Shown here piece after piece: positions 1 to 64,000 of a DNA stretch of 64,000 nucleotides. Numbering within the stretch: position 1 is the stretch's first letter; each line of letters opens with the position of its first letter. Position numbers and translations under genes: made by a program. The notes below the pieces were generated by a model. It was not told the DNA's origin. It saw nothing but the letters and a program-made list of their open reading frames with translations, and did not search any database. The DNA is from Candidatus Neptunichlamydia sp. Its GTDB lineage: Bacteria > Chlamydiota > Chlamydiia > Chlamydiales > Simkaniaceae. The stretch spans positions 512,001 through 576,000 of the forward strand of contig OZ247587.1 in NCBI GenBank assembly GCA_965233865.1, given 5' to 3'.

Positions 1-333
1 AAAAATAATTTCGACGCATTTTATCCTTTCTTCATTATCATTGCCGTGTATCTGGTGACTTTCTTCAAAAAGCGCGCTAAAATGAAAAGAGATGCAGAAG
101 AGAAAAGAAGAGCGCCTCCAGTGCCCATTCGGAGAGGGGCTCCGCGCCGCGCGGCAACGCTTCCCACGCCGATTGCTACTGTTAAAATTATTAAGCCTAC
201 AGCTCAGAAAAAGGCGGCTCCTATTGCAAGAAATAGGCAGCCGCGTATTTTCAATCTTGTTCAAGGTCTAAAGTCTAAAAAAGAACTGATTCTTTTATCT
301 GAAATCCTTTCCATAAATTCCCGTGTAAAGTAA
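1..333 (+). CDS. hypothetical basic protein with N-terminal hydrophobic segment (5' truncated by window)
   Basis: Frame is open from base 1 (KNNFDAFYPFFIIIAVYLVTFFKKR...), so the start probably lies upstream; Pro/Lys/Arg-rich middle, ends LILLSEIL.. Confidence 0.55.
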   Translation, partial: KNNFDAFYPFFIIIAVYLVTFFKKRAKMKRDAEEKRRAPPVPIRRGAPRRAATLPTPIATVKIIKPTAQKKAAPIARNRQPRIFNLVQGLKSKKELILLSEILSINSRVK

Positions 334-360
334 ATTATTTCCTTTTCAATGCGAGGTTTT

Positions 361-1485
361 ATGACTGTTGAACTTTTAAAAAAAATTGTTGATGCTAGCT
401 ATCTTGATAATTGTTTTGAGTATGGAATCGGAAAAATTAAAAAAAGAGATGAGGCAGATTTTGAAGATACTCGTAAATACCATGGCTATCGGCCACTTCC
501 TTACAGTGATTCTCCCTACATTTTTAAACACTACCAATTTGCTAGGGTGAAGGAAACGAACGACTGGAGAAGGGCAACTGACCCTAGGAGTATTGGGAGG
601 CAATTAAGTATTTTAGCGCTTACAAACCCTGTTGTCTATCTTCTAACGACAGTTAAACGGGTTGCAGAAGCGGTTCTTATTTTTGCAGGCATTTTTTTTG
701 ATACATTTTCAGACCTTTATCCAGAAGAAAGAACTGACAACCTTACAAAAGCATTCATTATATCCTTAAATACCAACCTTAGAAAAAGGAAAAAGGAATA
801 TTCAGAGCTTTGGGATGCTGTAAAAAATGACTTTCATTGCGCTGCAGTGATGGAGCTTGCTGCGGCTCATGGCCTTTTAAATGCTAAGGACGCAACACGC
901 ATGCAATTCCTCTTTTCCGATAAAGAACGTCAGTGGAACAGATACAAGGAAGCTGAGGCTTTTAAGCACATAGAAGTTGATGAAACGCCTCTTTACGGTG
1001 TTTCCTTGTTCTTTTCACAGTCCTACAAGACGACGTCTCCGCTGCTTTGGATCTTCATGGTGAAAGAAGCTAAAAAAGATAGCTCTGAAGAACTTATAGA
1101 AGTGATTCTTGAGAGTAATGAGACTACATTGAGCTCAGATCTTGAAACAAGAAATCAACAGGTTATTGAATGGTTAGAAAATAATGTGGATTGCATAACT
1201 GAAGCACGAATTAAAAATAGCGATACTGTCTTATTAAATAATCTGATTGATGACTCTCTTAAATTCAAAACAATGGGTATTAAAGAGATTACTGGTTCCT
1301 CTCAATTAAAGCTTTTATTTTTAGCGAAGTCTTTTTTAAAAATAGCAAAAACTAATCATAGTGGGTTTATTCAATGTCAGTATGCATACCCTCTATCCAC
1401 AGAAAAAAAAGACAGGGTCGAAATAATGGAGCATACTATTGCTGACTCAATTAAGGAATCTTGGAATAAATTTACACCTGAGTAA
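361..1485 (+). CDS. hypothetical protein
   Basis: Long ORF; GAGG SD before ATG 361; one hydrophobic hairpin region; no recognised family. Confidence 0.65.
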   Translation: MTVELLKKIVDASYLDNCFEYGIGKIKKRDEADFEDTRKYHGYRPLPYSDSPYIFKHYQFARVKETNDWRRATDPRSIGRQLSILALTNPVVYLLTTVKRVAEAVLIFAGIFFDTFSDLYPEERTDNLTKAFIISLNTNLRKRKKEYSELWDAVKNDFHCAAVMELAAAHGLLNAKDATRMQFLFSDKERQWNRYKEAEAFKHIEVDETPLYGVSLFFSQSYKTTSPLLWIFMVKEAKKDSSEELIEVILESNETTLSSDLETRNQQVIEWLENNVDCITEARIKNSDTVLLNNLIDDSLKFKTMGIKEITGSSQLKLLFLAKSFLKIAKTNHSGFIQCQYAYPLSTEKKDRVEIMEHTIADSIKESWNKFTPE

Positions 1486-1488
1486 TAA

Positions 1489-1950
1489 CTACAAATCTTT
1501 GTCGCTGCCAAGCCAATCCAAGGTAGCGACAGTGCGTACTTCAAGCTGAGATTCAGCAATAAGGACTTGCTTTCCGCTAACTTCAATGAGATAAAGCATA
1601 GACTTGGGGCTTAGGGGGCGTTTCTCTAAGATCTTGACAGATTTGAGATAATTAAAGGTCTGGAGACGCCCGTTTGAGATTCTTTTGAACATCCAGACGG
1701 TTAGAATCACAAGGACAAGAAGCCCGACAAGGACAACGATTGTCTTAATGAAAGCTGTTTCATAAGATTCAGTGGTTTTGTGAACATCAGCTTCACGTTC
1801 AAGTTTCTTTTCTCCATGTTCAACCGTTTTTTGAATCTCATCCGTATGTTCCACTTGTGCTTTTTCAGTGGGAGGGGGGTACTTCTCTTTATCCTCACTG
1901 GCTAGGAGGGGAAGGAAAGTGAGAAGAAAAAAAAGTTTTAGTATTCGCAT
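1489..1950 (-). CDS. fliO: FliO-like export-apparatus accessory membrane protein
   Basis: Signal peptide, single TM, then VKILEKRPLSPKSMLYLIEVSGKQVLIAES typical of the FliO domain. Confidence 0.75.
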   Translation of the reverse strand: MRILKLFFLLTFLPLLASEDKEKYPPPTEKAQVEHTDEIQKTVEHGEKKLEREADVHKTTESYETAFIKTIVVLVGLLVLVILTVWMFKRISNGRLQTFNYLKSVKILEKRPLSPKSMLYLIEVSGKQVLIAESQLEVRTVATLDWLGSDKDL

Positions 1951-2154
1951 GAGACAACCATTATTTATTTATTTTTATTCTGAGGAGAATCATCTTTTTT
2001 GTCTATAAACCTGAGCTTTAGGTTTGTTTTGCTTAAATTTTCTCTTATTTTGGCGCAAGAAAGAGAACAATAGGCCCTTTTCAAGCCAAAAAGATCAGAA
2101 AGAAAGTAAAAAATCTCTGAGAAGGAGTGAAATAAACTCAAAACTCAGGTTACA

Positions 2155-3003
2155 ATGCTGAGTATGACTGGAACAATTGCACTAGACATTGATGGAACGA
2201 TAACCAGCCGGGATTATCTGATTCCTGATGAAGTAGCCCACTACTTTGAAACTCTTTACAAAGAGGGTTGGCGTTTTATCTTTGTCACGGGGCGCCCTCT
2301 TTCCTTTACGATGGTGACCCTTCCCAAGCTTTGCTTTCCGTACTTTTTAGGAGTGCAAAATGGTTCTGTTTTATTTGAGATGCCAGAGAAAAAAGAAATC
2401 GAGAGATATTATCTACCTCTTGAAATGGTCCATACCCTTGACAAACTTCATAAAAATGTCGAAGGGGATTTTCTTGTCTATTCAGGGTATGAGAAGGGGG
2501 ACATTTGCTATTTCCGTCCCGATTATTTTTCAGGCGAAATGCGAAACTATCTTAAGAAAATAGAGAAAGTTTCAGACGCGCCATGGATCCCTTTAAAAGA
2601 TTTTGATATCCAGGAGCAAAATACCTTTCCCCTGATTAAGTGCTTGGGCCTAAAAGAAGAAATGGAATCCTTTAATCAAAATCTTCAAAAGCTGGAGGGG
2701 ATTAAAACGACCCTGATCAAAGACCCCTTTTCTAAGAATCTCTACCTAATCTTGATTACACATTCTGAGGCAGATAAAGGAATTGCCATTCAAAAAATCA
2801 TCAAAAAATTTTCTCTTCCAGAGCCTTTGATTACCGGAGGAAACGATAACAATGACATCCCTCTTCTTCAGCATGGAGATCAGAGAATCTCAATTAAAGG
2901 AGCTCCAGAAGCACTCACAAAGCTTGCGACCGTTATTGCTCCTCCAAGTGAAGAATGTGGGATTATTGAGGGACTAAAAAAGGCAATGGAGAATTTATCA
3001 TGA
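2155..3003 (+). CDS. Cof-type HAD-IIB hydrolase
   Basis: DIDGT, TGR, DKG and GNDNND motifs. Confidence 0.9.
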   Translation: MLSMTGTIALDIDGTITSRDYLIPDEVAHYFETLYKEGWRFIFVTGRPLSFTMVTLPKLCFPYFLGVQNGSVLFEMPEKKEIERYYLPLEMVHTLDKLHKNVEGDFLVYSGYEKGDICYFRPDYFSGEMRNYLKKIEKVSDAPWIPLKDFDIQEQNTFPLIKCLGLKEEMESFNQNLQKLEGIKTTLIKDPFSKNLYLILITHSEADKGIAIQKIIKKFSLPEPLITGGNDNNDIPLLQHGDQRISIKGAPEALTKLATVIAPPSEECGIIEGLKKAMENLS

Positions 3004-4100
3004 CTGTTACTCAAGAAGGGCGTGACAGGCGACAGCTCGTTGATCTTGCCATTAGTGCTGCTCGCAAAGTAGAAAGCGCCCAAACAGGACTTGTTCACTA
3101 TCCGACGCGAGATACGATCCCTTTTTACCAAAATTTTTGCTTTTGCTTAGCTCTTTTTCGCTCGCTAGTTAGAGATAATGTCCAAGAAGCTAAAAAAAAA
3201 TTAACCCATCTCTTTTCCTTTATGGATGAAAGGGGGCTATTTCCCACCTATATGCACGAGTATCCAAAAGCGTGTTCTTATGCCCGTTCTTCTTTTCCCC
3301 TTAAATTGATCGAAAAGCACTTTGGCCATATTCTTGGGTGTGAAACTCGCACAAAACTGCAAGCAGTGGCTCCTATTCCTATGCCCCCAAAGGAAATTCT
3401 CTCCTCTAGAGATGCGGGAGCCGCTGCTCTGCATCTTAAAGATCTTACTCCTTTGACACCTTACTGGGATCCAGAGCTAAATATTTACAACGGCCCTCTA
3501 AACGATGAAAGACAAAATGAAGGGGAGATAGACCTCACCCTTTTTGACCTTTTTATGGGAAATTCTTCTCGCATCCTCAAGCCCCATCCGGTTCATATAG
3601 AGGCCGCTCTTGTATTTTCTCCAAAACCCATAGAGTTTTCAAATGCGCATCACCCAGTGCCGATTCCTCACGGAAAAGGGTATCACCTCTTGCGCAAAGT
3701 TTGGAACGAGGGAGACCATTTGCACACCTTCGTTTGCCAAGAAAAAAAAATAGCCTTTGATAGCGATATTTTGATCTATCCAAAAGAGATTCCCGATGAA
3801 AAAAATCGAACGGAGCTTTCCTTTTTTGTGAATTACCATCCTTCGAGTACGATCCTGGTTAATAAAGAAAAAGGAACCGTTTTTCGGCTAGGGGACATTC
3901 TTCAGATCGGAGACCGTTGGAACCTATCCTTTGAGAAAATCGATGGAGAAGGCGACCTTTTAGGGCATATCAGCCGTGGAAACCGCCCAGCGCAGCTTGA
4001 TACAGATATTACACATGCCCATGACTGGAAAATTTCAATTCGCACCCTAAGAAGGACCCCTAACCTTAAGATCCGTTTTAAGAATAATCTGATTATTTGA
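3000..4100 (+). CDS. hypothetical protein
   Basis: 366-aa ORF coupled to the HAD gene by an ATGA overlap. Confidence 0.7.
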   Translation: MTVTQEGRDRRQLVDLAISAARKVESAQTGLVHYPTRDTIPFYQNFCFCLALFRSLVRDNVQEAKKKLTHLFSFMDERGLFPTYMHEYPKACSYARSSFPLKLIEKHFGHILGCETRTKLQAVAPIPMPPKEILSSRDAGAAALHLKDLTPLTPYWDPELNIYNGPLNDERQNEGEIDLTLFDLFMGNSSRILKPHPVHIEAALVFSPKPIEFSNAHHPVPIPHGKGYHLLRKVWNEGDHLHTFVCQEKKIAFDSDILIYPKEIPDEKNRTELSFFVNYHPSSTILVNKEKGTVFRLGDILQIGDRWNLSFEKIDGEGDLLGHISRGNRPAQLDTDITHAHDWKISIRTLRRTPNLKIRFKNNLII

Positions 4101-4133
4101 GTTAAGCAAGCCACAGCAAAATCGAACGGATTT

Positions 4134-5045
4134 TTAAGTTAAGGCTGGTTCTTCAGCAGGTTTAAGTGCAGGACTATCAACAGCAACCCCCATTGCGTGC
4201 ATCCCATTGTCGACATATAGAGTCACACCAGTGATTGCCGAGGCTTTATCCGAAAGAAGAAATGAAGCGGCATTGCCAACTTCTTTCGATTGCAAGTCTT
4301 TTTGAAGCGGAGCATTATGATGAGCATACTCGATCATGGCGCCGATGAACCCAATAGCTCTTGCAGCGCGACTTCCCAGGGCGCCTGCAGAAATTGAATT
4401 GATTCGGATGTTCCATTTACGTCCAGCTTCAAAGGATAGCGTGCGTGTATCACTTTCTAGTGCTGCTTTTGCAGAACTCATACCACCCCCATATCCAGGA
4501 ACAGCTCTTTCTGAAGCAAGATAGGTAAGGTTAATCGCAGAACCTCCATTAGACATGATCGGCCCGAAGTATTTCACCATGCTTACAAATGAGTAAGCAG
4601 AGGCGCTGATTGCTGACAAATATCCTTGGCGCGTTGTTTCAAGAAGAGGCTTTTTGACCTCAGGTCCATTAGCAAGCGAATGGACAATCATGTCGATATT
4701 TCCGAAGTCTTTTTTAATCTGAGCCGCAACCTCAGAAACAGTATAGCCATCATATTGTTTGTAGCGTTTGTTTTCTTTGACCTCTTTAGGAACCTCATCA
4801 GGAGTGTCAAAGCTTGCATCGATAGGATAGAGTTTGAGGTATTTCATCATAGAGCCATCTGAAAGCTGCCTTGAAGCGTCAAACTTCCCAGCATCCCATG
4901 ATGTGGTAAAAATCTTAACAATGGGTGCCCAGGTTCCAATCAAAATCTCACAACCCGCATCCGCAAGTTGTTTAGCGATTGCCCAGCCATACCCTTGATC
5001 ATCACCAATTCCAGCAATAAAAGCCTTTTTACCTTTCAAACTCAT
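4134..5045 (-). CDS. fabI: enoyl-ACP reductase (plant/chlamydial type)
   Basis: [47 protein letters not shown] favours ATG 5045. Confidence 0.96.
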
Positions 5046-5073
5046 ACGTAACCTCATTCATTTCGTGAACTGG

Positions 5074-5102
5074 ATTCTAGCACACAAAATCTATCTTGAC
5101 AA
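5074..5102 (-). promoter_or_regulatory. sigma66/70-like promoter of fabI
   Basis: TTGTCA-N17-TAGAAT on minus strand. Confidence 0.6.
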
Positions 5103-5105
5103 TAC

Positions 5106-5387
5106 TTACGATCGACGGCTCCAACCTTCAGCGGTGAGAATACGGCCAACAGGAATAAGGATTTTAACACGCTTAACAGGTGCTGGGGGTTTCTTAGGAG
5201 TTGCAACAACTTTCTTTTTTAGAGGCATTTTCTTAAGTGCAGGCTTCTTAGTAATAACTTTCTTTCGAGTGACAACTTTTTTCTTAGAAACGGCTTTTTT
5301 CCGCGTAGGAGCCTTCTTCTTAGAAGTAGAAGCTGTTTTTTTTTCTTTTAATTTTTTTTTTGATAACCATGAGCATTTCAAAATCAA
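5106..5387 (-). CDS. small Lys-rich histone H1-like protein; likely start (ATG 5370) is out of frame across homopolymer runs
   Basis: K/R/T/A/V-rich repeats (KKKAPTRKKAVSKKKVVTRKK), C-terminal ILTAEGW. Confidence 0.6.
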   Translation of the reverse strand: MILKCSWLSKKKLKEKKTASTSKKKAPTRKKAVSKKKVVTRKKVITKKPALKKMPLKKKVVATPKKPPAPVKRVKILIPVGRILTAEGWSRRS

Positions 5388-5400
5388 TTTGATTGCATTA

Positions 5401-5429
5401 ATAATAAGTTAGTTCGTTATTAATCGCAA
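5401..5429 (-). promoter_or_regulatory. sigma66/70-like promoter of the Lys-rich gene
   Basis: TTGCGA-N17-TATTAT on minus strand. Confidence 0.55.
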
Positions 5430-5699
5430 GTTGTTAATTATTAAAAAATAATGATTACTTATTATGTTCGTGATTTCTTAAAGAGTCAATGCAAAGCCTG
5501 GAGTGAATAAGCGTTGAGTTGAACTCAAATCCAACGTATAGATTAGGCTCTGTCCCTAAAGATAAAAATTGATTAGACTTTCATAGAGCAAACCTAATCG
5601 AATTAATTACTTTCATTGGGAGTGACAGCATCAGGTGATAAAAACTTAAGCATTGCTTATAGATAAAGTGACTTAAATTAGTTATTGTCAGTACTCCCT

Positions 5700-6126
5700 G
5701 GAAATCCTATCTATTCCATATCACTTTAGCCATATTGGCCAAGGAGAAGCCCTTTTTAAGAGATGACTGCTGTAGTTTTTTGCTTGCTGATAGGAGGATA
5801 TGATAGTGATCCATTAGGAAAATCTTAGCAGAGAAAGGGATTACTCCAATAATTCCTGAGGGGAAAGTATTTCTTTCGCTTTATTAAGGGCCGTAGCGAG
5901 TCCTTGAAACCCATCGTATCTAGAGTTTTTATCTTAATGAAAAAAAACATAAACTTTCTGTAGTTATTCTTTTGTTCGCTTCTGTTATCAATGGGAGCAA
6001 GAAGAATATAAGCAACTTGTTCCTTTGTCCAATGTTTTTATCTTGTAAATCATCTCTGTTCTTAGGAGTATATTCGGGCACTAGTTTCCCCGTGACTTTG
6101 TTATAAGATTCTTTAAAAGCAGCCCA
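5700..6126 (-). pseudogene. probable degraded gene abutting the IS remnant; identity unknown
   Basis: Short coding-like stretches in shifting minus frames (WAAFKESYNKVTGKLVPEYTPK; HWTKEQVAYILLAPIDNRSE); boundaries approximate. Confidence 0.35.
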
Positions 6127-6683
6127 TGAGTTACGATTGCATCGCTGTCATAACCCCGATCTGCTAGTAGGTAATCGGCGTTAATTCCCTCTATTTAAGT
6201 GTTTGGCCTGAAGGTAGTCTGATTGAGTACCTGACGTAATAATCGCTCTGACCGGCATACCATGCGAATCCACGGCCAAATGTAATTTCGTGTTGAACCC
6301 CCTTTTGTTCGAGCCATATCTTGATTACCACCTTGTGCACCTGCTGCGTGAAAGTGAACTTTGATATGGGTTGCATCGATCATTAACCACTCGTAATCAG
6401 GATCGTCCACCACTTTTTCCAGAAGAAGTCCCCAGACACCTTTATTCTTCCAACGGATAAAACGACGATGCACATTTCCCCAGTTCTCATAGTCTGGAGG
6501 TAAGTCACGCTATGGAGCTCCGGTACGAATAATCCAAAAAACCGCGTTGATAAATCGCCGATTATCTTGTGCTACCCCTCCCCACACCCCTCTTCTTTCT
6601 GGAAGATAAGGCTCAAGTTTTTTCCAAATTCGACCTGACATATCGTGACGTCTGTGCGCTGGTACGGTCATCTCTAAACCTCT
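6127..6683 (-). mobile_element. truncated, inactivated IS5-family copy (same element as 12262-13106)
   Basis: Near-identical reverse complement of ~12317-12873; TGG>TAG stop at 6510-6512; both IRs and the 3' part missing. Confidence 0.92.
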
Positions 6684-7109
6684 TTCTAGTTATGGACTAG
6701 TTTCTTGTAGGAAGAAAAGATAGAATTTTCATTAGAGATTCCAATAATAAAATCTAACAATAGATTATGTTCAAGTTGATAGGTTTATGAGAGAAGAAAC
6801 ACCCCAGCTTTTTGACATGATCCAGCAGCAGCAAGGAGAGATTTCAGAACAGTGGATAAAAAAAACTATATGCTCTTGGGGGTAACCCATATATTTCTAG
6901 AAATAGAGCTCATACCTTGATTTTAAGAGCGATTAAATTCCTGGTTTAACCTCTCAGGAGTATTGACAGATTGAGCTACTTTTTTCCTCATGGAATAGGG
7001 ATGACACCACCTAAATTTTAAATTCTCAAGAGAGGAAAAGAATTAATGATTGCACTGGAGTGCTTGGGCATGTTAAAATTCCATTTTTTAGTTAGAAGGA
7101 GTATGGTCA

Positions 7110-8204
7110 ATGGAAATCAAACAAGAATTACTAGATATTGCTGGATATGAAAAGGTGATTAAAGTCACCGAGGAAAAGACAGGACTCATAGCGATCATTT
7201 CAATCCACAATACAACTCTAGGGCCTGGCCTTGGGGGAACGAGAATTTACCCTTATAATACGTTTGATGAAGCCCTTACTGATGCACTTCGCCTCTCTAA
7301 AGGAATGACTTATAAATCTGCAATTGCTCAAGTTGGTGTTGGGGGAGCTAAGAGCGTTATCATCTCCAATCAGAAAAACAAAACCCCTGAAAAGCTAAGA
7401 GCTTTTGGCGCAGCTGTTGATCAGTTGCAAGGGGACTATATCTGTGCAGAGGATATTGGATGTACCCCTGCCGATGTAGATGTGATCCTGGAGTCTACGA
7501 AATATGTTTGTGGTGTCCATAACTTAAGAGGAAGTGGAAATCCATCAGCTTTTACTGCTCATGGAACATACCTTGGGATTTTATCTGCTTTACAAGAACT
7601 TGATGGCAGTACTTCTCTAGAAGGAAAAACAGTTGGGATTCAGGGAATGGGAAGTGTCGGGAAGCGCCTCGCTGAGCGCCTTTTTTGGTCAGGAGCAAAA
7701 TTAATCATTTCAGACCTCAATGAAGATGTCATTCGTCATTTTGCTCATGAATTTGATGCACAGATCGTTCCTGCAGATGAAATTCTATTCGCAGAGTGTG
7801 ATGTTCTTGCCCCTTGCGCAATGGGGGGAATCATCCATAAGGATATGATTCTAAAACTCAACTGTCGAGCTATTGCAGGGGCTGCTAATAACCAGCTTCT
7901 TAAACCAACGGATGCAGATCACTTAATGGAAAAGGGTATTTTATATGCTCCTGACTTCGTGATTAATGCGGGTGGTTTGATCAATGTCATGAATGAGCTT
8001 CGTCTTGAAGGCTACAATGCAACACGTGCCCGCAACGGTATTAAGCAAGTCTATCATCAACTCCTTCAGATTTACGAAATTGCTCAGCAAAATGGAATCT
8101 CAACACATCAAGCAGCTGTTAGCCTAGCCGACCATCGCCTTGAAAAGAGAATTGGCAAAAGAACAGAAAAACTTTGCTTTCCTTTTGCGGAGTCTGCTAA
8201 GTAA
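7110..8204 (+). CDS. ldh: Leu/Phe/Val dehydrogenase (leucine dehydrogenase)
   Basis: LGPGLGGTR, GMTYK, GGAKSV, AEDIG, QGMGSVG, GAANNQL, PDFVINAGG. Confidence 0.93.
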   Translation: MEIKQELLDIAGYEKVIKVTEEKTGLIAIISIHNTTLGPGLGGTRIYPYNTFDEALTDALRLSKGMTYKSAIAQVGVGGAKSVIISNQKNKTPEKLRAFGAAVDQLQGDYICAEDIGCTPADVDVILESTKYVCGVHNLRGSGNPSAFTAHGTYLGILSALQELDGSTSLEGKTVGIQGMGSVGKRLAERLFWSGAKLIISDLNEDVIRHFAHEFDAQIVPADEILFAECDVLAPCAMGGIIHKDMILKLNCRAIAGAANNQLLKPTDADHLMEKGILYAPDFVINAGGLINVMNELRLEGYNATRARNGIKQVYHQLLQIYEIAQQNGISTHQAAVSLADHRLEKRIGKRTEKLCFPFAESAK

Positions 8205-8365
8205 AATTTTCAGCCGCCCACACAACCTAACAGAATCCCATTAGAGAAAACAAAGGGTAGTCTTCTTTTATAACGTCTGATAATTAATGTTATGTTAGAA
8301 ACAAGAGGTTGAGCGTCAGACAAGTCCGAAAAATTTCAGATAAGGATCTGTGTGCTGCATCTAAG

Positions 8366-8540
8366 ATTACTTATGCTTTAGTGGCAAAACGTTTTGGCGT
8401 AAGCATAAATAGTGTGTTTCTTTGGTCTAAGAGACTCTGGAGCCGAGGCGCACTAAAAGTAAGACCTGCAATAAAGATTGATAGAAAGGCAAGGAGGATC
8501 AAGGCTGCAGGCCATACGTTGGAATATCTTCATCCATGTG
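8366..8540 (+). mobile_element. IS630-family transposase scar
   Basis: HTH-like VAKRFGVSINSVFLWSK..RPAIKIDR joined directly to the C-terminal-like AAGHTLEYLHP; central DDE region absent. Confidence 0.6.
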
Positions 8541-8577
8541 GAATAGACGAACTTTTTAAGGAGTATATAACCTACTC

Positions 8578-9705
8578 TTAGCCTGGAGATCCGAGAGGAA
8601 TGCTCAGTGTCGGAGTTTCTTTCTCTTGCTGCTTTGCTTGGAGGTTATAGATCTGCTGTAAGAGAACAAAGGTTCTTTTCGAGTTGACATCACCATCATC
8701 AATATAAAACCAATTGCCGCGATAGGCTACCGCTAGGTAGGAGTTTGAGGGGTAATGAGGGCTCCATTTCACGTTGAATAAATCCCCTACAACGTCTCTC
8801 CAGTCAAAAAGAGTGCCATCAGAGTTTTGGGTCATTGCCACGGTTCCAGCCTCTACATCTCTTGAAGGAACACTAACTCCCAAGCTGAGGTAGTACATCG
8901 TACTTAAAAGAGAGCGAGTCATGATTCCGATTTCTGCTTCTTCGTTGAATGCTTGTCGCATGTTGAGGACGTATCGCCCTTTGGACTTTTTAATACCCTC
9001 TAAGAGATCAGCAAGGCGGTCAGAGCCTTCCCCATTCACAGGAAAGGAAATTTGGATGGCATTAGGTCTCTCTTTGCATGCGTTGTCTTCCGAAATATAC
9101 TTCTCTCCAGTGGGGATGTAGCGAACACCGATCTGAAGCTGTCCAAGAGCCTGAAAATGCCGAAGAAGATGAAGGCATTCGAAGAACTTTTTGTAGTGTG
9201 GCGGCTTCAAAGGAATAGGTCCTGAAGCTGAGCTAGCGTTTGAAATATCAGCCATCTGCTGAATCAAAAGACGAAAAACCCGATCAACATCCCAGCCGGT
9301 GAAGAGAAGGCCCTGAATGACGCGCAAGTCAAGGGGCTGCATTAGTTGTATGGCAAAATCCTTTCCTTCAAGAGGAGAATACTGGATTGTGGGTTGATTC
9401 GACCACCCCATTTCTGCACCAAAAGCAGCAGGGTTATTATTATCGAATCCGGGAATTTTGATCGATGGAAAGACCTTTCCAGAAAAATTAAACTGAGTTG
9501 TAATTCCATTGAGTTCTAAAAAATAAGGAGTATCAGAGTAGCGGAGGCGAACTAAATTAAGAAGAAGCTCTTGGTTTGTAGTGTTTTGTGCGGCAATGTT
9601 GTAGGACGTTCGTCCTCCACTCCCATACATTGAAGTGCGGCTAGAAACGTGGCAACCTGTAAGCAGTAGTGTGCTAAGAAGTAGACCAAAGATGATTTTT
9701 TTCAT
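8578..9705 (-). CDS. lipoprotein of unknown function
   Basis: Lipobox LLLTGC; LLLNLVRLRYSDTP and YRGNWFYIDD motifs. Confidence 0.8.
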   Translation of the reverse strand: MKKIIFGLLLSTLLLTGCHVSSRTSMYGSGGRTSYNIAAQNTTNQELLLNLVRLRYSDTPYFLELNGITTQFNFSGKVFPSIKIPGFDNNNPAAFGAEMGWSNQPTIQYSPLEGKDFAIQLMQPLDLRVIQGLLFTGWDVDRVFRLLIQQMADISNASSASGPIPLKPPHYKKFFECLHLLRHFQALGQLQIGVRYIPTGEKYISEDNACKERPNAIQISFPVNGEGSDRLADLLEGIKKSKGRYVLNMRQAFNEEAEIGIMTRSLLSTMYYLSLGVSVPSRDVEAGTVAMTQNSDGTLFDWRDVVGDLFNVKWSPHYPSNSYLAVAYRGNWFYIDDGDVNSKRTFVLLQQIYNLQAKQQEKETPTLSIPLGSPG

Positions 9706-9874
9706 TTGCGATAAGCTCCGAAACTTTATTAAAAAGTTATGATGTTAGCAAATAAAGTTTTTTTTTAAAATCAATATAAGTAAGAATTCAGTTTTAGGTA
9801 CACTGCCTATACAAGGAGCCGATGTTTCATCTGGAGTTCTGGGTGGTTCCAGCTCGAAATTTAGTTACTTAATT

Positions 9875-10228
9875 TTAATATGTTTTACGACTCCAGATGA
9901 AACGATTACTGAGAACTCCAGTGACCCAGATAATACTGCCTCCCCAAAGAGCCCCCCAAATGCTGGTGATATGGACTCCATAGGAGATCTCACTGGCCAA
10001 CCAGAAGGTGAAGGCATTGATAATGAGCAGAAAGAGACCTAAGGTGAAAATGGTAACAGGAAGGGTTAGGAGAGTCAGAATAGGCCGGACGCTAAAATTA
10101 ATCACGGCGAGTATGATACCGAAAAAGACAGCGTCTAATTCGTTTTCAACATGGAGGCCAGGCAAGAGATGGCCACAAAGAAGGACCACTATTGTCGTGA
10201 CAATGACTCGAATAATGAAGAGGATCAC
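9875..10228 (-). CDS. 4-TM phage-holin-family/YvlD-like membrane protein
   Basis: INFSVRPILTLLTLPVTIFTLGLFLLIINA signature; GTGA overlap with aconitase stop. Confidence 0.85.
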   Translation of the reverse strand: MILFIIRVIVTTIVVLLCGHLLPGLHVENELDAVFFGIILAVINFSVRPILTLLTLPVTIFTLGLFLLIINAFTFWLASEISYGVHITSIWGALWGGSIIWVTGVLSNRFIWSRKTY

Positions 10229-12150
10229 TTATGCTTCTCCAACGCAATATTAATGAGACTTCCTGCAAGGATCGAGGCACTCTCTCTTTGGGTGAGATTA
10301 TGAGCAACCTTGTAACTCTCATTTTTTGTTTTATTGAAGATCTCGAATTCATTGTCTTTTTCAATATGTTTCTGAACATCCTTGATTTCGATAATGTCTT
10401 CCTGAGAAATTTTATCGTGATCTGAAGGATTCACAAAAACCAGTGGAAGGATTCCAAAGTTACAAAGGTTCTTGCGATGGATGCGGGCATAGCTCTTAAC
10501 AATAACCGCTTTTACTCCCAGGTATCGAGGAGAAATGGCGGCATGTTCTCGACTGGAGCCTTGTCCATAATTACTACCACCAACAAGAACAGAACCTGAT
10601 TTTTGGAGTTTCATTGCTCTATCATAGTAGCTTTCGTCAACTTGCCCAAAAGTAAATTTACTAATCTCAGGAATATTGCTACGGAATGGGAGAACTTTGG
10701 TTCCTGCAGGTAGGATTTCATCAGTGGAAATATTATCCCCCATTTTAAGAAGGACAGGTCCTTTGATATGATCCTCTAACTTTTCAAAGGTTGGCAAAGG
10801 CTTGATGTTTGGCCCCATAATGAGTTCCATCTTTTCTCCCGGAGGAGAAATCTCATCAACAAGCTCTATCTTTTTTGGTTCTTTGTACTTAGGATAGGGC
10901 ATATCCAAAGTCCGTGGATCAGTAATCACACCAGTAATTGCTGAAGCAACAGCTGTTTCTGGGCTACACAAATAAACTTGGTCTTCCTTAGTTCCTGAAC
11001 GACCTGGGAAGTTCCTAGGATTGGTTCTAAGGCTAATCTTTCCAGAAGCGGGAGCTTGCCCCATCCCAATACATCCATTGCATCCCGTCTGGTGAATACG
11101 GGCTCCAGAACGGATCAAGGAGTTAAGATACCCCCCGGCTGTTAAGTTTTCTAGAATTTGTCTAGAAGAAGGATTGATATCAAAAGAGACTTGGTCTTGT
11201 GACTTGCGACCTTCAATAATCATTGCCGCAATAGCAAAGTCACGCATTCCTGGATTTGCAGAAGAACCAATCATTGATTGGAAGATCGGCTTTCCAGCAA
11301 CTTCTGATACTGAAACAACGTTGCCAGGGCTAGTGGGGCAAGCAATCAGGGGAATCAATTTCGAAAGTTCGATTTCATCATGTTCGTCATAGGTAGCATC
11401 CGGATCTGCTTTTAGCTCGAGCCAATCCTTTCCTCTCCCATGAAGCTCCATGAAACGCTTCGTCTCTTTGTCCGATGGAAAAACGCTTGTGGTAGCTCCA
11501 AGCTCAGCTCCCATATTTGTAATGACATGGCGGTCCATTGCTGATAAGTTGTCAAGACCGGGGCCATAATATTCTATGATTTTCCCCACTCCTCCAGAAA
11601 CGTCGTGTCTTCGTAGCATTTCCAGAATTACATCCTTAGCACTCACCCAATCAGGAAGCTTTCCTGTGAGTTTAACCCCCATAACTTTTGGCATGCTCAC
11701 ATAAAAGGGTTCGCCAGCAATTGCAAGTGCTACTTCAAGGCCTCCTGTTCCGATTGCAAGCATCCCTAAGCTTCCTGCTGCAGGAGTATGACTGTCTGAT
11801 CCTACCATGGTTTTACCTGGGATACCGAGCTTTTCCATGTGCACGGGATGGCTTACACCATTTCCTGCTTTACTAAACCAAAGACCAAACTTTCGCGTTG
11901 AACTCCATAAAAATAGATGATCGTCAGGATTCTTATAGTCGTTCTGAATAATGTTATGATCAACATACTGGCAAGAGATTTCAGTTTTGGGTTCTTTCAG
12001 CCCCATGGCTTCAAGCTCCAACATGACCATTGTTCCTGTTGCATCTTGCGTCAAGGTGTGATCAATTTTAATTCCAATCTCCTTCCCTGGAACCATTTCC
12101 CCTTCAACTAAATGACTTTCGATTAACTTTTGCGCAACATTTTTGCCCAT
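10225..12150 (-). CDS. acn: aconitate hydratase (short single-chain type)
   Basis: TQDATGT, DHN, GSDSHT, GCNGCIGMG, NRNF-like PRNFPGRSG, NISTDEI, GQGSSREHAA. Confidence 0.92.
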   Translation of the reverse strand: MGKNVAQKLIESHLVEGEMVPGKEIGIKIDHTLTQDATGTMVMLELEAMGLKEPKTEISCQYVDHNIIQNDYKNPDDHLFLWSSTRKFGLWFSKAGNGVSHPVHMEKLGIPGKTMVGSDSHTPAAGSLGMLAIGTGGLEVALAIAGEPFYVSMPKVMGVKLTGKLPDWVSAKDVILEMLRRHDVSGGVGKIIEYYGPGLDNLSAMDRHVITNMGAELGATTSVFPSDKETKRFMELHGRGKDWLELKADPDATYDEHDEIELSKLIPLIACPTSPGNVVSVSEVAGKPIFQSMIGSSANPGMRDFAIAAMIIEGRKSQDQVSFDINPSSRQILENLTAGGYLNSLIRSGARIHQTGCNGCIGMGQAPASGKISLRTNPRNFPGRSGTKEDQVYLCSPETAVASAITGVITDPRTLDMPYPKYKEPKKIELVDEISPPGEKMELIMGPNIKPLPTFEKLEDHIKGPVLLKMGDNISTDEILPAGTKVLPFRSNIPEISKFTFGQVDESYYDRAMKLQKSGSVLVGGSNYGQGSSREHAAISPRYLGVKAVIVKSYARIHRKNLCNFGILPLVFVNPSDHDKISQEDIIEIKDVQKHIEKDNEFEIFNKTKNESYKVAHNLTQRESASILAGSLINIALEKHK

Positions 12151-12261
12151 TTGCTTTATCACCTATTTTCCTGATATTCCGCAGCATAACAAAGAGAGTT
12201 TTTTTCTCTAATAAATTTCTTTTTTATCTATAAGGGGTCCCTAAAAATGACATATTCACTA

Positions 12262-13106
12262 TATTGTGTAGACTCAAGTTTAAATTTGCGCTAAGCTGGT
12301 TTCTTAAACTTTCAAGGAGAGGTTTAGAGATGACCGTACTAGCGCACAGACGTCACGATATTTCAGATCGAATTTGGAAAAAACTTGAGCCTTGTCTTCC
12401 AGGAAGAAGAGGGGTGTGGGGAGGGGTAGCACAAGATAATCGGCGATTTATCAACGCGGTTTTTTGGATTATTCGTACCGGAGCTCCATGGCGTGACTTA
12501 CCTCCAGACTATGGGAACTGGGGAAATGTGCATCGTCGTTTTATCCGTTGGAGGAATAAAGGTGTCTGGGAACTTCTTCTGGAAAAAGTAGTGGACGATC
12601 CTGATTACGAGTGGTTAATGATCGATGCAACCCATATCAAAGTTCACCCTCACGCAGCAGGTGCACAAGGTGGCAATCAAGATATGGCTCGGACAAAAGG
12701 GGGCTCAACACGAAATTACATTTGGCCGTGGATTCGCATGGTATGCCGGTCAGAGCGATTATTACGTCAGGTACTCAATCAGACTACCTTCAGGCCAAAC
12801 ACCTAATAGAGGGAATTAACGCCGATTACCTACTAGCAGATCGGGGTTATGACAGCGATGCAATCGTAACTCAAGCGATCTCTCAAGGAATAAAGGCGGT
12901 TATCCCTCCCAGAAAAAATAAGAAAAGCAAGAGAGCTTATGGTAAGCATCTCTATAAATTGAGACATCTTGTAGAAAATGCTTTTTTACATTTGAAGCGA
13001 TGGAGAGGAATTGCTACACGCTATGCTAAGCACACATCTTTTTTCTTGGCTGCGGTTCAGATCAAATGTTTGGCTTTATGGGTGGAAATCTCGTGACTAC
13101 ACTATC
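12262..13106 (+). mobile_element. apparently intact IS5-family insertion sequence
   Basis: Imperfect terminal IRs (tattgtgtag.../...ctacactatc), TA on both flanks, two-ORF transposase. Confidence 0.9.
12330..13096 (+). CDS. IS5 transposase, OrfA/OrfB joined by a -1 frameshift at AAAAGGGGG (12695-12703)
   Basis: RTGAPWRDLP, IDAT in OrfA; KLHLAVD, ADRGYD, RHLVENAF..LKRWRGIATRY in OrfB. Confidence 0.9.
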
Positions 13107-13152
13107 TAGAGTGTTTTTCCTGTCTAAACTTCCATCATCTAGAAGACTCAGG

Positions 13153-14004
13153 TTATAAAGGAGAAGGGGCAGACCGGGTTCGCCAATACAGGGGACCGTA
13201 ACAATATGTCATTTGGGTCCCTTTCGGAATAAACTTGTTAGAGAAGAGGATGATGTGAGTGATTCCATTATTGATCACCCATCGGGAAGTAAGATTTGGG
13301 GTGTCACTATGGTTAAGAAAGCGCGTGAAATTGCCGATTGACTTAGCATCGATGCTCCAACGTGTTGCTTTCCCGCAAAGATCGTAGCTAAAAACATAGT
13401 CATTAAAGCGGTTTTTACGGTTGTTCTTCCTTTCTACAATTCCAGTATACTCCCCTATGTAGGTATTAGCAGGAATATCAGTAGCAGCATAAACGCCATA
13501 GCCGAGATAGCGATTAATCCAACGAACATAATAGAAGTTTTCTCGATGAAGGCCTATTGATTTTTTATGGAGACAAAGAGTCCAGTGATTCATCTGTCTG
13601 AGATTAGTTTTCTTCATCTTTCGGGCGCATTTTTTAGCAACTTTGTAAATCATCTCAGAAGAATCAAAGATTAGAGAATCAGAATAGGTCATTTCGAGCC
13701 GCTCTTCAAATTCTTTTATTGGCATGGGGAATGTTTTTTCATCCCGGTTGCGGTAGACGAGAATTGAGCGGTCTTCTTCTTGCACAAGAGCATTTTTTTG
13801 ATTCAGAAACTTGGTCAAAGAAAGGGGCGTCAGCCCCCATTTATCAGAAAGAGATTTAGCGCCTTTTTTGAGAAGGAATTCGACTAAATCTGGGCGATTT
13901 TCTATGACAGCAAGATGGAGAAGGGTTCTCCCCTTCTTTGTCTTTTGATTGACTCCCCACTCCCCTTTCTTAAATGCCGCAAAAAGGGAGGCCAATTGTT
14001 TCAT
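13153..14004 (-). CDS. ankyrin-repeat + SET-domain lysine methyltransferase
   Basis: GRTLLHLAV..LVEFLLKKGA ankyrin; GYGVYA, IGEYTG, RFLNHS, TYCYG SET motifs; ATG 14004 overlaps upstream TGA. Confidence 0.9.
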   Translation of the reverse strand: MKQLASLFAAFKKGEWGVNQKTKKGRTLLHLAVIENRPDLVEFLLKKGAKSLSDKWGLTPLSLTKFLNQKNALVQEEDRSILVYRNRDEKTFPMPIKEFEERLEMTYSDSLIFDSSEMIYKVAKKCARKMKKTNLRQMNHWTLCLHKKSIGLHRENFYYVRWINRYLGYGVYAATDIPANTYIGEYTGIVERKNNRKNRFNDYVFSYDLCGKATRWSIDAKSIGNFTRFLNHSDTPNLTSRWVINNGITHIILFSNKFIPKGTQMTYCYGPLYWRTRSAPSPL

Positions 14005-15413
14005 AGATGTCCAAGAATCTTCCACCATCCTGTCCCGATAGTGAAGTATATAAGGATGTTGATAAGACTTGCAAAAAGACCAAACTTCCACCAATCAGTG
14101 ATTTTTATATATCCAGATCCAAAGAAAATCGGTGCGGGGCCGCATCCATAGTGGGTAATTCCTCCCATCATGTTACTAAAGAATCCGAGTGTTAGCGCAG
14201 AAATCATGGGGGGGGCTCCAAGAGCAACCATCAAAACCAAAAATGCTGAATACATTGATCCGATATGTGCCACGACGCTAGCAAAGAAATAGTGGCTATA
14301 AAAATATACTAAAGCAAGTATGATAAAAGCTGTGAACCAAGGAAACCCTTGGACATGTCCTTGAACAAACCCACTAAACCATGTGGTTAAACCCAATTTA
14401 TTGAGGTAGGTTGCCATCATGATAAGGGTAGCAAACCACATTAATGTATTCCAGGCTCCTTTTTCTTTTATGACATCATCCCATGAAAGAACTGAGGTCA
14501 GAAGGAGAATCACAAGACCAATTAGAGCTGCAATCACAGCTGGCATTGCAATAAAAGGGCCTAAAATCCATAGAGTGATAAGGAGGACAAAAGAAAAAAT
14601 CATGATGCATTCTTGAACACGCATTTTACCCATTTCCTTAAGCTTTTCAACTGCAAATGAGCGCGCATTCGGAGTTTCTTTCACCTCTGGGGGATAAACT
14701 TTATACAGAAATAGTGGAATTACTCCCAAACAAACCAGCCCTGGAACTGAAGCAGCAAGGGCCCAACCGCCCCAAGTAATATTTACTCCTATTCCTCCTG
14801 CAATCTCAGCAACAAGAGGATTACCAGCCATAGAAGTCAAAAACATTCCACTTGTGATAATAGACCCTTGAAACGTCGCTTTCATTAAGAAAGAACCTAG
14901 TCGTCTAGGGTGGCTATAAGGTTCACTTCCAAAGGCCTTAGCAAGCGAATTCACGATAGGATATATAATTCCACCTACTCGGGCAGTAACACTGGGGATT
15001 GCTGGGGCTAAAACCAGATCTGTCAAGATCATCCCGTACCCCATTCCTAGTGTGCTTTTTCCAAGGTATTTGATGATAATATAAGCAATACGCTCACCTA
15101 GACCAGTCTTGATGAACCCTCTAGAGATAAAGAAGGCAATTACAATCAGCCAGACAATAGGGTGAACAAAGCCACTAAAGGCCTGATCAAAAGTCAACGT
15201 TTTTGACGCAGCAGTAAGGACTAGCCCTACAAATGCAAAAGTCCCTATTGGAACGGGGCGTAGAATGATTCCGATCACGGTAAAGATAAAAATTGCAAAC
15301 ATATGCATTGCTTGCGAAGTGACTCCGTTAGGAGGCGTGAGGTTCCAAATAAATGCACCAATAATGATACTTAGGGCAAAGGAAAGAATTTTTTTATTAA
15401 AGACTCTAGACAT
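14001..15413 (-). CDS. DASS-family dicarboxylate (2-oxoglutarate/malate-type) transporter
   Basis: PAIPSVTARVGG, MFLTSMAGNPL, HYFFAS, THYGCGPAP. Confidence 0.92.
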   Translation of the reverse strand: MSRVFNKKILSFALSIIIGAFIWNLTPPNGVTSQAMHMFAIFIFTVIGIILRPVPIGTFAFVGLVLTAASKTLTFDQAFSGFVHPIVWLIVIAFFISRGFIKTGLGERIAYIIIKYLGKSTLGMGYGMILTDLVLAPAIPSVTARVGGIIYPIVNSLAKAFGSEPYSHPRRLGSFLMKATFQGSIITSGMFLTSMAGNPLVAEIAGGIGVNITWGGWALAASVPGLVCLGVIPLFLYKVYPPEVKETPNARSFAVEKLKEMGKMRVQECIMIFSFVLLITLWILGPFIAMPAVIAALIGLVILLLTSVLSWDDVIKEKGAWNTLMWFATLIMMATYLNKLGLTTWFSGFVQGHVQGFPWFTAFIILALVYFYSHYFFASVVAHIGSMYSAFLVLMVALGAPPMISALTLGFFSNMMGGITHYGCGPAPIFFGSGYIKITDWWKFGLFASLINILIYFTIGTGWWKILGHL

Positions 15414-15479
15414 ATGGTTAACAACTTCTGTAACATTAGCAAAAAGACAAAGTTTAGAAAGCAGAAATATTTTACGCAA

Positions 15480-16112
15480 ATGAAAAATACACTTTTTATC
15501 CCAGAACAGAAAACTCTACACTTTTATCTGCCTCCTCATACGGTGACTTGGAAACAAGATTTTTCTCACCTAAGGAAGGGGCTTTTAAAGAATGACCTGG
15601 AGACCTTCTTAGTTCTTTATTCCTTAGCAGAAACAGATCCAAAAAAAGCTAAGAAAGAAGCCGAGATTTTCCAAAATAACTATCCTGATCATCCTGAAGT
15701 ACTCAATCTATTGTCTTATTTGAATATTCGTAGAAAGAGAATCCGACAAGCTGAAAGGCTTATTGATGAGAATTTTCAAAAAAATCCAGACTATCTTTTT
15801 GCCCGAATTAATTACGCTGATTTGTGTTTAAGACGTAAGAAACTTCAAAAAATCCCTGAACTTTTCAATTTCAAATTTAATTTAAGAGATTTCTGCCCGG
15901 ATAAAAAAATGTTTCACATCTCCGAGTTTCGGGGATTTATGGTGATGATGGGGCACTATCATTTACTGATCCAAAAACGCGAAGCTGCAGAGTGTTATCA
16001 TTATTTGGCGCACCACGTAGATCCACGCCACCCGAATACAAAAATTCTACAGAAAAAACTTTATTATAAACCTTTCTATAAAAGGTTAATTCAAAAGCTT
16101 TCAATTCCTTGA
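15480..16112 (+). CDS. TPR-like hypothetical protein
   Basis: YPDHPEVLNLL..Y and NPDYLFARINYA helical repeats. Confidence 0.7.
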   Translation: MKNTLFIPEQKTLHFYLPPHTVTWKQDFSHLRKGLLKNDLETFLVLYSLAETDPKKAKKEAEIFQNNYPDHPEVLNLLSYLNIRRKRIRQAERLIDENFQKNPDYLFARINYADLCLRRKKLQKIPELFNFKFNLRDFCPDKKMFHISEFRGFMVMMGHYHLLIQKREAAECYHYLAHHVDPRHPNTKILQKKLYYKPFYKRLIQKLSIP

Positions 16113-16222
16113 ATTGAAAAACAAACTTGTAAACAATAATAATTATAACTATATAAAAATTATTTATTACCTGTAAATAACATCCTTTATCCTATTTTAG
16201 GAAGAAATTAGAAGCCTGGGCT

Positions 16223-17656
16223 CTAAAGGCAGAAAAAATTTTCAATGGATGAAAGAATAGATTCCTCGTCTAGCGGGCGATCAAGCCAACCTTTGAGTTG
16301 GCGGAGCGCCTGCTGAGAAAACATCTCATAACCATAGACAACTTTTCCCCCTTTGTTTTGACCGACATTAAGAAATTTTGTCTCTTTTGGGCTCATAATC
16401 ACATCAAAGATAACTTTTTTCTCTCCGATTTCTTTAGCAGCAATAGGAAGGCTTTGAATATTAGGAGACATTCCAATGGGGGTTGTGTTGATGATAATAT
16501 CGTAATCAGGGACTTTATCAAGAGAAATGGCGACTCCTCCAATTTTGCTAGCAAGAATCTCTCCTTTCTTTTGCGTTCGATTAGCAATCATTATCTTTCC
16601 TCCTCGATCTGCAGCAGCATGAGCAATGCCCATTGCCGCTCCTCCAGCGCCAATGATTAAAAGAGTCTTTCCGTGGACCCCGCCTTTTTTTTCAAGCGCG
16701 TCTAATGCTCCTTCTCCATCCGTGTTGGTTCCATACCAGTTTTTCTCTCTTTTTATGAGTGTATTGACCGCTCCCATGGATTTTGCCTTTGTGTCTATCT
16801 TCTCAAGGTGAGGAGTAACATGCTCTTTAAGAGGCATAGTCACACTAAATCCAAAGAAGGGCAGCGAGGAGATCTCCTTAAAAAAGAGAGGGATTTCCGA
16901 TGGATTTATTCGAAATTTCACATAAACAGCATTCTCTTTTTCCTTCTTGAAGATATGATTGTGGCACAAGTGACCAATACTTTTGCTTACAGGATCTCCA
17001 ATCAGGGCGTAGATCCTCGTTTCTCTATTGAGCTGATGGAAGTGGTAGAGTTCGCAAAGCTCCACTATCGAAGTCTGCCCAGAAGCTACGGCTTTTCCAA
17101 TCGATGCATAAACCAATGGAGAATCAATAACGGGACCCAAAATTCGAGTAATTTTCCCCTCTTCCCCCATGCACATTCCTGCAACTCCATGCTTTTTAGA
17201 AAAGTTAAGCATTCTGAGAGAATCGATAGAGGAGTTAGCCATTGTAGAAATTTTCTTTATTACTGCGGGAAATCGCTCCATTTGAGCAAGGACTTCCTCT
17301 AAATTATCTGGCGTTTTTTCAAAGTCATGATACGAGGAGATGATCGAGATACCTGGGATTTTATCAGCAAAGACGCAATCGTATTCCAAATCGACATATT
17401 CTGGCTTCAATGTGAGAAGTTCGAGAAGTTTTTCTTCCCTCTCACTTTCGCTTCCAGAAAATGCCCCACCCTGATCCTTGCGCCGCAGGGTGAAAATCAA
17501 AGGAAGTTTCGAGAGATTTTTAAGCTTAGAAATATGGCCTAAATCATTTTTCTCTAGAAGATCGAGGCGAAGTTCAATGAGTTCTCCATATCTTTGACCT
17601 TCTTGAATGGATTTTTTTGCTTCATCAAAACTTCCCTGAGCTGAAATAACTAACAT
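16223..17656 (-). CDS. aroDE: bifunctional type I 3-dehydroquinate dehydratase / shikimate dehydrogenase
   Basis: ELRLD, SYHDF, MG..G.ITR; SVTMPLK, AVNT, NTDG, GAGGAA. Confidence 0.94.
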   Translation of the reverse strand: MLVISAQGSFDEAKKSIQEGQRYGELIELRLDLLEKNDLGHISKLKNLSKLPLIFTLRRKDQGGAFSGSESEREEKLLELLTLKPEYVDLEYDCVFADKIPGISIISSYHDFEKTPDNLEEVLAQMERFPAVIKKISTMANSSIDSLRMLNFSKKHGVAGMCMGEEGKITRILGPVIDSPLVYASIGKAVASGQTSIVELCELYHFHQLNRETRIYALIGDPVSKSIGHLCHNHIFKKEKENAVYVKFRINPSEIPLFFKEISSLPFFGFSVTMPLKEHVTPHLEKIDTKAKSMGAVNTLIKREKNWYGTNTDGEGALDALEKKGGVHGKTLLIIGAGGAAMGIAHAAADRGGKIMIANRTQKKGEILASKIGGVAISLDKVPDYDIIINTTPIGMSPNIQSLPIAAKEIGEKKVIFDVIMSPKETKFLNVGQNKGGKVVYGYEMFSQQALRQLKGWLDRPLDEESILSSIENFFCL

Positions 17657-17659
17657 GTC

Positions 17660-18469
17660 TTAATTCTCTTTCATTGTTTCAATAAAACAATTCGTCATTT
17701 TTTGCCTTTCCCTAAGGATTTCTTTCCCTAAAAAGGATTGGCAGTTATAGAAGAATGTCTCAAACGCCTGAGCATCCTTCTTTTTAACAATCTCTCGAAG
17801 GGTTTTAAAAGCCCCTTCAAATGACTTAAGCAGGGAGACAAAGTGTGGGTTTTCAAATTGGATGGCTTTATAAAGCTCTAGTGATTGACCTAAGATTCTC
17901 CCTGCGATATGAAGCTGCATTTTGTACACTAGAGTAGCCATTTGTAATAGCTCTTTTGGATCAACTCCCTTTTGGCGGAGGGTTTCTGCAAAAAGAAGCG
18001 AGCAAAAATGGACTAGACTCTGAACGAGTGCCATCATTTCATCATGCGCCTTGGGTTCAATTTCAACCCCTTTTGCACCCTCAGTTTTGATAAGACCTCT
18101 GATCCAAGGAAGCCACGTTCCAGGGCGGAGTGGGCAAAGAATGATTGTCTGACCCTCAATAGAGGAGACGCTAGGTCTAAATAATGGATGCAATCCAACC
18201 ACTGACCCCTTAGAGCACATCATGGCCTTGCAAGGCCCTTCCTTAAGGGATGTGAAATCCATGAGCAAATGGCTCTCTTTGATGTGAGGCAGAAGCTCCT
18301 CAATCACCTTTTCTATAGTCTCGATAGGAACGCTGAAGACAATGATATCACAGGATTTTGCAGTTTCCATTGGATCTAAGTAAGTTATGACTTCATCAAC
18401 ATGACGCTCAAAAATAGGGGTAAATAGCTTCCCCATCTTTCCTTCGCCACCAACGATCCCTAATCTCAT
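17660..18469 (-). CDS. tyrA: prephenate dehydrogenase (possibly degenerating)
   Basis: GGEGKMG Rossmann motif, DFTSLK, HPLFRP (consensus HPxFGP), HDEMMALVQ. Confidence 0.85.
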   Translation of the reverse strand: MRLGIVGGEGKMGKLFTPIFERHVDEVITYLDPMETAKSCDIIVFSVPIETIEKVIEELLPHIKESHLLMDFTSLKEGPCKAMMCSKGSVVGLHPLFRPSVSSIEGQTIILCPLRPGTWLPWIRGLIKTEGAKGVEIEPKAHDEMMALVQSLVHFCSLLFAETLRQKGVDPKELLQMATLVYKMQLHIAGRILGQSLELYKAIQFENPHFVSLLKSFEGAFKTLREIVKKKDAQAFETFFYNCQSFLGKEILRERQKMTNCFIETMKEN

Positions 18470-18480
18470 GTATCACTCCC

Positions 18481-18509
18481 TTGACTATTCCGGCTTTTTA
18501 TGTTACAAT
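18481..18509 (+). promoter_or_regulatory. sigma66/70-like promoter of the DAHP synthase operon
   Basis: TTGACT-N17-TACAAT. Confidence 0.75.
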
Positions 18510-18534
18510 AATGTTTATAAATAGGAAGGTTTTT

Positions 18535-18627
18535 GTGAAAAAACATGAGAAGCACCAGATTCGATCCTCTCTAGCAGCAAAAGGGTCTCTTTTTGCTAGC
18601 GCTTCTTCTTATTTCTATGGCGCTTAA
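18535..18627 (+). CDS. putative leader peptide MKKHEKHQIRSSLAAKGSLFASASSYFYGA
   Basis: SD AGGAAGG 18523-18529, GTG start, Tyr-Phe-Tyr near the stop, upstream of aromatic operon. Confidence 0.55.
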   Translation: MKKHEKHQIRSSLAAKGSLFASASSYFYGA

Positions 18628-18638
18628 GCGCGCCTTTT
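18619..18638 (+). terminator. small terminator-like hairpin overlapping the leader stop
   Basis: GGCGC-TTAAGC-GCGCC-TTTT. Confidence 0.4.
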
Positions 18639-18737
18639 AAACTATACCCCATTCCAGATCTATACTTTACCACTTAGTATCACAAACCACAGCTTGCAAT
18701 AGTCATCGTTGGATTACTCAAATATGAGGAAAGAAAA

Positions 18738-19748
18738 ATGTTAATTACTCTGAAAGAAGAAGCGCTAAAAAGAGAGATAGAATCGCTCATTCTGTGGCTT
18801 GTATCCTGCGGGCTGCACCCCCAACTCTCACAACTAGATGAAATGCCAATTATTGGTATTGAGAAGAATCTTTCTGAGAAACTTAATAATGAACTGAGAA
18901 GCAATCCGATTGTTGCGGATCTTATTGAGACAAACCTCCCCTACAAAATGGTGAGTCGAGCGGTTAAAAACACACCGACAGTCATCCAAATTGGAGACGC
19001 TAAAATTGGAGGAGATGAAATCACTATAATTACAGGTCCTTGCGCTATTGAAAGCGAGGAGCAACTCGTTCAAACCGCTCTAGGACTTAAAAAATGGTGT
19101 GAAAATCCTTAGAGCTTCAGCCTTCAAACCCCGCAGTTCACCTTACAGCTTCCAGGAGATGGGCGTCGAAGGGCTTAAAATACATAAGCGAGCCAAAGAA
19201 AAACACGGTCTTCTAATTGAAACAGAAGTCATGGATCTCCGCGATGTGACAATCACTGCTGATCATGTTGATATCCTTCGTGTTGGAGCACGCAATATGC
19301 AAAATTTCGACCTTCTTAAAGAACTTGAAAAGTGCAACAAGCCGGTCATTCTCAAAAGAAGCATGTCAGCAACAATCGAAGAATGGCTTCTCAGTGCTGA
19401 GTACATCATGGCTCATGGAAACCACCGTGTGATTCTATGTGAGCGTGGAATCCGCACTTTCAAAACGGCAACAAGAAGCACACTGGACCTTAGCAGTATT
19501 GCGATTGTGAAGCAGCTAACGCATCTTCCAATCATTGTCGATCTCTCACATGCAGCAAGGCGTAGTGATATTATCCCGGCACTTTCTCTGGGTGCTATAG
19601 CAACAGGGGCTGATGGTCTTCTCATAGAAGTCCACTACAAGCCAAAAGAGTCTCGATGCGACCAGAGGCAGGCATTTTCTCTTGATGAATTCCATGCGAT
19701 TGCAACCGACATTGAAAAGGTTGCGAAAGTAATGGGGAAAAAATATAG
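18738..19748 (+). pseudogene. aroF: type I-beta DAHP synthase with N-terminal regulatory domain; frameshifted and degenerate
   Basis: GPCAIES, AFKPRSSPYSFQ, GARNMQNF, LCERGIRTF; frame break near A6 19089-19094; many conserved residues substituted. Confidence 0.88.
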
Positions 19749-19761
19749 CAGGAGAGAAGTA

Positions 19762-20025
19762 ATGGAACTTGAAAAAATGCGTGAACAGATAGAAGGGATC
19801 AATGGAGAAATCATTACCCTTTTAGCAAAACGAAAGGCTCTGACACTGAAGATTTCTGAGCTAAAAAAGAAAGAAAAAATGCCTACCTATGATCCTGTCC
19901 GAGAGAAGAAACAAAGGATGGCGATTAGCATCAAGGCGCGGGCAAACAATCTGAATCAGGAAGCAGTTCTTTCCTTTTTTGATAATTTTGTCGCCTATTG
20001 CAGACAAGAAGTGGAGAATCATTAG
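19762..20025 (+). CDS. AroQ-type chorismate mutase (now in frame with the DAHP synthase 3' ORF)
   Basis: LEKMREQIEGINGEIITLLAKR...K...YDPVRE; own AGGAG SD and ATG 19762. Confidence 0.82.
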   Translation: MELEKMREQIEGINGEIITLLAKRKALTLKISELKKKEKMPTYDPVREKKQRMAISIKARANNLNQEAVLSFFDNFVAYCRQEVENH

Positions 20026-20470
20026 GAATCATTACACTAGGTCCTGAAGGAACATTTTCACATCAAGTGGCAATGAAGCTATACCCAAAGAAAAAACTAG
20101 CGTTTGCTTCATCTATTGATGAGATTTTTATAAGACTTGCAGACCCTCAATTTTTGGAAGAGATTGTTCCCATGGAAAATACGGTATCCGAGTTTGTTGA
20201 AGAAACGATTTTTAATCTCATGAAATACGATTTCTCACTTGTCAGAAAAATTATTTTTCCCGTTTCCTTTAACCTCGTTGGCGTAGACGAAGAGATTGAG
20301 TACCTTTATGCGCAGCCCCATGCTCTTATGCAGTGTCGAGCATCAGTGAGAAAAAAGTGCCCTCAAGTGAAGATCCTTGAAACTCTGAGCAATGCTCTTT
20401 CAGCAATTCAGTATCAGGCCAACCCTAAAAATAGCGCTGCCCTTGTTTCTACGTTTTCTCAACAATACTA

Positions 20471-21352
20471 GGTTGTGTTGAGAAATTTCCATAAATGGTG
20501 CAAGCTGACTTCCTGAAGAAGGAGATCTATATGCTATACCCGCATAAAATAAATGACCACGCCTGGTCGAAACTTTACGAATATCTGAGTAATTACCCCA
20601 AAATACACACAAATAACAAAGAGAAAACTCGTTGCTTTGTAGAGGCTGTATTTTGGATTGCCAAGAGCGGAGCACAATGGCGTTTGCTACCAAAGGAATA
20701 TGGAGACTGGAATGCCGTCTATCATCGTTTTGCAGACTGGGCTGAACATGGTGTGTGGTACAAGATGCTCTACTATTTTTCAAATGATCCAGACATGGAA
20801 TATATTATGATCGACAGTACAGTCCTCCGCGCTCATGCCTGTGCCGCAGGAGCCAATAAAAAAAAACCGGAGGTCAAAGCGAGCAGGCCTTAGGTCGATC
20901 CTGTGGAGGTTTTACGACTAAAATCCATAGTATCTGTGATGCATTAGGTAATCCACTTGATTTTATTTTAACAGGTGGTCAAGCAGCTGATTGTCATCAA
21001 GCTATTCCTTTGCTCAAAGGTAGGGATTACAAAGGCTACGACAGCAATGCAATCATTGATCATGTAAAGAGCATTGGAGCTGTTGCCATCATTCCCTCAA
21101 AGAAAAATCGCATTGATCATGTAAAGAGCATCGGAGCTGTTGCCATCATTCCCTCAAAGAAAAATCGCATTGATCATCGAGAGCATGATAAAGACATATA
21201 TAAAGAACGACACAAAATCGAATGTTTATTTGGCTTCCTCAAACATTATAGACGATTGTTTTCTCGGTTCGAGAAGTTAGCATCAAGGTTCAAGGCATTC
21301 CTTCATTTTATCGCGGCTCTCCAATGGTTAAAGTAAATTTCTCAACACAACC
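20471..21352 (+). mobile_element. IS5-family element with damaged transposase
   Basis: Perfect 18-bp IR GGTTGTGTTGAGAAATTT; TA duplication 20469-70/21353-54; OrfA from ATG 20531 (GAQWRLLP, IDST), A9 slip site 20858-20866, OrfB GGFTTKIH, RHKIECLF. Confidence 0.95.
21055..21168 (+). repeat. 57-bp tandem duplication inside the IS transposase
   Basis: IDHVKSIGAVAIIPSKKNR x2 with one nucleotide mismatch, bounded by CATTGATCAT. Confidence 0.95.
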
Positions 21353-21693
21353 TACGACCTCCCCATTCTTGCTGAAAATATGGAAGACGGTGAGGAGAAC
21401 TTTACGACCTTTTTTGTTATTGGTAAAGCCCCTTCCCTAAAAGGGAAAGGGAAGTATGGAACCTGCTTTCTACTCTTTAGTGAAGAGCTAGCAACAATTA
21501 CCAAACAGATTGCAAACCAATGTCACAACACGAAAGTTCCTCTCATCAAATTAAAAAATCTCGTTTTACAAGAAGGGCACACTCCTCTATATTTTATTGA
21601 AGTAGAAGAACACCTCCAAGAAAAAGAGGTTCTACGATTTTTCAAAAGCTTAAGCGAAAATTTTTTGATCAAACACTTGGGATCTTACCCTCT

Positions 21694-22770
21694 ATGAATA
21701 TTCATTTTTCCTATGATCTTCTAGAAGATGTAAATTTACTCAAAATTCTAGAAAAACATTCTGGATGTTTTGCTCTTCTTACCGACGAAAAAGTGGCGTC
21801 TCTCTATGCAAAACCCTTTCTTGCCTTTATGAGCCAGCATGAGCTTTCTTGCGACTTAATCACCTTCCCAGGAGGAGAAAAGAATAAAAACAGACGGACA
21901 AAGGAGCAGATTGAAGATGCTCTTCTTGCAAAAAAGTTTGCTCGAGACACCTTTCTCATTGTGATGGGAGGGGGAGTTGTCACCGATATTGGAGGGTTTG
22001 TTGCAGCTACCTATTGCCGTGGAATCCCCTATCTTTCGATTCCCACCACTTTGCTTGGAATGGTTGACGCAAGCATTGGAGGAAAAACGGGAGTCAATGT
22101 GAAACAGGGAAAAAACCTCGTTGGAGCAATTTACTCCCCAGAAGCGATTTTTATCGACCTCTCTATGCTTAGCACTCTTCCGGAAAGCGAAATGCTTAGT
22201 GGAAGCGCTGAAGTCGTCAAATACGGCTTAATTGCCGACAAATCAATCATTGCGACAGTGAAGGAGAACCTCGACAGTTGGAAACAACGTGATCTAGACC
22301 TTTTGAAGAAGGTCATTAAAGAATGCGCCACGATTAAATCAAAAGTAGCTGGGCGCGATCTAAGAGAATCCGGAGAAAGACGCATTCTCAACTTTGGTCA
22401 TACCATTGGCCATGCTATTGAAACACTTGAAGAGTATTCTCTCTCCCATGGAGAAGCGATTGCCATAGGAATGATCATAGAATCGCTTATTACCCATAAA
22501 ATGGGGCACCTTAAAGAGTCAGATTTTGATGACATTTATGAGCTTTTTAAGATTATGGGCTTTTCTTTAAAACTCTCCAATCGCGTTACCATCTCCGGGA
22601 TATTAGAAGCAATGAAGCACGATAAGAAAAGAGAACTAGGAGTCCCTCGCTTGATCGTTCTCCGTGGAATAGGTCATGTCGAATCCTACAAAGGAGCCTA
22701 CTGCACTGCAATTGATCAAGAACTCCTCGATGAAGCCCTCGGTTGGATGGTTGCGGAGTTTAGAAAATGA
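21694..22770 (+). CDS. aroB: 3-dehydroquinate synthase
   Basis: GGGVVTDIGGF, PTTLLGMVDASIGGKTGVN, LNFGHTIGHAIE, HGEAIAIGM. Confidence 0.96.
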   Translation: MNIHFSYDLLEDVNLLKILEKHSGCFALLTDEKVASLYAKPFLAFMSQHELSCDLITFPGGEKNKNRRTKEQIEDALLAKKFARDTFLIVMGGGVVTDIGGFVAATYCRGIPYLSIPTTLLGMVDASIGGKTGVNVKQGKNLVGAIYSPEAIFIDLSMLSTLPESEMLSGSAEVVKYGLIADKSIIATVKENLDSWKQRDLDLLKKVIKECATIKSKVAGRDLRESGERRILNFGHTIGHAIETLEEYSLSHGEAIAIGMIIESLITHKMGHLKESDFDDIYELFKIMGFSLKLSNRVTISGILEAMKHDKKRELGVPRLIVLRGIGHVESYKGAYCTAIDQELLDEALGWMVAEFRK

Positions 22771-24035
22771 ACTATAACGTCAAACCAGGCAGCCTCAGCG
22801 GAACCATTGAAATCCCCCCCTCGAAATCTCATACCCACCGCGCCCTTCTTTTTGCCCTTCTGGCAAACGGAACCTCAAAAATCCATAAATATCTAGACTC
22901 CCCTGATAGCGCAGCGATGCTCAAAGCCATAAAGGCTCTTGGAGCTACAATTATAAAATCAGAAGATACTCTTGAAATCACAGGGGTAGGACCTCATCTT
23001 AAGCCCTCAGACGATGTAATCAATGCAGGGAACTCAGGAATTGTCCTCCGCTTTATTGGCGCACTATCCGCCCTTATTCCAGCTTATACAGTGATTACTG
23101 GAGACCACTCAATCCGCACACGTCGTCCCGTCAATCCTCTCCTCGAAGCTCTTGAACAACTCGGGGTCTTCGCTAAAAGTATGAGAGGCGATGGATATGC
23201 TCCGATCATTATTGCAGGGCCGCTCGGTGGAGGATCGTGCACCTTGGATGGGCAGGATTCTCAACCCATCTCGGCGCTCCTTTTTGCGGCGTCCTTTGCC
23301 TCTAAAAAAACTGAAATTCATGTCACAAACCCTGGTGAAAAACCTTGGATTGATCTTACCCTTTCATGGCTTGATTTCCTAGAACTTCCTTATGAAAATC
23401 ATGAGTATATCCGTTATGCCATTCCAGGTGGAGCATCCTACTTAGGATTCGACTATACCGTTCCTGGAGATTTTAGCTCTCTCGCCTTTCCTCTTGCTGC
23501 AGCTCTCGTAACAGGAAGCGAAATGACCATCGAAAATGTCGATACAACCGATGTGCAGGGAGATAAAAAGCTCCTCGATGCTCTGACAAAAATGGGGGCA
23601 AATATCACTTCAGAAGGGAGTACCCTCCATGTCAAAAAAGGAGCGCCCTTGAAAGGATGCACCCTTGATATCAACGATTACATCGATACCATTACCATCT
23701 TGGCTGTGATTGGATGTTTTGCGGAAGGTGAAACAGTCCTTAACAACGCCGCGATTGCGCGAAAAAAAGAGTGCGATCGTATTCACGCAATTGCTACCGA
23801 GCTGAAAAAGATGGGAGCTGATATAGAAGAAAAAGAGGATGGTCTTGTCATTCGCCCTTCAAAACTGAAAGGGGCAATTGTTGATACCTACCACGATCAC
23901 CGGATGGCCATGTCTCTCACGGTTGCCGCCCTTGGCGCAAAAGGAAACTCGCTCATCCGGGATACTCAGTGCGTTGCAAAGACCTATCCTAACTTTAAAG
24001 AGCATATGACTCGACTTGGAGCAAAACTAACATGA
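22767..24035 (+). CDS. aroA: EPSP synthase
   Basis: PPSKSHTHR, GNSG..LRF, PGDFSS, KECDRI, DHRMAM. Confidence 0.96.
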   Translation: MNYNVKPGSLSGTIEIPPSKSHTHRALLFALLANGTSKIHKYLDSPDSAAMLKAIKALGATIIKSEDTLEITGVGPHLKPSDDVINAGNSGIVLRFIGALSALIPAYTVITGDHSIRTRRPVNPLLEALEQLGVFAKSMRGDGYAPIIIAGPLGGGSCTLDGQDSQPISALLFAASFASKKTEIHVTNPGEKPWIDLTLSWLDFLELPYENHEYIRYAIPGGASYLGFDYTVPGDFSSLAFPLAAALVTGSEMTIENVDTTDVQGDKKLLDALTKMGANITSEGSTLHVKKGAPLKGCTLDINDYIDTITILAVIGCFAEGETVLNNAAIARKKECDRIHAIATELKKMGADIEEKEDGLVIRPSKLKGAIVDTYHDHRMAMSLTVAALGAKGNSLIRDTQCVAKTYPNFKEHMTRLGAKLT

Positions 24036-24562
24036 ACATTGTCCTATTTGGCATCAAAGGGTGCGGAAAAACCACCTTTGGAAGAATTCTTGCAAAAGAA
24101 AGAGGGTGCGCTTTCATTGATACAGATCGCCTCATTGAAGAAGTCTATCAGATTAACAGGCAGAAAAAACTCACCTGCCGCCAGATTTATGAAGAAGCCG
24201 GAGCTGTAACCTTCCGTGCTCTCGAGTATGAAGTCGTTCAATCTCTTCAAGATGTGCAAAATTCTGTGATTGCTGTTGGTGGAGGCGCAATGCTTCTCTA
24301 TGAAAACATTGAGGCCCTTCGGAAAAATAGCCATCTCATTTACCTCTACTTCGAGAGAGAAAAGCTTAAAAAGCGGGTCCTTTCAGAAGATCCTCTCCCC
24401 ACCTTTATCAACCCCGATGATCCCGAATCATCCTTTGATAAAATGTATGACGAGCGAGAAGATTTTTATCAAAAAATTAGCGCAGAAAAAATAGATGTTA
24501 CCGAGATGAAAAACAGCGCCGTGGTGAAGGAAATTTTCGAGGTGACAAAAAATGGCAAGTAA
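24032..24562 (+). CDS. aroK: shikimate kinase
   Basis: GIKGCGKTT, DTD, FRALE, GGG. Confidence 0.93.
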   Translation: MNIVLFGIKGCGKTTFGRILAKERGCAFIDTDRLIEEVYQINRQKKLTCRQIYEEAGAVTFRALEYEVVQSLQDVQNSVIAVGGGAMLLYENIEALRKNSHLIYLYFEREKLKKRVLSEDPLPTFINPDDPESSFDKMYDEREDFYQKISAEKIDVTEMKNSAVVKEIFEVTKNGK

Positions 24563-25628
24563 TAGCTTTGGACAGCTCTTTCGTGTCACCACATGGGGAG
24601 AATCCCATGGGAAAGGAATCGGCGCCATTATCGATGGATGTCCTGCTGGAATTCCTATAACCGATGATGAAATCAATGAAGAGCTTGAAAGGCGGGCAGG
24701 TGGCAAAACTCCCTATACCACTCCCCGCTCAGAAAAAGACAAAGCAGAGATCTTCTCTGGAGTTTTTGAAGGAAAAACAACCGGAGCCCCCATCTCCATC
24801 ATTATCTTTAATAAAGACGTTGACTCCACAAAATACGAACCGATTAAAGCTCTGATGCGCCCAGGCCATGCAAACTTCACCTACCTAGAAAAATATGGAA
24901 TCTTCGACTACCGCGGAGGAGGACGCTCCTCTGCTCGAGAAACAGCGTGCCGCGTCGCCGCAGGAACAATCGCCAAAAAACTCCTAGCCCTCTCAAATAT
25001 CCATATTATCGCTTACATCCACTCCATCGGAGGCATCTCCATCAACTCAGTCAACTTTGAAGCAATCACCTCAAGCCCTATTTTTTGTCCCGATCAAGAA
25101 GCTGGCAAGCAAATAATGGAAGCGATCTTAAAAGCAAAAGAAGAAAATGACTCGCTCGGCGGCATTATCGAATGCACAACAACCGGACTCCCCATTGGTC
25201 TTGGCGATCCTGTATATGAAAAACTCGAAGCCAATCTCGCAAAAGGAATGCTCAGTATTCCCGCTACTAAAGGATTTGAAATTGGAGAAGGATTTAACGC
25301 CGCGAACCTGAAAGGATCCGAGCATAACGATGGTTTTACAACCGATACCTCAGGAAGCATCGTTCCTGCCACCAACCATGCTGGCGGCACCCTTGGAGGA
25401 ATCTCAACGGGACTCCCCCTTACATTTCGTGTCGCCTTCAAACCTACCTCCAGTATCCAAAAGTCTCAGAAGACCGTCGACACCTCAGGTAAAGCCCAAA
25501 CTTTCCAACTCCCTAATGGATCACGTCACGACCCTTGCGTAACGATCCGTGCCGTCCCTATCGTTGAAGCAATGGCTGCCTGCACCTGCGCCGACAGCCT
25601 CCTTTGCTCCCTATCCTCCAAATTTTAG
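24552..25628 (+). CDS. aroC: chorismate synthase
   Basis: TWGESHG, RPGHA, RSSARET, GGTLGGISTG, RHDPC. Confidence 0.97.
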   Translation: MASNSFGQLFRVTTWGESHGKGIGAIIDGCPAGIPITDDEINEELERRAGGKTPYTTPRSEKDKAEIFSGVFEGKTTGAPISIIIFNKDVDSTKYEPIKALMRPGHANFTYLEKYGIFDYRGGGRSSARETACRVAAGTIAKKLLALSNIHIIAYIHSIGGISINSVNFEAITSSPIFCPDQEAGKQIMEAILKAKEENDSLGGIIECTTTGLPIGLGDPVYEKLEANLAKGMLSIPATKGFEIGEGFNAANLKGSEHNDGFTTDTSGSIVPATNHAGGTLGGISTGLPLTFRVAFKPTSSIQKSQKTVDTSGKAQTFQLPNGSRHDPCVTIRAVPIVEAMAACTCADSLLCSLSSKF

Positions 25629-27176
25629 AGGCTTTCCTTCTACAGTTCGATCTTTATTCTCATATACGAATTTTACTTTGAGTGGTAAGCCCCTATTGTG
25701 GCTATTTTTTTGCAAAAAGTTTCTTATACCGTTAGTGAGCTTACTCGCGCTGGCCATACTAACCACCCCTAAATTTAGAGTTCTTAAATCATCTGCAAAT
25801 AGAGCCTTAGTCACTAAATCTAGAGGATTATCTTTAAAATCTTCCTTCAATTGATCACAATTCGTAACATTTAACTCGTGGAGTGGCAGGGTATGCATTG
25901 CTTCAAAGTTGCTTAGATTGAATATGTTATTTCCAGAAAAATCCGCGTAACGCAAACTATGGAAATTTTGTTGAATTGAACGAATAATATAGTTTAGCGA
26001 TCCTGCACCGATATCAAGATCCTTCAGGTAGGAAAAGTTTTGAATAAAGCAGCTAGCGGGAGAAATAGGGTGACACTTCTTAACAGAACCTTGTTTTACT
26101 TCGCAAAACAATTTCTCAATAGCATCTATGCCATCTTTTTTTGCCTTATTAATTGCCTTATTAATTGCCTCTAAATGAAGTTGGGCATTATTAGTTTCCT
26201 TGAAAACAACAATTGTCTTTTCAAGAAAACTCTTACTAAATCCCTCCTGAATATTACTCTCTCTTAAATCAACAGCTTTGAGATTGGGGAATTTTTGTGC
26301 GATTTCTTCAATATTTTCAGCCTCAATATCTCTGACCTTCCCCCTAATAGATAAGAGATGAATTGAGCCGACTACCTTAGACTTCTTCTTATCCTTCTCC
26401 GAATTCGATATTAGATTTAAAATACCCTTAATATCAGAGCACCCCTCGAGGACTAAAGCATCGATCTTATCTGTTTTGCTAAAGATTTTGGGAAGAATCT
26501 CAGTACAAGAAGAATCCTTAAGATGCACGATAAACGTTTCTAAAGGATAAAGCAAGGCATCTAAGTTCTTATCATCCAGCTTAAACCCCTCTTCATCGAA
26601 TCCTTCCTGTTTAAGATCGGACAACTTCAAAGAAACGGGGGAGCCTTCTAAAGCCTTAGATGATTCCTTTACGCAATAGTAAGCAAATTTCTCCACACCA
26701 TCTAAAATCTCCATGGGCGTTTTTGTCTGCGAAGCACCTATGTCAACAGGTGAGGTCTCTTGCACAGTACTTGTGCTCTGGGAGTCTTCTAGTTTTCTTT
26801 CATAGATGTCAGGCCTAAACAATGGAACCAACGCTATGTCTACAAGGAGAGTTGCAAAAAAAGCTATGGCAAGCTTGTATATTGTTGTTGCTGAATCGTT
26901 AATATTCCCATGCCCTTTTTTGAAGGTGCATCTTATTATGAGTTCACTACAAAGCGTTGTTGTTTCCTGTAGAATGGCTGTGGCAACAGCTACAGGCATT
27001 AGGAAAGCCTCTACCGATGAAGTAACTCTTTTATAAAAGTATTCGGCTCCGCTGGAGTCCTCAAAACTACGAGTATTTTTTGATATCCAGTTAACTAAAT
27101 GCGACGCGCAGTTATCCTTTTCTTGCAAAAGATATAATTGGCAATTTCTGGCCTTTTCAATAAACTCAATAGTCAT
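25611..27176 (-). CDS. hypothetical protein with N-terminal hydrophobic pair and LRR-like C-terminus
   Basis: FPNLKAVDLRES, YLKDLDIG, SLRYADFSGN, LHELNVTNC, LRTLNLG. Confidence 0.7.
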   Translation of the reverse strand: MTIEFIEKARNCQLYLLQEKDNCASHLVNWISKNTRSFEDSSGAEYFYKRVTSSVEAFLMPVAVATAILQETTTLCSELIIRCTFKKGHGNINDSATTIYKLAIAFFATLLVDIALVPLFRPDIYERKLEDSQSTSTVQETSPVDIGASQTKTPMEILDGVEKFAYYCVKESSKALEGSPVSLKLSDLKQEGFDEEGFKLDDKNLDALLYPLETFIVHLKDSSCTEILPKIFSKTDKIDALVLEGCSDIKGILNLISNSEKDKKKSKVVGSIHLLSIRGKVRDIEAENIEEIAQKFPNLKAVDLRESNIQEGFSKSFLEKTIVVFKETNNAQLHLEAINKAINKAKKDGIDAIEKLFCEVKQGSVKKCHPISPASCFIQNFSYLKDLDIGAGSLNYIIRSIQQNFHSLRYADFSGNNIFNLSNFEAMHTLPLHELNVTNCDQLKEDFKDNPLDLVTKALFADDLRTLNLGVVSMASASKLTNGIRNFLQKNSHNRGLPLKVKFVYENKDRTVEGKPLKFGG

Positions 27177-27318
27177 AATTACTCCTTTATTTTTTAAAGA
27201 TAGATTTTAGGACAGAATTGCACATAAAGTAAACGAAATTGTTTTCCTTGCGAAAAAAACTATTGTAGAGACATTATGTTCTTCTCATTTTAGATAAAAA
27301 ACAATTAAGAGGTATAAA

Positions 27319-27705
27319 ATGTCATCAATATTTTGTTGCTGCTTTTCCAGAAACGGAAATGAGAGTATTACAGAAGCAGACCACCCCCGAAAAAGCAACA
27401 ACAACACAAACGCTGTTGCACAAAACATATTTTCACAGGGTACGAATTATGGAACCATGAGTAAATCAGTACAATTTAATGACGAGCCCCCTATAAGAAG
27501 CATCCTTAAATCTAAAACAGACCAAACTACTCCGCGTAGCAAGAGTATAGACTCTCAAGTGAGCAGAGCGGAAAACGATTGCTCTCTATCTCCTTCTTTT
27601 ACTGAAAGAGAGAGCAACGCCAGTACTGCGAGAAGCAGAATGGAAAACGATTGCTCTCCAGCTCCTTCTTTTGGTTCTCCAGAGCGTTCTTGTGATTCTC
27701 CTTAA
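27319..27705 (+). CDS. small Ser-rich disordered protein with N-terminal Cys cluster
   Basis: GAGG SD; MSSIFCCCF; KSVQF and SILK; internal repeat. Confidence 0.7.
   Translation: MSSIFCCCFSRNGNESITEADHPRKSNNNTNAVAQNIFSQGTNYGTMSKSVQFNDEPPIRSILKSKTDQTTPRSKSIDSQVSRAENDCSLSPSFTERESNASTARSRMENDCSPAPSFGSPERSCDSP
27562..27672 (+). repeat. 39-bp imperfect direct repeat (SRxENDCSxxPSF x2)
   Basis: Copies at 27562-27600 and 27634-27672. Confidence 0.85.
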
Positions 27706-27711
27706 GGGCAC

Positions 27712-28440
27712 TTATAGATAGATTGGGGAAGCCCTATTCCAGCGAATCGTCCAAAGGGTGCACCCGGCATAGACGCCAGGAAGCCAGAAGATCCATCCAA
27801 TAATTGTTGTGGTGAGGATCATGCTGAGCATTCCGGAGATAAGGCCAGCTGTGAGAATAGGAAGCGCTTTTGATTTGAGAGCTTGTATCCGACGGGATAC
27901 AGGCTCTCCTTGTATTGTGAGGGAAAGGTCGCAGGCGTCAATGATCGCAATGTGTCCCATTCCTACTTGAGCGAGGAACATGGCAAGGGGGCCAAAAAAG
28001 AAGAGGGAAACAAGTGTTGCGGCTGGCCAAAGAAGGCGCCAGCCTAGCGTGTGAAACATCACTTGGATGCTTGAGGTGACGGCTTGAAGTGCTCTTTCTC
28101 TTTTGATAGGTACGCGCTCATTATGCAAAATCTTTCCAATCATATTTTCAAAAGCAAAGTTCAAAATCACGGGAAAGACGGAGACCCATAGGGCCACAAG
28201 TGCAAGCGATGCATAGCCCAGGGATTTAAAAACTCCCCAGGTGTAGCTAAGCCAGCCAACGGAAGGATCAGGCCAGCTGATGTATGCTGCAAGAAAAAAG
28301 GCTGCAAGAAGGACAAAGAAAGAGATTAAAGCGGCAAGCAGAGGGGCAAGCCACAGGTAAGGGCGAGAAATAAAGTATCCGAATCCTACGATTGTGCAGT
28401 TCGATGCTGTAACGTCTTTTGCCATAGAAAAACCTACCAC
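27712..28440 (-). CDS. EI24/CysZ-like membrane protein
   Basis: Multi-TM pattern, GFGYF..RPYLW N-terminus. Confidence 0.6.
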   Translation of the reverse strand: MVGFSMAKDVTASNCTIVGFGYFISRPYLWLAPLLAALISFFVLLAAFFLAAYISWPDPSVGWLSYTWGVFKSLGYASLALVALWVSVFPVILNFAFENMIGKILHNERVPIKRERALQAVTSSIQVMFHTLGWRLLWPAATLVSLFFFGPLAMFLAQVGMGHIAIIDACDLSLTIQGEPVSRRIQALKSKALPILTAGLISGMLSMILTTTIIGWIFWLPGVYAGCTLWTIRWNRASPIYL

Positions 28441-28443
28441 GTA

Positions 28444-29376
28444 TTATTCGAGTTTGAAATGGGCTTTTAGGGTTGCACCCACCTCTTGAATAGCGAGGCG
28501 CGCATCATCAAGGAGGCCTGCCATTTGAAAAAAACCATGGACCATCCCTTTATATCTTTTTAGTTTTACGGGAACACCTTTTTCTTTGAGTTTTTGGGCG
28601 TAAGACTCCCCTTCATCGCGCATGGGATCGTATTCAGCGGTCAGGATTAGGGCTGGGGGCAAGGATGAAAAGTCAGGAGAGTAAAGGGGCGATATTCGGG
28701 GATTTGTGAGGTCCTGATCACTATCAAGGTACTGTTTGCGGTACCACTCGATCGATTCTTTTTCAAGAAGGTATCCGGATCCATATTCTAGATGTGAGAG
28801 GCTGCTGCATGTTAAGTCTGTTTGAGGGTATATAAGAACTTGGAAGGAAATGTTTGGGTGGGGCTCGTCGCGTGCTTCTTGTGTTAAGACTGCAGCGAGG
28901 TTTCCTCCAGCATCTTCTCCACCAATTGCGATTCTTCCATCGGAGGAAATTTCTTTAGGATGGAAACTGATCCAATGGAGAACACCTTTTGCGGCATTTA
29001 ATGCTTTTGGAAAGGGGTTTTCAGGAGAAAGGGGGTAGTTCATTGAGGCAATAAGACAGCCACTGGCATCTGCGAGGGCTCGGCAGGTGGGATCATGCGC
29101 ATCAATATCCCCTTTGACAAATCCTCCAGGGTGGAAATAAAGAAGAACAGGGAGAAGGGTGCTTTCTTTGGGGTAGTATAGACGAACAAGTAGATTTCCT
29201 TCTTCATGATGTATGATGTGGTTCATGACTTTTGCAAGAGGTTTAGGTTCACCCGCAAGCGGACGCATTTTCATGGGCCCCTTTCGGATTGCGGTTAGAG
29301 GTGTCCGCGAAAGTGGGGGGTTATTCGCCGCTTTTGTCACAGTGATAATTTCTTTAAGAGTCGGATGCAATGTCAT
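28444..29376 (-). CDS. HSL-family alpha/beta hydrolase with atypical nucleophile elbow
   Basis: HPGGF, YPLSPENPFP, GEDAGGNL, AEYDPMRD, HGF. Confidence 0.88.
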   Translation of the reverse strand: MTLHPTLKEIITVTKAANNPPLSRTPLTAIRKGPMKMRPLAGEPKPLAKVMNHIIHHEEGNLLVRLYYPKESTLLPVLLYFHPGGFVKGDIDAHDPTCRALADASGCLIASMNYPLSPENPFPKALNAAKGVLHWISFHPKEISSDGRIAIGGEDAGGNLAAVLTQEARDEPHPNISFQVLIYPQTDLTCSSLSHLEYGSGYLLEKESIEWYRKQYLDSDQDLTNPRISPLYSPDFSSLPPALILTAEYDPMRDEGESYAQKLKEKGVPVKLKRYKGMVHGFFQMAGLLDDARLAIQEVGATLKAHFKLE

Positions 29377-29537
29377 GAACCTCATTATGAAGTTAAAGCA
29401 CGTATATAGACCACTTTTTTTTCTAATGCTTTTTGCGTATGAATTGATCTGGATGTTCACAACGCGAGTCTTTTTTCTTTCTTAAAAATTTATTTATAGA
29501 TTAGACTTTCAATCAAAATCAATCACTTGATGGAGTT

Positions 29538-30161
29538 ATGATGAGAAAAATCTTAAGTACTATTCCTTTGTTTTTCTTGGTAGGAACACAGCTTGCTGCG
29601 TGGCAACCTCTACCTCCAGGAGCAGAACCTCCTGCCCCTATTGTCCTATTAAATACAGGAGAACATCTTCTCTGTGGAAAAAGTCGAGATGGAAAAATAG
29701 AATTGCAGGATGGAACACAATTTAAGGCTCTATCTATTGAGGCTATGAAGGTTTATGAAGAGTGGGATTACCACGATCATTTATCGATAACTAGAAACAC
29801 TATGCCTATGGGTGGATCTGAATACTATATAACAAACTTGGATAAAGGCGGCGAGTTTGTTCATGCAAACTTCCTCTCTGAACCCTATAAGGGTAGCCCC
29901 TATACTCAGTTTATCAACCATATTGATCCTTTTGATGGAGAGGTTTCTGTTTTTAACAATAATGGAAATGAATTCTGCTGGCAGATTGATGAAAAAGATC
30001 TCCTTCTTTTAGAAAAATGGGAGAAGAATGATAGAGTTCTCATAGGAAAAAATGACCTGTGGGTCGAGAGGCTGCGTTCTAACTGCGAGTTTGTGATGGT
30101 AAATGTCGACAAAAATTACCTTCCACATCTCCGAGTGTCACCAATTTCTAATAATCATTGA
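29538..30161 (+). CDS. exported hypothetical protein
   Basis: GGAG SD, signal peptide ending LAA; two similar W...D.V/L.I segments. Confidence 0.7.
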   Translation: MMRKILSTIPLFFLVGTQLAAWQPLPPGAEPPAPIVLLNTGEHLLCGKSRDGKIELQDGTQFKALSIEAMKVYEEWDYHDHLSITRNTMPMGGSEYYITNLDKGGEFVHANFLSEPYKGSPYTQFINHIDPFDGEVSVFNNNGNEFCWQIDEKDLLLLEKWEKNDRVLIGKNDLWVERLRSNCEFVMVNVDKNYLPHLRVSPISNNH

Positions 30162-30205
30162 CCTGAAGGGTCCCTCATTTTATCTTAAGGGTATGAGGCC
30201 TGTTT

Positions 30206-31270
30206 ATGAATCAAAATGATTTTTCGCTTTCAGCTCAAAGCTTTAAGTATTGGGAGATATTTCTCTCATGGCTCTTTAAATATGATTCTCGTTGCTATGC
30301 GCTTAAAGAAAAAACTCTTGTCTATGAAAATCCTTCAGAAGATTTGAGCCATTTTGGGCAGACCTATCGCGAAAAAATGGCTTCGAAAGGGATTATCTGT
30401 CGCGTAACTCCTCGATTTGAAGATATTAATAGAACTTCAGAAGTGTTGAAGATGATCTATGAAACGGTAGAAAGTCCTCAAATGTGTGAATGGGCGGCAT
30501 TCGAGGTTTTAGCTAAAGTTATGGCATATCGCAATCTTAAGATGGGGCATACGATCCCTCTACCTGTAATGGGAAAAAGCGGGTGTATCGAGATGGCAAC
30601 TTTTGTTGTTGACCGGGTGTTTGATCTGTGGAATAAAATTAAAGCCTTTGGATTTATCCGCATCGATTCAGAGAAGGGAGCGCCAATTCTCTTGTTCCGA
30701 GGGACAGATTTTTCCTTCATGACAGAGGGCGGTAGAGCTTCTATTATCAGTGATCTAGATCCAAAGGGCCCTGGGTATAGCATATTCGAAAAAGGGCAAA
30801 AACCTCTTCACGGTTGGCTCAAAAAAGGAGAACGCCCAGGACGCGTTATTGGACATAGTTTAGGGGGGGTCGTTGCTTCCTATACCCTGATTCACGAGGC
30901 AGAGCTTATTAGCCAAAATCCCTATGAATGCTCTTACGCTTTTAATTTCCCTGGGGTTTCTGAAAAGCTTGCTCAAGATTGGATGGCTCTTAAAACAAGA
31001 CCCAATTTTCAGGGGTTTGTATGTCGTGGAGACTTAGTTTCAAAACTGGGGAATCTTTTCGGAGATGTTTATGAAGTTTCACTGGAAGATCCTCTCTCTC
31101 CAATCAGAGCGCATGAGATGCTTTTCTTTGCAGAACCTAGAGGGTATCTCCATGAAGTGGATCTTCCTAAGGAGAATGCCTCATCATCGCGCCACTATTA
31201 CTCGAAGCTGCAAAAACAAACTTCTTCCGTGATATATGAATTTGGGTTAAAATTTCTATTTCCTAACTAA
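30206..31270 (+). CDS. class-3-lipase-like alpha/beta hydrolase
   Basis: LFRGTD, GHSLGG, FNFPG, GDLVS, H. Confidence 0.8.
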   Translation: MNQNDFSLSAQSFKYWEIFLSWLFKYDSRCYALKEKTLVYENPSEDLSHFGQTYREKMASKGIICRVTPRFEDINRTSEVLKMIYETVESPQMCEWAAFEVLAKVMAYRNLKMGHTIPLPVMGKSGCIEMATFVVDRVFDLWNKIKAFGFIRIDSEKGAPILLFRGTDFSFMTEGGRASIISDLDPKGPGYSIFEKGQKPLHGWLKKGERPGRVIGHSLGGVVASYTLIHEAELISQNPYECSYAFNFPGVSEKLAQDWMALKTRPNFQGFVCRGDLVSKLGNLFGDVYEVSLEDPLSPIRAHEMLFFAEPRGYLHEVDLPKENASSSRHYYSKLQKQTSSVIYEFGLKFLFPN

Positions 31271-31274
31271 CGGA

Positions 31275-31694
31275 GTGCGTGCAATGCTTGATATGGATCC
31301 AGCCTTAATAGAACCCCCTTATTTTAACGAAATGCAGATTAACGGAGACGTGAAGTCTATTGGCTCTCTTGTTCATATCTATGATGATATGTTTGCTGTT
31401 GTTTATCAGGAATATGAAACGGAAAAACAAGGTCAGAAAGTGAACGTAGAAAAACCAAAACTTTTTCTTTACACACGATCAACGTGTCCTTATTGTAAAA
31501 AGATCAGTGCTTACCTAGCCTCAGTGAATAAAGCAATTTCTTCACTAGATATTGGGGAAACCCCCGATGCTGCCAAGGATCTCATTAAAGTCGGTGGAAA
31601 AAAGCAGGTCCCTTGCTTAGTGATTAATGGAAAACCTCTCTACGAATCCAATGAAATCATCAAGTGGCTTAAAAACAACCCAAGTAAGTTTTAA
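31275..31694 (+). CDS. glutaredoxin-like protein with N-terminal extension
   Basis: CPYC, GGKKQVPCL, YES. Confidence 0.8.
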   Translation: MRAMLDMDPALIEPPYFNEMQINGDVKSIGSLVHIYDDMFAVVYQEYETEKQGQKVNVEKPKLFLYTRSTCPYCKKISAYLASVNKAISSLDIGETPDAAKDLIKVGGKKQVPCLVINGKPLYESNEIIKWLKNNPSKF

Positions 31695-31751
31695 AACAAC
31701 TAAATGGCTTGATATAAAAGAGAATAGGGAATAGGTGGAGCAGTAGGATAC

Positions 31752-32720
31752 CTATTCCCGATCCTCAAATAGCCATTGAAGGAGGACCGAATCCATCCAG
31801 TGGAATCCCCTTTTTTGGCCCGGAATGCCTAAAAAACCTAAATGCCCCCCATTTTCAGTGATAAGGATGTTAACGTTCTCTGGAATCTCTTTAAAATTAA
31901 CAACACTGCAGTCGACAATCGGGTCATCAAGGGCAAAAAGGATATGGCAATCAACAGCAATATTGTGAATGAGCCTTCCTGAGCTGCAAGCATGGTAATA
32001 ATCTCGAGCATTATCATGTCCTGACTGAGGAGCAATGTACAGGTCATTAAATTCTAATAACGTCATTTCGGTTGATATTCGGATAGGTGGCAAATGGTCA
32101 AAGGTGTCATGAAGACACGCAACTTCTTCTCTTAATATAGCCATAAAATAGCGCTCATAGAAGGTGTTTTGTGAGAGAAGCTCAATACTAGATTGCATAT
32201 CTACAGGCGGATTGATTGAGATTACTTTGTCAACAAGGGCTTTAGCTTCGTTGCCACGCTCTCCTACTGTCTTAAGTACGACATTTCCTCCAAGTGAGAA
32301 CCCCATTAGGGTGATGGGAGAATGAGGTGCATCTCTTTTGATTTCCTTCAACGTCTCCCAAATGTCGTCACTTGCTCCAGAATGATACAGTTTGCTCCCA
32401 TGACCACGTCCGCCTCCACATCCTCGGAGATTGACTCTAATGGCACGAATTTTTTCTTTGTAAAGCTTCTTTGCTATTCTCAGCATGTATGTGGACTTAG
32501 TTGATCCACAAAGACCGTGAACCATAACAACTGTAGGATCACTGTCTTTCCACCTTTTAGGTGTTGAGATTTCCATGGCGATCTTTTCCCCATCAGGAAG
32601 GTAGACAAAACGTTTTAAAGAGGGCAGCTTTCCTGATGCAAAAAGAAAAGATGCGGCAATTGTTTGAGCATGGCAACCTGTACAAAGCGGGAATGGCTTG
32701 AATACAGGCTGTTTTGACAT
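31752..32720 (-). CDS. YheT/ABHD-like hydrolase
   Basis: HAQT, HGLCG, NLRGC, GFSLGGN, DDP, GGHLGF. Confidence 0.9.
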   Translation of the reverse strand: MSKQPVFKPFPLCTGCHAQTIAASFLFASGKLPSLKRFVYLPDGEKIAMEISTPKRWKDSDPTVVMVHGLCGSTKSTYMLRIAKKLYKEKIRAIRVNLRGCGGGRGHGSKLYHSGASDDIWETLKEIKRDAPHSPITLMGFSLGGNVVLKTVGERGNEAKALVDKVISINPPVDMQSSIELLSQNTFYERYFMAILREEVACLHDTFDHLPPIRISTEMTLLEFNDLYIAPQSGHDNARDYYHACSSGRLIHNIAVDCHILFALDDPIVDCSVVNFKEIPENVNILITENGGHLGFLGIPGQKRGFHWMDSVLLQWLFEDRE

Positions 32721-32935
32721 GCGTTCCCCCCCAGAAATACATTACGCATAGTGGTAGCGCAAGGAGATTTACAACTCCTTAAAACCACCACTGAGCAGTT
32801 AAAATCAGCTACTATCTTTTGGTAATCAGACCATATGTGACATATTGGTCGGTCCCCTATATGTATTTTACAAACGACCAAATTTATTAATAAAGGGTTT
32901 TTGCAACTATTTTTCGGGTTCTTAGCATAAGAATG

Positions 32936-33436
32936 TTACGGAAGCGGAATCGAATAGAAACACACAAGGCACTCAGTCCCAGGGTTTTTAAATCCTATGC
33001 TAGCATTTGACATGTGATAGAACATTGCTCCAAAGCGAGATTCGTTCTTGAAGCGATAGGAAAGCTCTGCTGAAGAGCGAAACTCTAGAGGGAACCCCAG
33101 TTCCATTTCTCCCCCCTTTATGTAGATACCAGGGGCAAAGCTTGGGGTAAATACAAGATGAGGAAACAAAAAAACATCGAAAGCAATTCCTGCATAGAGA
33201 TATGCAGATCCTTTTGCCGTTGCCATAGCTCCTATTAGGGGCCGGAAAAAGAGCATCGAATTGCGATAAAAAGCGTAGTCAAAGCGATACTCTACTTGAA
33301 AGTTCACACTTTTTTGATTTCGAACGATATTAAACACCCCGATGCCCATGTTAAGGAGCTTGGAGTCTTTAATTGAAGGTTTGTCAACAGCAATTAAAAT
33401 AAGAGGAAGAAGTAGTAATAGGAGGAGTCTTTTCAC
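32936..33436 (-). CDS. PagL-like lipid A deacylase / acyloxyacyl hydrolase beta-barrel
   Basis: Signal peptide; LEFRSSAEL, HMSNA...NPG. Confidence 0.82.
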   Translation of the reverse strand: MKRLLLLLLLPLILIAVDKPSIKDSKLLNMGIGVFNIVRNQKSVNFQVEYRFDYAFYRNSMLFFRPLIGAMATAKGSAYLYAGIAFDVFLFPHLVFTPSFAPGIYIKGGEMELGFPLEFRSSAELSYRFKNESRFGAMFYHMSNASIGFKNPGTECLVCFYSIPLP

Positions 33437-33722
33437 GATAATGCCTCAACAATTTCTTTTCCAAAGAAGGACTATCTTGCCAGATTGCCCCAGCCTTTTC
33501 AAGGTTATCTTTAATTGTTGTTGTTCCTTTTATTTCTTTATTATTTTCACTTTTGAAAGTTATTATTATAATCACTTATCCATAAAAAATGAGCTAATAG
33601 TAATTTTTTGTTTCCAGAAATCATTCTCTATTTAAACTTAAAATGATGTAAAATCTTATTTTGATCCTATTTTTCTATCAAAAATTTCGCTTGAAAAGAG
33701 ATATTTTGGTATCATCCGACCC

Positions 33723-34502
33723 ATGACAGCACTACTTGATAGAATTTCATTAGAATTCCCAGACAGCTCAAGGTCCACTCTTCGGAAGTGGCTAAAGAGC
33801 GGACGCATCCTAGTCGATGGCAAAAAGGTAAAGGAACCTCATGCTACCATTAAGGAAGGAGCGCAGATCTCTTTAAAAGAAAAACAAAAATTTCTAGACT
33901 TAGATGTCGAAGTCTTATATGAGGATCGAGATCTTGTTGTTGTAAATAAGCCTGAGGGAGTGCTCAGCGTTGCCACAGTATTCCAAACCGAAGATACTGT
34001 TCATGGTGTTCTCAAAAGAGCGTATCCTCGTGCTTTTCCAGTCCACCGCCTTGATAGAGAAACTTCAGGCGTGATGGTAGTGGCCCTAACAGAAGAAGCT
34101 CGAGAGGGGCTAAAGGAACAATTCCATTCTCACTCTATCGAAAGGAAGTATGTTGCAATTGTTCGAGGAAAGCTCGAAGGGTCTGGAACGTGGCAATGTC
34201 GCCTTCTTGAGGATCAGAATTACTTTGTTCGTCCTCACCCAAAAGGTGCGGTTGCCATTACTCACTACAGGGTCCTCAACACTCGAGGAAAAACATCTGC
34301 TGTAGAGTATACCCTAGAAACAGGTAAGAAGAATCAAATTCGAGCACAATCTCTAGCTGCTGGCTATCCAATCCTTGGTGATCAAAAGTATGGCGATACG
34401 GCAAATGGACGTCTCCACCTTCACGCTGCACACTTGGCATTTACTCATCCTGTTACAGGGAAAGAAATGTCGTTTCAAGCTCCCCCCATGTTTGAAGTTT
34501 AA
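33723..34502 (+). CDS. RluA/RluD-family pseudouridine synthase
   Basis: S4-like N-terminus, VNKPEG, HRLDRETSG, TGKKNQIR, LHLHA. Confidence 0.94.
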   Translation: MTALLDRISLEFPDSSRSTLRKWLKSGRILVDGKKVKEPHATIKEGAQISLKEKQKFLDLDVEVLYEDRDLVVVNKPEGVLSVATVFQTEDTVHGVLKRAYPRAFPVHRLDRETSGVMVVALTEEAREGLKEQFHSHSIERKYVAIVRGKLEGSGTWQCRLLEDQNYFVRPHPKGAVAITHYRVLNTRGKTSAVEYTLETGKKNQIRAQSLAAGYPILGDQKYGDTANGRLHLHAAHLAFTHPVTGKEMSFQAPPMFEV

Positions 34503-34526
34503 AAAACTATCAGCGATAAGAAATCT

Positions 34527-34934
34527 ATGAAGCGTTTATATCGAGACAGGTGGGATAAAAAGGTTGCAGGAGTCTGCGGAGGCCTGGGGCAGGTTTTAAG
34601 CCTTGACCCAACAGTTGTTCGACTATTGTTGGTCGTCATTTGTATTTTTACGGGAATTCTTCCCCTCATCGTCCTATATATTATTGCCTGGATGCTTATT
34701 CCCCTTGGACCTCCTACATATATTCAATTTGAATGTAAACGCCTCTATCGCTCCATTCGTGACCGAAAAATCGGTGGGATCTGCGGAGGAATCGCAGAAA
34801 GTTTAAAAATTGATGCGACGATCGTTCGAATTGTCATGCTTTTTGCAATGCTCCTAACTTGGTTCTTTCCCCTTCTTATTGTCTATATTATTGGGACAGT
34901 AATTATTCCAGAGAAACCCGAAGAACAAACCTAG
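34527..34934 (+). CDS. tandem PspC-domain membrane protein
   Basis: Two KRLYR..DK/RK.xG.CGG repeats, each followed by a TM. Confidence 0.9.
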   Translation: MKRLYRDRWDKKVAGVCGGLGQVLSLDPTVVRLLLVVICIFTGILPLIVLYIIAWMLIPLGPPTYIQFECKRLYRSIRDRKIGGICGGIAESLKIDATIVRIVMLFAMLLTWFFPLLIVYIIGTVIIPEKPEEQT

Positions 34935-35074
34935 TGCTAGGTTTAACAGTAATCATGGCTACTCCTGATTTTTTTTGTCCTGTACTAAGAAAATTTTTAC
35001 ATGTTATAGTGGTTTAAACTTAAGCGACTATAAAATATTTTTCCTTATTTGTATTAACTTTATGCGTGTTTAAA

Positions 35075-36964
35075 ATGGAAAAAAAAACCTGTGGATCTTG
35101 GAAGTCTCCTATCACTTCATCGATGATTCTAGAGTCTGCGATTAAACTTGGTGAGGTTGTCATTGATGGAAACGATTTATACTGGAGCGAGTCTCGCCCT
35201 GAAGAGAAGGGACGCTCTGTAATTGTAAAAGGTGGGAAGGATATTCTTCCTGAACCTTATAATGCACGAACACGCGTTCATGAATATGGAGGGGGGGCCT
35301 TTACGGTTTCAAATGGAGATCTCTATTTCTCCAATTTTAAAGATCAGGGTTTTTACAAGCGCGATCAAAAAGGGAAGGTCAAAAAGGTTTGTGGTGGAGA
35401 GGGAATGCGTTATGCAAATCCCCTTTGTGATCACTCTAAAAATGTGATCTATGCCATCCAAGAAGAGCATCGCTCTGAACATGACGTTGTCAACTCTCTA
35501 GTAAGGATTGGAGATAAGGTTGAAGTCATCCATAGAGGACATGACTTCTACTCTATGCCTGCCCTGCATCCTAAAGGAACCCACCTTGCTTTTATCACCT
35601 GGGACCACCCAAATATGCCTTGGGATGGTTCGACACTGTGGGTAGGAGAGCTTACTGAAGAAGGCTCTCTTAAGAATGTAAAGGCCTTTGCAGGAGGAGA
35701 AAGTGAGTCCATCTTTCAACCAGCTTGGAGCCTTGATGGTATTTTGCACTTTGTCTCGGATCGCTCCGGATGGTGGAATCTTTATCGAATGGGCACAGAT
35801 GGAGTTGAAGCTCTCTGTCCGATGGAGGCAGAGTTTGGCCAGCCTATTTGGGTCTTTAAAATGTCTAATTATGGGTTTCTACAAGACGGGAGAATTGCAT
35901 GTGTCTATACTGTTTCGGGGACTGATTACCTAGGGATTTTAGATCCTGATAAAAAGTCTCTTGAGAAAATCGATCTCCCTTTCACAAGTTATTCAGCTTT
36001 TACTGTTGCAGGAAAGTATCTATATTTTACGGGGGCTTCCCCTGACGAAATGTGTACATTGATCCGTTATGATGTGGTCTCTAATAACATAGAGCGAATC
36101 CGAAAATCAAAGGATCTAACTATCAATTCTGGATATCTTTCTGTCCCTGAAACATTAGAATTTCCAACTGAAGGTGGGAAAACCTCTTACGCTTTTTACT
36201 ATCCTCCAAAGAATAAGGACTATAAAGAAACAAATCTTCCCCCTCTAATTGTCAAAAGTCATGGAGGTCCTACCGCACGCGTTTCAGCGAGCTTGAATTT
36301 AGAGATTCAGTTTTGGACCTCAAGAGGCATTGCTGTCTTGGATGTTAACTATGGAGGAAGTACTGGCTACGGCCGTGCGTACCGAGAGCGCCTTAAAGGT
36401 AGATGGGGAATTGTTGATGTTGATGATTGCTGCAATGGGGCCCTTTTCCTTGCTAAGGAGAGACGTGTTGATAAAAAGCGCATGGCGATTAAAGGAGGAA
36501 GCGCAGGAGGTTACACGACTTTAGCGGCTTTGACCTTTCGGGATATTTTTAAGGCTGGAGCAAGCTACTATGGGGTGAGTGATTTAGAAACTCTTGCAAC
36601 CGATACCCATAAGTTTGAATCAAAATACCTCGATAAACTGATTGGTCCCTATCCACAGGAAAAAAAACGCTATATTGAGTTGAGTCCTATTCACCATACT
36701 GAAAAATTATCCTGTCCGGTGATCCTATTGCAGGGGGCTGAGGATAAAGTTGTCCCTCCCGCCCAAGCTGAAATGATGTTCAATGCTTTAAATAAGAAAG
36801 GCATTCCTGTAACTTATCTTTTATTTGAAGGAGAGCAGCACGGTTTCCGTGTATCTAAAAACATTATGCGCGCCTTCGATGCTGAGCTTTACTTCTACGG
36901 TAAGATCTTCGGCTTTATCCCCGCTGACACCCTTGAACCCTTAACCATCCACAATTATCCATGA
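35075..36964 (+). CDS. S9-family peptidase
   Basis: GSWKSPI, RVHEYGGG, HGGPT, GGSAGG, DKVVP, HGFR. Confidence 0.93.
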   Translation: MEKKTCGSWKSPITSSMILESAIKLGEVVIDGNDLYWSESRPEEKGRSVIVKGGKDILPEPYNARTRVHEYGGGAFTVSNGDLYFSNFKDQGFYKRDQKGKVKKVCGGEGMRYANPLCDHSKNVIYAIQEEHRSEHDVVNSLVRIGDKVEVIHRGHDFYSMPALHPKGTHLAFITWDHPNMPWDGSTLWVGELTEEGSLKNVKAFAGGESESIFQPAWSLDGILHFVSDRSGWWNLYRMGTDGVEALCPMEAEFGQPIWVFKMSNYGFLQDGRIACVYTVSGTDYLGILDPDKKSLEKIDLPFTSYSAFTVAGKYLYFTGASPDEMCTLIRYDVVSNNIERIRKSKDLTINSGYLSVPETLEFPTEGGKTSYAFYYPPKNKDYKETNLPPLIVKSHGGPTARVSASLNLEIQFWTSRGIAVLDVNYGGSTGYGRAYRERLKGRWGIVDVDDCCNGALFLAKERRVDKKRMAIKGGSAGGYTTLAALTFRDIFKAGASYYGVSDLETLATDTHKFESKYLDKLIGPYPQEKKRYIELSPIHHTEKLSCPVILLQGAEDKVVPPAQAEMMFNALNKKGIPVTYLLFEGEQHGFRVSKNIMRAFDAELYFYGKIFGFIPADTLEPLTIHNYP

Positions 36965-37251
36965 GATAATTTATATTTCTTCTAGCCTTTCTAGCTTTTT
37001 CTTTTTTTCTTCTTGCTACTCAAGAGGCAGATCAGGGATCTCAAATAACTTCTCTATTTCTAGCTCTGGGGCACTAGGTTAATTTTACTTAAAGACAAGA
37101 ATTCTCTATCAATCTAAAAATAAATAATTTATGAATTTTTACTTCTTCATTTTTAGCCATTTCTTACCAAAGCAATACAAAAAATTCTATTTTCTATCTC
37201 TCAAACTTGTTAAGATCTAAACTTCTTTAACCATTAACGTTCATAAAAAGA

Positions 37252-38946
37252 ATGAAACATAAGATATTCACTTCTCTTTTTCTTCTCTCTCAACTTGGTG
37301 CTCCCTTAGCTGGTGAAGGAGTTCTTCATTTTGATACGACACCCCCAGAAAGTGAAGAAAAATCCTTGACTGTCAATTTTCAGGATGTTTCTATGTTGGA
37401 ATTTCTCCGGTTTGTAAGCTCTGTTGCAGAAAGAAACTTTATTTATGATGAGAAGATCCTAGACTTTAACATTAGCCTAGCCACGGGGAAGCCGACTGAT
37501 CCCGAAAACATTTTAAAAATCATGGTTGAGCTCCTCGAAAAACAAGGGATTCGTACAGAAAAACGCGGCGATTACTACCTTGTCGAGAAAATGGAAGAAT
37601 GGGAACTGGAAGAACAGAAATCATTGAAGCTTGCGAAAATACGCAGCCAAAGGGATGGAAAGGAAGAATTTCATTTGGTCAGTGACAAATCAGGAAACCA
37701 TTTTATTACTCCTCATGAACATGAAAAGAAGGGGGAATTTCATATCTATAAACTACAATACCATGTAGGAAATGAAATTCTCACAGCGATCAAAAGTGTC
37801 GCTATTAGTATGAAAGCAAGCCCCAGTGCATCACAAGAGCTAGTCCAAACAATTGGATCGATGCAGTGGGTAGAATCTACGAATTCTATCCTCTATTCTG
37901 GAACAGAAGAGGGTATCGAAGAGCTCACATTTCTTATTTCGAGTTTAGATGTTCCAAAAAAACAAGTCTTTATCGAGGTTCTCGTGATCGAAACTGACGT
38001 GAAGAAAGGGCTGGAGTTTGGACTCGAATGGGGAGCAGGTGGGCAATATCGTAACAAATTTGGGTATGGACTTGGTAATTTCCCGGCCGCTCCGAAACAG
38101 GCACCTTTTGCAAACACTTTGCAACAGATAAATGCATCGAATACCCCCACAGGAACTGATCAGTTCCCACTGGGGCGCGGGTTTGATCTCGGAGTGCTCG
38201 GGGATATTATCCTCCATAAAGGACAGTCGTACTTTTCACTAGGCTCCCTTGTCTCGGCGCTTGAGGCTGATAGAGACAGTACAATCATCTTGAATCAGAA
38301 AATTATTACTCAGGACAACAAACTTTCCCGCATATTCGTGGGAGATAACATTGCCTTCACGGGATCTGTCATTGAAACTGTGGGAGCAAGCCAACAAACC
38401 TCTGCGAATATTGAATACCGCGATGTTGGAGTAAAACTTAATATCACTCCCCTTTTGGGTGATGAAGATGTGATTACATTAGAAATTTCAGAAGAAATTA
38501 CCAATGTCATTCCTAACCACAATATTGTTGGTGACTCCGTTAATGGAATTAACACAACCAAAACCGATATGGCAACGCAAGTTCACGTCCCTGATCAAAG
38601 TTTTCTCGTGTTAAGTGGCATGATCCGTAACACAAAGAGGGAGAGAAAATCAGGAATCCCCTGTATGGGAGGCCTTCCTCTCGTCGGTGCAGCCTTTAGT
38701 AAAACAACGACTGATGATGAAAAGCGTAATGTGATTGTCTTTGTCCGTCCTCAGATTATTCACTCCGGACAAGAGCATCGAAATGTAACAGCCTACCAAG
38801 AAAACCAGTTCAAAGATCAATCAGCAAATCCTTCCGATTTTCAGATGGGAATCGACATGCTGAAAAAAGAAGACGAAACATATGGAACCAATCAACAACC
38901 TCCTAAACTCGGAATCACAGCAGACTCAGCAAGTAGTCGATCGTGA
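37252..38946 (+). CDS. secretin (CdsC/SctC-like)
   Basis: Signal peptide, VNFQDVS, QVFIEVLVIE, GDIILHKGQSYFSLGSL, EYRDVG, GIPCMGGLPLVG. Confidence 0.9.
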   Translation: MKHKIFTSLFLLSQLGAPLAGEGVLHFDTTPPESEEKSLTVNFQDVSMLEFLRFVSSVAERNFIYDEKILDFNISLATGKPTDPENILKIMVELLEKQGIRTEKRGDYYLVEKMEEWELEEQKSLKLAKIRSQRDGKEEFHLVSDKSGNHFITPHEHEKKGEFHIYKLQYHVGNEILTAIKSVAISMKASPSASQELVQTIGSMQWVESTNSILYSGTEEGIEELTFLISSLDVPKKQVFIEVLVIETDVKKGLEFGLEWGAGGQYRNKFGYGLGNFPAAPKQAPFANTLQQINASNTPTGTDQFPLGRGFDLGVLGDIILHKGQSYFSLGSLVSALEADRDSTIILNQKIITQDNKLSRIFVGDNIAFTGSVIETVGASQQTSANIEYRDVGVKLNITPLLGDEDVITLEISEEITNVIPNHNIVGDSVNGINTTKTDMATQVHVPDQSFLVLSGMIRNTKRERKSGIPCMGGLPLVGAAFSKTTTDDEKRNVIVFVRPQIIHSGQEHRNVTAYQENQFKDQSANPSDFQMGIDMLKKEDETYGTNQQPPKLGITADSASSRS

Positions 38947-39100
38947 CCCCGCTCCTTGGAAAACCTTTATCTCTCAGTTTTCTGAAGTTCAGCAAAAAGT
39001 CTTTCTAAGAAATATGACTCAACATTTCTCTCAAATGATTACCCGCGATTTAAGAAAAATGAAGGAAACCCTCCGCAAAATGCGAGAAGATAATCGTTAA
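38882..39100 (+). CDS. small helical hypothetical protein
   Basis: 72 aa, amphipathic C-terminal helix, overlaps secretin 3' end. Confidence 0.55.
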   Translation: MEPINNLLNSESQQTQQVVDRDPAPWKTFISQFSEVQQKVFLRNMTQHFSQMITRDLRKMKETLRKMREDNR

Positions 39101-39289
39101 ACGATTGCGTGACCTTCTATATTTTTCTCTTTGTTTGCTAATCCCAGTAGAGTTAGTCAGAAGAAACCCTTCGGACTAGTTAAAATCTATAAATAAAGTG
39201 AGACAGTTGGAAGATATTCTGCGCTGTCGGTGCTTTGATTCAAGGAGTTTCCAAAAGCATGAACAACAGGGCGTGCAAAAAGGGGACTG

Positions 39290-40036
39290 TCATATACCTG
39301 GCCCGATTGGAAGAAGGTGACTCACAAATTGTTGGTAAATAAAGGATCCAATGCCGGCGCCAAAAAGAGGGCCAACAATAGGCACCCATGCATAATCCCA
39401 ATCAGAATCCCCTTTTCCTTGAATCGGAAAAAGTGCATGAACGATTCGTGGTCCCAGATCGCGAGCAGGATTAATCGCATATCCTGTCGGGCCACCAAGG
39501 GAAAGGCCAATACTGAAGACAAGCAATCCAACGGCAAAAGGTCCTACGCCACTTCCGATTCCATTATGGGTATTGAAAATGCCAAGAACACCAATCAAGA
39601 GCACCGCTGTTGCAATAACTTCGGTAATAAAGTTCCATGATTTATGACGAATTGCAGGCTGCGTACAAAAGATTAGGAGTTTATGGGTTTTGTTATCGCT
39701 TTTGCCAAAGTGCAAATAATACGATGCCCAAACAAGAACTGCCCCAATGAAAGCTCCAATAAGCTGAGCAATAATATAGGTGGGAACAAGATTCCACCCC
39801 GTCTTTCCAGCAACGGCAAGGCCAAAAGTGACTGCTGGATTAATGTGTCCACCACTCGCCCATCCAATCGTATATACTGCTATCGAAACAGCAAAACCCC
39901 AACTGGTACTGATAACAATCCATCCTCCTTTTTCCCCCTTGGAGTGCTTTAATAATACGTTTGCTACAGATCCATCTCCTAGTAAAACAAGAAGGAGCGT
40001 TCCAATCAACTCTCCCCAAAAAACACTCATTTCCAT
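39290..40036 (-). CDS. glpF: aquaglyceroporin
   Basis: HINPAV and AINPARDLGPR motifs. Confidence 0.95.
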   Translation of the reverse strand: MEMSVFWGELIGTLLLVLLGDGSVANVLLKHSKGEKGGWIVISTSWGFAVSIAVYTIGWASGGHINPAVTFGLAVAGKTGWNLVPTYIIAQLIGAFIGAVLVWASYYLHFGKSDNKTHKLLIFCTQPAIRHKSWNFITEVIATAVLLIGVLGIFNTHNGIGSGVGPFAVGLLVFSIGLSLGGPTGYAINPARDLGPRIVHALFPIQGKGDSDWDYAWVPIVGPLFGAGIGSFIYQQFVSHLLPIGPGI

Positions 40037-40124
40037 GAACCTATCCCTCTAGCATAAATGTCATAATAAAAATTTTTATTGACATATAGCACATCGAAAT
40101 GAAGAGTACAAGTTAGGGATGATT

Positions 40125-41603
40125 ATGAAATATATTTTATCTTTAGATCAAGGAACAACAAGCTCAAGAGCCCTTGTGGTAACGCAAGAAGGGGCGATCA
40201 TTGGTCGAGCTCAAAAAGAATTTCGACAAATCTTCCCAAAACCTGGTTGGGTCGAGCATGACCCAATGGATATCTGGGCAACACAAGCCTCTGTCATGAC
40301 GGAAGCAATGAGCCGCGCACGCCTTACGATGAGGCAAATTGCTTCAATTGGAATCACTAACCAACGTGAAACTACGATTGTTTGGGATAAGAAAACCTCA
40401 ACACCTGTTTACAATGCCATTGTCTGGCAAGATCGACGTACTACTCCCCTATGCAAAAAGCTAAAAAAAGATGGTGTTGAACCCATTTTCAAAAAGAAAA
40501 CAGGACTCCTTCTAGACCCCTATTTTTCAGGAACAAAGATTCGATGGATATTAGACAACGTTGCCGAAGCAAAGGGAAAAGATTTAGCTTTTGGAACAGT
40601 GGATAGCTGGCTTGTTTGGAAAATGACGGAAGGGGCTCAGCATATTACCGATGCCACAAATGCATCCCGAACACTTCTTTATAATATTCATGAAGGAAAA
40701 TGGGATCAAGAGCTTCTCAAAATCCTCGATATTCCTAGAGAAATGCTTCCTGAAGTGAAGAGTTCCAGTGAAATCTATGGTGAGTGTAGTAAAGACGTTT
40801 GTTCGACAACTATCCCCATTGGAGGGATAGCGGGAGACCAACAAGCCGCCCTTTTTGGTCAATCTTGCTTTGAAAAAGGGATGGGGAAAATTACCTATGG
40901 CACAGGATGTTTTATCCTCATAAATACAGGGAAAGTAGCTCCACCTCCCAGCGAACATCTTCTAACTACAATTGCATACCAATTAAACGATGAGGTCCAC
41001 TATGCTTTAGAAGGAAGCGTTTTTATTGGTGGAGCTGTGGTGCAATGGCTCCGTGATTCACTGGGTATTATTGCCCGATCTGAAGACGTAGAATCTCTTG
41101 CAAAAGGTGTTTCGTCCACCGAAGGGGTTGTCTTTGTTCCTGCCCTTGCTGGCCTAGGTGCACCTCACTGGGATCCTCAAGCTCGAGGGGTAATTCTGGG
41201 AATCACCCGAGGAACAACAAATGCTCATATTGCAAGAGCTGCTCTTGAAGGAATCGGATTCCGAGTTTCTGATATCTTAGAAGTCATCGAAGAAAGTGTG
41301 GCAGTCTCAGAACTCCGCGTTGATGGGGGAGCCGTTTCTGATGACCTCTTAATGCAACTCCAATCCAACCTTACAGACCTTCCTCTCATCCATCCTCAAT
41401 TTAAAGAACTAACAGCCCTTGGCGCTGCCTTTTTGGCAGGACTCAGCGTTGGCTATTGGAAAGATCTAAAAGAGTTAAAAGGTCTTTGGAAAGAAGACTG
41501 TCGCTTTGATCCCGATCTTTCTGAAAGGGATAGAGTCAAAGAGAAGAAAAAATGGAAGCATGCAATTGAGTGCACAAAAATGTGGGGGAAGATCTATGAG
41601 TGA
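40125..41603 (+). CDS. glpK: glycerol kinase
   Basis: DQGTTSSR, TNQRETT, WQDRRT, GDQQAAL, TYGTG. Confidence 0.97.
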   Translation: MKYILSLDQGTTSSRALVVTQEGAIIGRAQKEFRQIFPKPGWVEHDPMDIWATQASVMTEAMSRARLTMRQIASIGITNQRETTIVWDKKTSTPVYNAIVWQDRRTTPLCKKLKKDGVEPIFKKKTGLLLDPYFSGTKIRWILDNVAEAKGKDLAFGTVDSWLVWKMTEGAQHITDATNASRTLLYNIHEGKWDQELLKILDIPREMLPEVKSSSEIYGECSKDVCSTTIPIGGIAGDQQAALFGQSCFEKGMGKITYGTGCFILINTGKVAPPPSEHLLTTIAYQLNDEVHYALEGSVFIGGAVVQWLRDSLGIIARSEDVESLAKGVSSTEGVVFVPALAGLGAPHWDPQARGVILGITRGTTNAHIARAALEGIGFRVSDILEVIEESVAVSELRVDGGAVSDDLLMQLQSNLTDLPLIHPQFKELTALGAAFLAGLSVGYWKDLKELKGLWKEDCRFDPDLSERDRVKEKKKWKHAIECTKMWGKIYE

Positions 41604-41642
41604 TACCGATAACTTTAACCACGCAGATTTAGAGGTAAATGA

Positions 41643-43190
41643 GTGAAACGGGACAAGATGATTCAAAGGCTTGGAGAAAAGTGGGATGTCCTTATTATTG
41701 GAGGAGGAGCTACCGGGCTCGGTGCCGCAGTCGATGCCAGCTCCCGAGGCCTTAAAACTCTTCTTGTGGAGCAGTCCGATTTTGCTAAAGCTACCTCAAG
41801 TCGAAGCACTAAACTCATCCATGGTGGCCTTCGTTATCTCCAACAAGGAAACCTTGCCCTTGTCTTGGAGGCACTGCGGGAACGAGGGCGCCTATGCCAA
41901 AATGCTCCTCACCTCATCTATCATCGTGCTTTCTTTGTTCCAAGTTATCATTGGTGGCAAGGTCCATTTTATGGGGCTGGCCTCAAGATTTACGACATGC
42001 TAGCAGGAAAACTTGGGCTAGAGCCTTCACGTCATCTTTCTAAAGAAGAAACGCTCGATGCTCTCCCTAACATTGAATCAGACGATCTTTATGGTGGAAC
42101 CATTTATTATGATGGACAGTTTGATGATTCCCGCCTCGCAATTGCCCTTGCCCTAACTGCCGCTGATCATGAAGGGGCTCTTATCAACTATATGAAAGTG
42201 ACAGGGCTCATCAAAGAGAATAACCATGTTGAAGGAGCTATTCTTCATGATTCAGAAACGGGAGAGATTCATGAAGTTCGCGCAAAAGTAGTAATCAACG
42301 CCACCGGGGCTTTCACAGATGAAGTACGCCGTATGGACGACCCTAGTGTGCAAAAAATTATCCAATCGAGTCAAGGCGTTCATATCGTTTTAGATAGCTC
42401 ATTTTTAGAAAGTGAAACGGCAATTATGATTCCTCATACAGCAGACGGAAGAGTCCTCTTTATGGTTCCTTGGCTGGGAAAGATTCTCGTCGGCACCACA
42501 GATACTCCCGTCAAAAATTCTTCCCTAGAGCCGAAACCTCTCAAAGAAGAAATTTCTTTTATCCTCAAAGAAGCAGGAAAATACCTCGCAAAACCTCCCA
42601 AACATAGCGATATTCTCAGCACCTTTGCTGGGCTTCGCCCTCTAATTGCAGCTGAAGGAAGAAAAGAGACCGCAACCCTCTCCCGTGACCATTCTATTCT
42701 AGTCTCAAATGCTGGCCTCATTACCATCGCTGGAGGTAAGTGGACCACCTACCGAAAGATGGCTGAAGATGTTATCGACAAAACCCTCCTTGTTGGGGGC
42801 TTTGAAGAACGCGCCTGCAAAACAAGAACACTCAAACTCCACGCATTTCTAGAAGACGCAGACCCCCTTAACCCTTGGAGCACATATGGCAGCGATAAAG
42901 AAAGAATCGACAAAATCATTAAAGAGGACCCTAGCCTCGATCAATTCCTTCATTCTAAGCTTCCTTACTTAAAGGGAGAAGTAATTTGGCATGTTCGAGA
43001 AGAAATGGCCCGCACTGTTGAAGATGTGCTATCCCGCCGCACCCGCTCTCTGCTTCTTGATGCCAAACTGGCTGTTAAAGTGGCACCCCTTGTTGCCTCC
43101 CTAATAGCCCAGGAGCTTGGTCTTCCAAAAACGTGGGAAAATACGCAAGTCGCATCCTTTAAAGAGCTAGCTTCAAACTATATTATCTAG
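41643..43190 (+). CDS. glpD: FAD-dependent glycerol-3-phosphate dehydrogenase
   Basis: GGGATG, TSSRSTKLIHGGLRYL, DGQFDD, GLRPL, GGKWTTYR. Confidence 0.96.
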   Translation: MKRDKMIQRLGEKWDVLIIGGGATGLGAAVDASSRGLKTLLVEQSDFAKATSSRSTKLIHGGLRYLQQGNLALVLEALRERGRLCQNAPHLIYHRAFFVPSYHWWQGPFYGAGLKIYDMLAGKLGLEPSRHLSKEETLDALPNIESDDLYGGTIYYDGQFDDSRLAIALALTAADHEGALINYMKVTGLIKENNHVEGAILHDSETGEIHEVRAKVVINATGAFTDEVRRMDDPSVQKIIQSSQGVHIVLDSSFLESETAIMIPHTADGRVLFMVPWLGKILVGTTDTPVKNSSLEPKPLKEEISFILKEAGKYLAKPPKHSDILSTFAGLRPLIAAEGRKETATLSRDHSILVSNAGLITIAGGKWTTYRKMAEDVIDKTLLVGGFEERACKTRTLKLHAFLEDADPLNPWSTYGSDKERIDKIIKEDPSLDQFLHSKLPYLKGEVIWHVREEMARTVEDVLSRRTRSLLLDAKLAVKVAPLVASLIAQELGLPKTWENTQVASFKELASNYII

Positions 43191-43276
43191 GCCACAATCT
43201 AGTATCAAAGAGCTGTCGTAAATACGCTTCTTTCTTCTTTTGAAATTGAAGGGGTTGGCAGAGAGGGCGAGTCCTT

Positions 43277-43315
43277 AAAAAAGATTGCTACCCCCAAAAG
43301 GGGACAGCAATCTTT
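43277..43315 (-). terminator. intrinsic terminator hairpin
   Basis: Minus strand AAAGATTGCTGTCCCC-TTTTG-GGGGTAGCAATCTTT running into a T6 tract. Confidence 0.75.
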
Positions 43316-43343
43316 ATGGATTGAGGTATGGTTTGTTGCGTTT

Positions 43344-43412
43344 CTAAAACTGTATGTGGAAGAGGAGTCTGTGATTTTGAATTTTGATGATGTGGGAAAT
43401 GGCCGCTGCCAT
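43344..43412 (-). CDS. putative 22-aa peptide MAAAISHIIKIQNHRLLFHIQF
   Basis: AGGAG SD 6 nt upstream, promoter-like TTGAAT-N17-TAAAGT (43445-43473), terminator downstream. Confidence 0.4.
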   Translation of the reverse strand: MAAAISHIIKIQNHRLLFHIQF

Positions 43413-43674
43413 TTTTACTCCTGCCTTAGAAAAGATTTACACGAACTTTATACTGTGCGCTAAATTTATTCAAACTTTTTATGAAACCTTTGAGATTCCC
43501 ATCGATAAAAGCCCCAAAATACAAGCAATAAGCATGAAGAAAAGAAGCGACGAAATGTTTTTCTGTTTTTAAATTCACGCCAACAACTTATAGCTAGTTT
43601 CTTTTTACCATTCATACTTTATTTGATTGTATTCTCATACGGGTATTGTAGGTATATTGTCCTGTACTAAGCCA

Positions 43675-44349
43675 TTAGATATTAGATAAGAACACTGCCG
43701 TTGCTTGTGAAACATTGAGGGAATCAATCGATCCTTGCATTGGAATCATCACGTGGAAATCTGAATTTTTTGAAAGCAAAGGCTGTATTCCACTTCCTTC
43801 AGCCCCCATGATTAACAAGGTTTGACTCGGAAATTCAAAAGAAGAAAGACAGTGCGCTCCAGGGGCCACTTCCGCTGCTACCGAGAAATAGCCTCCTGTT
43901 TGGAATTTCTTCAAAGTATCGGCTAAGTTCGATACTGGCATCAAAGGAACGATTTCAGAAGCGCCCACACTTGCTTTACTCACCACAGGGGTCAGAGCTA
44001 CGTTGCGGTTCTTAGAGTAGATCACAGCGTCTACACCAAAACATTCAGCAGCACGGAGGATCGCTCCAAAATTCTGCGGATCATTGATCGAGTCAACCAT
44101 CAAAACAACGCCCTTCTCAGGCGCAGTTTTTAGAAACTCTTTAGGGACTAGAAACTCCCTTTCCTTCACTTCTGCAATGATTCCTTGGTGCGATTCTGAA
44201 CCTGCCATCGCACTAAGCTTCTGCTTTGAAACAACAGTCACGTCGATTCCTAGATGATTCTTTTTTTTATGAGCATAGACTCTAATTAGTCGTTCAGGGT
44301 TTCTCTTTGCCACCTCTTCAATGGCATGTTTCCCCATAATCACTCTCAT
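43675..44349 (-). CDS. rlmB: 23S rRNA 2'-O-methyltransferase (TrmH/RlmB family)
   Basis: HQG, DPQNFGAILRAA, GAEGSG, IPMQG.IDSLNVS. Confidence 0.92.
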   Translation of the reverse strand: MRVIMGKHAIEEVAKRNPERLIRVYAHKKKNHLGIDVTVVSKQKLSAMAGSESHQGIIAEVKEREFLVPKEFLKTAPEKGVVLMVDSINDPQNFGAILRAAECFGVDAVIYSKNRNVALTPVVSKASVGASEIVPLMPVSNLADTLKKFQTGGYFSVAAEVAPGAHCLSSFEFPSQTLLIMGAEGSGIQPLLSKNSDFHVMIPMQGSIDSLNVSQATAVFLSNI

Positions 44350-44765
44350 TGCTTAAACTCACTTTCAATAATAATATTTTTCTTCTGCCCCGAAATCGAG
44401 TAGCGTGTCAAAAATTTATTAGGGTTAACCCAATTCCACTGGAGGAAATATGAATCGCTTTTGCACTTAGCAAGCCCTTTGAGTTCTCCATCAATAATAG
44501 GGAGCCTCATAAAAAGACGCTCATCTTCTTCTTGATAAAAGAAAATCAACACCTGCTCTAGCGTAAAGTGATATCGGTAAAATTTTGTGGCAAACAAGAA
44601 TTCTTCGTGCTGCGTTTCATGACACATTTGTTCCTGGTATAGGAGCTGGTTTTCTTCATAAATATCGAAGAATCCACTCCCCCACATTCTCCCTTTAGAT
44701 GTCCCATCAAAGGCTGAAATGTTCCTCTGTATCCTCCACTTTCCAATCAAATCTTCTTTCTTCAT
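44346..44765 (-). CDS. DUF6314-like beta-rich hypothetical protein
   Basis: GKWRIQRNI...Y.EQ...Y.Y...RLF...C..D.Y pattern. Confidence 0.6.
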   Translation of the reverse strand: MKKEDLIGKWRIQRNISAFDGTSKGRMWGSGFFDIYEENQLLYQEQMCHETQHEEFLFATKFYRYHFTLEQVLIFFYQEEDERLFMRLPIIDGELKGLAKCKSDSYFLQWNWVNPNKFLTRYSISGQKKNIIIESEFKQ

Positions 44766-44872
44766 ATGAAGAGTATAACATCTTTTAGAGGTATAATGGA
44801 AGTTTGATTTGTTGCTAAATAAAAAATTAGATATAAGAGTGTAGATCTAAATTTTAACCCCAAGGCACCTCT

Positions 44873-45055
44873 ATGGAAGTCCTCGTTGTAGTCTCTAAAG
44901 TCAAAAAAATGATTAAGGAAAAATCTGGAATGAACACCTCTTCATCTTCAATGGAGGCTCTAACCCAAATTATTCACAGCGCATGTGAAAAAGCGGTAAG
45001 CAATGCTCAAGCTGACGGGAGAAAAACTGTCATGGATCGCGACTTTGAAGTTTAG
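44873..45055 (+). CDS. bacterial histone-fold protein (Bd0055-like)
   Basis: EVLVVVSKVKKMIKEK.GMNTS...A..NA.ADGRKTVMDRDF: alpha1-L1-alpha2-L2 (RKTV..RD) with truncated alpha3. Confidence 0.9.
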   Translation: MEVLVVVSKVKKMIKEKSGMNTSSSSMEALTQIIHSACEKAVSNAQADGRKTVMDRDFEV

Positions 45056-45327
45056 GATTTTATTTCTCTTATGTTTTTAAGCCCCTTCTTTTTGCTTCCT
45101 CAATTGCAGGAGCTTCAGGGGGCTACAAAAATGAGGAAGCTTTAATCATTTGCCAATAATAGCTACTACAAAGCTCTCTCTCACCTTAAAATGCTTAAGA
45201 AAGGGCCTTAGCTCTCTGCATGGTTTGACAACCCGCACCACCTTCAACTTTTAAAAACAGAAAACACTGGTAAAATAATTTTTAATCAGAAATAGTTCGA
45301 ATAAAGACTAATTATATGGTGCTATGT

Positions 45328-46104
45328 ATGAAAAAGGCTCTCATTATTATTTTCGGAATTATTGTTGTTTTAATTCTTGGAGGGATCCTTGTTTGGAATA
45401 TGCTTCCTACAATTGTTTCTCACAAATTATCAAAACAAGCAGGGGTATCTGTTACGATTGGAGGCATTCAAGTTAGCCCATCTACCGTTCGAGTTGACTC
45501 AATTCGTGTGGGAAATCCATCCGAATATAAAAAGACATCTCGTGCTCTTTCAGTAAAAGAATTGGGGATCAATGTTCCACTTACTCGATTCTTTGATGAT
45601 AATATAGTGATTGATGAAATGACAATAGATGATGTTTATGTGGGCCTAGAATTTGATTCTCCCAAAAGTAAGAATGGGAACTGGACAATAATCATGGATA
45701 ATATAAGCAAGTCTGCTAGTGACGAAAAAGATAAGGCAAAGAAAGCAGGAAAATCAACCTCAGTTCTTATTAAAAAGCTAATTATTACAGATCTTAAGAT
45801 TGAGCTTGCCTATAAAACTGGTGGGAAACTCACCCAAAAGCTGCGACCTATTGGTTGGATTGAGCTGACAAATATTAGTAGCGAAGGCGGTATTCCTACC
45901 TCGCAAATCATGAATATCGTTATGCAAGAAACGCTTCGCAATATCTTCAGCACAGAGGGACTTCAAAATATGCTTGAAGGTGTTCTAGATCCAAGCGGTT
46001 CGGGAGAAGGTGTTATGGACTCCATAAAAGGACTCTTCTCTGATGTTATCCTTCTAGATAATGATTGGAAAGATTATGAAGTGGAGTTTGAAGAGGCTCA
46101 ATGA
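45328..46104 (+). CDS. AsmA-like membrane-anchored protein
   Basis: N-terminal TM, GVSVTIG, NP, IVIDEMTIDD..NW. Confidence 0.7.
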   Translation: MKKALIIIFGIIVVLILGGILVWNMLPTIVSHKLSKQAGVSVTIGGIQVSPSTVRVDSIRVGNPSEYKKTSRALSVKELGINVPLTRFFDDNIVIDEMTIDDVYVGLEFDSPKSKNGNWTIIMDNISKSASDEKDKAKKAGKSTSVLIKKLIITDLKIELAYKTGGKLTQKLRPIGWIELTNISSEGGIPTSQIMNIVMQETLRNIFSTEGLQNMLEGVLDPSGSGEGVMDSIKGLFSDVILLDNDWKDYEVEFEEAQ

Positions 46105-46685
46105 GAGAAATATATATCATCCGTCATGGGGAAACGGAGTGGGCTCGAGATGGGAAACATACGGGCCTAACCGATATTCCTATTACAGACGTGGGAGAAT
46201 ACCAGGCTGCTTCTTTAGGGAGGCGCATAGAATCTATTAAGTTTAACCATATTTTTTCGAGTCCTCTTAGACGAGCACTTGACACCTGCAAAATCTGCGG
46301 ATTTGATCCACAAATTGACAAAGACCTTGTAGAAGTAGATTATGGTGCTTACGAAGGGATGACTTCCAAGGAAATTCATGAAACAAACCCAAAGTGGAAT
46401 ATCTTTACTCATGGTGCCCCAAATGGGGAATCTATTGAAGCACTCCTAGCTCGTGTAAATAAATTCATAAAAAAAGTAGAGGGATTAGAAGGAAAAATCG
46501 CCGTCTTTACTAGTGGTCATTTTTTACGTACCTTTGTCACCCAATGGCTTGAACTTCCGATAGATAGTTCAAGACGTTTTTCTCTTGCCACAGCATCACT
46601 TTCTATTTTAGGATATGAACATACTAAACAAGCTTTAAAACTTTGGAACGACATATCTCATTATAGTAGAAAAAGCACAGGATAA
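46101..46685 (+). CDS. histidine phosphatase (phosphoglycerate mutase family)
   Basis: RHGETEW, SSPLRRA, E.DYG.YEG, GES; second His position reads TSGH. Confidence 0.9.
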   Translation: MREIYIIRHGETEWARDGKHTGLTDIPITDVGEYQAASLGRRIESIKFNHIFSSPLRRALDTCKICGFDPQIDKDLVEVDYGAYEGMTSKEIHETNPKWNIFTHGAPNGESIEALLARVNKFIKKVEGLEGKIAVFTSGHFLRTFVTQWLELPIDSSRRFSLATASLSILGYEHTKQALKLWNDISHYSRKSTG

Positions 46686-46778
46686 AGTGGTTCACTTTCC
46701 TCTTTCAACTCCTTTTCACATCCTTCTTGAAGAGATTACCAACGAACTAGATAGCGTCTCTAAAGGATCGGTTTAAGT

Positions 46779-47750
46779 CTAAGTTCTGGCGATTTGCTTC
46801 AGACGATTGAGAAGAAGGATATTTTGCTTCAATTTTGGAGTGCATAAGACAAGCACCTCTGCATAACCATCACGCTCAGCAACACGGAGTCCTTCGTATA
46901 GATTAGTAGGCTTTAACTGAAAGTGAACTTCATCATTTACAAAAGACGGTTCATCGCTCATAATCAACCGCTTGCTTCTTGAACTGAGTTTAAGATAAAT
47001 CTTCATCTCTTCCCATGAAGAGAAAAGGCGAACAGCACTGCGCATTTTGGTGAGATTTGAGTTTCCATTCAAAACCAAAGCCAAAGGATGAATCACTACC
47101 TTTCTATTGAGTACCCGTTCAATTTCTCTCTGAGGAGTCACACCAAAACGATACAGAGTTGGGCGCGCTGGGTCTTCTAAAGAGATTAAAGTTGATTCCA
47201 TTCCAAACTTTGCTTCCCCACCATCTACCAAACCTTCAATTTTCCCATTAAAGTCCTCAAGAACATGGCTTGCTTTGGTAGGACTTGGTTTATTCGACTG
47301 GTTAGCAGAGGGAACAGCAAGGGGGCAACCTGTCAGTTCAATCAGTCGGCGGGCAATAGGGTCCGAAGAAATTCGAACCGCAATAGTCTCTTTTCCTCCA
47401 GTAATAAGAGAAGATAAGTTCGGGCTTTTTTTCAAGATGAGAGTGAGTGGACCGGGAAGAAACTCCTTAGCAAGAGCCTGAGCCTCCGGTGGGATATCTG
47501 CTGCAACAAACTGGAGTTGACTAAAGTTAGCAATATGGATCGGAAGTGAGCAATCTTCAGAACGTTCCTTAACTTGATAAAGCTTCTTTAAAGCTCTTTC
47601 ATTCAAGATTGTTGCTCCGAGCCCATAAACAGTTTCAGTAGGAAATGCGACAAGCCCCCCCTGCTGCAACTTTCGTGCTGCACTCTCAAGCTGAGCCGAA
47701 GAACATTCAAGATCTTCGCGATTTACCGGTCCAAAGTATTCGGTGTACAT
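46779..47750 (-). CDS. tsaC: threonylcarbamoyl-AMP synthase (Sua5/TsaC family)
   Basis: AFPTETVYGLG, PGPLTL, PSAN.S, EST. Confidence 0.9.
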   Translation of the reverse strand: MYTEYFGPVNREDLECSSAQLESAARKLQQGGLVAFPTETVYGLGATILNERALKKLYQVKERSEDCSLPIHIANFSQLQFVAADIPPEAQALAKEFLPGPLTLILKKSPNLSSLITGGKETIAVRISSDPIARRLIELTGCPLAVPSANQSNKPSPTKASHVLEDFNGKIEGLVDGGEAKFGMESTLISLEDPARPTLYRFGVTPQREIERVLNRKVVIHPLALVLNGNSNLTKMRSAVRLFSSWEEMKIYLKLSSRSKRLIMSDEPSFVNDEVHFQLKPTNLYEGLRVAERDGYAEVLVLCTPKLKQNILLLNRLKQIART

Positions 47751-47870
47751 GTGTTCCCATTTATTAACAATTTAGTCAAAGCATTATTACCACTTTACAA
47801 ATTAAATACAACCCCTGATCAATTTTATACTTTTTCTTGCAATTTCCAAAAAAATGGTTACAATGGTGGA

Positions 47871-48233
47871 ATGGAAAAGCAAGCATTAAAAAAAATTGGA
47901 TTGGTTACCCTCATTTATGCGCTCTTCGTCTTCTTAGGAGGTGTTATGGGCTTTGCAATGAAGCAAAGCATGCCATCTTTAGTAATGGGTAGCCTATTTG
48001 GCCTATCACTTCTCTATTTAAGTATTAAAATTATGACTTTTCATCGCTGGGGATTAATGACTGCAATCGTGCTAATTCTTCTTCTTGATGCATTCTTTTC
48101 GTATCGTTTTGTCATTACTCAAACCCTTTTCCCAGCTGGAGTGATGCTACTTCTCACAACCGCAACCCTTCTCATTCTGATGTTTATTCTCAAGAAATTA
48201 AGACCTATAGCCAAAAGTCGTAAGCAGATATGA
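47871..48233 (+). CDS. TMEM14/FAX-family small membrane protein
   Basis: YALFVFLGGVMGF..K.SMPSL..G, RF....LFPAG. Confidence 0.8.
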   Translation: MEKQALKKIGLVTLIYALFVFLGGVMGFAMKQSMPSLVMGSLFGLSLLYLSIKIMTFHRWGLMTAIVLILLLDAFFSYRFVITQTLFPAGVMLLLTTATLLILMFILKKLRPIAKSRKQI

Positions 48234-48543
48234 GCGTCTCCTTTGTTTAAAATAGCTTCTTATTTTTTGATTGCGGACCAACAGGATTTTTAAACTGACA
48301 GGTAAGGGTTCCAGAATTACACGCGAGTTTTGCAGCAACCTTGATAGAAAGTAAACCGAATCATCGATTCCATCTAACTTCCTCCAAAAAAAAACCGATC
48401 AAAAATTAAATTAAACTTTTATTAATATCGATTTTATTACATTTAAAATAATGATTATTATACTGTTGAAAAACAATGATTTACCAATATTTATGTATAT
48501 GTTATAATAAATTACTTAAAAAGTAATAATTAGGTAGTAAATA

Positions 48544-50115
48544 ATGAAAACTAACATTTCGGTAGATGGCTTAAACCATAGATCTATCTTAGTTCCTCAT
48601 TTTATCCCCACCGAAGGAATGGACACCTCTACCCACAAAAACTACCTCAAAGTTGCAGATGCTTTTCGTCATCATGTGACTGATCCAGAAAAAATTACAC
48701 CCTATGAGGTCGCTGGATTTCCTAACTACCCTGGAAGCTCAAACCTTTTGTATTTACCAGTCGATGCCTATCACACTCTTCGATCATTAGCCCACTCAAT
48801 TGGGCATGGTGACACTGAGGAAATTTGTGATGCCTCGACCCGACTATTAGGAATGCCCGCAAACTTTGTCAGCGCAATCGGATTTCTAATGGGTTACGGG
48901 ATTGAATTTGGAGTCATTCCAAAAACCATTGCTCCATTCCTTCCCTTTGCCTATGGAGCAGGCGTCGCCCTTTGTATCGTTGAAGGAATTGTAGATGCTT
49001 GGTCTTCAAATCGACAGTACAGATTTGAGGACCAATTTGACTTTGACTTTCTCTCAAACCTTCGCTACATGGTGAGTGACTTCGACTCCTCAAAAAGCTC
49101 TGAGGCCATTGAAGATATGGCTGAGTTGGTGAATAAGGACCCTAAAAGTCTTCAGCAACTTTATAAAGAACAGTTTGGAGATGTTAAAAAGCTCTTCAAT
49201 CAAATGAATGAGGAACTTGAAGAAAACCCTTATGATGCAAATCTCATCCTCAAAAAACATGCCTCTCCTCTTGAGGAGATTTCGCGCCTCGCTGTTATGA
49301 AGGACTTAAAGCACTTAGAAAGGCAATATCTGCAGCTTAACCCACAAGAAGTGATTAAAATTCATTCTGATATTCTTCAGCAAAACCAAGAGAAAAATCC
49401 CGAGAAAATTCAAGAGATTACCATGGAGAAGTTGCGAGAAAAATTAGCGATTAAAAAGAAGAACCTTGCACGACGTGTCCGCCCTTGGATGGTTAGTGAA
49501 GCTAGTGAGACAGTTTCCCCTATTCTTAGCGGAGTTGTGCAAAATAATAGTGAAGCTATAAAAGAAGGTCTCCGTCTTGCAGACGATATCCATAGTCAGT
49601 CTAAGAAAAAGAAAATCGTTCATGCCCTAGGAATTATAACCCTTGTATTCGCGGCCGCATCTCTAGTGACAATGTGTGTCACTAGTCCTGCATTTCTCCC
49701 CTTCTTATTGGTTGGGATTGCAACAATTTTTGCCTTAGTTAGGGTATCTGTCTATTCAGGATCTCTCGAACTCCGTGGATGGACTTTTGAACCTAAAAAA
49801 TGCATTCCTGAATTTATTCGAAAAAGGATCTGGGGAGAAGCAAAACCTGAGATAAAGCAGGAAAAATTCCGCCAGAAAGTCGTAAACCCTCTTGATTGTG
49901 AGTACAAAAATGCCCTGCCAAATTGGTCGCTCAACCCAGAGAAAATGGCAGCTAGCCTTCCATCTTCTTCCCCTTCTCAAGGGTTTGTAAAATCCCAGAA
50001 ATCACGCCATGTCGGACATTCAGTCTCTCCATCTCGTTTAGACCCGCTATTGTGGTTCCTCCAGGAGAAGAAACAGCATTCCGAGCTTCACTCATCGCTG
50101 CACCTGTATGTCTAA
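48544..50115 (+). CDS. hypothetical protein with two bilobed hydrophobic regions (Inc/effector-like)
   Basis: Two hydrophobic hairpins flanking a helical/coiled-coil region; AT-rich upstream region. Confidence 0.65.
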   Translation: MKTNISVDGLNHRSILVPHFIPTEGMDTSTHKNYLKVADAFRHHVTDPEKITPYEVAGFPNYPGSSNLLYLPVDAYHTLRSLAHSIGHGDTEEICDASTRLLGMPANFVSAIGFLMGYGIEFGVIPKTIAPFLPFAYGAGVALCIVEGIVDAWSSNRQYRFEDQFDFDFLSNLRYMVSDFDSSKSSEAIEDMAELVNKDPKSLQQLYKEQFGDVKKLFNQMNEELEENPYDANLILKKHASPLEEISRLAVMKDLKHLERQYLQLNPQEVIKIHSDILQQNQEKNPEKIQEITMEKLREKLAIKKKNLARRVRPWMVSEASETVSPILSGVVQNNSEAIKEGLRLADDIHSQSKKKKIVHALGIITLVFAAASLVTMCVTSPAFLPFLLVGIATIFALVRVSVYSGSLELRGWTFEPKKCIPEFIRKRIWGEAKPEIKQEKFRQKVVNPLDCEYKNALPNWSLNPEKMAASLPSSSPSQGFVKSQKSRHVGHSVSPSRLDPLLWFLQEKKQHSELHSSLHLYV

Positions 50116-50734
50116 GCAAAGCAACTGATCCTTCAATGGTCCTCAATACAAGTTCCCTGGCCTCTACGCTCTTGAATCCAACAGTGATCCCAGCTTGAAT
50201 CATTGCTTCAATAATTAGATAAATAAACGCAGGGGTTGAGCCCGTCAGAGCTGCAAAAGGGTTCATCAGCTTCTCATCAAGCCAAATTGTAGTCCCCAAC
50301 CCCTTTAAAATCTGATCGACCTGTCTTTTATCTTCTGCTAACGCCTCATCCTCATCTGCCACTCCAATCAACCCCATTCCACAAAGGAGGGGAATATTTG
50401 GAAGGAGCCGAAAGATTTTAGGATTGGAAAAATGGCTTCTCAATCGAGATAGAGGCGTTCCAACAAGAATGCTAAGGAGAAATGTTCCCTTTTCTAGAAC
50501 AGGGTTAAGTTCTTTTGCAACTTCTTTAAGATCCTTAGGCTTTACTGCTAAGATTACAACATCACAAGAATGTCCAATTTCTTCGAAAGAAGCGCAAAGT
50601 GTCACCCCTTTTTCCTTAGCCAAGTCTTTGATATTTTCAGGATGCCTTGTATAAAGAAACACCTCTTCATGATCTTTGATGATTCGGGCCATGGAACTTC
50701 CCATTACCCCACATCCGACAATACCTACTTTCAT
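49952..50734 (-). CDS. proC: pyrroline-5-carboxylate reductase
   Basis: GCGVMG, LAVKP, R.LPN, GSTPA, VSSPGGTT. Confidence 0.94.
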   Translation of the reverse strand: MKVGIVGCGVMGSSMARIIKDHEEVFLYTRHPENIKDLAKEKGVTLCASFEEIGHSCDVVILAVKPKDLKEVAKELNPVLEKGTFLLSILVGTPLSRLRSHFSNPKIFRLLPNIPLLCGMGLIGVADEDEALAEDKRQVDQILKGLGTTIWLDEKLMNPFAALTGSTPAFIYLIIEAMIQAGITVGFKSVEARELVLRTIEGSVALLRHTGAAMSEARNAVSSPGGTTIAGLNEMERLNVRHGVISGILQTLEKGKKMEG

Positions 50735-50783
50735 ATCGTATCTCTTGCGTTGAATGGGTTAACTTGTTAAATTTTCATATTCT

Positions 50784-51383
50784 ATGAATAACCTAAATGT
50801 TCGCAAATCTTTTTTTTTGCTTCTTGTCGGGTGCGCCTCATATTTCTACATCGATCAACAGATGGTGATGCTGGTATCTCCCTATACAAAACCTTATCAA
50901 GTCCTCTTTAAAGGATGCTCTCTATTGATTTTCCCTCCTCTCTATTTAGCTCTATCAGCAGGTGGATTTATTATAGCACGCCTGAAAAAAAGCAGGTGGA
51001 ATCTCCCGTTTTTTGAAATATTGGTCGCTCAATGCCTCTCTGTTGCTTTTGTTCGGGTTTTCAAAATTATAATTGGGCGAGCACGCCCTGATATTTTCCT
51101 GAAGAAGGGGATCTTCGGCTTTTATGGCTTTGAGTGGGATCAGCACTTTCACTCATTTCCGTCTGGACATTCAATGGCTGCTTTTACCTTAGCTACCTCT
51201 CTTGCTCTCCTCTTCCCCCGATTTCGAATCTACTTCTTTTCCATTGCAGTCCTATTAACCACGAGCCGTATTTTTCTTTTAGGTCACTTCACTAGTGATA
51301 TTATTGGAACTGCAGCCATTTCTCTAGTAATTGCAAGTGGGGTTCATCACTTTATCAATTCCATTACAAGGAGCAGCGCGTGA
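50784..51383 (+). CDS. PAP2-family phosphatase
   Basis: K...GRARP, SFPSGH, SRIFL..HF.SD. Confidence 0.92.
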   Translation: MNNLNVRKSFFLLLVGCASYFYIDQQMVMLVSPYTKPYQVLFKGCSLLIFPPLYLALSAGGFIIARLKKSRWNLPFFEILVAQCLSVAFVRVFKIIIGRARPDIFLKKGIFGFYGFEWDQHFHSFPSGHSMAAFTLATSLALLFPRFRIYFFSIAVLLTTSRIFLLGHFTSDIIGTAAISLVIASGVHHFINSITRSSA

Positions 51384-51591
51384 CCTTGTAGTTCATGGAA
51401 TGCAAGGTTTTGATTATGAAAAAGCCAAATGTCTTTGTAAACTGCACGATGATTATGCTGTCGAATCAATAATTGCTATAGGAAAACCTGGAAAACAGGA
51501 GACCTCCCTCAAAGTATCCAGGGAAAAGAGATTCTCTTTTCTCGCAGGCCCCTTAAAAAACTTACTTATCGATCTAAATAAAAAAAGCTAA
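51361..51591 (+). pseudogene. C-terminal remnant of a nitroreductase-family gene
   Basis: LQGAARDLVVHGMQGFDYEKA....IAIGKPG with no N-terminal half. Confidence 0.75.
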
Positions 51592-51614
51592 GTGGGCGTT
51601 TGCCCACCTAGCTT
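51581..51614 (-). terminator. intrinsic terminator downstream of the hctB-like gene
   Basis: AGCTAAGTGGGC-GTTT-GCCCACCTAGCT with adjacent A-run (U-tract on minus strand). Confidence 0.8.
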
Positions 51615-51642
51615 ACATACGGATACTAACAAAGCTTAAAGC

Positions 51643-51966
51643 TTAAGCTTCAGTTTTTTTTCTGCGTCTTCTGCGAACTGGCTTAGCTGCAGTTTTCTTA
51701 GCAGTAGTTTTGCGCTTTTTGCGTCGAGTGGTTTTTTTTGAAGCTTTACGCTTAGTAGTTTTCTGCTTAGCTGTAGTTTTGCGTTTTGTAGTCTTCTTAG
51801 CAGCTTTAGCCTTGGTAGGCTTACGCTTAGTAGCTTTTTTTGCTGTAGTTTTTTTGCGTCGAGTTGTTCTCTTAGCAGCTTTACGCTTAGTGGTTTTTCT
51901 AACAGCTTTTTTTCTAGTTGTCTTTTTTCTAGAAGAAGCTGCTTTTTTTCTTCGCTTAGCAGGCAT
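51643..51966 (-). CDS. hctB: histone H1-like protein Hc2 type
   Basis: AAGGAG SD; almost only K/R/A/T in quasi-pentapeptide repeats (KKTTR, KKAVR, KKATK). Confidence 0.78.
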   Translation of the reverse strand: MPAKRRKKAASSRKKTTRKKAVRKTTKRKAAKRTTRRKKTTAKKATKRKPTKAKAAKKTTKRKTTAKQKTTKRKASKKTTRRKKRKTTAKKTAAKPVRRRRRKKTEA

Positions 51967-52529
51967 GTATTGTGCTCCTTATTTGGAATTCCTTTTTGGT
52001 GATTTAAAGCTAAAATTTGCAAATGCTTTAAAAACCCTTGCTTTGTCCTACAAACTTAAATATACAATTTTTGTAATAAAAAATAAAAATTATTTTTAAC
52101 ATTTAATTAAATGAAACTTTTTAGTTTTATTAAAAATCAGCTCTGAAACTATTCTGAATACGATTTTGAAAAGAAAATAAATTTTTAAAAAAATTGAAAG
52201 TTTTATAAAAAAATGAAAAAAACATGAAAGTTTTGAATAAAAAACGATTCAGACTGAAGTTTTTTTTAATTAAGGATTTACGTATTTCTAAAAATCCAAA
52301 AGTATCTGAACTGCAATTATTTACAACTATTTAATAGTTGACGAGCGGGATGACGACGAACATTAGAAAAACGGCGCAGCCGTTTAGCTTTTAGCTTCTC
52401 TTTAAGAGGGTTTTTTGTTGTTGGTCTAATATTTTTCTTCTTAATCATTGCGAATCTTCATAATATTTGATGCCGAAACTCTTGTATATGTTGAATGATA
52501 ATTATCGAAAACATCTTTCCTTAAGATGG

Positions 52530-54437
52530 TTATTTTGAATATCTTATGGAAAACTCATTCATCTTATCTTCCCAGTTGTTAAGATCGCACTCCCATTTTT
52601 TTTCAAGTGCATCCTTCTGATTGATCACTTCTTGCTGCTTTGATGGTGGTGTTTGTTCATAAAATCCGGGTGCAGCCAGTTGTTCGTTTATTTTTTCGAT
52701 CTTTTCTTCTGAATTTGCAATTTCCTTTTCGAGTCTTTCGATATCTCGCTTTAATCGGTTTCTTTCTTTTCTCTCTTCTTTCTTTTCTTCATAGTTCTTT
52801 TGCTTTCCTTCAGACTCTGGAATGATTTGATCTAAATAATCTCTTTCGTGTTCTTCTACAAATTCCTCATATCCTCCCTGAAAATCAACTAAACCTGCTG
52901 GCCGGAGCTCGATGATTCGATTAGCCACTTCTGAAATGAAATAGCGGTTATGACTCACCATAACAAGGGTCCCCTTATATTCCTTAAGAGCTTGAATCAA
53001 TGCATTGACACTTTCCATATCGAGGTGGTTAGTCGGTTCATCTAAAATGAGAAAGTTTTGCTCAGACAACATGAGATGAGCAAAGACCAGCCGAGCTCCT
53101 TCCCCTCCACTAAGTGCCTCTATTTTTTTTCGAATCGCATGCTCATCAAAAAGCATCTGTCCTAAAATTTGCCTTATTTTTTGATCTGAAACCCCTTTTG
53201 AAACTCCACTAATCCAATCATATAGTGTCATTTCTTTGTTCAAGATGCGGTGGAAATTTTGAGGAAAGTATCCCCATCGAACATGAGGACCCCACCGAGA
53301 CTTTCCTTGATCAGGGGCAAGATTGTTAGTGATTATTTCAATTAAGGTTGATTTTCCCATCCCGTTAGGTCCAACAATTGCCACTTTTTCAAACCTCTCG
53401 ACCTCAAAAGAAATCCCTTTTAACACAGCATGTTCTCCAAACGACTTTGTCAGATCTTTTATCACCAGGGCCCTTTGACCTGAAGGACGGGCGTAAGAAA
53501 ACTGAAAGTGGGGGTGCAGCCTTGTTGAAGGAAGGAGTTGATATTCTTTTTCCTCTTCTTCGAGCTTTTCGATCATCCTTTCTCTAGAGCCTGCTTGGCG
53601 CGCTTTAGAAGATTTAGCCTTAAAACGTGTTATAAAGCGCTGTATATTTTTCTTTCTTTTTGCAAAAGATTCGAGTTGCGACTCTTTTGCCGCAACTCCT
53701 TTTGATTTTTCCTGAAGAAAATGGTCAAAATTCCCGATATAGCGTCTCATTTCTCCATAATCGATATCTAAAATCTCCTGACAAACACGATTGAGGAAGA
53801 ACCTATCATGCGAGCTTAGGATAACTGTTCCGGGATAATCAATTAGATATCTCTCGAGCCATCGAATCGAAAAGAGATCAAGGTAATTGGTTGGCTCATC
53901 AAGCAGAAGGATCTCTGGCTGAACAAATAGAACTTGAGCAAGAAGAACGCGTAGCTTATAACCGCCAGATAAGGTATCGAGTGACATCCCATGCTTTTTG
54001 GTTTCTATCCCAAGTCCGCTTAGAAGCTGAGCTGCTTTTGCTTCTGCGCGATACCCTCCTTGCATCGAAAGTTTCGATTCAATTTCACTTATCTCTTCTG
54101 TTTCTCTATATGTGAGTTTCTCCTTGCCTAAGAGAACCTCTTTCCTCTTAAGAACCTTCCAGAGCTCTGTATCACCCATCATTAATATGTCTAGGATTGG
54201 CTCAGCGCCAAAACGGTAGTAATCTTGGTCAAGTATTCCAACGCGCACTTCTTTGGGAATCTGGATATTTCCTTTGCTCGGTTCAAAAGATCCGCTGATG
54301 ATTTTTAAAAAGGTTGTCTTCCCCACACCATTAGCTCCAACAAGGCCATAGCGTCTTCTAGAAGAAAAATGAAACGAAACACCTTGAAAGAAGATCCTAT
54401 CCCCATAAATCATTGTAAGCCCATCGATAGAAAACAT
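52530..54437 (-). CDS. ABC-F family ATPase
   Basis: Two ABC domains (GANGVGKTT, LSGG, LDEPTN; GPNGMGKST), no TM, C-terminal coiled coil. Confidence 0.93.
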   Translation of the reverse strand: MFSIDGLTMIYGDRIFFQGVSFHFSSRRRYGLVGANGVGKTTFLKIISGSFEPSKGNIQIPKEVRVGILDQDYYRFGAEPILDILMMGDTELWKVLKRKEVLLGKEKLTYRETEEISEIESKLSMQGGYRAEAKAAQLLSGLGIETKKHGMSLDTLSGGYKLRVLLAQVLFVQPEILLLDEPTNYLDLFSIRWLERYLIDYPGTVILSSHDRFFLNRVCQEILDIDYGEMRRYIGNFDHFLQEKSKGVAAKESQLESFAKRKKNIQRFITRFKAKSSKARQAGSRERMIEKLEEEEKEYQLLPSTRLHPHFQFSYARPSGQRALVIKDLTKSFGEHAVLKGISFEVERFEKVAIVGPNGMGKSTLIEIITNNLAPDQGKSRWGPHVRWGYFPQNFHRILNKEMTLYDWISGVSKGVSDQKIRQILGQMLFDEHAIRKKIEALSGGEGARLVFAHLMLSEQNFLILDEPTNHLDMESVNALIQALKEYKGTLVMVSHNRYFISEVANRIIELRPAGLVDFQGGYEEFVEEHERDYLDQIIPESEGKQKNYEEKKEERKERNRLKRDIERLEKEIANSEEKIEKINEQLAAPGFYEQTPPSKQQEVINQKDALEKKWECDLNNWEDKMNEFSIRYSK

Positions 54438-54515
54438 GAAAAGTCCTTTACTTATAGTGCGAAAAATTATATGTCTTAATGTTTTAGAAATCACTTAAAA
54501 ATTTCAAGGCCCCCA

Positions 54516-54776
54516 ATGGACGATGAACATCGACCGATCTTGGTTCTCTATTATATGCCGACTTGTCCTTATTCAAAGAAAGTTCTTGCGTTTATTGAAA
54601 AAAAAGGACTTGAAGTCCCTTTGAAAAACATAGATGAAGATGCAAAATCTATCGAAGAACTCCTTCATCTAGGCGGCAAATTCCAAACTCCTTGTCTATT
54701 TATTGATGGCAAACCTCTCTATGAATCTCAAGATATCATCGATTGGTTAAACGATAAGAAGGATCTATTAGAATGA
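54516..54776 (+). CDS. glutaredoxin-like protein (CPYS)
   Basis: CPYS, GGKFQTPCL, YESQDII. Confidence 0.85.
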   Translation: MDDEHRPILVLYYMPTCPYSKKVLAFIEKKGLEVPLKNIDEDAKSIEELLHLGGKFQTPCLFIDGKPLYESQDIIDWLNDKKDLLE

Positions 54777-56188
54777 TAGGCCCTTCAAACCCAAAAAGAG
54801 TGATTTCAGTTTTTGTCCTTGCGATGTTGAATATTTCAATGATGGCAAGCCTCCGAAATCTCCCTCTTGTTTCAGAGCTGGGGTGGGGAATGCTTTTTTT
54901 CTTCGTTGTAGTAGCTGCTATTTTCCTCGTTCCTTGTGCCCTTGTTTCAGCTGAGCTAGCAACAGGATGGACAAAATCAGGGGGAATCTATGTTTGGGTT
55001 CGAGAAGCTCTTGGAGATCGATGGGGATTTTTCTCAATTTGGATGCAGTGGGTCCACAATGTAACGTGGTATCCAGCAATTCTTGCTTTTGTAGCTGCTA
55101 CTCTCGCCTATATCATCAACCCAGAGCTCGCGGCTAATAAGATCTATATTCAGGCAATTGTTCTCATTGTTTTCTGGGGTATGTCTCTCATCAACTACTT
55201 TGGAGTGGAAACCTCAGCGATTGTTAGTACGGTTGGAGTCATTATTGGAACAATCATCCCTGGGCTATTTATTATCGGATTGGGTGTGACTTGGGTTGCT
55301 CTAGGAAGACCTATTGTAATTCCCTTCCAAGCAGAGAATCTCCTTCCTAACTTTAGAGAGCTTGGGAGCCTTGTCTTTCTTGCTAGTCTTTTTCTCTCAT
55401 TTGCGGGTTTTGAAGTCGCTGCGGGTTATGCAGGTGAAGTCAAAAATCCTCAAAAGAATTTCCCTCGAGCCATTATTATTGCGGCAGTTGTCACCTTTTT
55501 TCTTGTCGTACTAGGTGCTCTTTCCATTGGAATTGTAATTCCAAAGGATAAAATGAGCTTAGTGGCTGGTCTTATGGAAGCAATGAAATTATATTTAGCA
55601 AGTTATGGCCTAAGTTGGCTACTGCCGGTGCTTGCAGGGCTCCTGGTGATAGGCGCCATTGCTGAGGTGAATTCATGGATTATGGGGCCTGTGAAAGCGC
55701 TTCATACTACTTCTGCTCATGGAAACCTCCCTCCATTTTTTCAAAACCTTAATAAGCATGGCATGCCCACTCACCTTCTCTTATTCCAGGCAATTATTGT
55801 TACCATTTCATCATTCATCATTGTGTATATGCCAAGTGTGAGTTCTGCCTATTGGATTTTAAGCGCCTTGTCAGCGCAAATGTACCTTATCATGTACGTC
55901 TTCATGTTTATTGCTGCGATCCGATTGCGCTACACGCATCCACACGTTCCTAGAGTCTACCGTATCCCCCATCCCCATAAGGGAATCTGGATTGTTTCAT
56001 GTGTTGGAATTCTAGCATCCTTATTTGCGATTTTTATTGGGTTTATCCCCCCCCTTGGGTTCGAAATTGGAAACTTCTTTGCTTATGAAGCCCTACTCAT
56101 CATCAGCCTACTCACAATGGTTGCCATCCCTCTTATTATTTATCAGCTTCGGAAACCCTCATGGGTCCCTGAAAAACACCGAAAGTGA
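54773..56188 (+). CDS. APC-family amino acid permease (GadC-like)
   Basis: SLRNLP, AELATG...GG.Y.WV, GFEV, ~12 TM. Confidence 0.92.
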   Translation: MIGPSNPKRVISVFVLAMLNISMMASLRNLPLVSELGWGMLFFFVVVAAIFLVPCALVSAELATGWTKSGGIYVWVREALGDRWGFFSIWMQWVHNVTWYPAILAFVAATLAYIINPELAANKIYIQAIVLIVFWGMSLINYFGVETSAIVSTVGVIIGTIIPGLFIIGLGVTWVALGRPIVIPFQAENLLPNFRELGSLVFLASLFLSFAGFEVAAGYAGEVKNPQKNFPRAIIIAAVVTFFLVVLGALSIGIVIPKDKMSLVAGLMEAMKLYLASYGLSWLLPVLAGLLVIGAIAEVNSWIMGPVKALHTTSAHGNLPPFFQNLNKHGMPTHLLLFQAIIVTISSFIIVYMPSVSSAYWILSALSAQMYLIMYVFMFIAAIRLRYTHPHVPRVYRIPHPHKGIWIVSCVGILASLFAIFIGFIPPLGFEIGNFFAYEALLIISLLTMVAIPLIIYQLRKPSWVPEKHRK

Positions 56189-56201
56189 TATACATGTCAC
56201 C

Positions 56202-57455
56202 ATGTCTATTCCACTCGCTGAACAGTTAAGACCACAATCTTTTGATGAGGTTGTAGGCCAGGATGCCCTTGTCTCCCTCCTTTTGAAGGTTATTGAAAAA
56301 GGACGCCCCTTGTCTATTTTATTATGGGGTCCCCCAGGATGCGGAAAAACAACCATTGCTCGCCTTTATGCAAAGGCATTTAACTGCCCTTTTATTCCGT
56401 TTACAGGTGTAATGAATGGAATTGCTGATATTAAGAAAGCAATACAAGAAGCAAAGTCCCGCCCACTAACGCATGGGAACCTCATCCTTTTTATCGATGA
56501 GATTCACCGCTTTAATAAAGCGCAGCAAGATGTATTTCTCCCCTGCATTGAAGACGGAACTGTGATTTTAATCGGGGCAACAACAGAAAATCCTTCCTTT
56601 ACAATCAACAATGCCCTCCTCTCTCGCCTCCGCGTTTTAACTCTAGTAAACTTAGCACCAAAATCCCTCACAAAAATCATTACACGCTTTGAAGCGAGCT
56701 CACAGAAAATCTTCCTTACACCTGAAGCTAAAAATGCATTGATTGGATTTTCTCATGGTGACGGACGCCACCTCCTCAATGCGCTAGAAAACCTGCAAAC
56801 CCTCCAAGAGGGAGAGATAGACCTAAACACCCTCTGCGCTCTAGTACAGAAAAAACCTGCGGCCTATGATCGCCATGATGACAGTCATTTTAATTTAATC
56901 TCTGCCATGCATAAGTCCGTTCGAGGATCTGATCCTGATGCGGCACTTTATTATTTTGCACGGATGTTAGAGGGGGGCGAAGACCCTAACTACCTTGCCC
57001 GACGTATTGTTCGAATGGCAATTGAAGATATAGGATTAGCTGACCCCCAAGCTCTACCTCTCTCTCTTGCAGCATGGCAAACATATGAGAGACTAGGCTC
57101 TCCTGAAGGAGAACTAGCTCTTGCTGAAATGATCCTTTACCTCGCCCTTTCCCCAAAAAGTAATGCTGCTTATCAAGCGTTTAAAAAAGCTCAAAAATCA
57201 GCTAGAGAAAGCTCCCATCTAAATCCTCCTAATACGGTCCTGAATGCGCCCACGGAGCTGATGAGAAAACAGGGATATGGACAAAACTACAAATATGACC
57301 ACGATCTCCCTCATGCTTTTTCAGGACAAAACTACTTTCCTCTAGAGATGGAGCATCAAAAGTATTATAGCCCCGTAGAGAGAGGATTTGAAAGAGAGAT
57401 GGAAAAGCGATGTGTTTTTTTTGAAAATTTACGTAAAAAACTTAACAACAGTTAA
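56202..57455 (+). CDS. rarA: replication-associated recombination protein A
   Basis: PLAEQLRP, GPPGCGKTT, DEIHRFNK, GATTENP, SVRGSDPD, EDIGLADP. Confidence 0.96.
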   Translation: MSIPLAEQLRPQSFDEVVGQDALVSLLLKVIEKGRPLSILLWGPPGCGKTTIARLYAKAFNCPFIPFTGVMNGIADIKKAIQEAKSRPLTHGNLILFIDEIHRFNKAQQDVFLPCIEDGTVILIGATTENPSFTINNALLSRLRVLTLVNLAPKSLTKIITRFEASSQKIFLTPEAKNALIGFSHGDGRHLLNALENLQTLQEGEIDLNTLCALVQKKPAAYDRHDDSHFNLISAMHKSVRGSDPDAALYYFARMLEGGEDPNYLARRIVRMAIEDIGLADPQALPLSLAAWQTYERLGSPEGELALAEMILYLALSPKSNAAYQAFKKAQKSARESSHLNPPNTVLNAPTELMRKQGYGQNYKYDHDLPHAFSGQNYFPLEMEHQKYYSPVERGFEREMEKRCVFFENLRKKLNNS

Positions 57456-57542
57456 TTACTGTATTTCAATAAAGCTACTCTTTTAAACCTTTATTTTTTT
57501 TTTTATATTTCATAAAATTTATGCGAAATCGGAGAAAATTTT

Positions 57543-57947
57543 ATGACCAAGTGCGTTTTTGATAAACCAACTCTCAACGAAATGTTTGACAGAGCAAACG
57601 GGTTCAAAATTGTGTGCCGCATGTATAGCGAGGCTGTGGTAGCTTTCTTCACACATGCAGTAGCAGCTTATTTGATTGGTCAGAAAGTTCTAAAACCAGG
57701 GCTAATCGGAGGATTATCTATTTTAACCGCCTATTCTCTAACTATCGGAGACCACCTTTATTTTAGATCTGAGGCAAAAGTGCATCAACGCTTGCATGGG
57801 TTTATCCGTGCTGGTACAAACATGGGAATCATCTATTTAATTTCTCGCCATATCGTAGCTGTGAACTGGAGGTGGTCAGTAGCCTCTATCTCGTTAACAA
57901 CCTATTTTTGTGAATTTGAAAAATCCAGAGCTGCCCGCCGCAATTAA
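57543..57947 (+). CDS. hypothetical membrane protein
   Basis: GGAG SD, several hydrophobic segments. Confidence 0.6.
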   Translation: MTKCVFDKPTLNEMFDRANGFKIVCRMYSEAVVAFFTHAVAAYLIGQKVLKPGLIGGLSILTAYSLTIGDHLYFRSEAKVHQRLHGFIRAGTNMGIIYLISRHIVAVNWRWSVASISLTTYFCEFEKSRAARRN

Positions 57948-57981
57948 GGCATTAAAAAACCTTCAAGCTCCCGCGGCTCAC

Positions 57982-58199
57982 TAGGATTCTTTCGTCTCCT
58001 ATCAAGCACGCAGTCGCATTGAAGGTCCGAAGCTGCGTTGATCCTCTAGCTAAGTCCAGGTTGAGAAGCCGTAGCCTCAATCTAACCTTTCGTCTCTATA
58101 AGAGACATGATGACCAGAGTCGCCCAGGAAATGACCGCTTCAAGCGGGTCTCTGAGAGCAACGCTCTCGATCTGAGGCTGCAGCCTCCCTAGAACCCTA
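57982..58199. other. GC-rich multi-hairpin intergenic element (MITE or structured ncRNA)
   Basis: Terminal complementarity TAGGATTCT/AGAACCCTA enclosing six hairpins. Confidence 0.5.
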
Positions 58200-58473
58200 A
58201 GATTCTAACTTTTGCCAAAACTCTTAATGAGATTTATTAACCTCCTGCTCGCCATTCAGCAAGCTGTTTGTTTGGCATCTAGTTCTACACTTAATTTAGC
58301 ATAGAAACGATTAATCAATTAAGTTTTTTATTTAAAAAGCCTCATAAAACATTTATATTCAAACAATAAAAAATTAAAATTATTATAAACCTATAAGATA
58401 TATTTACTTTGGATTCAAGATGTTTTGTATCAATAGGATCTGCTGAATTTTCTGAAAAATAATAATACTTCGC

Positions 58474-59157
58474 TCATTGAACCCTCTTTAGAAATTGTTC
58501 TATCTCTGAAGAAAAAACTTTTCCTTCTCCACTTTTTTCTTGAGGTTGTTCTTTATTTTCTCCCTTCCGGTACAGACCATGGCGAGAAAGAGAAACTAGA
58601 ATCTTCCCTTGTTCATCGATAAAGAGAAGACTTGTAGGGGCATTTCCATGAATTAACATCCCTTCTTGTCCCTTTGTGGGAACAATAACAAAATGGGGAA
58701 GCTTATTTGCGATCCCCATTGCAATATTTGGCTCACTTGATTCATGGTAAAAATTCATCATAGGAGAAGACCCTCCCCGAATGAATGTGGCCATATTTCC
58801 TTCCCGATCTCCTAACCCGACCGCAGCTCCCCCATCTTTTAAGGGGAAAAAAGTACCAACGATTTCCTGCTGTTCATTTTTCATAATTATTGCAGGAAAT
58901 GCTCCTCCTTGTAATTGGAGTCGAGGGTTTCCCTCTACATCATTTAAAGTCAGTAGGGTATTTTCATCATCTCCCTGTAGAATAATATTAGGCGTCCCAT
59001 TTGTCCCTTTTAATACAATTCGACGTGCTTCTAGAGTTCCATCTGATTGAAAAAGATTAGGTCTTACGTAAGCAAAAAAACAGATCATCGCAATAAAGAC
59101 ACAAAGATTCGCAATAAAAAACATGCGATTAAATCTAATAATTTGCCTTATCCTCAT
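58474..59157 (-). CDS. membrane-anchored beta-repeat hypothetical protein
   Basis: N-terminal TM followed by repeated L.D..G..R/P.I beta units. Confidence 0.7.
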   Translation of the reverse strand: MRIRQIIRFNRMFFIANLCVFIAMICFFAYVRPNLFQSDGTLEARRIVLKGTNGTPNIILQGDDENTLLTLNDVEGNPRLQLQGGAFPAIIMKNEQQEIVGTFFPLKDGGAAVGLGDREGNMATFIRGGSSPMMNFYHESSEPNIAMGIANKLPHFVIVPTKGQEGMLIHGNAPTSLLFIDEQGKILVSLSRHGLYRKGENKEQPQEKSGEGKVFSSEIEQFLKRVQ

Positions 59158-59270
59158 AAATCAGCCTATTGTTATACCTTACTCAGAAAGTAATAATTAA
59201 CTTTATTTAATTAAAGAAAATAATAATATTTTTGTTGATTTATGTTTCTACGCTTGTTAGAACTGAAAAT

Positions 59271-60800
59271 ATGGAAAAATTTGATGTGATCATTATTGGT
59301 TCAGGTGCAGGAGGAGGAACTCTTGCTTATACGCTTGCTGAAACAGGAAAAAAAATTCTTATTGTAGAGCGAGGAGATTTTCTTCCCCGAGAAAAAGAAA
59401 ACTGGGAACCCCACTCTGTCTTTATTGAGGGTCGGTACAATCCTGGTGAAGAATGGCTCGATAAAAATGGAAAAAGTTTCACTCCAGGTACTCACTATTT
59501 TGTTGGTGGAAACACCAAATTTTATGGCGCGGCCCTTATTCGTCTTCGAAAGGAAGATTTTGAAGAGCTAAAACACTATGATGGGGTTTCTCCAAAATGG
59601 CCACTAACCTATGAGGATTTCCAGCCCTATTACCTGAAAGCCGAGGAGCTATATTCTGTCCACGGCCTTAGAGGCGAAGACCCTACAGAGCCACCCGAGA
59701 GTTCCCCCTACTTCAATCCCCCCTTATCTCATGAACCCCGTATTCAAGAGATCTTTGACCAAATTAAAGGAAGTGGGCATAAACCTTTTCCACTCCCCGT
59801 TGGGATCCGCCTCAATGAAAAAAATCGCGAAAAGAGTCAGTGCGTCAGATGTGACACCTGCGATGGATTTCCTTGTTTGGTGGATGCTAAAGCTGATGCC
59901 CATACAACCTGTATCCGTAAAGCCTTAGAACATGAAAATGTCACTCTAAAAACTGGGGTAAAGATTAACCGCCTCCTGACTTCAGGAAGAAAGGTCACAG
60001 CAATCGAAGGTGAAGAAAGTGGCAAGCCCATTATATTAGCAGGAGACCTCATCGTCCTTTCCTGTGGTGCCATTAACTCGTCTGCCGTCCTTTTAAAATC
60101 AAAAAACAACGAGCATCCCAACGGACTTGCAAATAGCTCAGGTCTTGTAGGACGTAATTACATGTGCCATAACAACTCCGCCATTGTTGCAATTTCGACT
60201 AAGAAAAACCCCACGCATTTCCAAAAAACTCTCGCAGTCAATGATTATTACTTTGGTGCAGATGACTCAGAATATCCCTTGGGACATATTCAACTCCTTG
60301 GAAAGGTAAAAAAAGAGATGCTTGAAGGGGATGCTCCTGCTCTGATACCAGGAATAGCTCTTGAAGAAATAGCAGATCATGCAATCGGATGGTGGATCAC
60401 ATCAGAGGACCTCCCCGATACGGAAAACCGCGTCGAAATCTCCGCCGAAGGACGGATCATCCTTCATTACACGGAGAATAATATGGAAGCCCACGAGCAC
60501 CTGTTGAAAAAGCTAGAAAAAATGCTTGAATCCTGTGGGCCTCATACCCATATCTTTCCTAGCAGCATTTATCTATCTAAGAAAATCCCTTTAGCAGCAG
60601 TTGCCCACCAAGTTGGAACCTGCCGCTTTGGAATTGACCCAAGCTCTTCAGTCCTCGATACCAACTGCAAAGCGCACGATTTAGACAACCTATATATCGT
60701 CGACGGCTCCTTCTTTCCTTCTATTTCCGGAGTGAATCCAGGATTGACTATAATCGCGAATGCAATTCGGGTGGGTGAACACCTGAAGAAAGTTCTATAA
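59271..60800 (+). CDS. GMC-family FAD oxidoreductase
   Basis: GSGAGGG, VGGNTKFYGA, CxxCxxCDGFPC, GRNYMCH, HQVGT.R.G, VDGSFFPS...NP. Confidence 0.93.
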   Translation: MEKFDVIIIGSGAGGGTLAYTLAETGKKILIVERGDFLPREKENWEPHSVFIEGRYNPGEEWLDKNGKSFTPGTHYFVGGNTKFYGAALIRLRKEDFEELKHYDGVSPKWPLTYEDFQPYYLKAEELYSVHGLRGEDPTEPPESSPYFNPPLSHEPRIQEIFDQIKGSGHKPFPLPVGIRLNEKNREKSQCVRCDTCDGFPCLVDAKADAHTTCIRKALEHENVTLKTGVKINRLLTSGRKVTAIEGEESGKPIILAGDLIVLSCGAINSSAVLLKSKNNEHPNGLANSSGLVGRNYMCHNNSAIVAISTKKNPTHFQKTLAVNDYYFGADDSEYPLGHIQLLGKVKKEMLEGDAPALIPGIALEEIADHAIGWWITSEDLPDTENRVEISAEGRIILHYTENNMEAHEHLLKKLEKMLESCGPHTHIFPSSIYLSKKIPLAAVAHQVGTCRFGIDPSSSVLDTNCKAHDLDNLYIVDGSFFPSISGVNPGLTIIANAIRVGEHLKKVL

Positions 60801-60873
60801 TTTGATTGATTTGCTCATGAATTTGCAGGAGTGTCAGCATGGACAAATCACATTACCCATACTTCCGTAGAAT

Positions 60874-62640
60874 TTATTTGAGTATCAGTTCTTTTATCTT
60901 AGGTTCAACCCAACGATCATGGTCTTTTATGAGCTGAATCAATCGAGCAACGGCTCCGGAGTAGTGAATCCCCCGCTCAACGCATGTTTTACCAACATAA
61001 AGGTCTATCTTCTCTCGCCCAGAACCAACATAACCAAAATCCGCATCAGCCATTTCTCCAGGACCGTTGACGATGCATCCCATGATAGCAATTTTAACGC
61101 CGGGAAGATGCTCTGTCTGAGCACGGATTTTTTTTGTGACCTCTTGCAGGTCAAATAAGGTCCTTCCACAGCTTGGGCATGCAATAAATTCGGTTTTTGT
61201 CGCTCTCATTCGGCATCCTTGAAGGATATTAAATGAGAGTGAAGCTGCTTTTTCTGGACTGAGTTTAGTTTTGAGAAGGAGTCCTTCCCCAAGTCCATCC
61301 TCAAGGAGAGCTCCAATCTCTGCCGAAGCGTGAATCACTGTATCTTCCTCTGAAAGAGGGTAGTTGCCAACAAGAATAACTGGAAGATCAAGCTTCGCTT
61401 CCTGGATCCATTCAAAAAAATAGCGTCCTTGATGAAGAATCGATTCGGTAAGCTCTAGCATAATGAACTCTGCACTCTTTTCAAGCAGCTTCGACCAGGT
61501 TGTAGGATCACCGTCTTTAACATAAACGACAGCTTTCTCTCCATCAAGATCGTTTATCGAAACAACTGGAAGAATCTCATCTTCATAAAAAACTCCCTCT
61601 CCGTTGAAAAATGCATCAACATTGATTTGATCGTCTTTTTTTCCCCACAGAATAACAGAACCATCACGATGAAGAGGAGCAACATGGCGCGTATAACGCC
61701 TTTTAATTTCGCGGATATCTCGCTTAGTTTCGATAAAAGGAATTGTCCCTTTCCCATGATAACTATTTGAAAAATCGATCAGTCGCTTGCATGGGTCAAT
61801 CTCAAGCCATGGGTCTTCTGTAAGGGAAACACGAATAGTATCCCCAATTCCTTCTAGAAGTAAAGAACCGGTTCCAATAGCAGACTTAACACGACCAGAT
61901 TCTCCATTACCAGCTTCGGTCACTCCCAAATGCAAGGGGTAATCCCACCCCAGCTTCATCATTTCGGCCACCAAAAGACGATAGGATTGAATCATCACAA
62001 GAGGATTGCTTGCTTTCATTGAGAACATAAAATCATGGTAGTTATAGTCACGGCAAACACGGGCAAATTCAAGGGCTGACTCGACCATTCCAAAGGGAGA
62101 ATCTCCATAACGATTCATAATCCGATCCGATAAAGAACCATGATTCGTTCCAATCCGTATTGCTTTTTTGAGCTTCTTGCATTTTTCGACTAAAGAACCA
62201 AATATTTCCCGAATTCTATCGAGCTCAGCAGCATAGCTCTTGTCGTCATAATCAATTGTTTTGAACGTCGCACGCTTGTCAACAAAGTTGCCAGGGTTCA
62301 CCCGAACCTTATCGACAAATTCTGCAACAAGCATCGCAGCCGGAGGGTAAAAGTGAATATCTGCAACAATAGGAATGGTGTATCCTTTTTGGATAAGGGT
62401 ACTTTTAATTCCCTCACATGCTTCAGCTTCTTTCTTTCCTTGAACAGTAACTCGAGCAATCTCGCACCCACTATCAGCAAGGCGGATAATCTGATCAACA
62501 GTAGCGTCTATATTGCTGGTATTAGAGTTCGTCATTGACTGAATGCGAATGGGGTGGTCTCCCCCTACGCCAACGCTACCGATCATGACCTCCCGAGTTC
62601 TGCGCCGTTTAGTCTGATACACTGATTCTAAGTATTTCAT
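60874..62640 (-). CDS. ispG: HMBPP synthase (long chlamydial/plant type)
   Basis: RIQSMT, ADIHF, RVNPGN, RIGTNHGSL, CPSCGR, MGCIVNGPGE. Confidence 0.97.
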   Translation of the reverse strand: MKYLESVYQTKRRRTREVMIGSVGVGGDHPIRIQSMTNSNTSNIDATVDQIIRLADSGCEIARVTVQGKKEAEACEGIKSTLIQKGYTIPIVADIHFYPPAAMLVAEFVDKVRVNPGNFVDKRATFKTIDYDDKSYAAELDRIREIFGSLVEKCKKLKKAIRIGTNHGSLSDRIMNRYGDSPFGMVESALEFARVCRDYNYHDFMFSMKASNPLVMIQSYRLLVAEMMKLGWDYPLHLGVTEAGNGESGRVKSAIGTGSLLLEGIGDTIRVSLTEDPWLEIDPCKRLIDFSNSYHGKGTIPFIETKRDIREIKRRYTRHVAPLHRDGSVILWGKKDDQINVDAFFNGEGVFYEDEILPVVSINDLDGEKAVVYVKDGDPTTWSKLLEKSAEFIMLELTESILHQGRYFFEWIQEAKLDLPVILVGNYPLSEEDTVIHASAEIGALLEDGLGEGLLLKTKLSPEKAASLSFNILQGCRMRATKTEFIACPSCGRTLFDLQEVTKKIRAQTEHLPGVKIAIMGCIVNGPGEMADADFGYVGSGREKIDLYVGKTCVERGIHYSGAVARLIQLIKDHDRWVEPKIKELILK

Positions 62641-63020
62641 GGATCATAGGATACTCCACAAAAGAGGCAATCGTCAAGGAGCTAATTCAAAATTTCATCC
62701 CTATATAATAAATATCTCAAACTCAAGAAACTTTCTGATTCTTGCAGAGCAAGATAAACTGCTTCTCTATTTGAACAAACTTCTCTTCTCCTCGTTTTTA
62801 CTGAAAAGAGGGAATATGATTTAGGTTAAGAAATTAGTGGAATAGTTTCATTATATTCTCGTATTTTTTTTAAAAAGTTATTAAATTATAAAAATGATTT
62901 CAAGAATTAAAGTTTTTATTAAACTCATGACTCTCAAGGGTTTTATTTTGAAAAATGATTGCCTTAATTTCTTATTTTAATTTATAAAGACCTGCTAAGC
63001 AGAACATTTTTTGAGGTGAC

Positions 63021-64000
63021 ATGGCTAAACGCTCCTTACTCGCACTTACCCTTCTCCCCATTGCATTAATGGCAAAACCTTCAGGACCAGATGTTATCCA
63101 GGGCGATGCAATTTTTGTACATCCAGCGAAACACACAATGCAAATTGTAACGGGAGACCAAACAATCATCAATTGGGATGAGTTTTCAATTGATTCCGGT
63201 GAAACAACCCGGTTTATTCAACCGAATCATTCTTCGGCTGTCCTCAATCGAGTCGTTTCAGGAGCCGAAAGTCACATTATGGGCTCTCTTTTTGCTAATG
63301 GAAAGGTCTTTCTTGTAAACCCCAATGGCATCCTTATTGGCCCTGATGCAACAATCGACACCCATGGATTCATTGCCTCAACTCTCGATGTTTTAGATAG
63401 CGAGTTTATGAAAGGAAGAGACCTTCGCTTCCTTGGTAATTCCGAAGGAAAAGTCGTAAATCTCGGGAAAATTCGAGCCTGGGACGGAGACATTGCCCTG
63501 ATTGGGAGGTTTGTCGAAAACCAAGGGTTACTTCAAGCACCAAAAGGAATAGCAGCTCTTGCCGTTGGAAAAGAAGTCTTATTGAAACCGAGCGATGAGG
63601 AGCGTGTGTTTATTTGTGCTTTGAGCCAAAATTCTAGCAAGAAAGGAACAGGTATTTTCAACAGTGGTGAAATCGAGGCATTAAAAGTACGTCTCCTTGC
63701 TGACGGAAACCCTTATAAGCTAGCCATTAATCATGAAGGCAAGATTGATGCGACTAAAACAGAAGAAAGGCATGGAGAAATCTATCTTGTTGCAGAAAAT
63801 GGAACGGTAGAAGTCAATGGAGAAATTTGCGTTGCAAAGGGTGATATCAGGGTCCTTATCAGTGAAATGCTTACGGACCTTCACCCCTATGATGAATACT
63901 TAGGATGGCTGCTAGAATTCCAAACAGCTTATGCTGCTTTAGAATCTACGAAAATAGATGAGAAGGTAACTTCTAGTTTTCAAGTTATCCCAGACCAGCT
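63021..64000 (+). CDS. filamentous haemagglutinin N-terminal (TPS) domain protein, runs off the window; absent from the ORF track
   Basis: GAGG SD, signal peptide, IINWDEFSI, VLNRV, NGKVFLVNPNGILIG; frame read as open to base 64000. Confidence 0.9.
   Translation, partial: MAKRSLLALTLLPIALMAKPSGPDVIQGDAIFVHPAKHTMQIVTGDQTIINWDEFSIDSGETTRFIQPNHSSAVLNRVVSGAESHIMGSLFANGKVFLVNPNGILIGPDATIDTHGFIASTLDVLDSEFMKGRDLRFLGNSEGKVVNLGKIRAWDGDIALIGRFVENQGLLQAPKGIAALAVGKEVLLKPSDEERVFICALSQNSSKKGTGIFNSGEIEALKVRLLADGNPYKLAINHEGKIDATKTEERHGEIYLVAENGTVEVNGEICVAKGDIRVLISEMLTDLHPYDEYLGWLLEFQTAYAALESTKIDEKVTSSFQVIPDQ

Follow-up and report, generated by a model that had tools for sequence, protein, structure and literature searches.

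As judged from its sequence and its predicted structure, the 60-residue protein encoded at positions 44873..45055 (plus strand, stop codon included) of the 64,000-nucleotide stretch of DNA analysed here (hereafter the window) is an alpha3-truncated histone of the HBb/Bd0055 'bacterial dimer' class. By homology to HBb, a dimer of this protein would be a small nucleoid-associated protein binding the bacterium's own DNA, a reading to which we assign a probability of about 0.78. The identification is based on the open reading frame (ORF), on sequence matches in the PDB, on a structural model and on the dN/dS ratio of the gene. A single contig of 1,830,388 bp (41% G+C) contains the window, and the genome is chlamydial and Simkaniaceae-like.

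The 60-aa ORF, which starts with ATG and ends with TAG, is a real gene and not a chance ORF. Because an in-frame stop is present at 44855-44857, 5 codons 5' of the ATG (the open frame comprises 65 aa), it is not part of a longer protein here. An AlphaFold2 model was built from an alignment of 44 homologs (alignment A1), in which 15 columns are invariant. The model has a mean pLDDT of 90.7, with 0 residues below 50, and consists of three predicted helices: alpha1 (residues 4-18), alpha2 (residues 26-47, i.e., 22 residues) and alpha3 (residues 55-58, i.e., 4 residues). The predicted structure thus shows both features of the class, an alpha3 cut to 3-4 residues and a shortened alpha2. The original prediction had described a standalone ORF with two helices, the L2 motif GRKTVMDRD (residues 49-57 of the protein) and almost no third helix, and both the ORF and the model agree with this description. 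The calculated pI is 7.9, with 9 K+R for 8 D+E; with this near-neutral charge, the protein is not an obviously basic DNA-coating protein.

When the protein was compared with all PDB chains using phmmer, the best matches were HBb chains (8fvx_A, E 5.5e-16; 8cmp_A, E 6.2e-16), with an alignment free of gaps over residues 2-58. The next matches were HTkC (9f2c, 5e-5), HLp (9qt0, 6e-4) and HmvA (8bdk, 9e-3). A Foldseek search of the PDB with the model returned 5 matches at E <= 0.001, all of them HBb (TM 0.81-0.83, rmsd 1.7-2.0 A), to which the protein is 56-58% identical in the structural alignment; HTkC and HLp came next (TM 0.76-0.79), ahead of the nucleosomal histones of archaea and eukaryotes (TM 0.5-0.65). 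The likeness to Bd0055 noted in the original prediction is therefore borne out by both searches, and the Foldseek comparison with Bd0055 and HMfB that had been proposed alongside it places the protein with HBb, HMfB reaching a TM of only 0.5-0.65. The scores against family models fell short of their cut-offs, at 20.4 bits for 21.4 with Pfam PF00808 (CBFD_NFYB_HMF) and at 30.9 bits for 50 with NCBIfam NF043032 (archaea_histone), and the family assignment consequently rests on the PDB and fold matches. Both models derive chiefly from histones of the nucleosomal type; the scores fit a divergent, non-nucleosomal subclass and argue against filing the protein with the archaeal nucleosomal type, not against the histone fold.

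Ten residues of HBb contact DNA: N22, R57, S9, T53, T8, S24, K10, K12, K52 and K16 (Hu et al. 2024, PMC11317129). Nine of the ten are identical in the window histone (S8, K9, K11, K15, N21, S23, K51, T52 and R56), and each of them is either invariant or conserved to 90% or more across the 44 aligned sequences. The sole change, T8 to V7, is also found in most close relatives. The RxTxxxxD motif is present as R50-K51-T52-V-M-D-R-D57, with the R50-D57 pair, and the alpha1 lysines K9, K11 and K15 are spaced by 2 and 4 residues, as are positions 11, 13 and 17 of the class HMM; the motif and the lysines alike are invariant or conserved to 90% or more in alignment A1. Sequence clustering defined the 'bacterial dimer' category, whose members lack the residues through which FtF dimers join, R48 and N52 in the HMM logo (Schwab et al. 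2024, PMC11390915). Tetramer formation by HLp, for its part, uses R49 and N53 (PMC12701072). The positions of these two residues are occupied by N44 and D48 in the window histone (alignment A3), so that, of the FtF interface residues R49, N53 and R55, only R55 is kept, as R50, which is also a residue of the RD clamp.

Modelling of two copies of the histone yielded an ipSAE of 0.91 in 3/3 runs, compared with 0.01 for the best control, with a partner pLDDT of at least 94 and 100% of the contacts in agreement between runs; the ipSAE mark is reached by 20/30 solved pairs and by 1/23 single chains. In the model, the chains contact each other through alpha2-alpha2 (residues 30, 33, 34 and 37) and through loop 1 (21-23) against loop 2 (52-53), and the modelled interface is the classical handshake. 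Dimer modelling, which the original prediction had put forward as a check, thus gave a score far above the control; however, this score may reflect solved HBb dimers that the predictor has memorised and, since such dimers have been solved at 57% identity, the result shows likeness and is not independent proof.

The window histone is 93% identical to that of locus L003, which belongs to a metagenome-assembled genome (MAG) submitted as Simkaniaceae. The two genes differ by 9 synonymous and 5 non-synonymous changes (dN/dS 0.13), and comparison with locus L004 gave 8 and 5 differences respectively (dN/dS 0.15). For more distant members of the family, synonymous sites are saturated and the protein is still 67-80% identical. 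The histone gene is under purifying selection. In the protein collection, 69/69 candidates were relatives, several of them named 'histone H3/H4' or Chlamydiales/Chlamydiae, and across species-representative genomes at least 370 loci code for one.

By Pfam, the gene order around the histone is SpoU methyltransferase, DUF6314, histone, AsmA-like, histidine phosphatase and Sua5. The SpoU/TrmH-family RNA 2'-O-methyltransferase (224 aa; 43675..44349, minus strand; PF00588, 128.6 bits, and PF08032) and the divergent DUF6314 protein (139 aa; 44346..44765, minus strand; PF19834, 62.9 bits) lie upstream, and an AsmA/DUF748-like membrane protein (262 aa; 45316..46104, plus strand; PF05359 and PF05170) is the downstream neighbour. 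Synteny was compared in 80 histone loci, a shared neighbour being counted at E <= 1e-8. Gene order is kept on both sides in seven of them (L003, L004, L005, L006, L042, L060 and L081) and on one side in L031, L033, L024, L034, L036, L018 and L025; L035 shares the AsmA-like gene only, on the other side of the histone, and the remaining 65 have no shared neighbour at this threshold. The SpoU gene is found upstream of the histone gene in 14/80 loci, DUF6314 adjoins it in the seven loci cited above and in L024 and L033, and the AsmA-like gene lies downstream in the same seven and in L031. The DUF6314 and SpoU genes are conserved synteny partners of the histone gene. The SpoU-histone pair is found both in MAGs with a Simkania label and in one labelled Candidatus Aerophobetes (L025, 43% identity), which may be a mislabelled bin or carry a transferred gene pair. 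Among the matches listed, the closest histone loci belong to MAGs submitted as Simkaniaceae, Chlamydiia or Chlamydiales; together with the neighbourhood of the histone gene and the Hc1 gene described below, this makes the assignment of the host as chlamydial sound.

We infer a promoter for the histone gene from the alignment of its relatives (alignment A4). This putative sigma-70/sigma-66-like promoter (44809..44837, plus strand) lies in the 107-bp divergent intergenic region and would comprise a -35 element TTGTTG (44809-44814), a 17-nt spacer and a -10 element TATAAG (44832-44837). The corresponding module in L042, L060 and L081 is TTGATT-17 nt-TATAAG/TATAAA, and that of L004 is near-identical. 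A consensus scan found no plus-strand promoter upstream of the histone gene and no terminator after it; the putative promoter was not reported by the scan because its -35 element matches at 3/6 positions and its -10 element has a G at the last position. A weak Shine-Dalgarno-like AAGG is proposed at 44862..44865 (plus strand), 7 nt before the ATG, and most of the aligned relatives have AAGG/GGAG at the corresponding position. In G045, a relative of the same genus with a 2.1-Mb genome, a 657-aa ORF is located between the DUF6314 and histone genes (L003:1692-3665; G045:C1:1089356-1091329); it is absent from the genome studied here and from L004. Similarity between G045 and the window resumes ~43 nt before the histone ATG, and the proposed promoter is therefore displaced in G045.

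Downstream of the histone stop codon, only 260 bp remain before the AsmA-like gene (45056..45315, plus strand). Alignment A2 and blastn identified this segment as the remnants of two deleted genes, a PRK/uridine-kinase-family gene and a Legionella_OMP-family gene, with a 1.47-kb gap between window positions 45186 and 45204. Both genes are intact in L003 and L004 (243 aa for the kinase-family and 340 aa for the OMP-family protein in L003; PF00485, 131.9 bits, and PF05150, 64.7 bits). The kinase remnant is the 5' part of the gene, from which the P-loop codons have been lost, and the other remnant corresponds to the last ~13 codons of the Legionella_OMP-family gene. The deletion junction was recovered with 0 differences in contigs of sequencing runs X1, X2 and X4, one run being from a second study; this check used contigs of four runs and shows only that the sequence and the junction exist in them.

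At a larger scale, the window was compared with 51 kb of collinear sequence from G045. Among the 48 ORFs of at least 120 aa in this region of G045, some of which may be spurious, 23 have a full counterpart anywhere in the genome under study, 3 are left as remnants and 22 have no counterpart. Between glpD and the methyltransferase gene, G045 has a block of about 20 kb (G045:C1:1092457-1112419) that is absent from the window, where a 484-bp ORF-free stretch is found (43191-43674). Three genes of this block are found elsewhere in the present genome (C1:239827-242813), which lacks a counterpart for most of the rest; the block represents either a loss here or a gain in G045. Two copies of an IS4/IS5-family transposase with DUF4096 and DDE domains, in overlapping or separate frames, are present in the window (12264-13096 and 20495-21336, both plus strand). 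The second copy directly follows a prephenate dehydratase ORF (19998-20471) that covers profile positions 1-146 of 181 only, and it may have truncated that gene. In two further stretches, 5413-7109 (1.7 kb) and 62641-64000 (1.4 kb), there is no ORF of at least 100 aa and no Rfam match. Since Rfam gave 0 matches at the gathering threshold in the whole window, the ORF-poor stretches contain no known RNA genes; they may be further pseudogene remnants. The histone gene had been portrayed as intact amid widespread decay. It is intact and its two 3' neighbours are reduced to remnants, but 'widespread' goes too far, as the share of sequence in ORFs of at least 100 aa is still 85% in the window and 86% in the genome, compared with 92% in the G045 region. 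The decay is genuine, though of moderate extent, and has clearly left the histone gene in place.

We surveyed 401 sampled chlamydial genomes for the histone-fold gene, a match being recorded at E <= 1e-5. It was found in 93 of them (72/335 among high-quality genomes), and one of the HBb-type matches contained an internal stop. All 14 genomes of the genus (g1) keep the full-length frame. At the family level, 30/34 genomes of its own family (f1) have a match, the four others being fragmented MAGs of 88-94% completeness; the counts are 19/69 in family f7 and 9/90 in f9, and 0/23 and 0/46 among the sampled genomes of f3 and f6. The small-genome neighbour of its own family, f4 (1.0-1.4 Mb), has 0/30, including 0/25 for genus g19. 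The survey across Chlamydiota suggested with the original prediction therefore gave a divided answer: the gene is a regular component of its own family, but 308/401 genomes are without a match, and it is thus dispensable for the chlamydial lifestyle in general. Outside the phylum, among the matches listed, the HBb family is common in MAGs labelled Bdellovibrionota, Oligoflexia, Planctomycetota, Myxococcota and 'Proteobacteria'. A tree of 81 histones over 58 columns is poorly resolved (5/77 inner branches starred); the Chlamydiota label changes 5 times on it, compared with 18.2 in shuffles. The chlamydial histones may have one origin, and between a single origin and transfers this tree cannot decide.

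Chlamydial nucleoid proteins of other families are also encoded in this genome. The Hc1 gene is present (PF07432, 58.3 bits), as it is in 339/400 sampled genomes of the phylum, with 27/34 in its own family and 29/29 in f4. The near-universal presence of Hc1, beside the histone, makes the histone fold an addition to Hc1 and not a substitute; the two are not alternatives in this genome. Two HU/IHF genes were found. Hc2 was not detected in this genome with PF07382, a result bound to that model as Hc2 is repetitive and variable.

A second histone-fold gene, encoding 68 aa, is located ~142 kb past the end of the window (G000:C1:718002-718205, minus strand; L002:1498-1704). Its product is 37% identical to the window histone and resembles FtF/HLp-type histones in sequence: its best PDB match is HLp (9qt0, E 5e-8), and the residues equivalent to HLp R49, N53 and R55 are conserved in it, R54 and N58 standing at the R49/N53 positions (alignment A3). 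An N-terminal MAKKK..KKAKK tail is present in 20/21 family sequences aligned, the alignment having taken in 20 of the 27 homologs found, and residues 1-12 are modelled as disordered (pLDDT <50). Strong matches to this protein (E <= 3e-22) are confined to its own family, in which they occur in this genome and in 11/34 others; seven weaker matches are HBb-type genes already counted in the phylum survey. Positively charged tails have been described as common in bacterial FtF histones (PMC11390915), and Chlamydiota are absent from the phyla named for FtF histones in the parts of two papers that were accessible (PMC11390915, PMC12701072).

By homology to HBb, we infer DNA binding by the window histone, its binding mode, its abundance and its action on the bacterium's own DNA. 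Two 60-residue chains would pair head-to-tail via their long alpha2 helices and the L1-L2 loops, and the dimer would bind the bacterium's own DNA without sequence specificity. Contacts to DNA would be made by K9, K11 and K15 of alpha1, by N21 and S23 of loop 1 and by K51, T52 and R56 of loop 2 (RKT...R). The dimer might either bend DNA like HU/IHF or coat it, the two modes reported for HBb, and it would work beside Hc1, the two HU/IHF proteins and the second, tailed histone.

The same fold and dimer could instead serve a low-abundance or condition-specific regulator, acting at one developmental stage or at a few loci, which we consider unlikely and still the strongest of the competing explanations. 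With Hc1 and two HU/IHF genes already present, a global packaging role of the histone is not required; moreover, the protein is near-neutral, its gene is patchy in the phylum, and prokaryotic histone-fold proteins need not all be global organisers (Schwab et al., PMC11390915). However, the residues with which HBb makes its non-specific minor-groove contacts are kept, save one, the 60-aa protein has no extra domain that would give sequence specificity, and high expression has been reported both for HBb in Bdellovibrio and for the homolog in Waddlia. These points favour the nucleoid-associated dimer over the regulator.

A more elaborate version of chromatin organisation in Simkaniaceae, which we regard as distinctly improbable, would be layered and stage-dependent. 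It would combine the HBb-type bending dimer with the lysine-tailed FtF-type paralog and Hc1; the paralog, found only in its own family, would probably be tetrameric and wrap DNA, and its positively charged tail could be modified by a SET-domain methyltransferase. A protein with a SET domain (PF00856, 76.5 bits) and ankyrin repeats (313 aa; window 13153-14094, minus strand) is encoded ~31 kb upstream of the histone. SET proteins of chlamydiae are known to methylate histones or histone-like proteins, and a link between this SET protein and the histones of this genome is speculation. Layered chromatin with tail modification would, if true, be a bacterial counterpart of histone-tail regulation.

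It is more improbable again that the protein is a secreted effector, i.e., a histone mimic sent into the eukaryotic host to disturb its chromatin. Obligate intracellular chlamydiae do send chromatin-directed proteins to the host nucleus, such as NUE and Wcw_0377 (PMC6426960). Arrival there has been reported for chlamydial SET-domain and SWIB-domain proteins, and the SET and ankyrin protein is encoded in the same window. However, among the matches listed, the family is widespread at 57-74% identity in MAGs of Bdellovibrionota, Oligoflexia, Planctomycetota and Myxococcota, carriers that do not live inside eukaryotic cells. In the model, alpha1 starts at residue 4, and no disordered N-terminal stretch, the place usually occupied by type III signals, precedes it. 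In addition, truncation of alpha3 removes the surface through which nucleosomal histone dimers are joined (PMC11390915). Lastly, a non-functional relic ORF in a decaying genome, to which the gene loss in its neighbourhood might point, is very unlikely given a dN/dS of 0.13-0.15, a full-length frame in 14/14 genomes of the genus, 15 invariant columns across 44 homologs and a single internal-stop match among the HBb-type matches. The preferred reading thus remains that of a dimeric nucleoid-associated protein of the HBb type.

The original prediction implied that a histone fold in a chlamydia would be new, which is not the case. Hocher et al. (2023, PMC10627809) reported a histone-fold protein highly expressed in Waddlia chondrophila, for which the source of the expression data was the Additional files of Beder & Saluz 2018, and their supplement files 5 and 7 contain sequences from Waddlia, Simkania negevensis, Waddliaceae and several entries named 'Chlamydiae bacterium'. 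Bacterial dimer histones have been assigned to Chlamydiota, along with other phyla (Schwab et al. 2024, PMC11390915), conservation of the HBb contact residues in Chlamydiota has been noted (Hu et al. 2024, PMC11317129), and Simkania and Waddlia proteins are aligned beside HBb in Fig. 1b of the 2025 HLp paper (PMC12701072). HBb itself is described as an abundant and essential DNA-binding protein in Bdellovibrio (PMC10627809, PMC11390915). In the portions of these sources that were accessible, Beder & Saluz 2018 discuss hctA only (PMC6090853), the 'chlamydial histone homologs' of a 2026 mSphere paper are HctA/HctB, and the Waddlia paper using heparin and ChIP makes no mention of a histone-fold protein (PMC6426960). 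Our literature search found no experimental test of a chlamydial histone-fold protein. The window histone is hence a correct identification of an already described phenomenon and, as distribution and sequences are already in print, its value lies elsewhere. A fold long thought absent from bacteria is encoded by a stable, selected gene of one environmental chlamydia family, and is still found in a genome where adjacent genes are being lost. What remains of interest is that this histone occurs together with Hc1, HU and a tailed FtF-like paralog, and that a shrinking genome has kept it. With its cultivable relatives Simkania and Waddlia, the locus offers a system with a two-stage developmental cycle, in which one may ask what role a bacterial histone plays while the nucleoid alternately condenses and opens.

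Among known systems, Hc1/Hc2 (HctA/HctB), the H1-like nucleoid condensers, are likewise small DNA-associated chlamydial proteins but are unrelated to the window histone in fold and family; Hc1 is near-universal (339/400 genomes), whereas the histone-fold gene is patchy (93/401). The histone fold and the handshake dimer are common to HMfA/HMfB and the eukaryotic core histones. However, nucleosomal histones have a full alpha3 of ~10 residues and a dimer-dimer four-helix bundle, whereas the alpha3 of the window histone has 4 residues, and the four-helix-bundle surface that stacks dimers into (hyper)nucleosomes is consequently missing, alpha3 truncation being what removes the dimer-joining surface of nucleosomal histones (PMC11390915). 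With this short alpha3 and a TM of 0.5-0.65, the term 'core-histone-like' first applied to the protein overstates the likeness. HLp of Leptospira perolatii (9qt0) and HTkC of Thermococcus kodakarensis (9f2c) share the alpha3-truncated fold and the RD clamp but, unlike these face-to-face tetrameric histones, the window histone has N44 and D48, and its sequence matches to them are far weaker than those to HBb. HBb of Bdellovibrio bacteriovorus (8fvx, 8cmp, 9ezz, 9f0e) belongs to the same length class and has the truncated alpha3, the RxTxxxxD motif and the alpha1 lysines; it differs in that the host of the window histone is an obligate intracellular chlamydia which also has Hc1. The proteins of Simkania negevensis (F8L7X8/CCB88880.1) and Waddlia chondrophila (D6YWW1/ADI38622.1) are of the same phylum and histone class, and the loci L024, L034 and L036, which carry a Simkania label, encode histones with 63-67% identity to the window histone and share the upstream SpoU methyltransferase. 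The window copy differs from the catalogued Simkania and Waddlia members in its genus, a separate one within the family, and in the loss of both genes that would follow it downstream.
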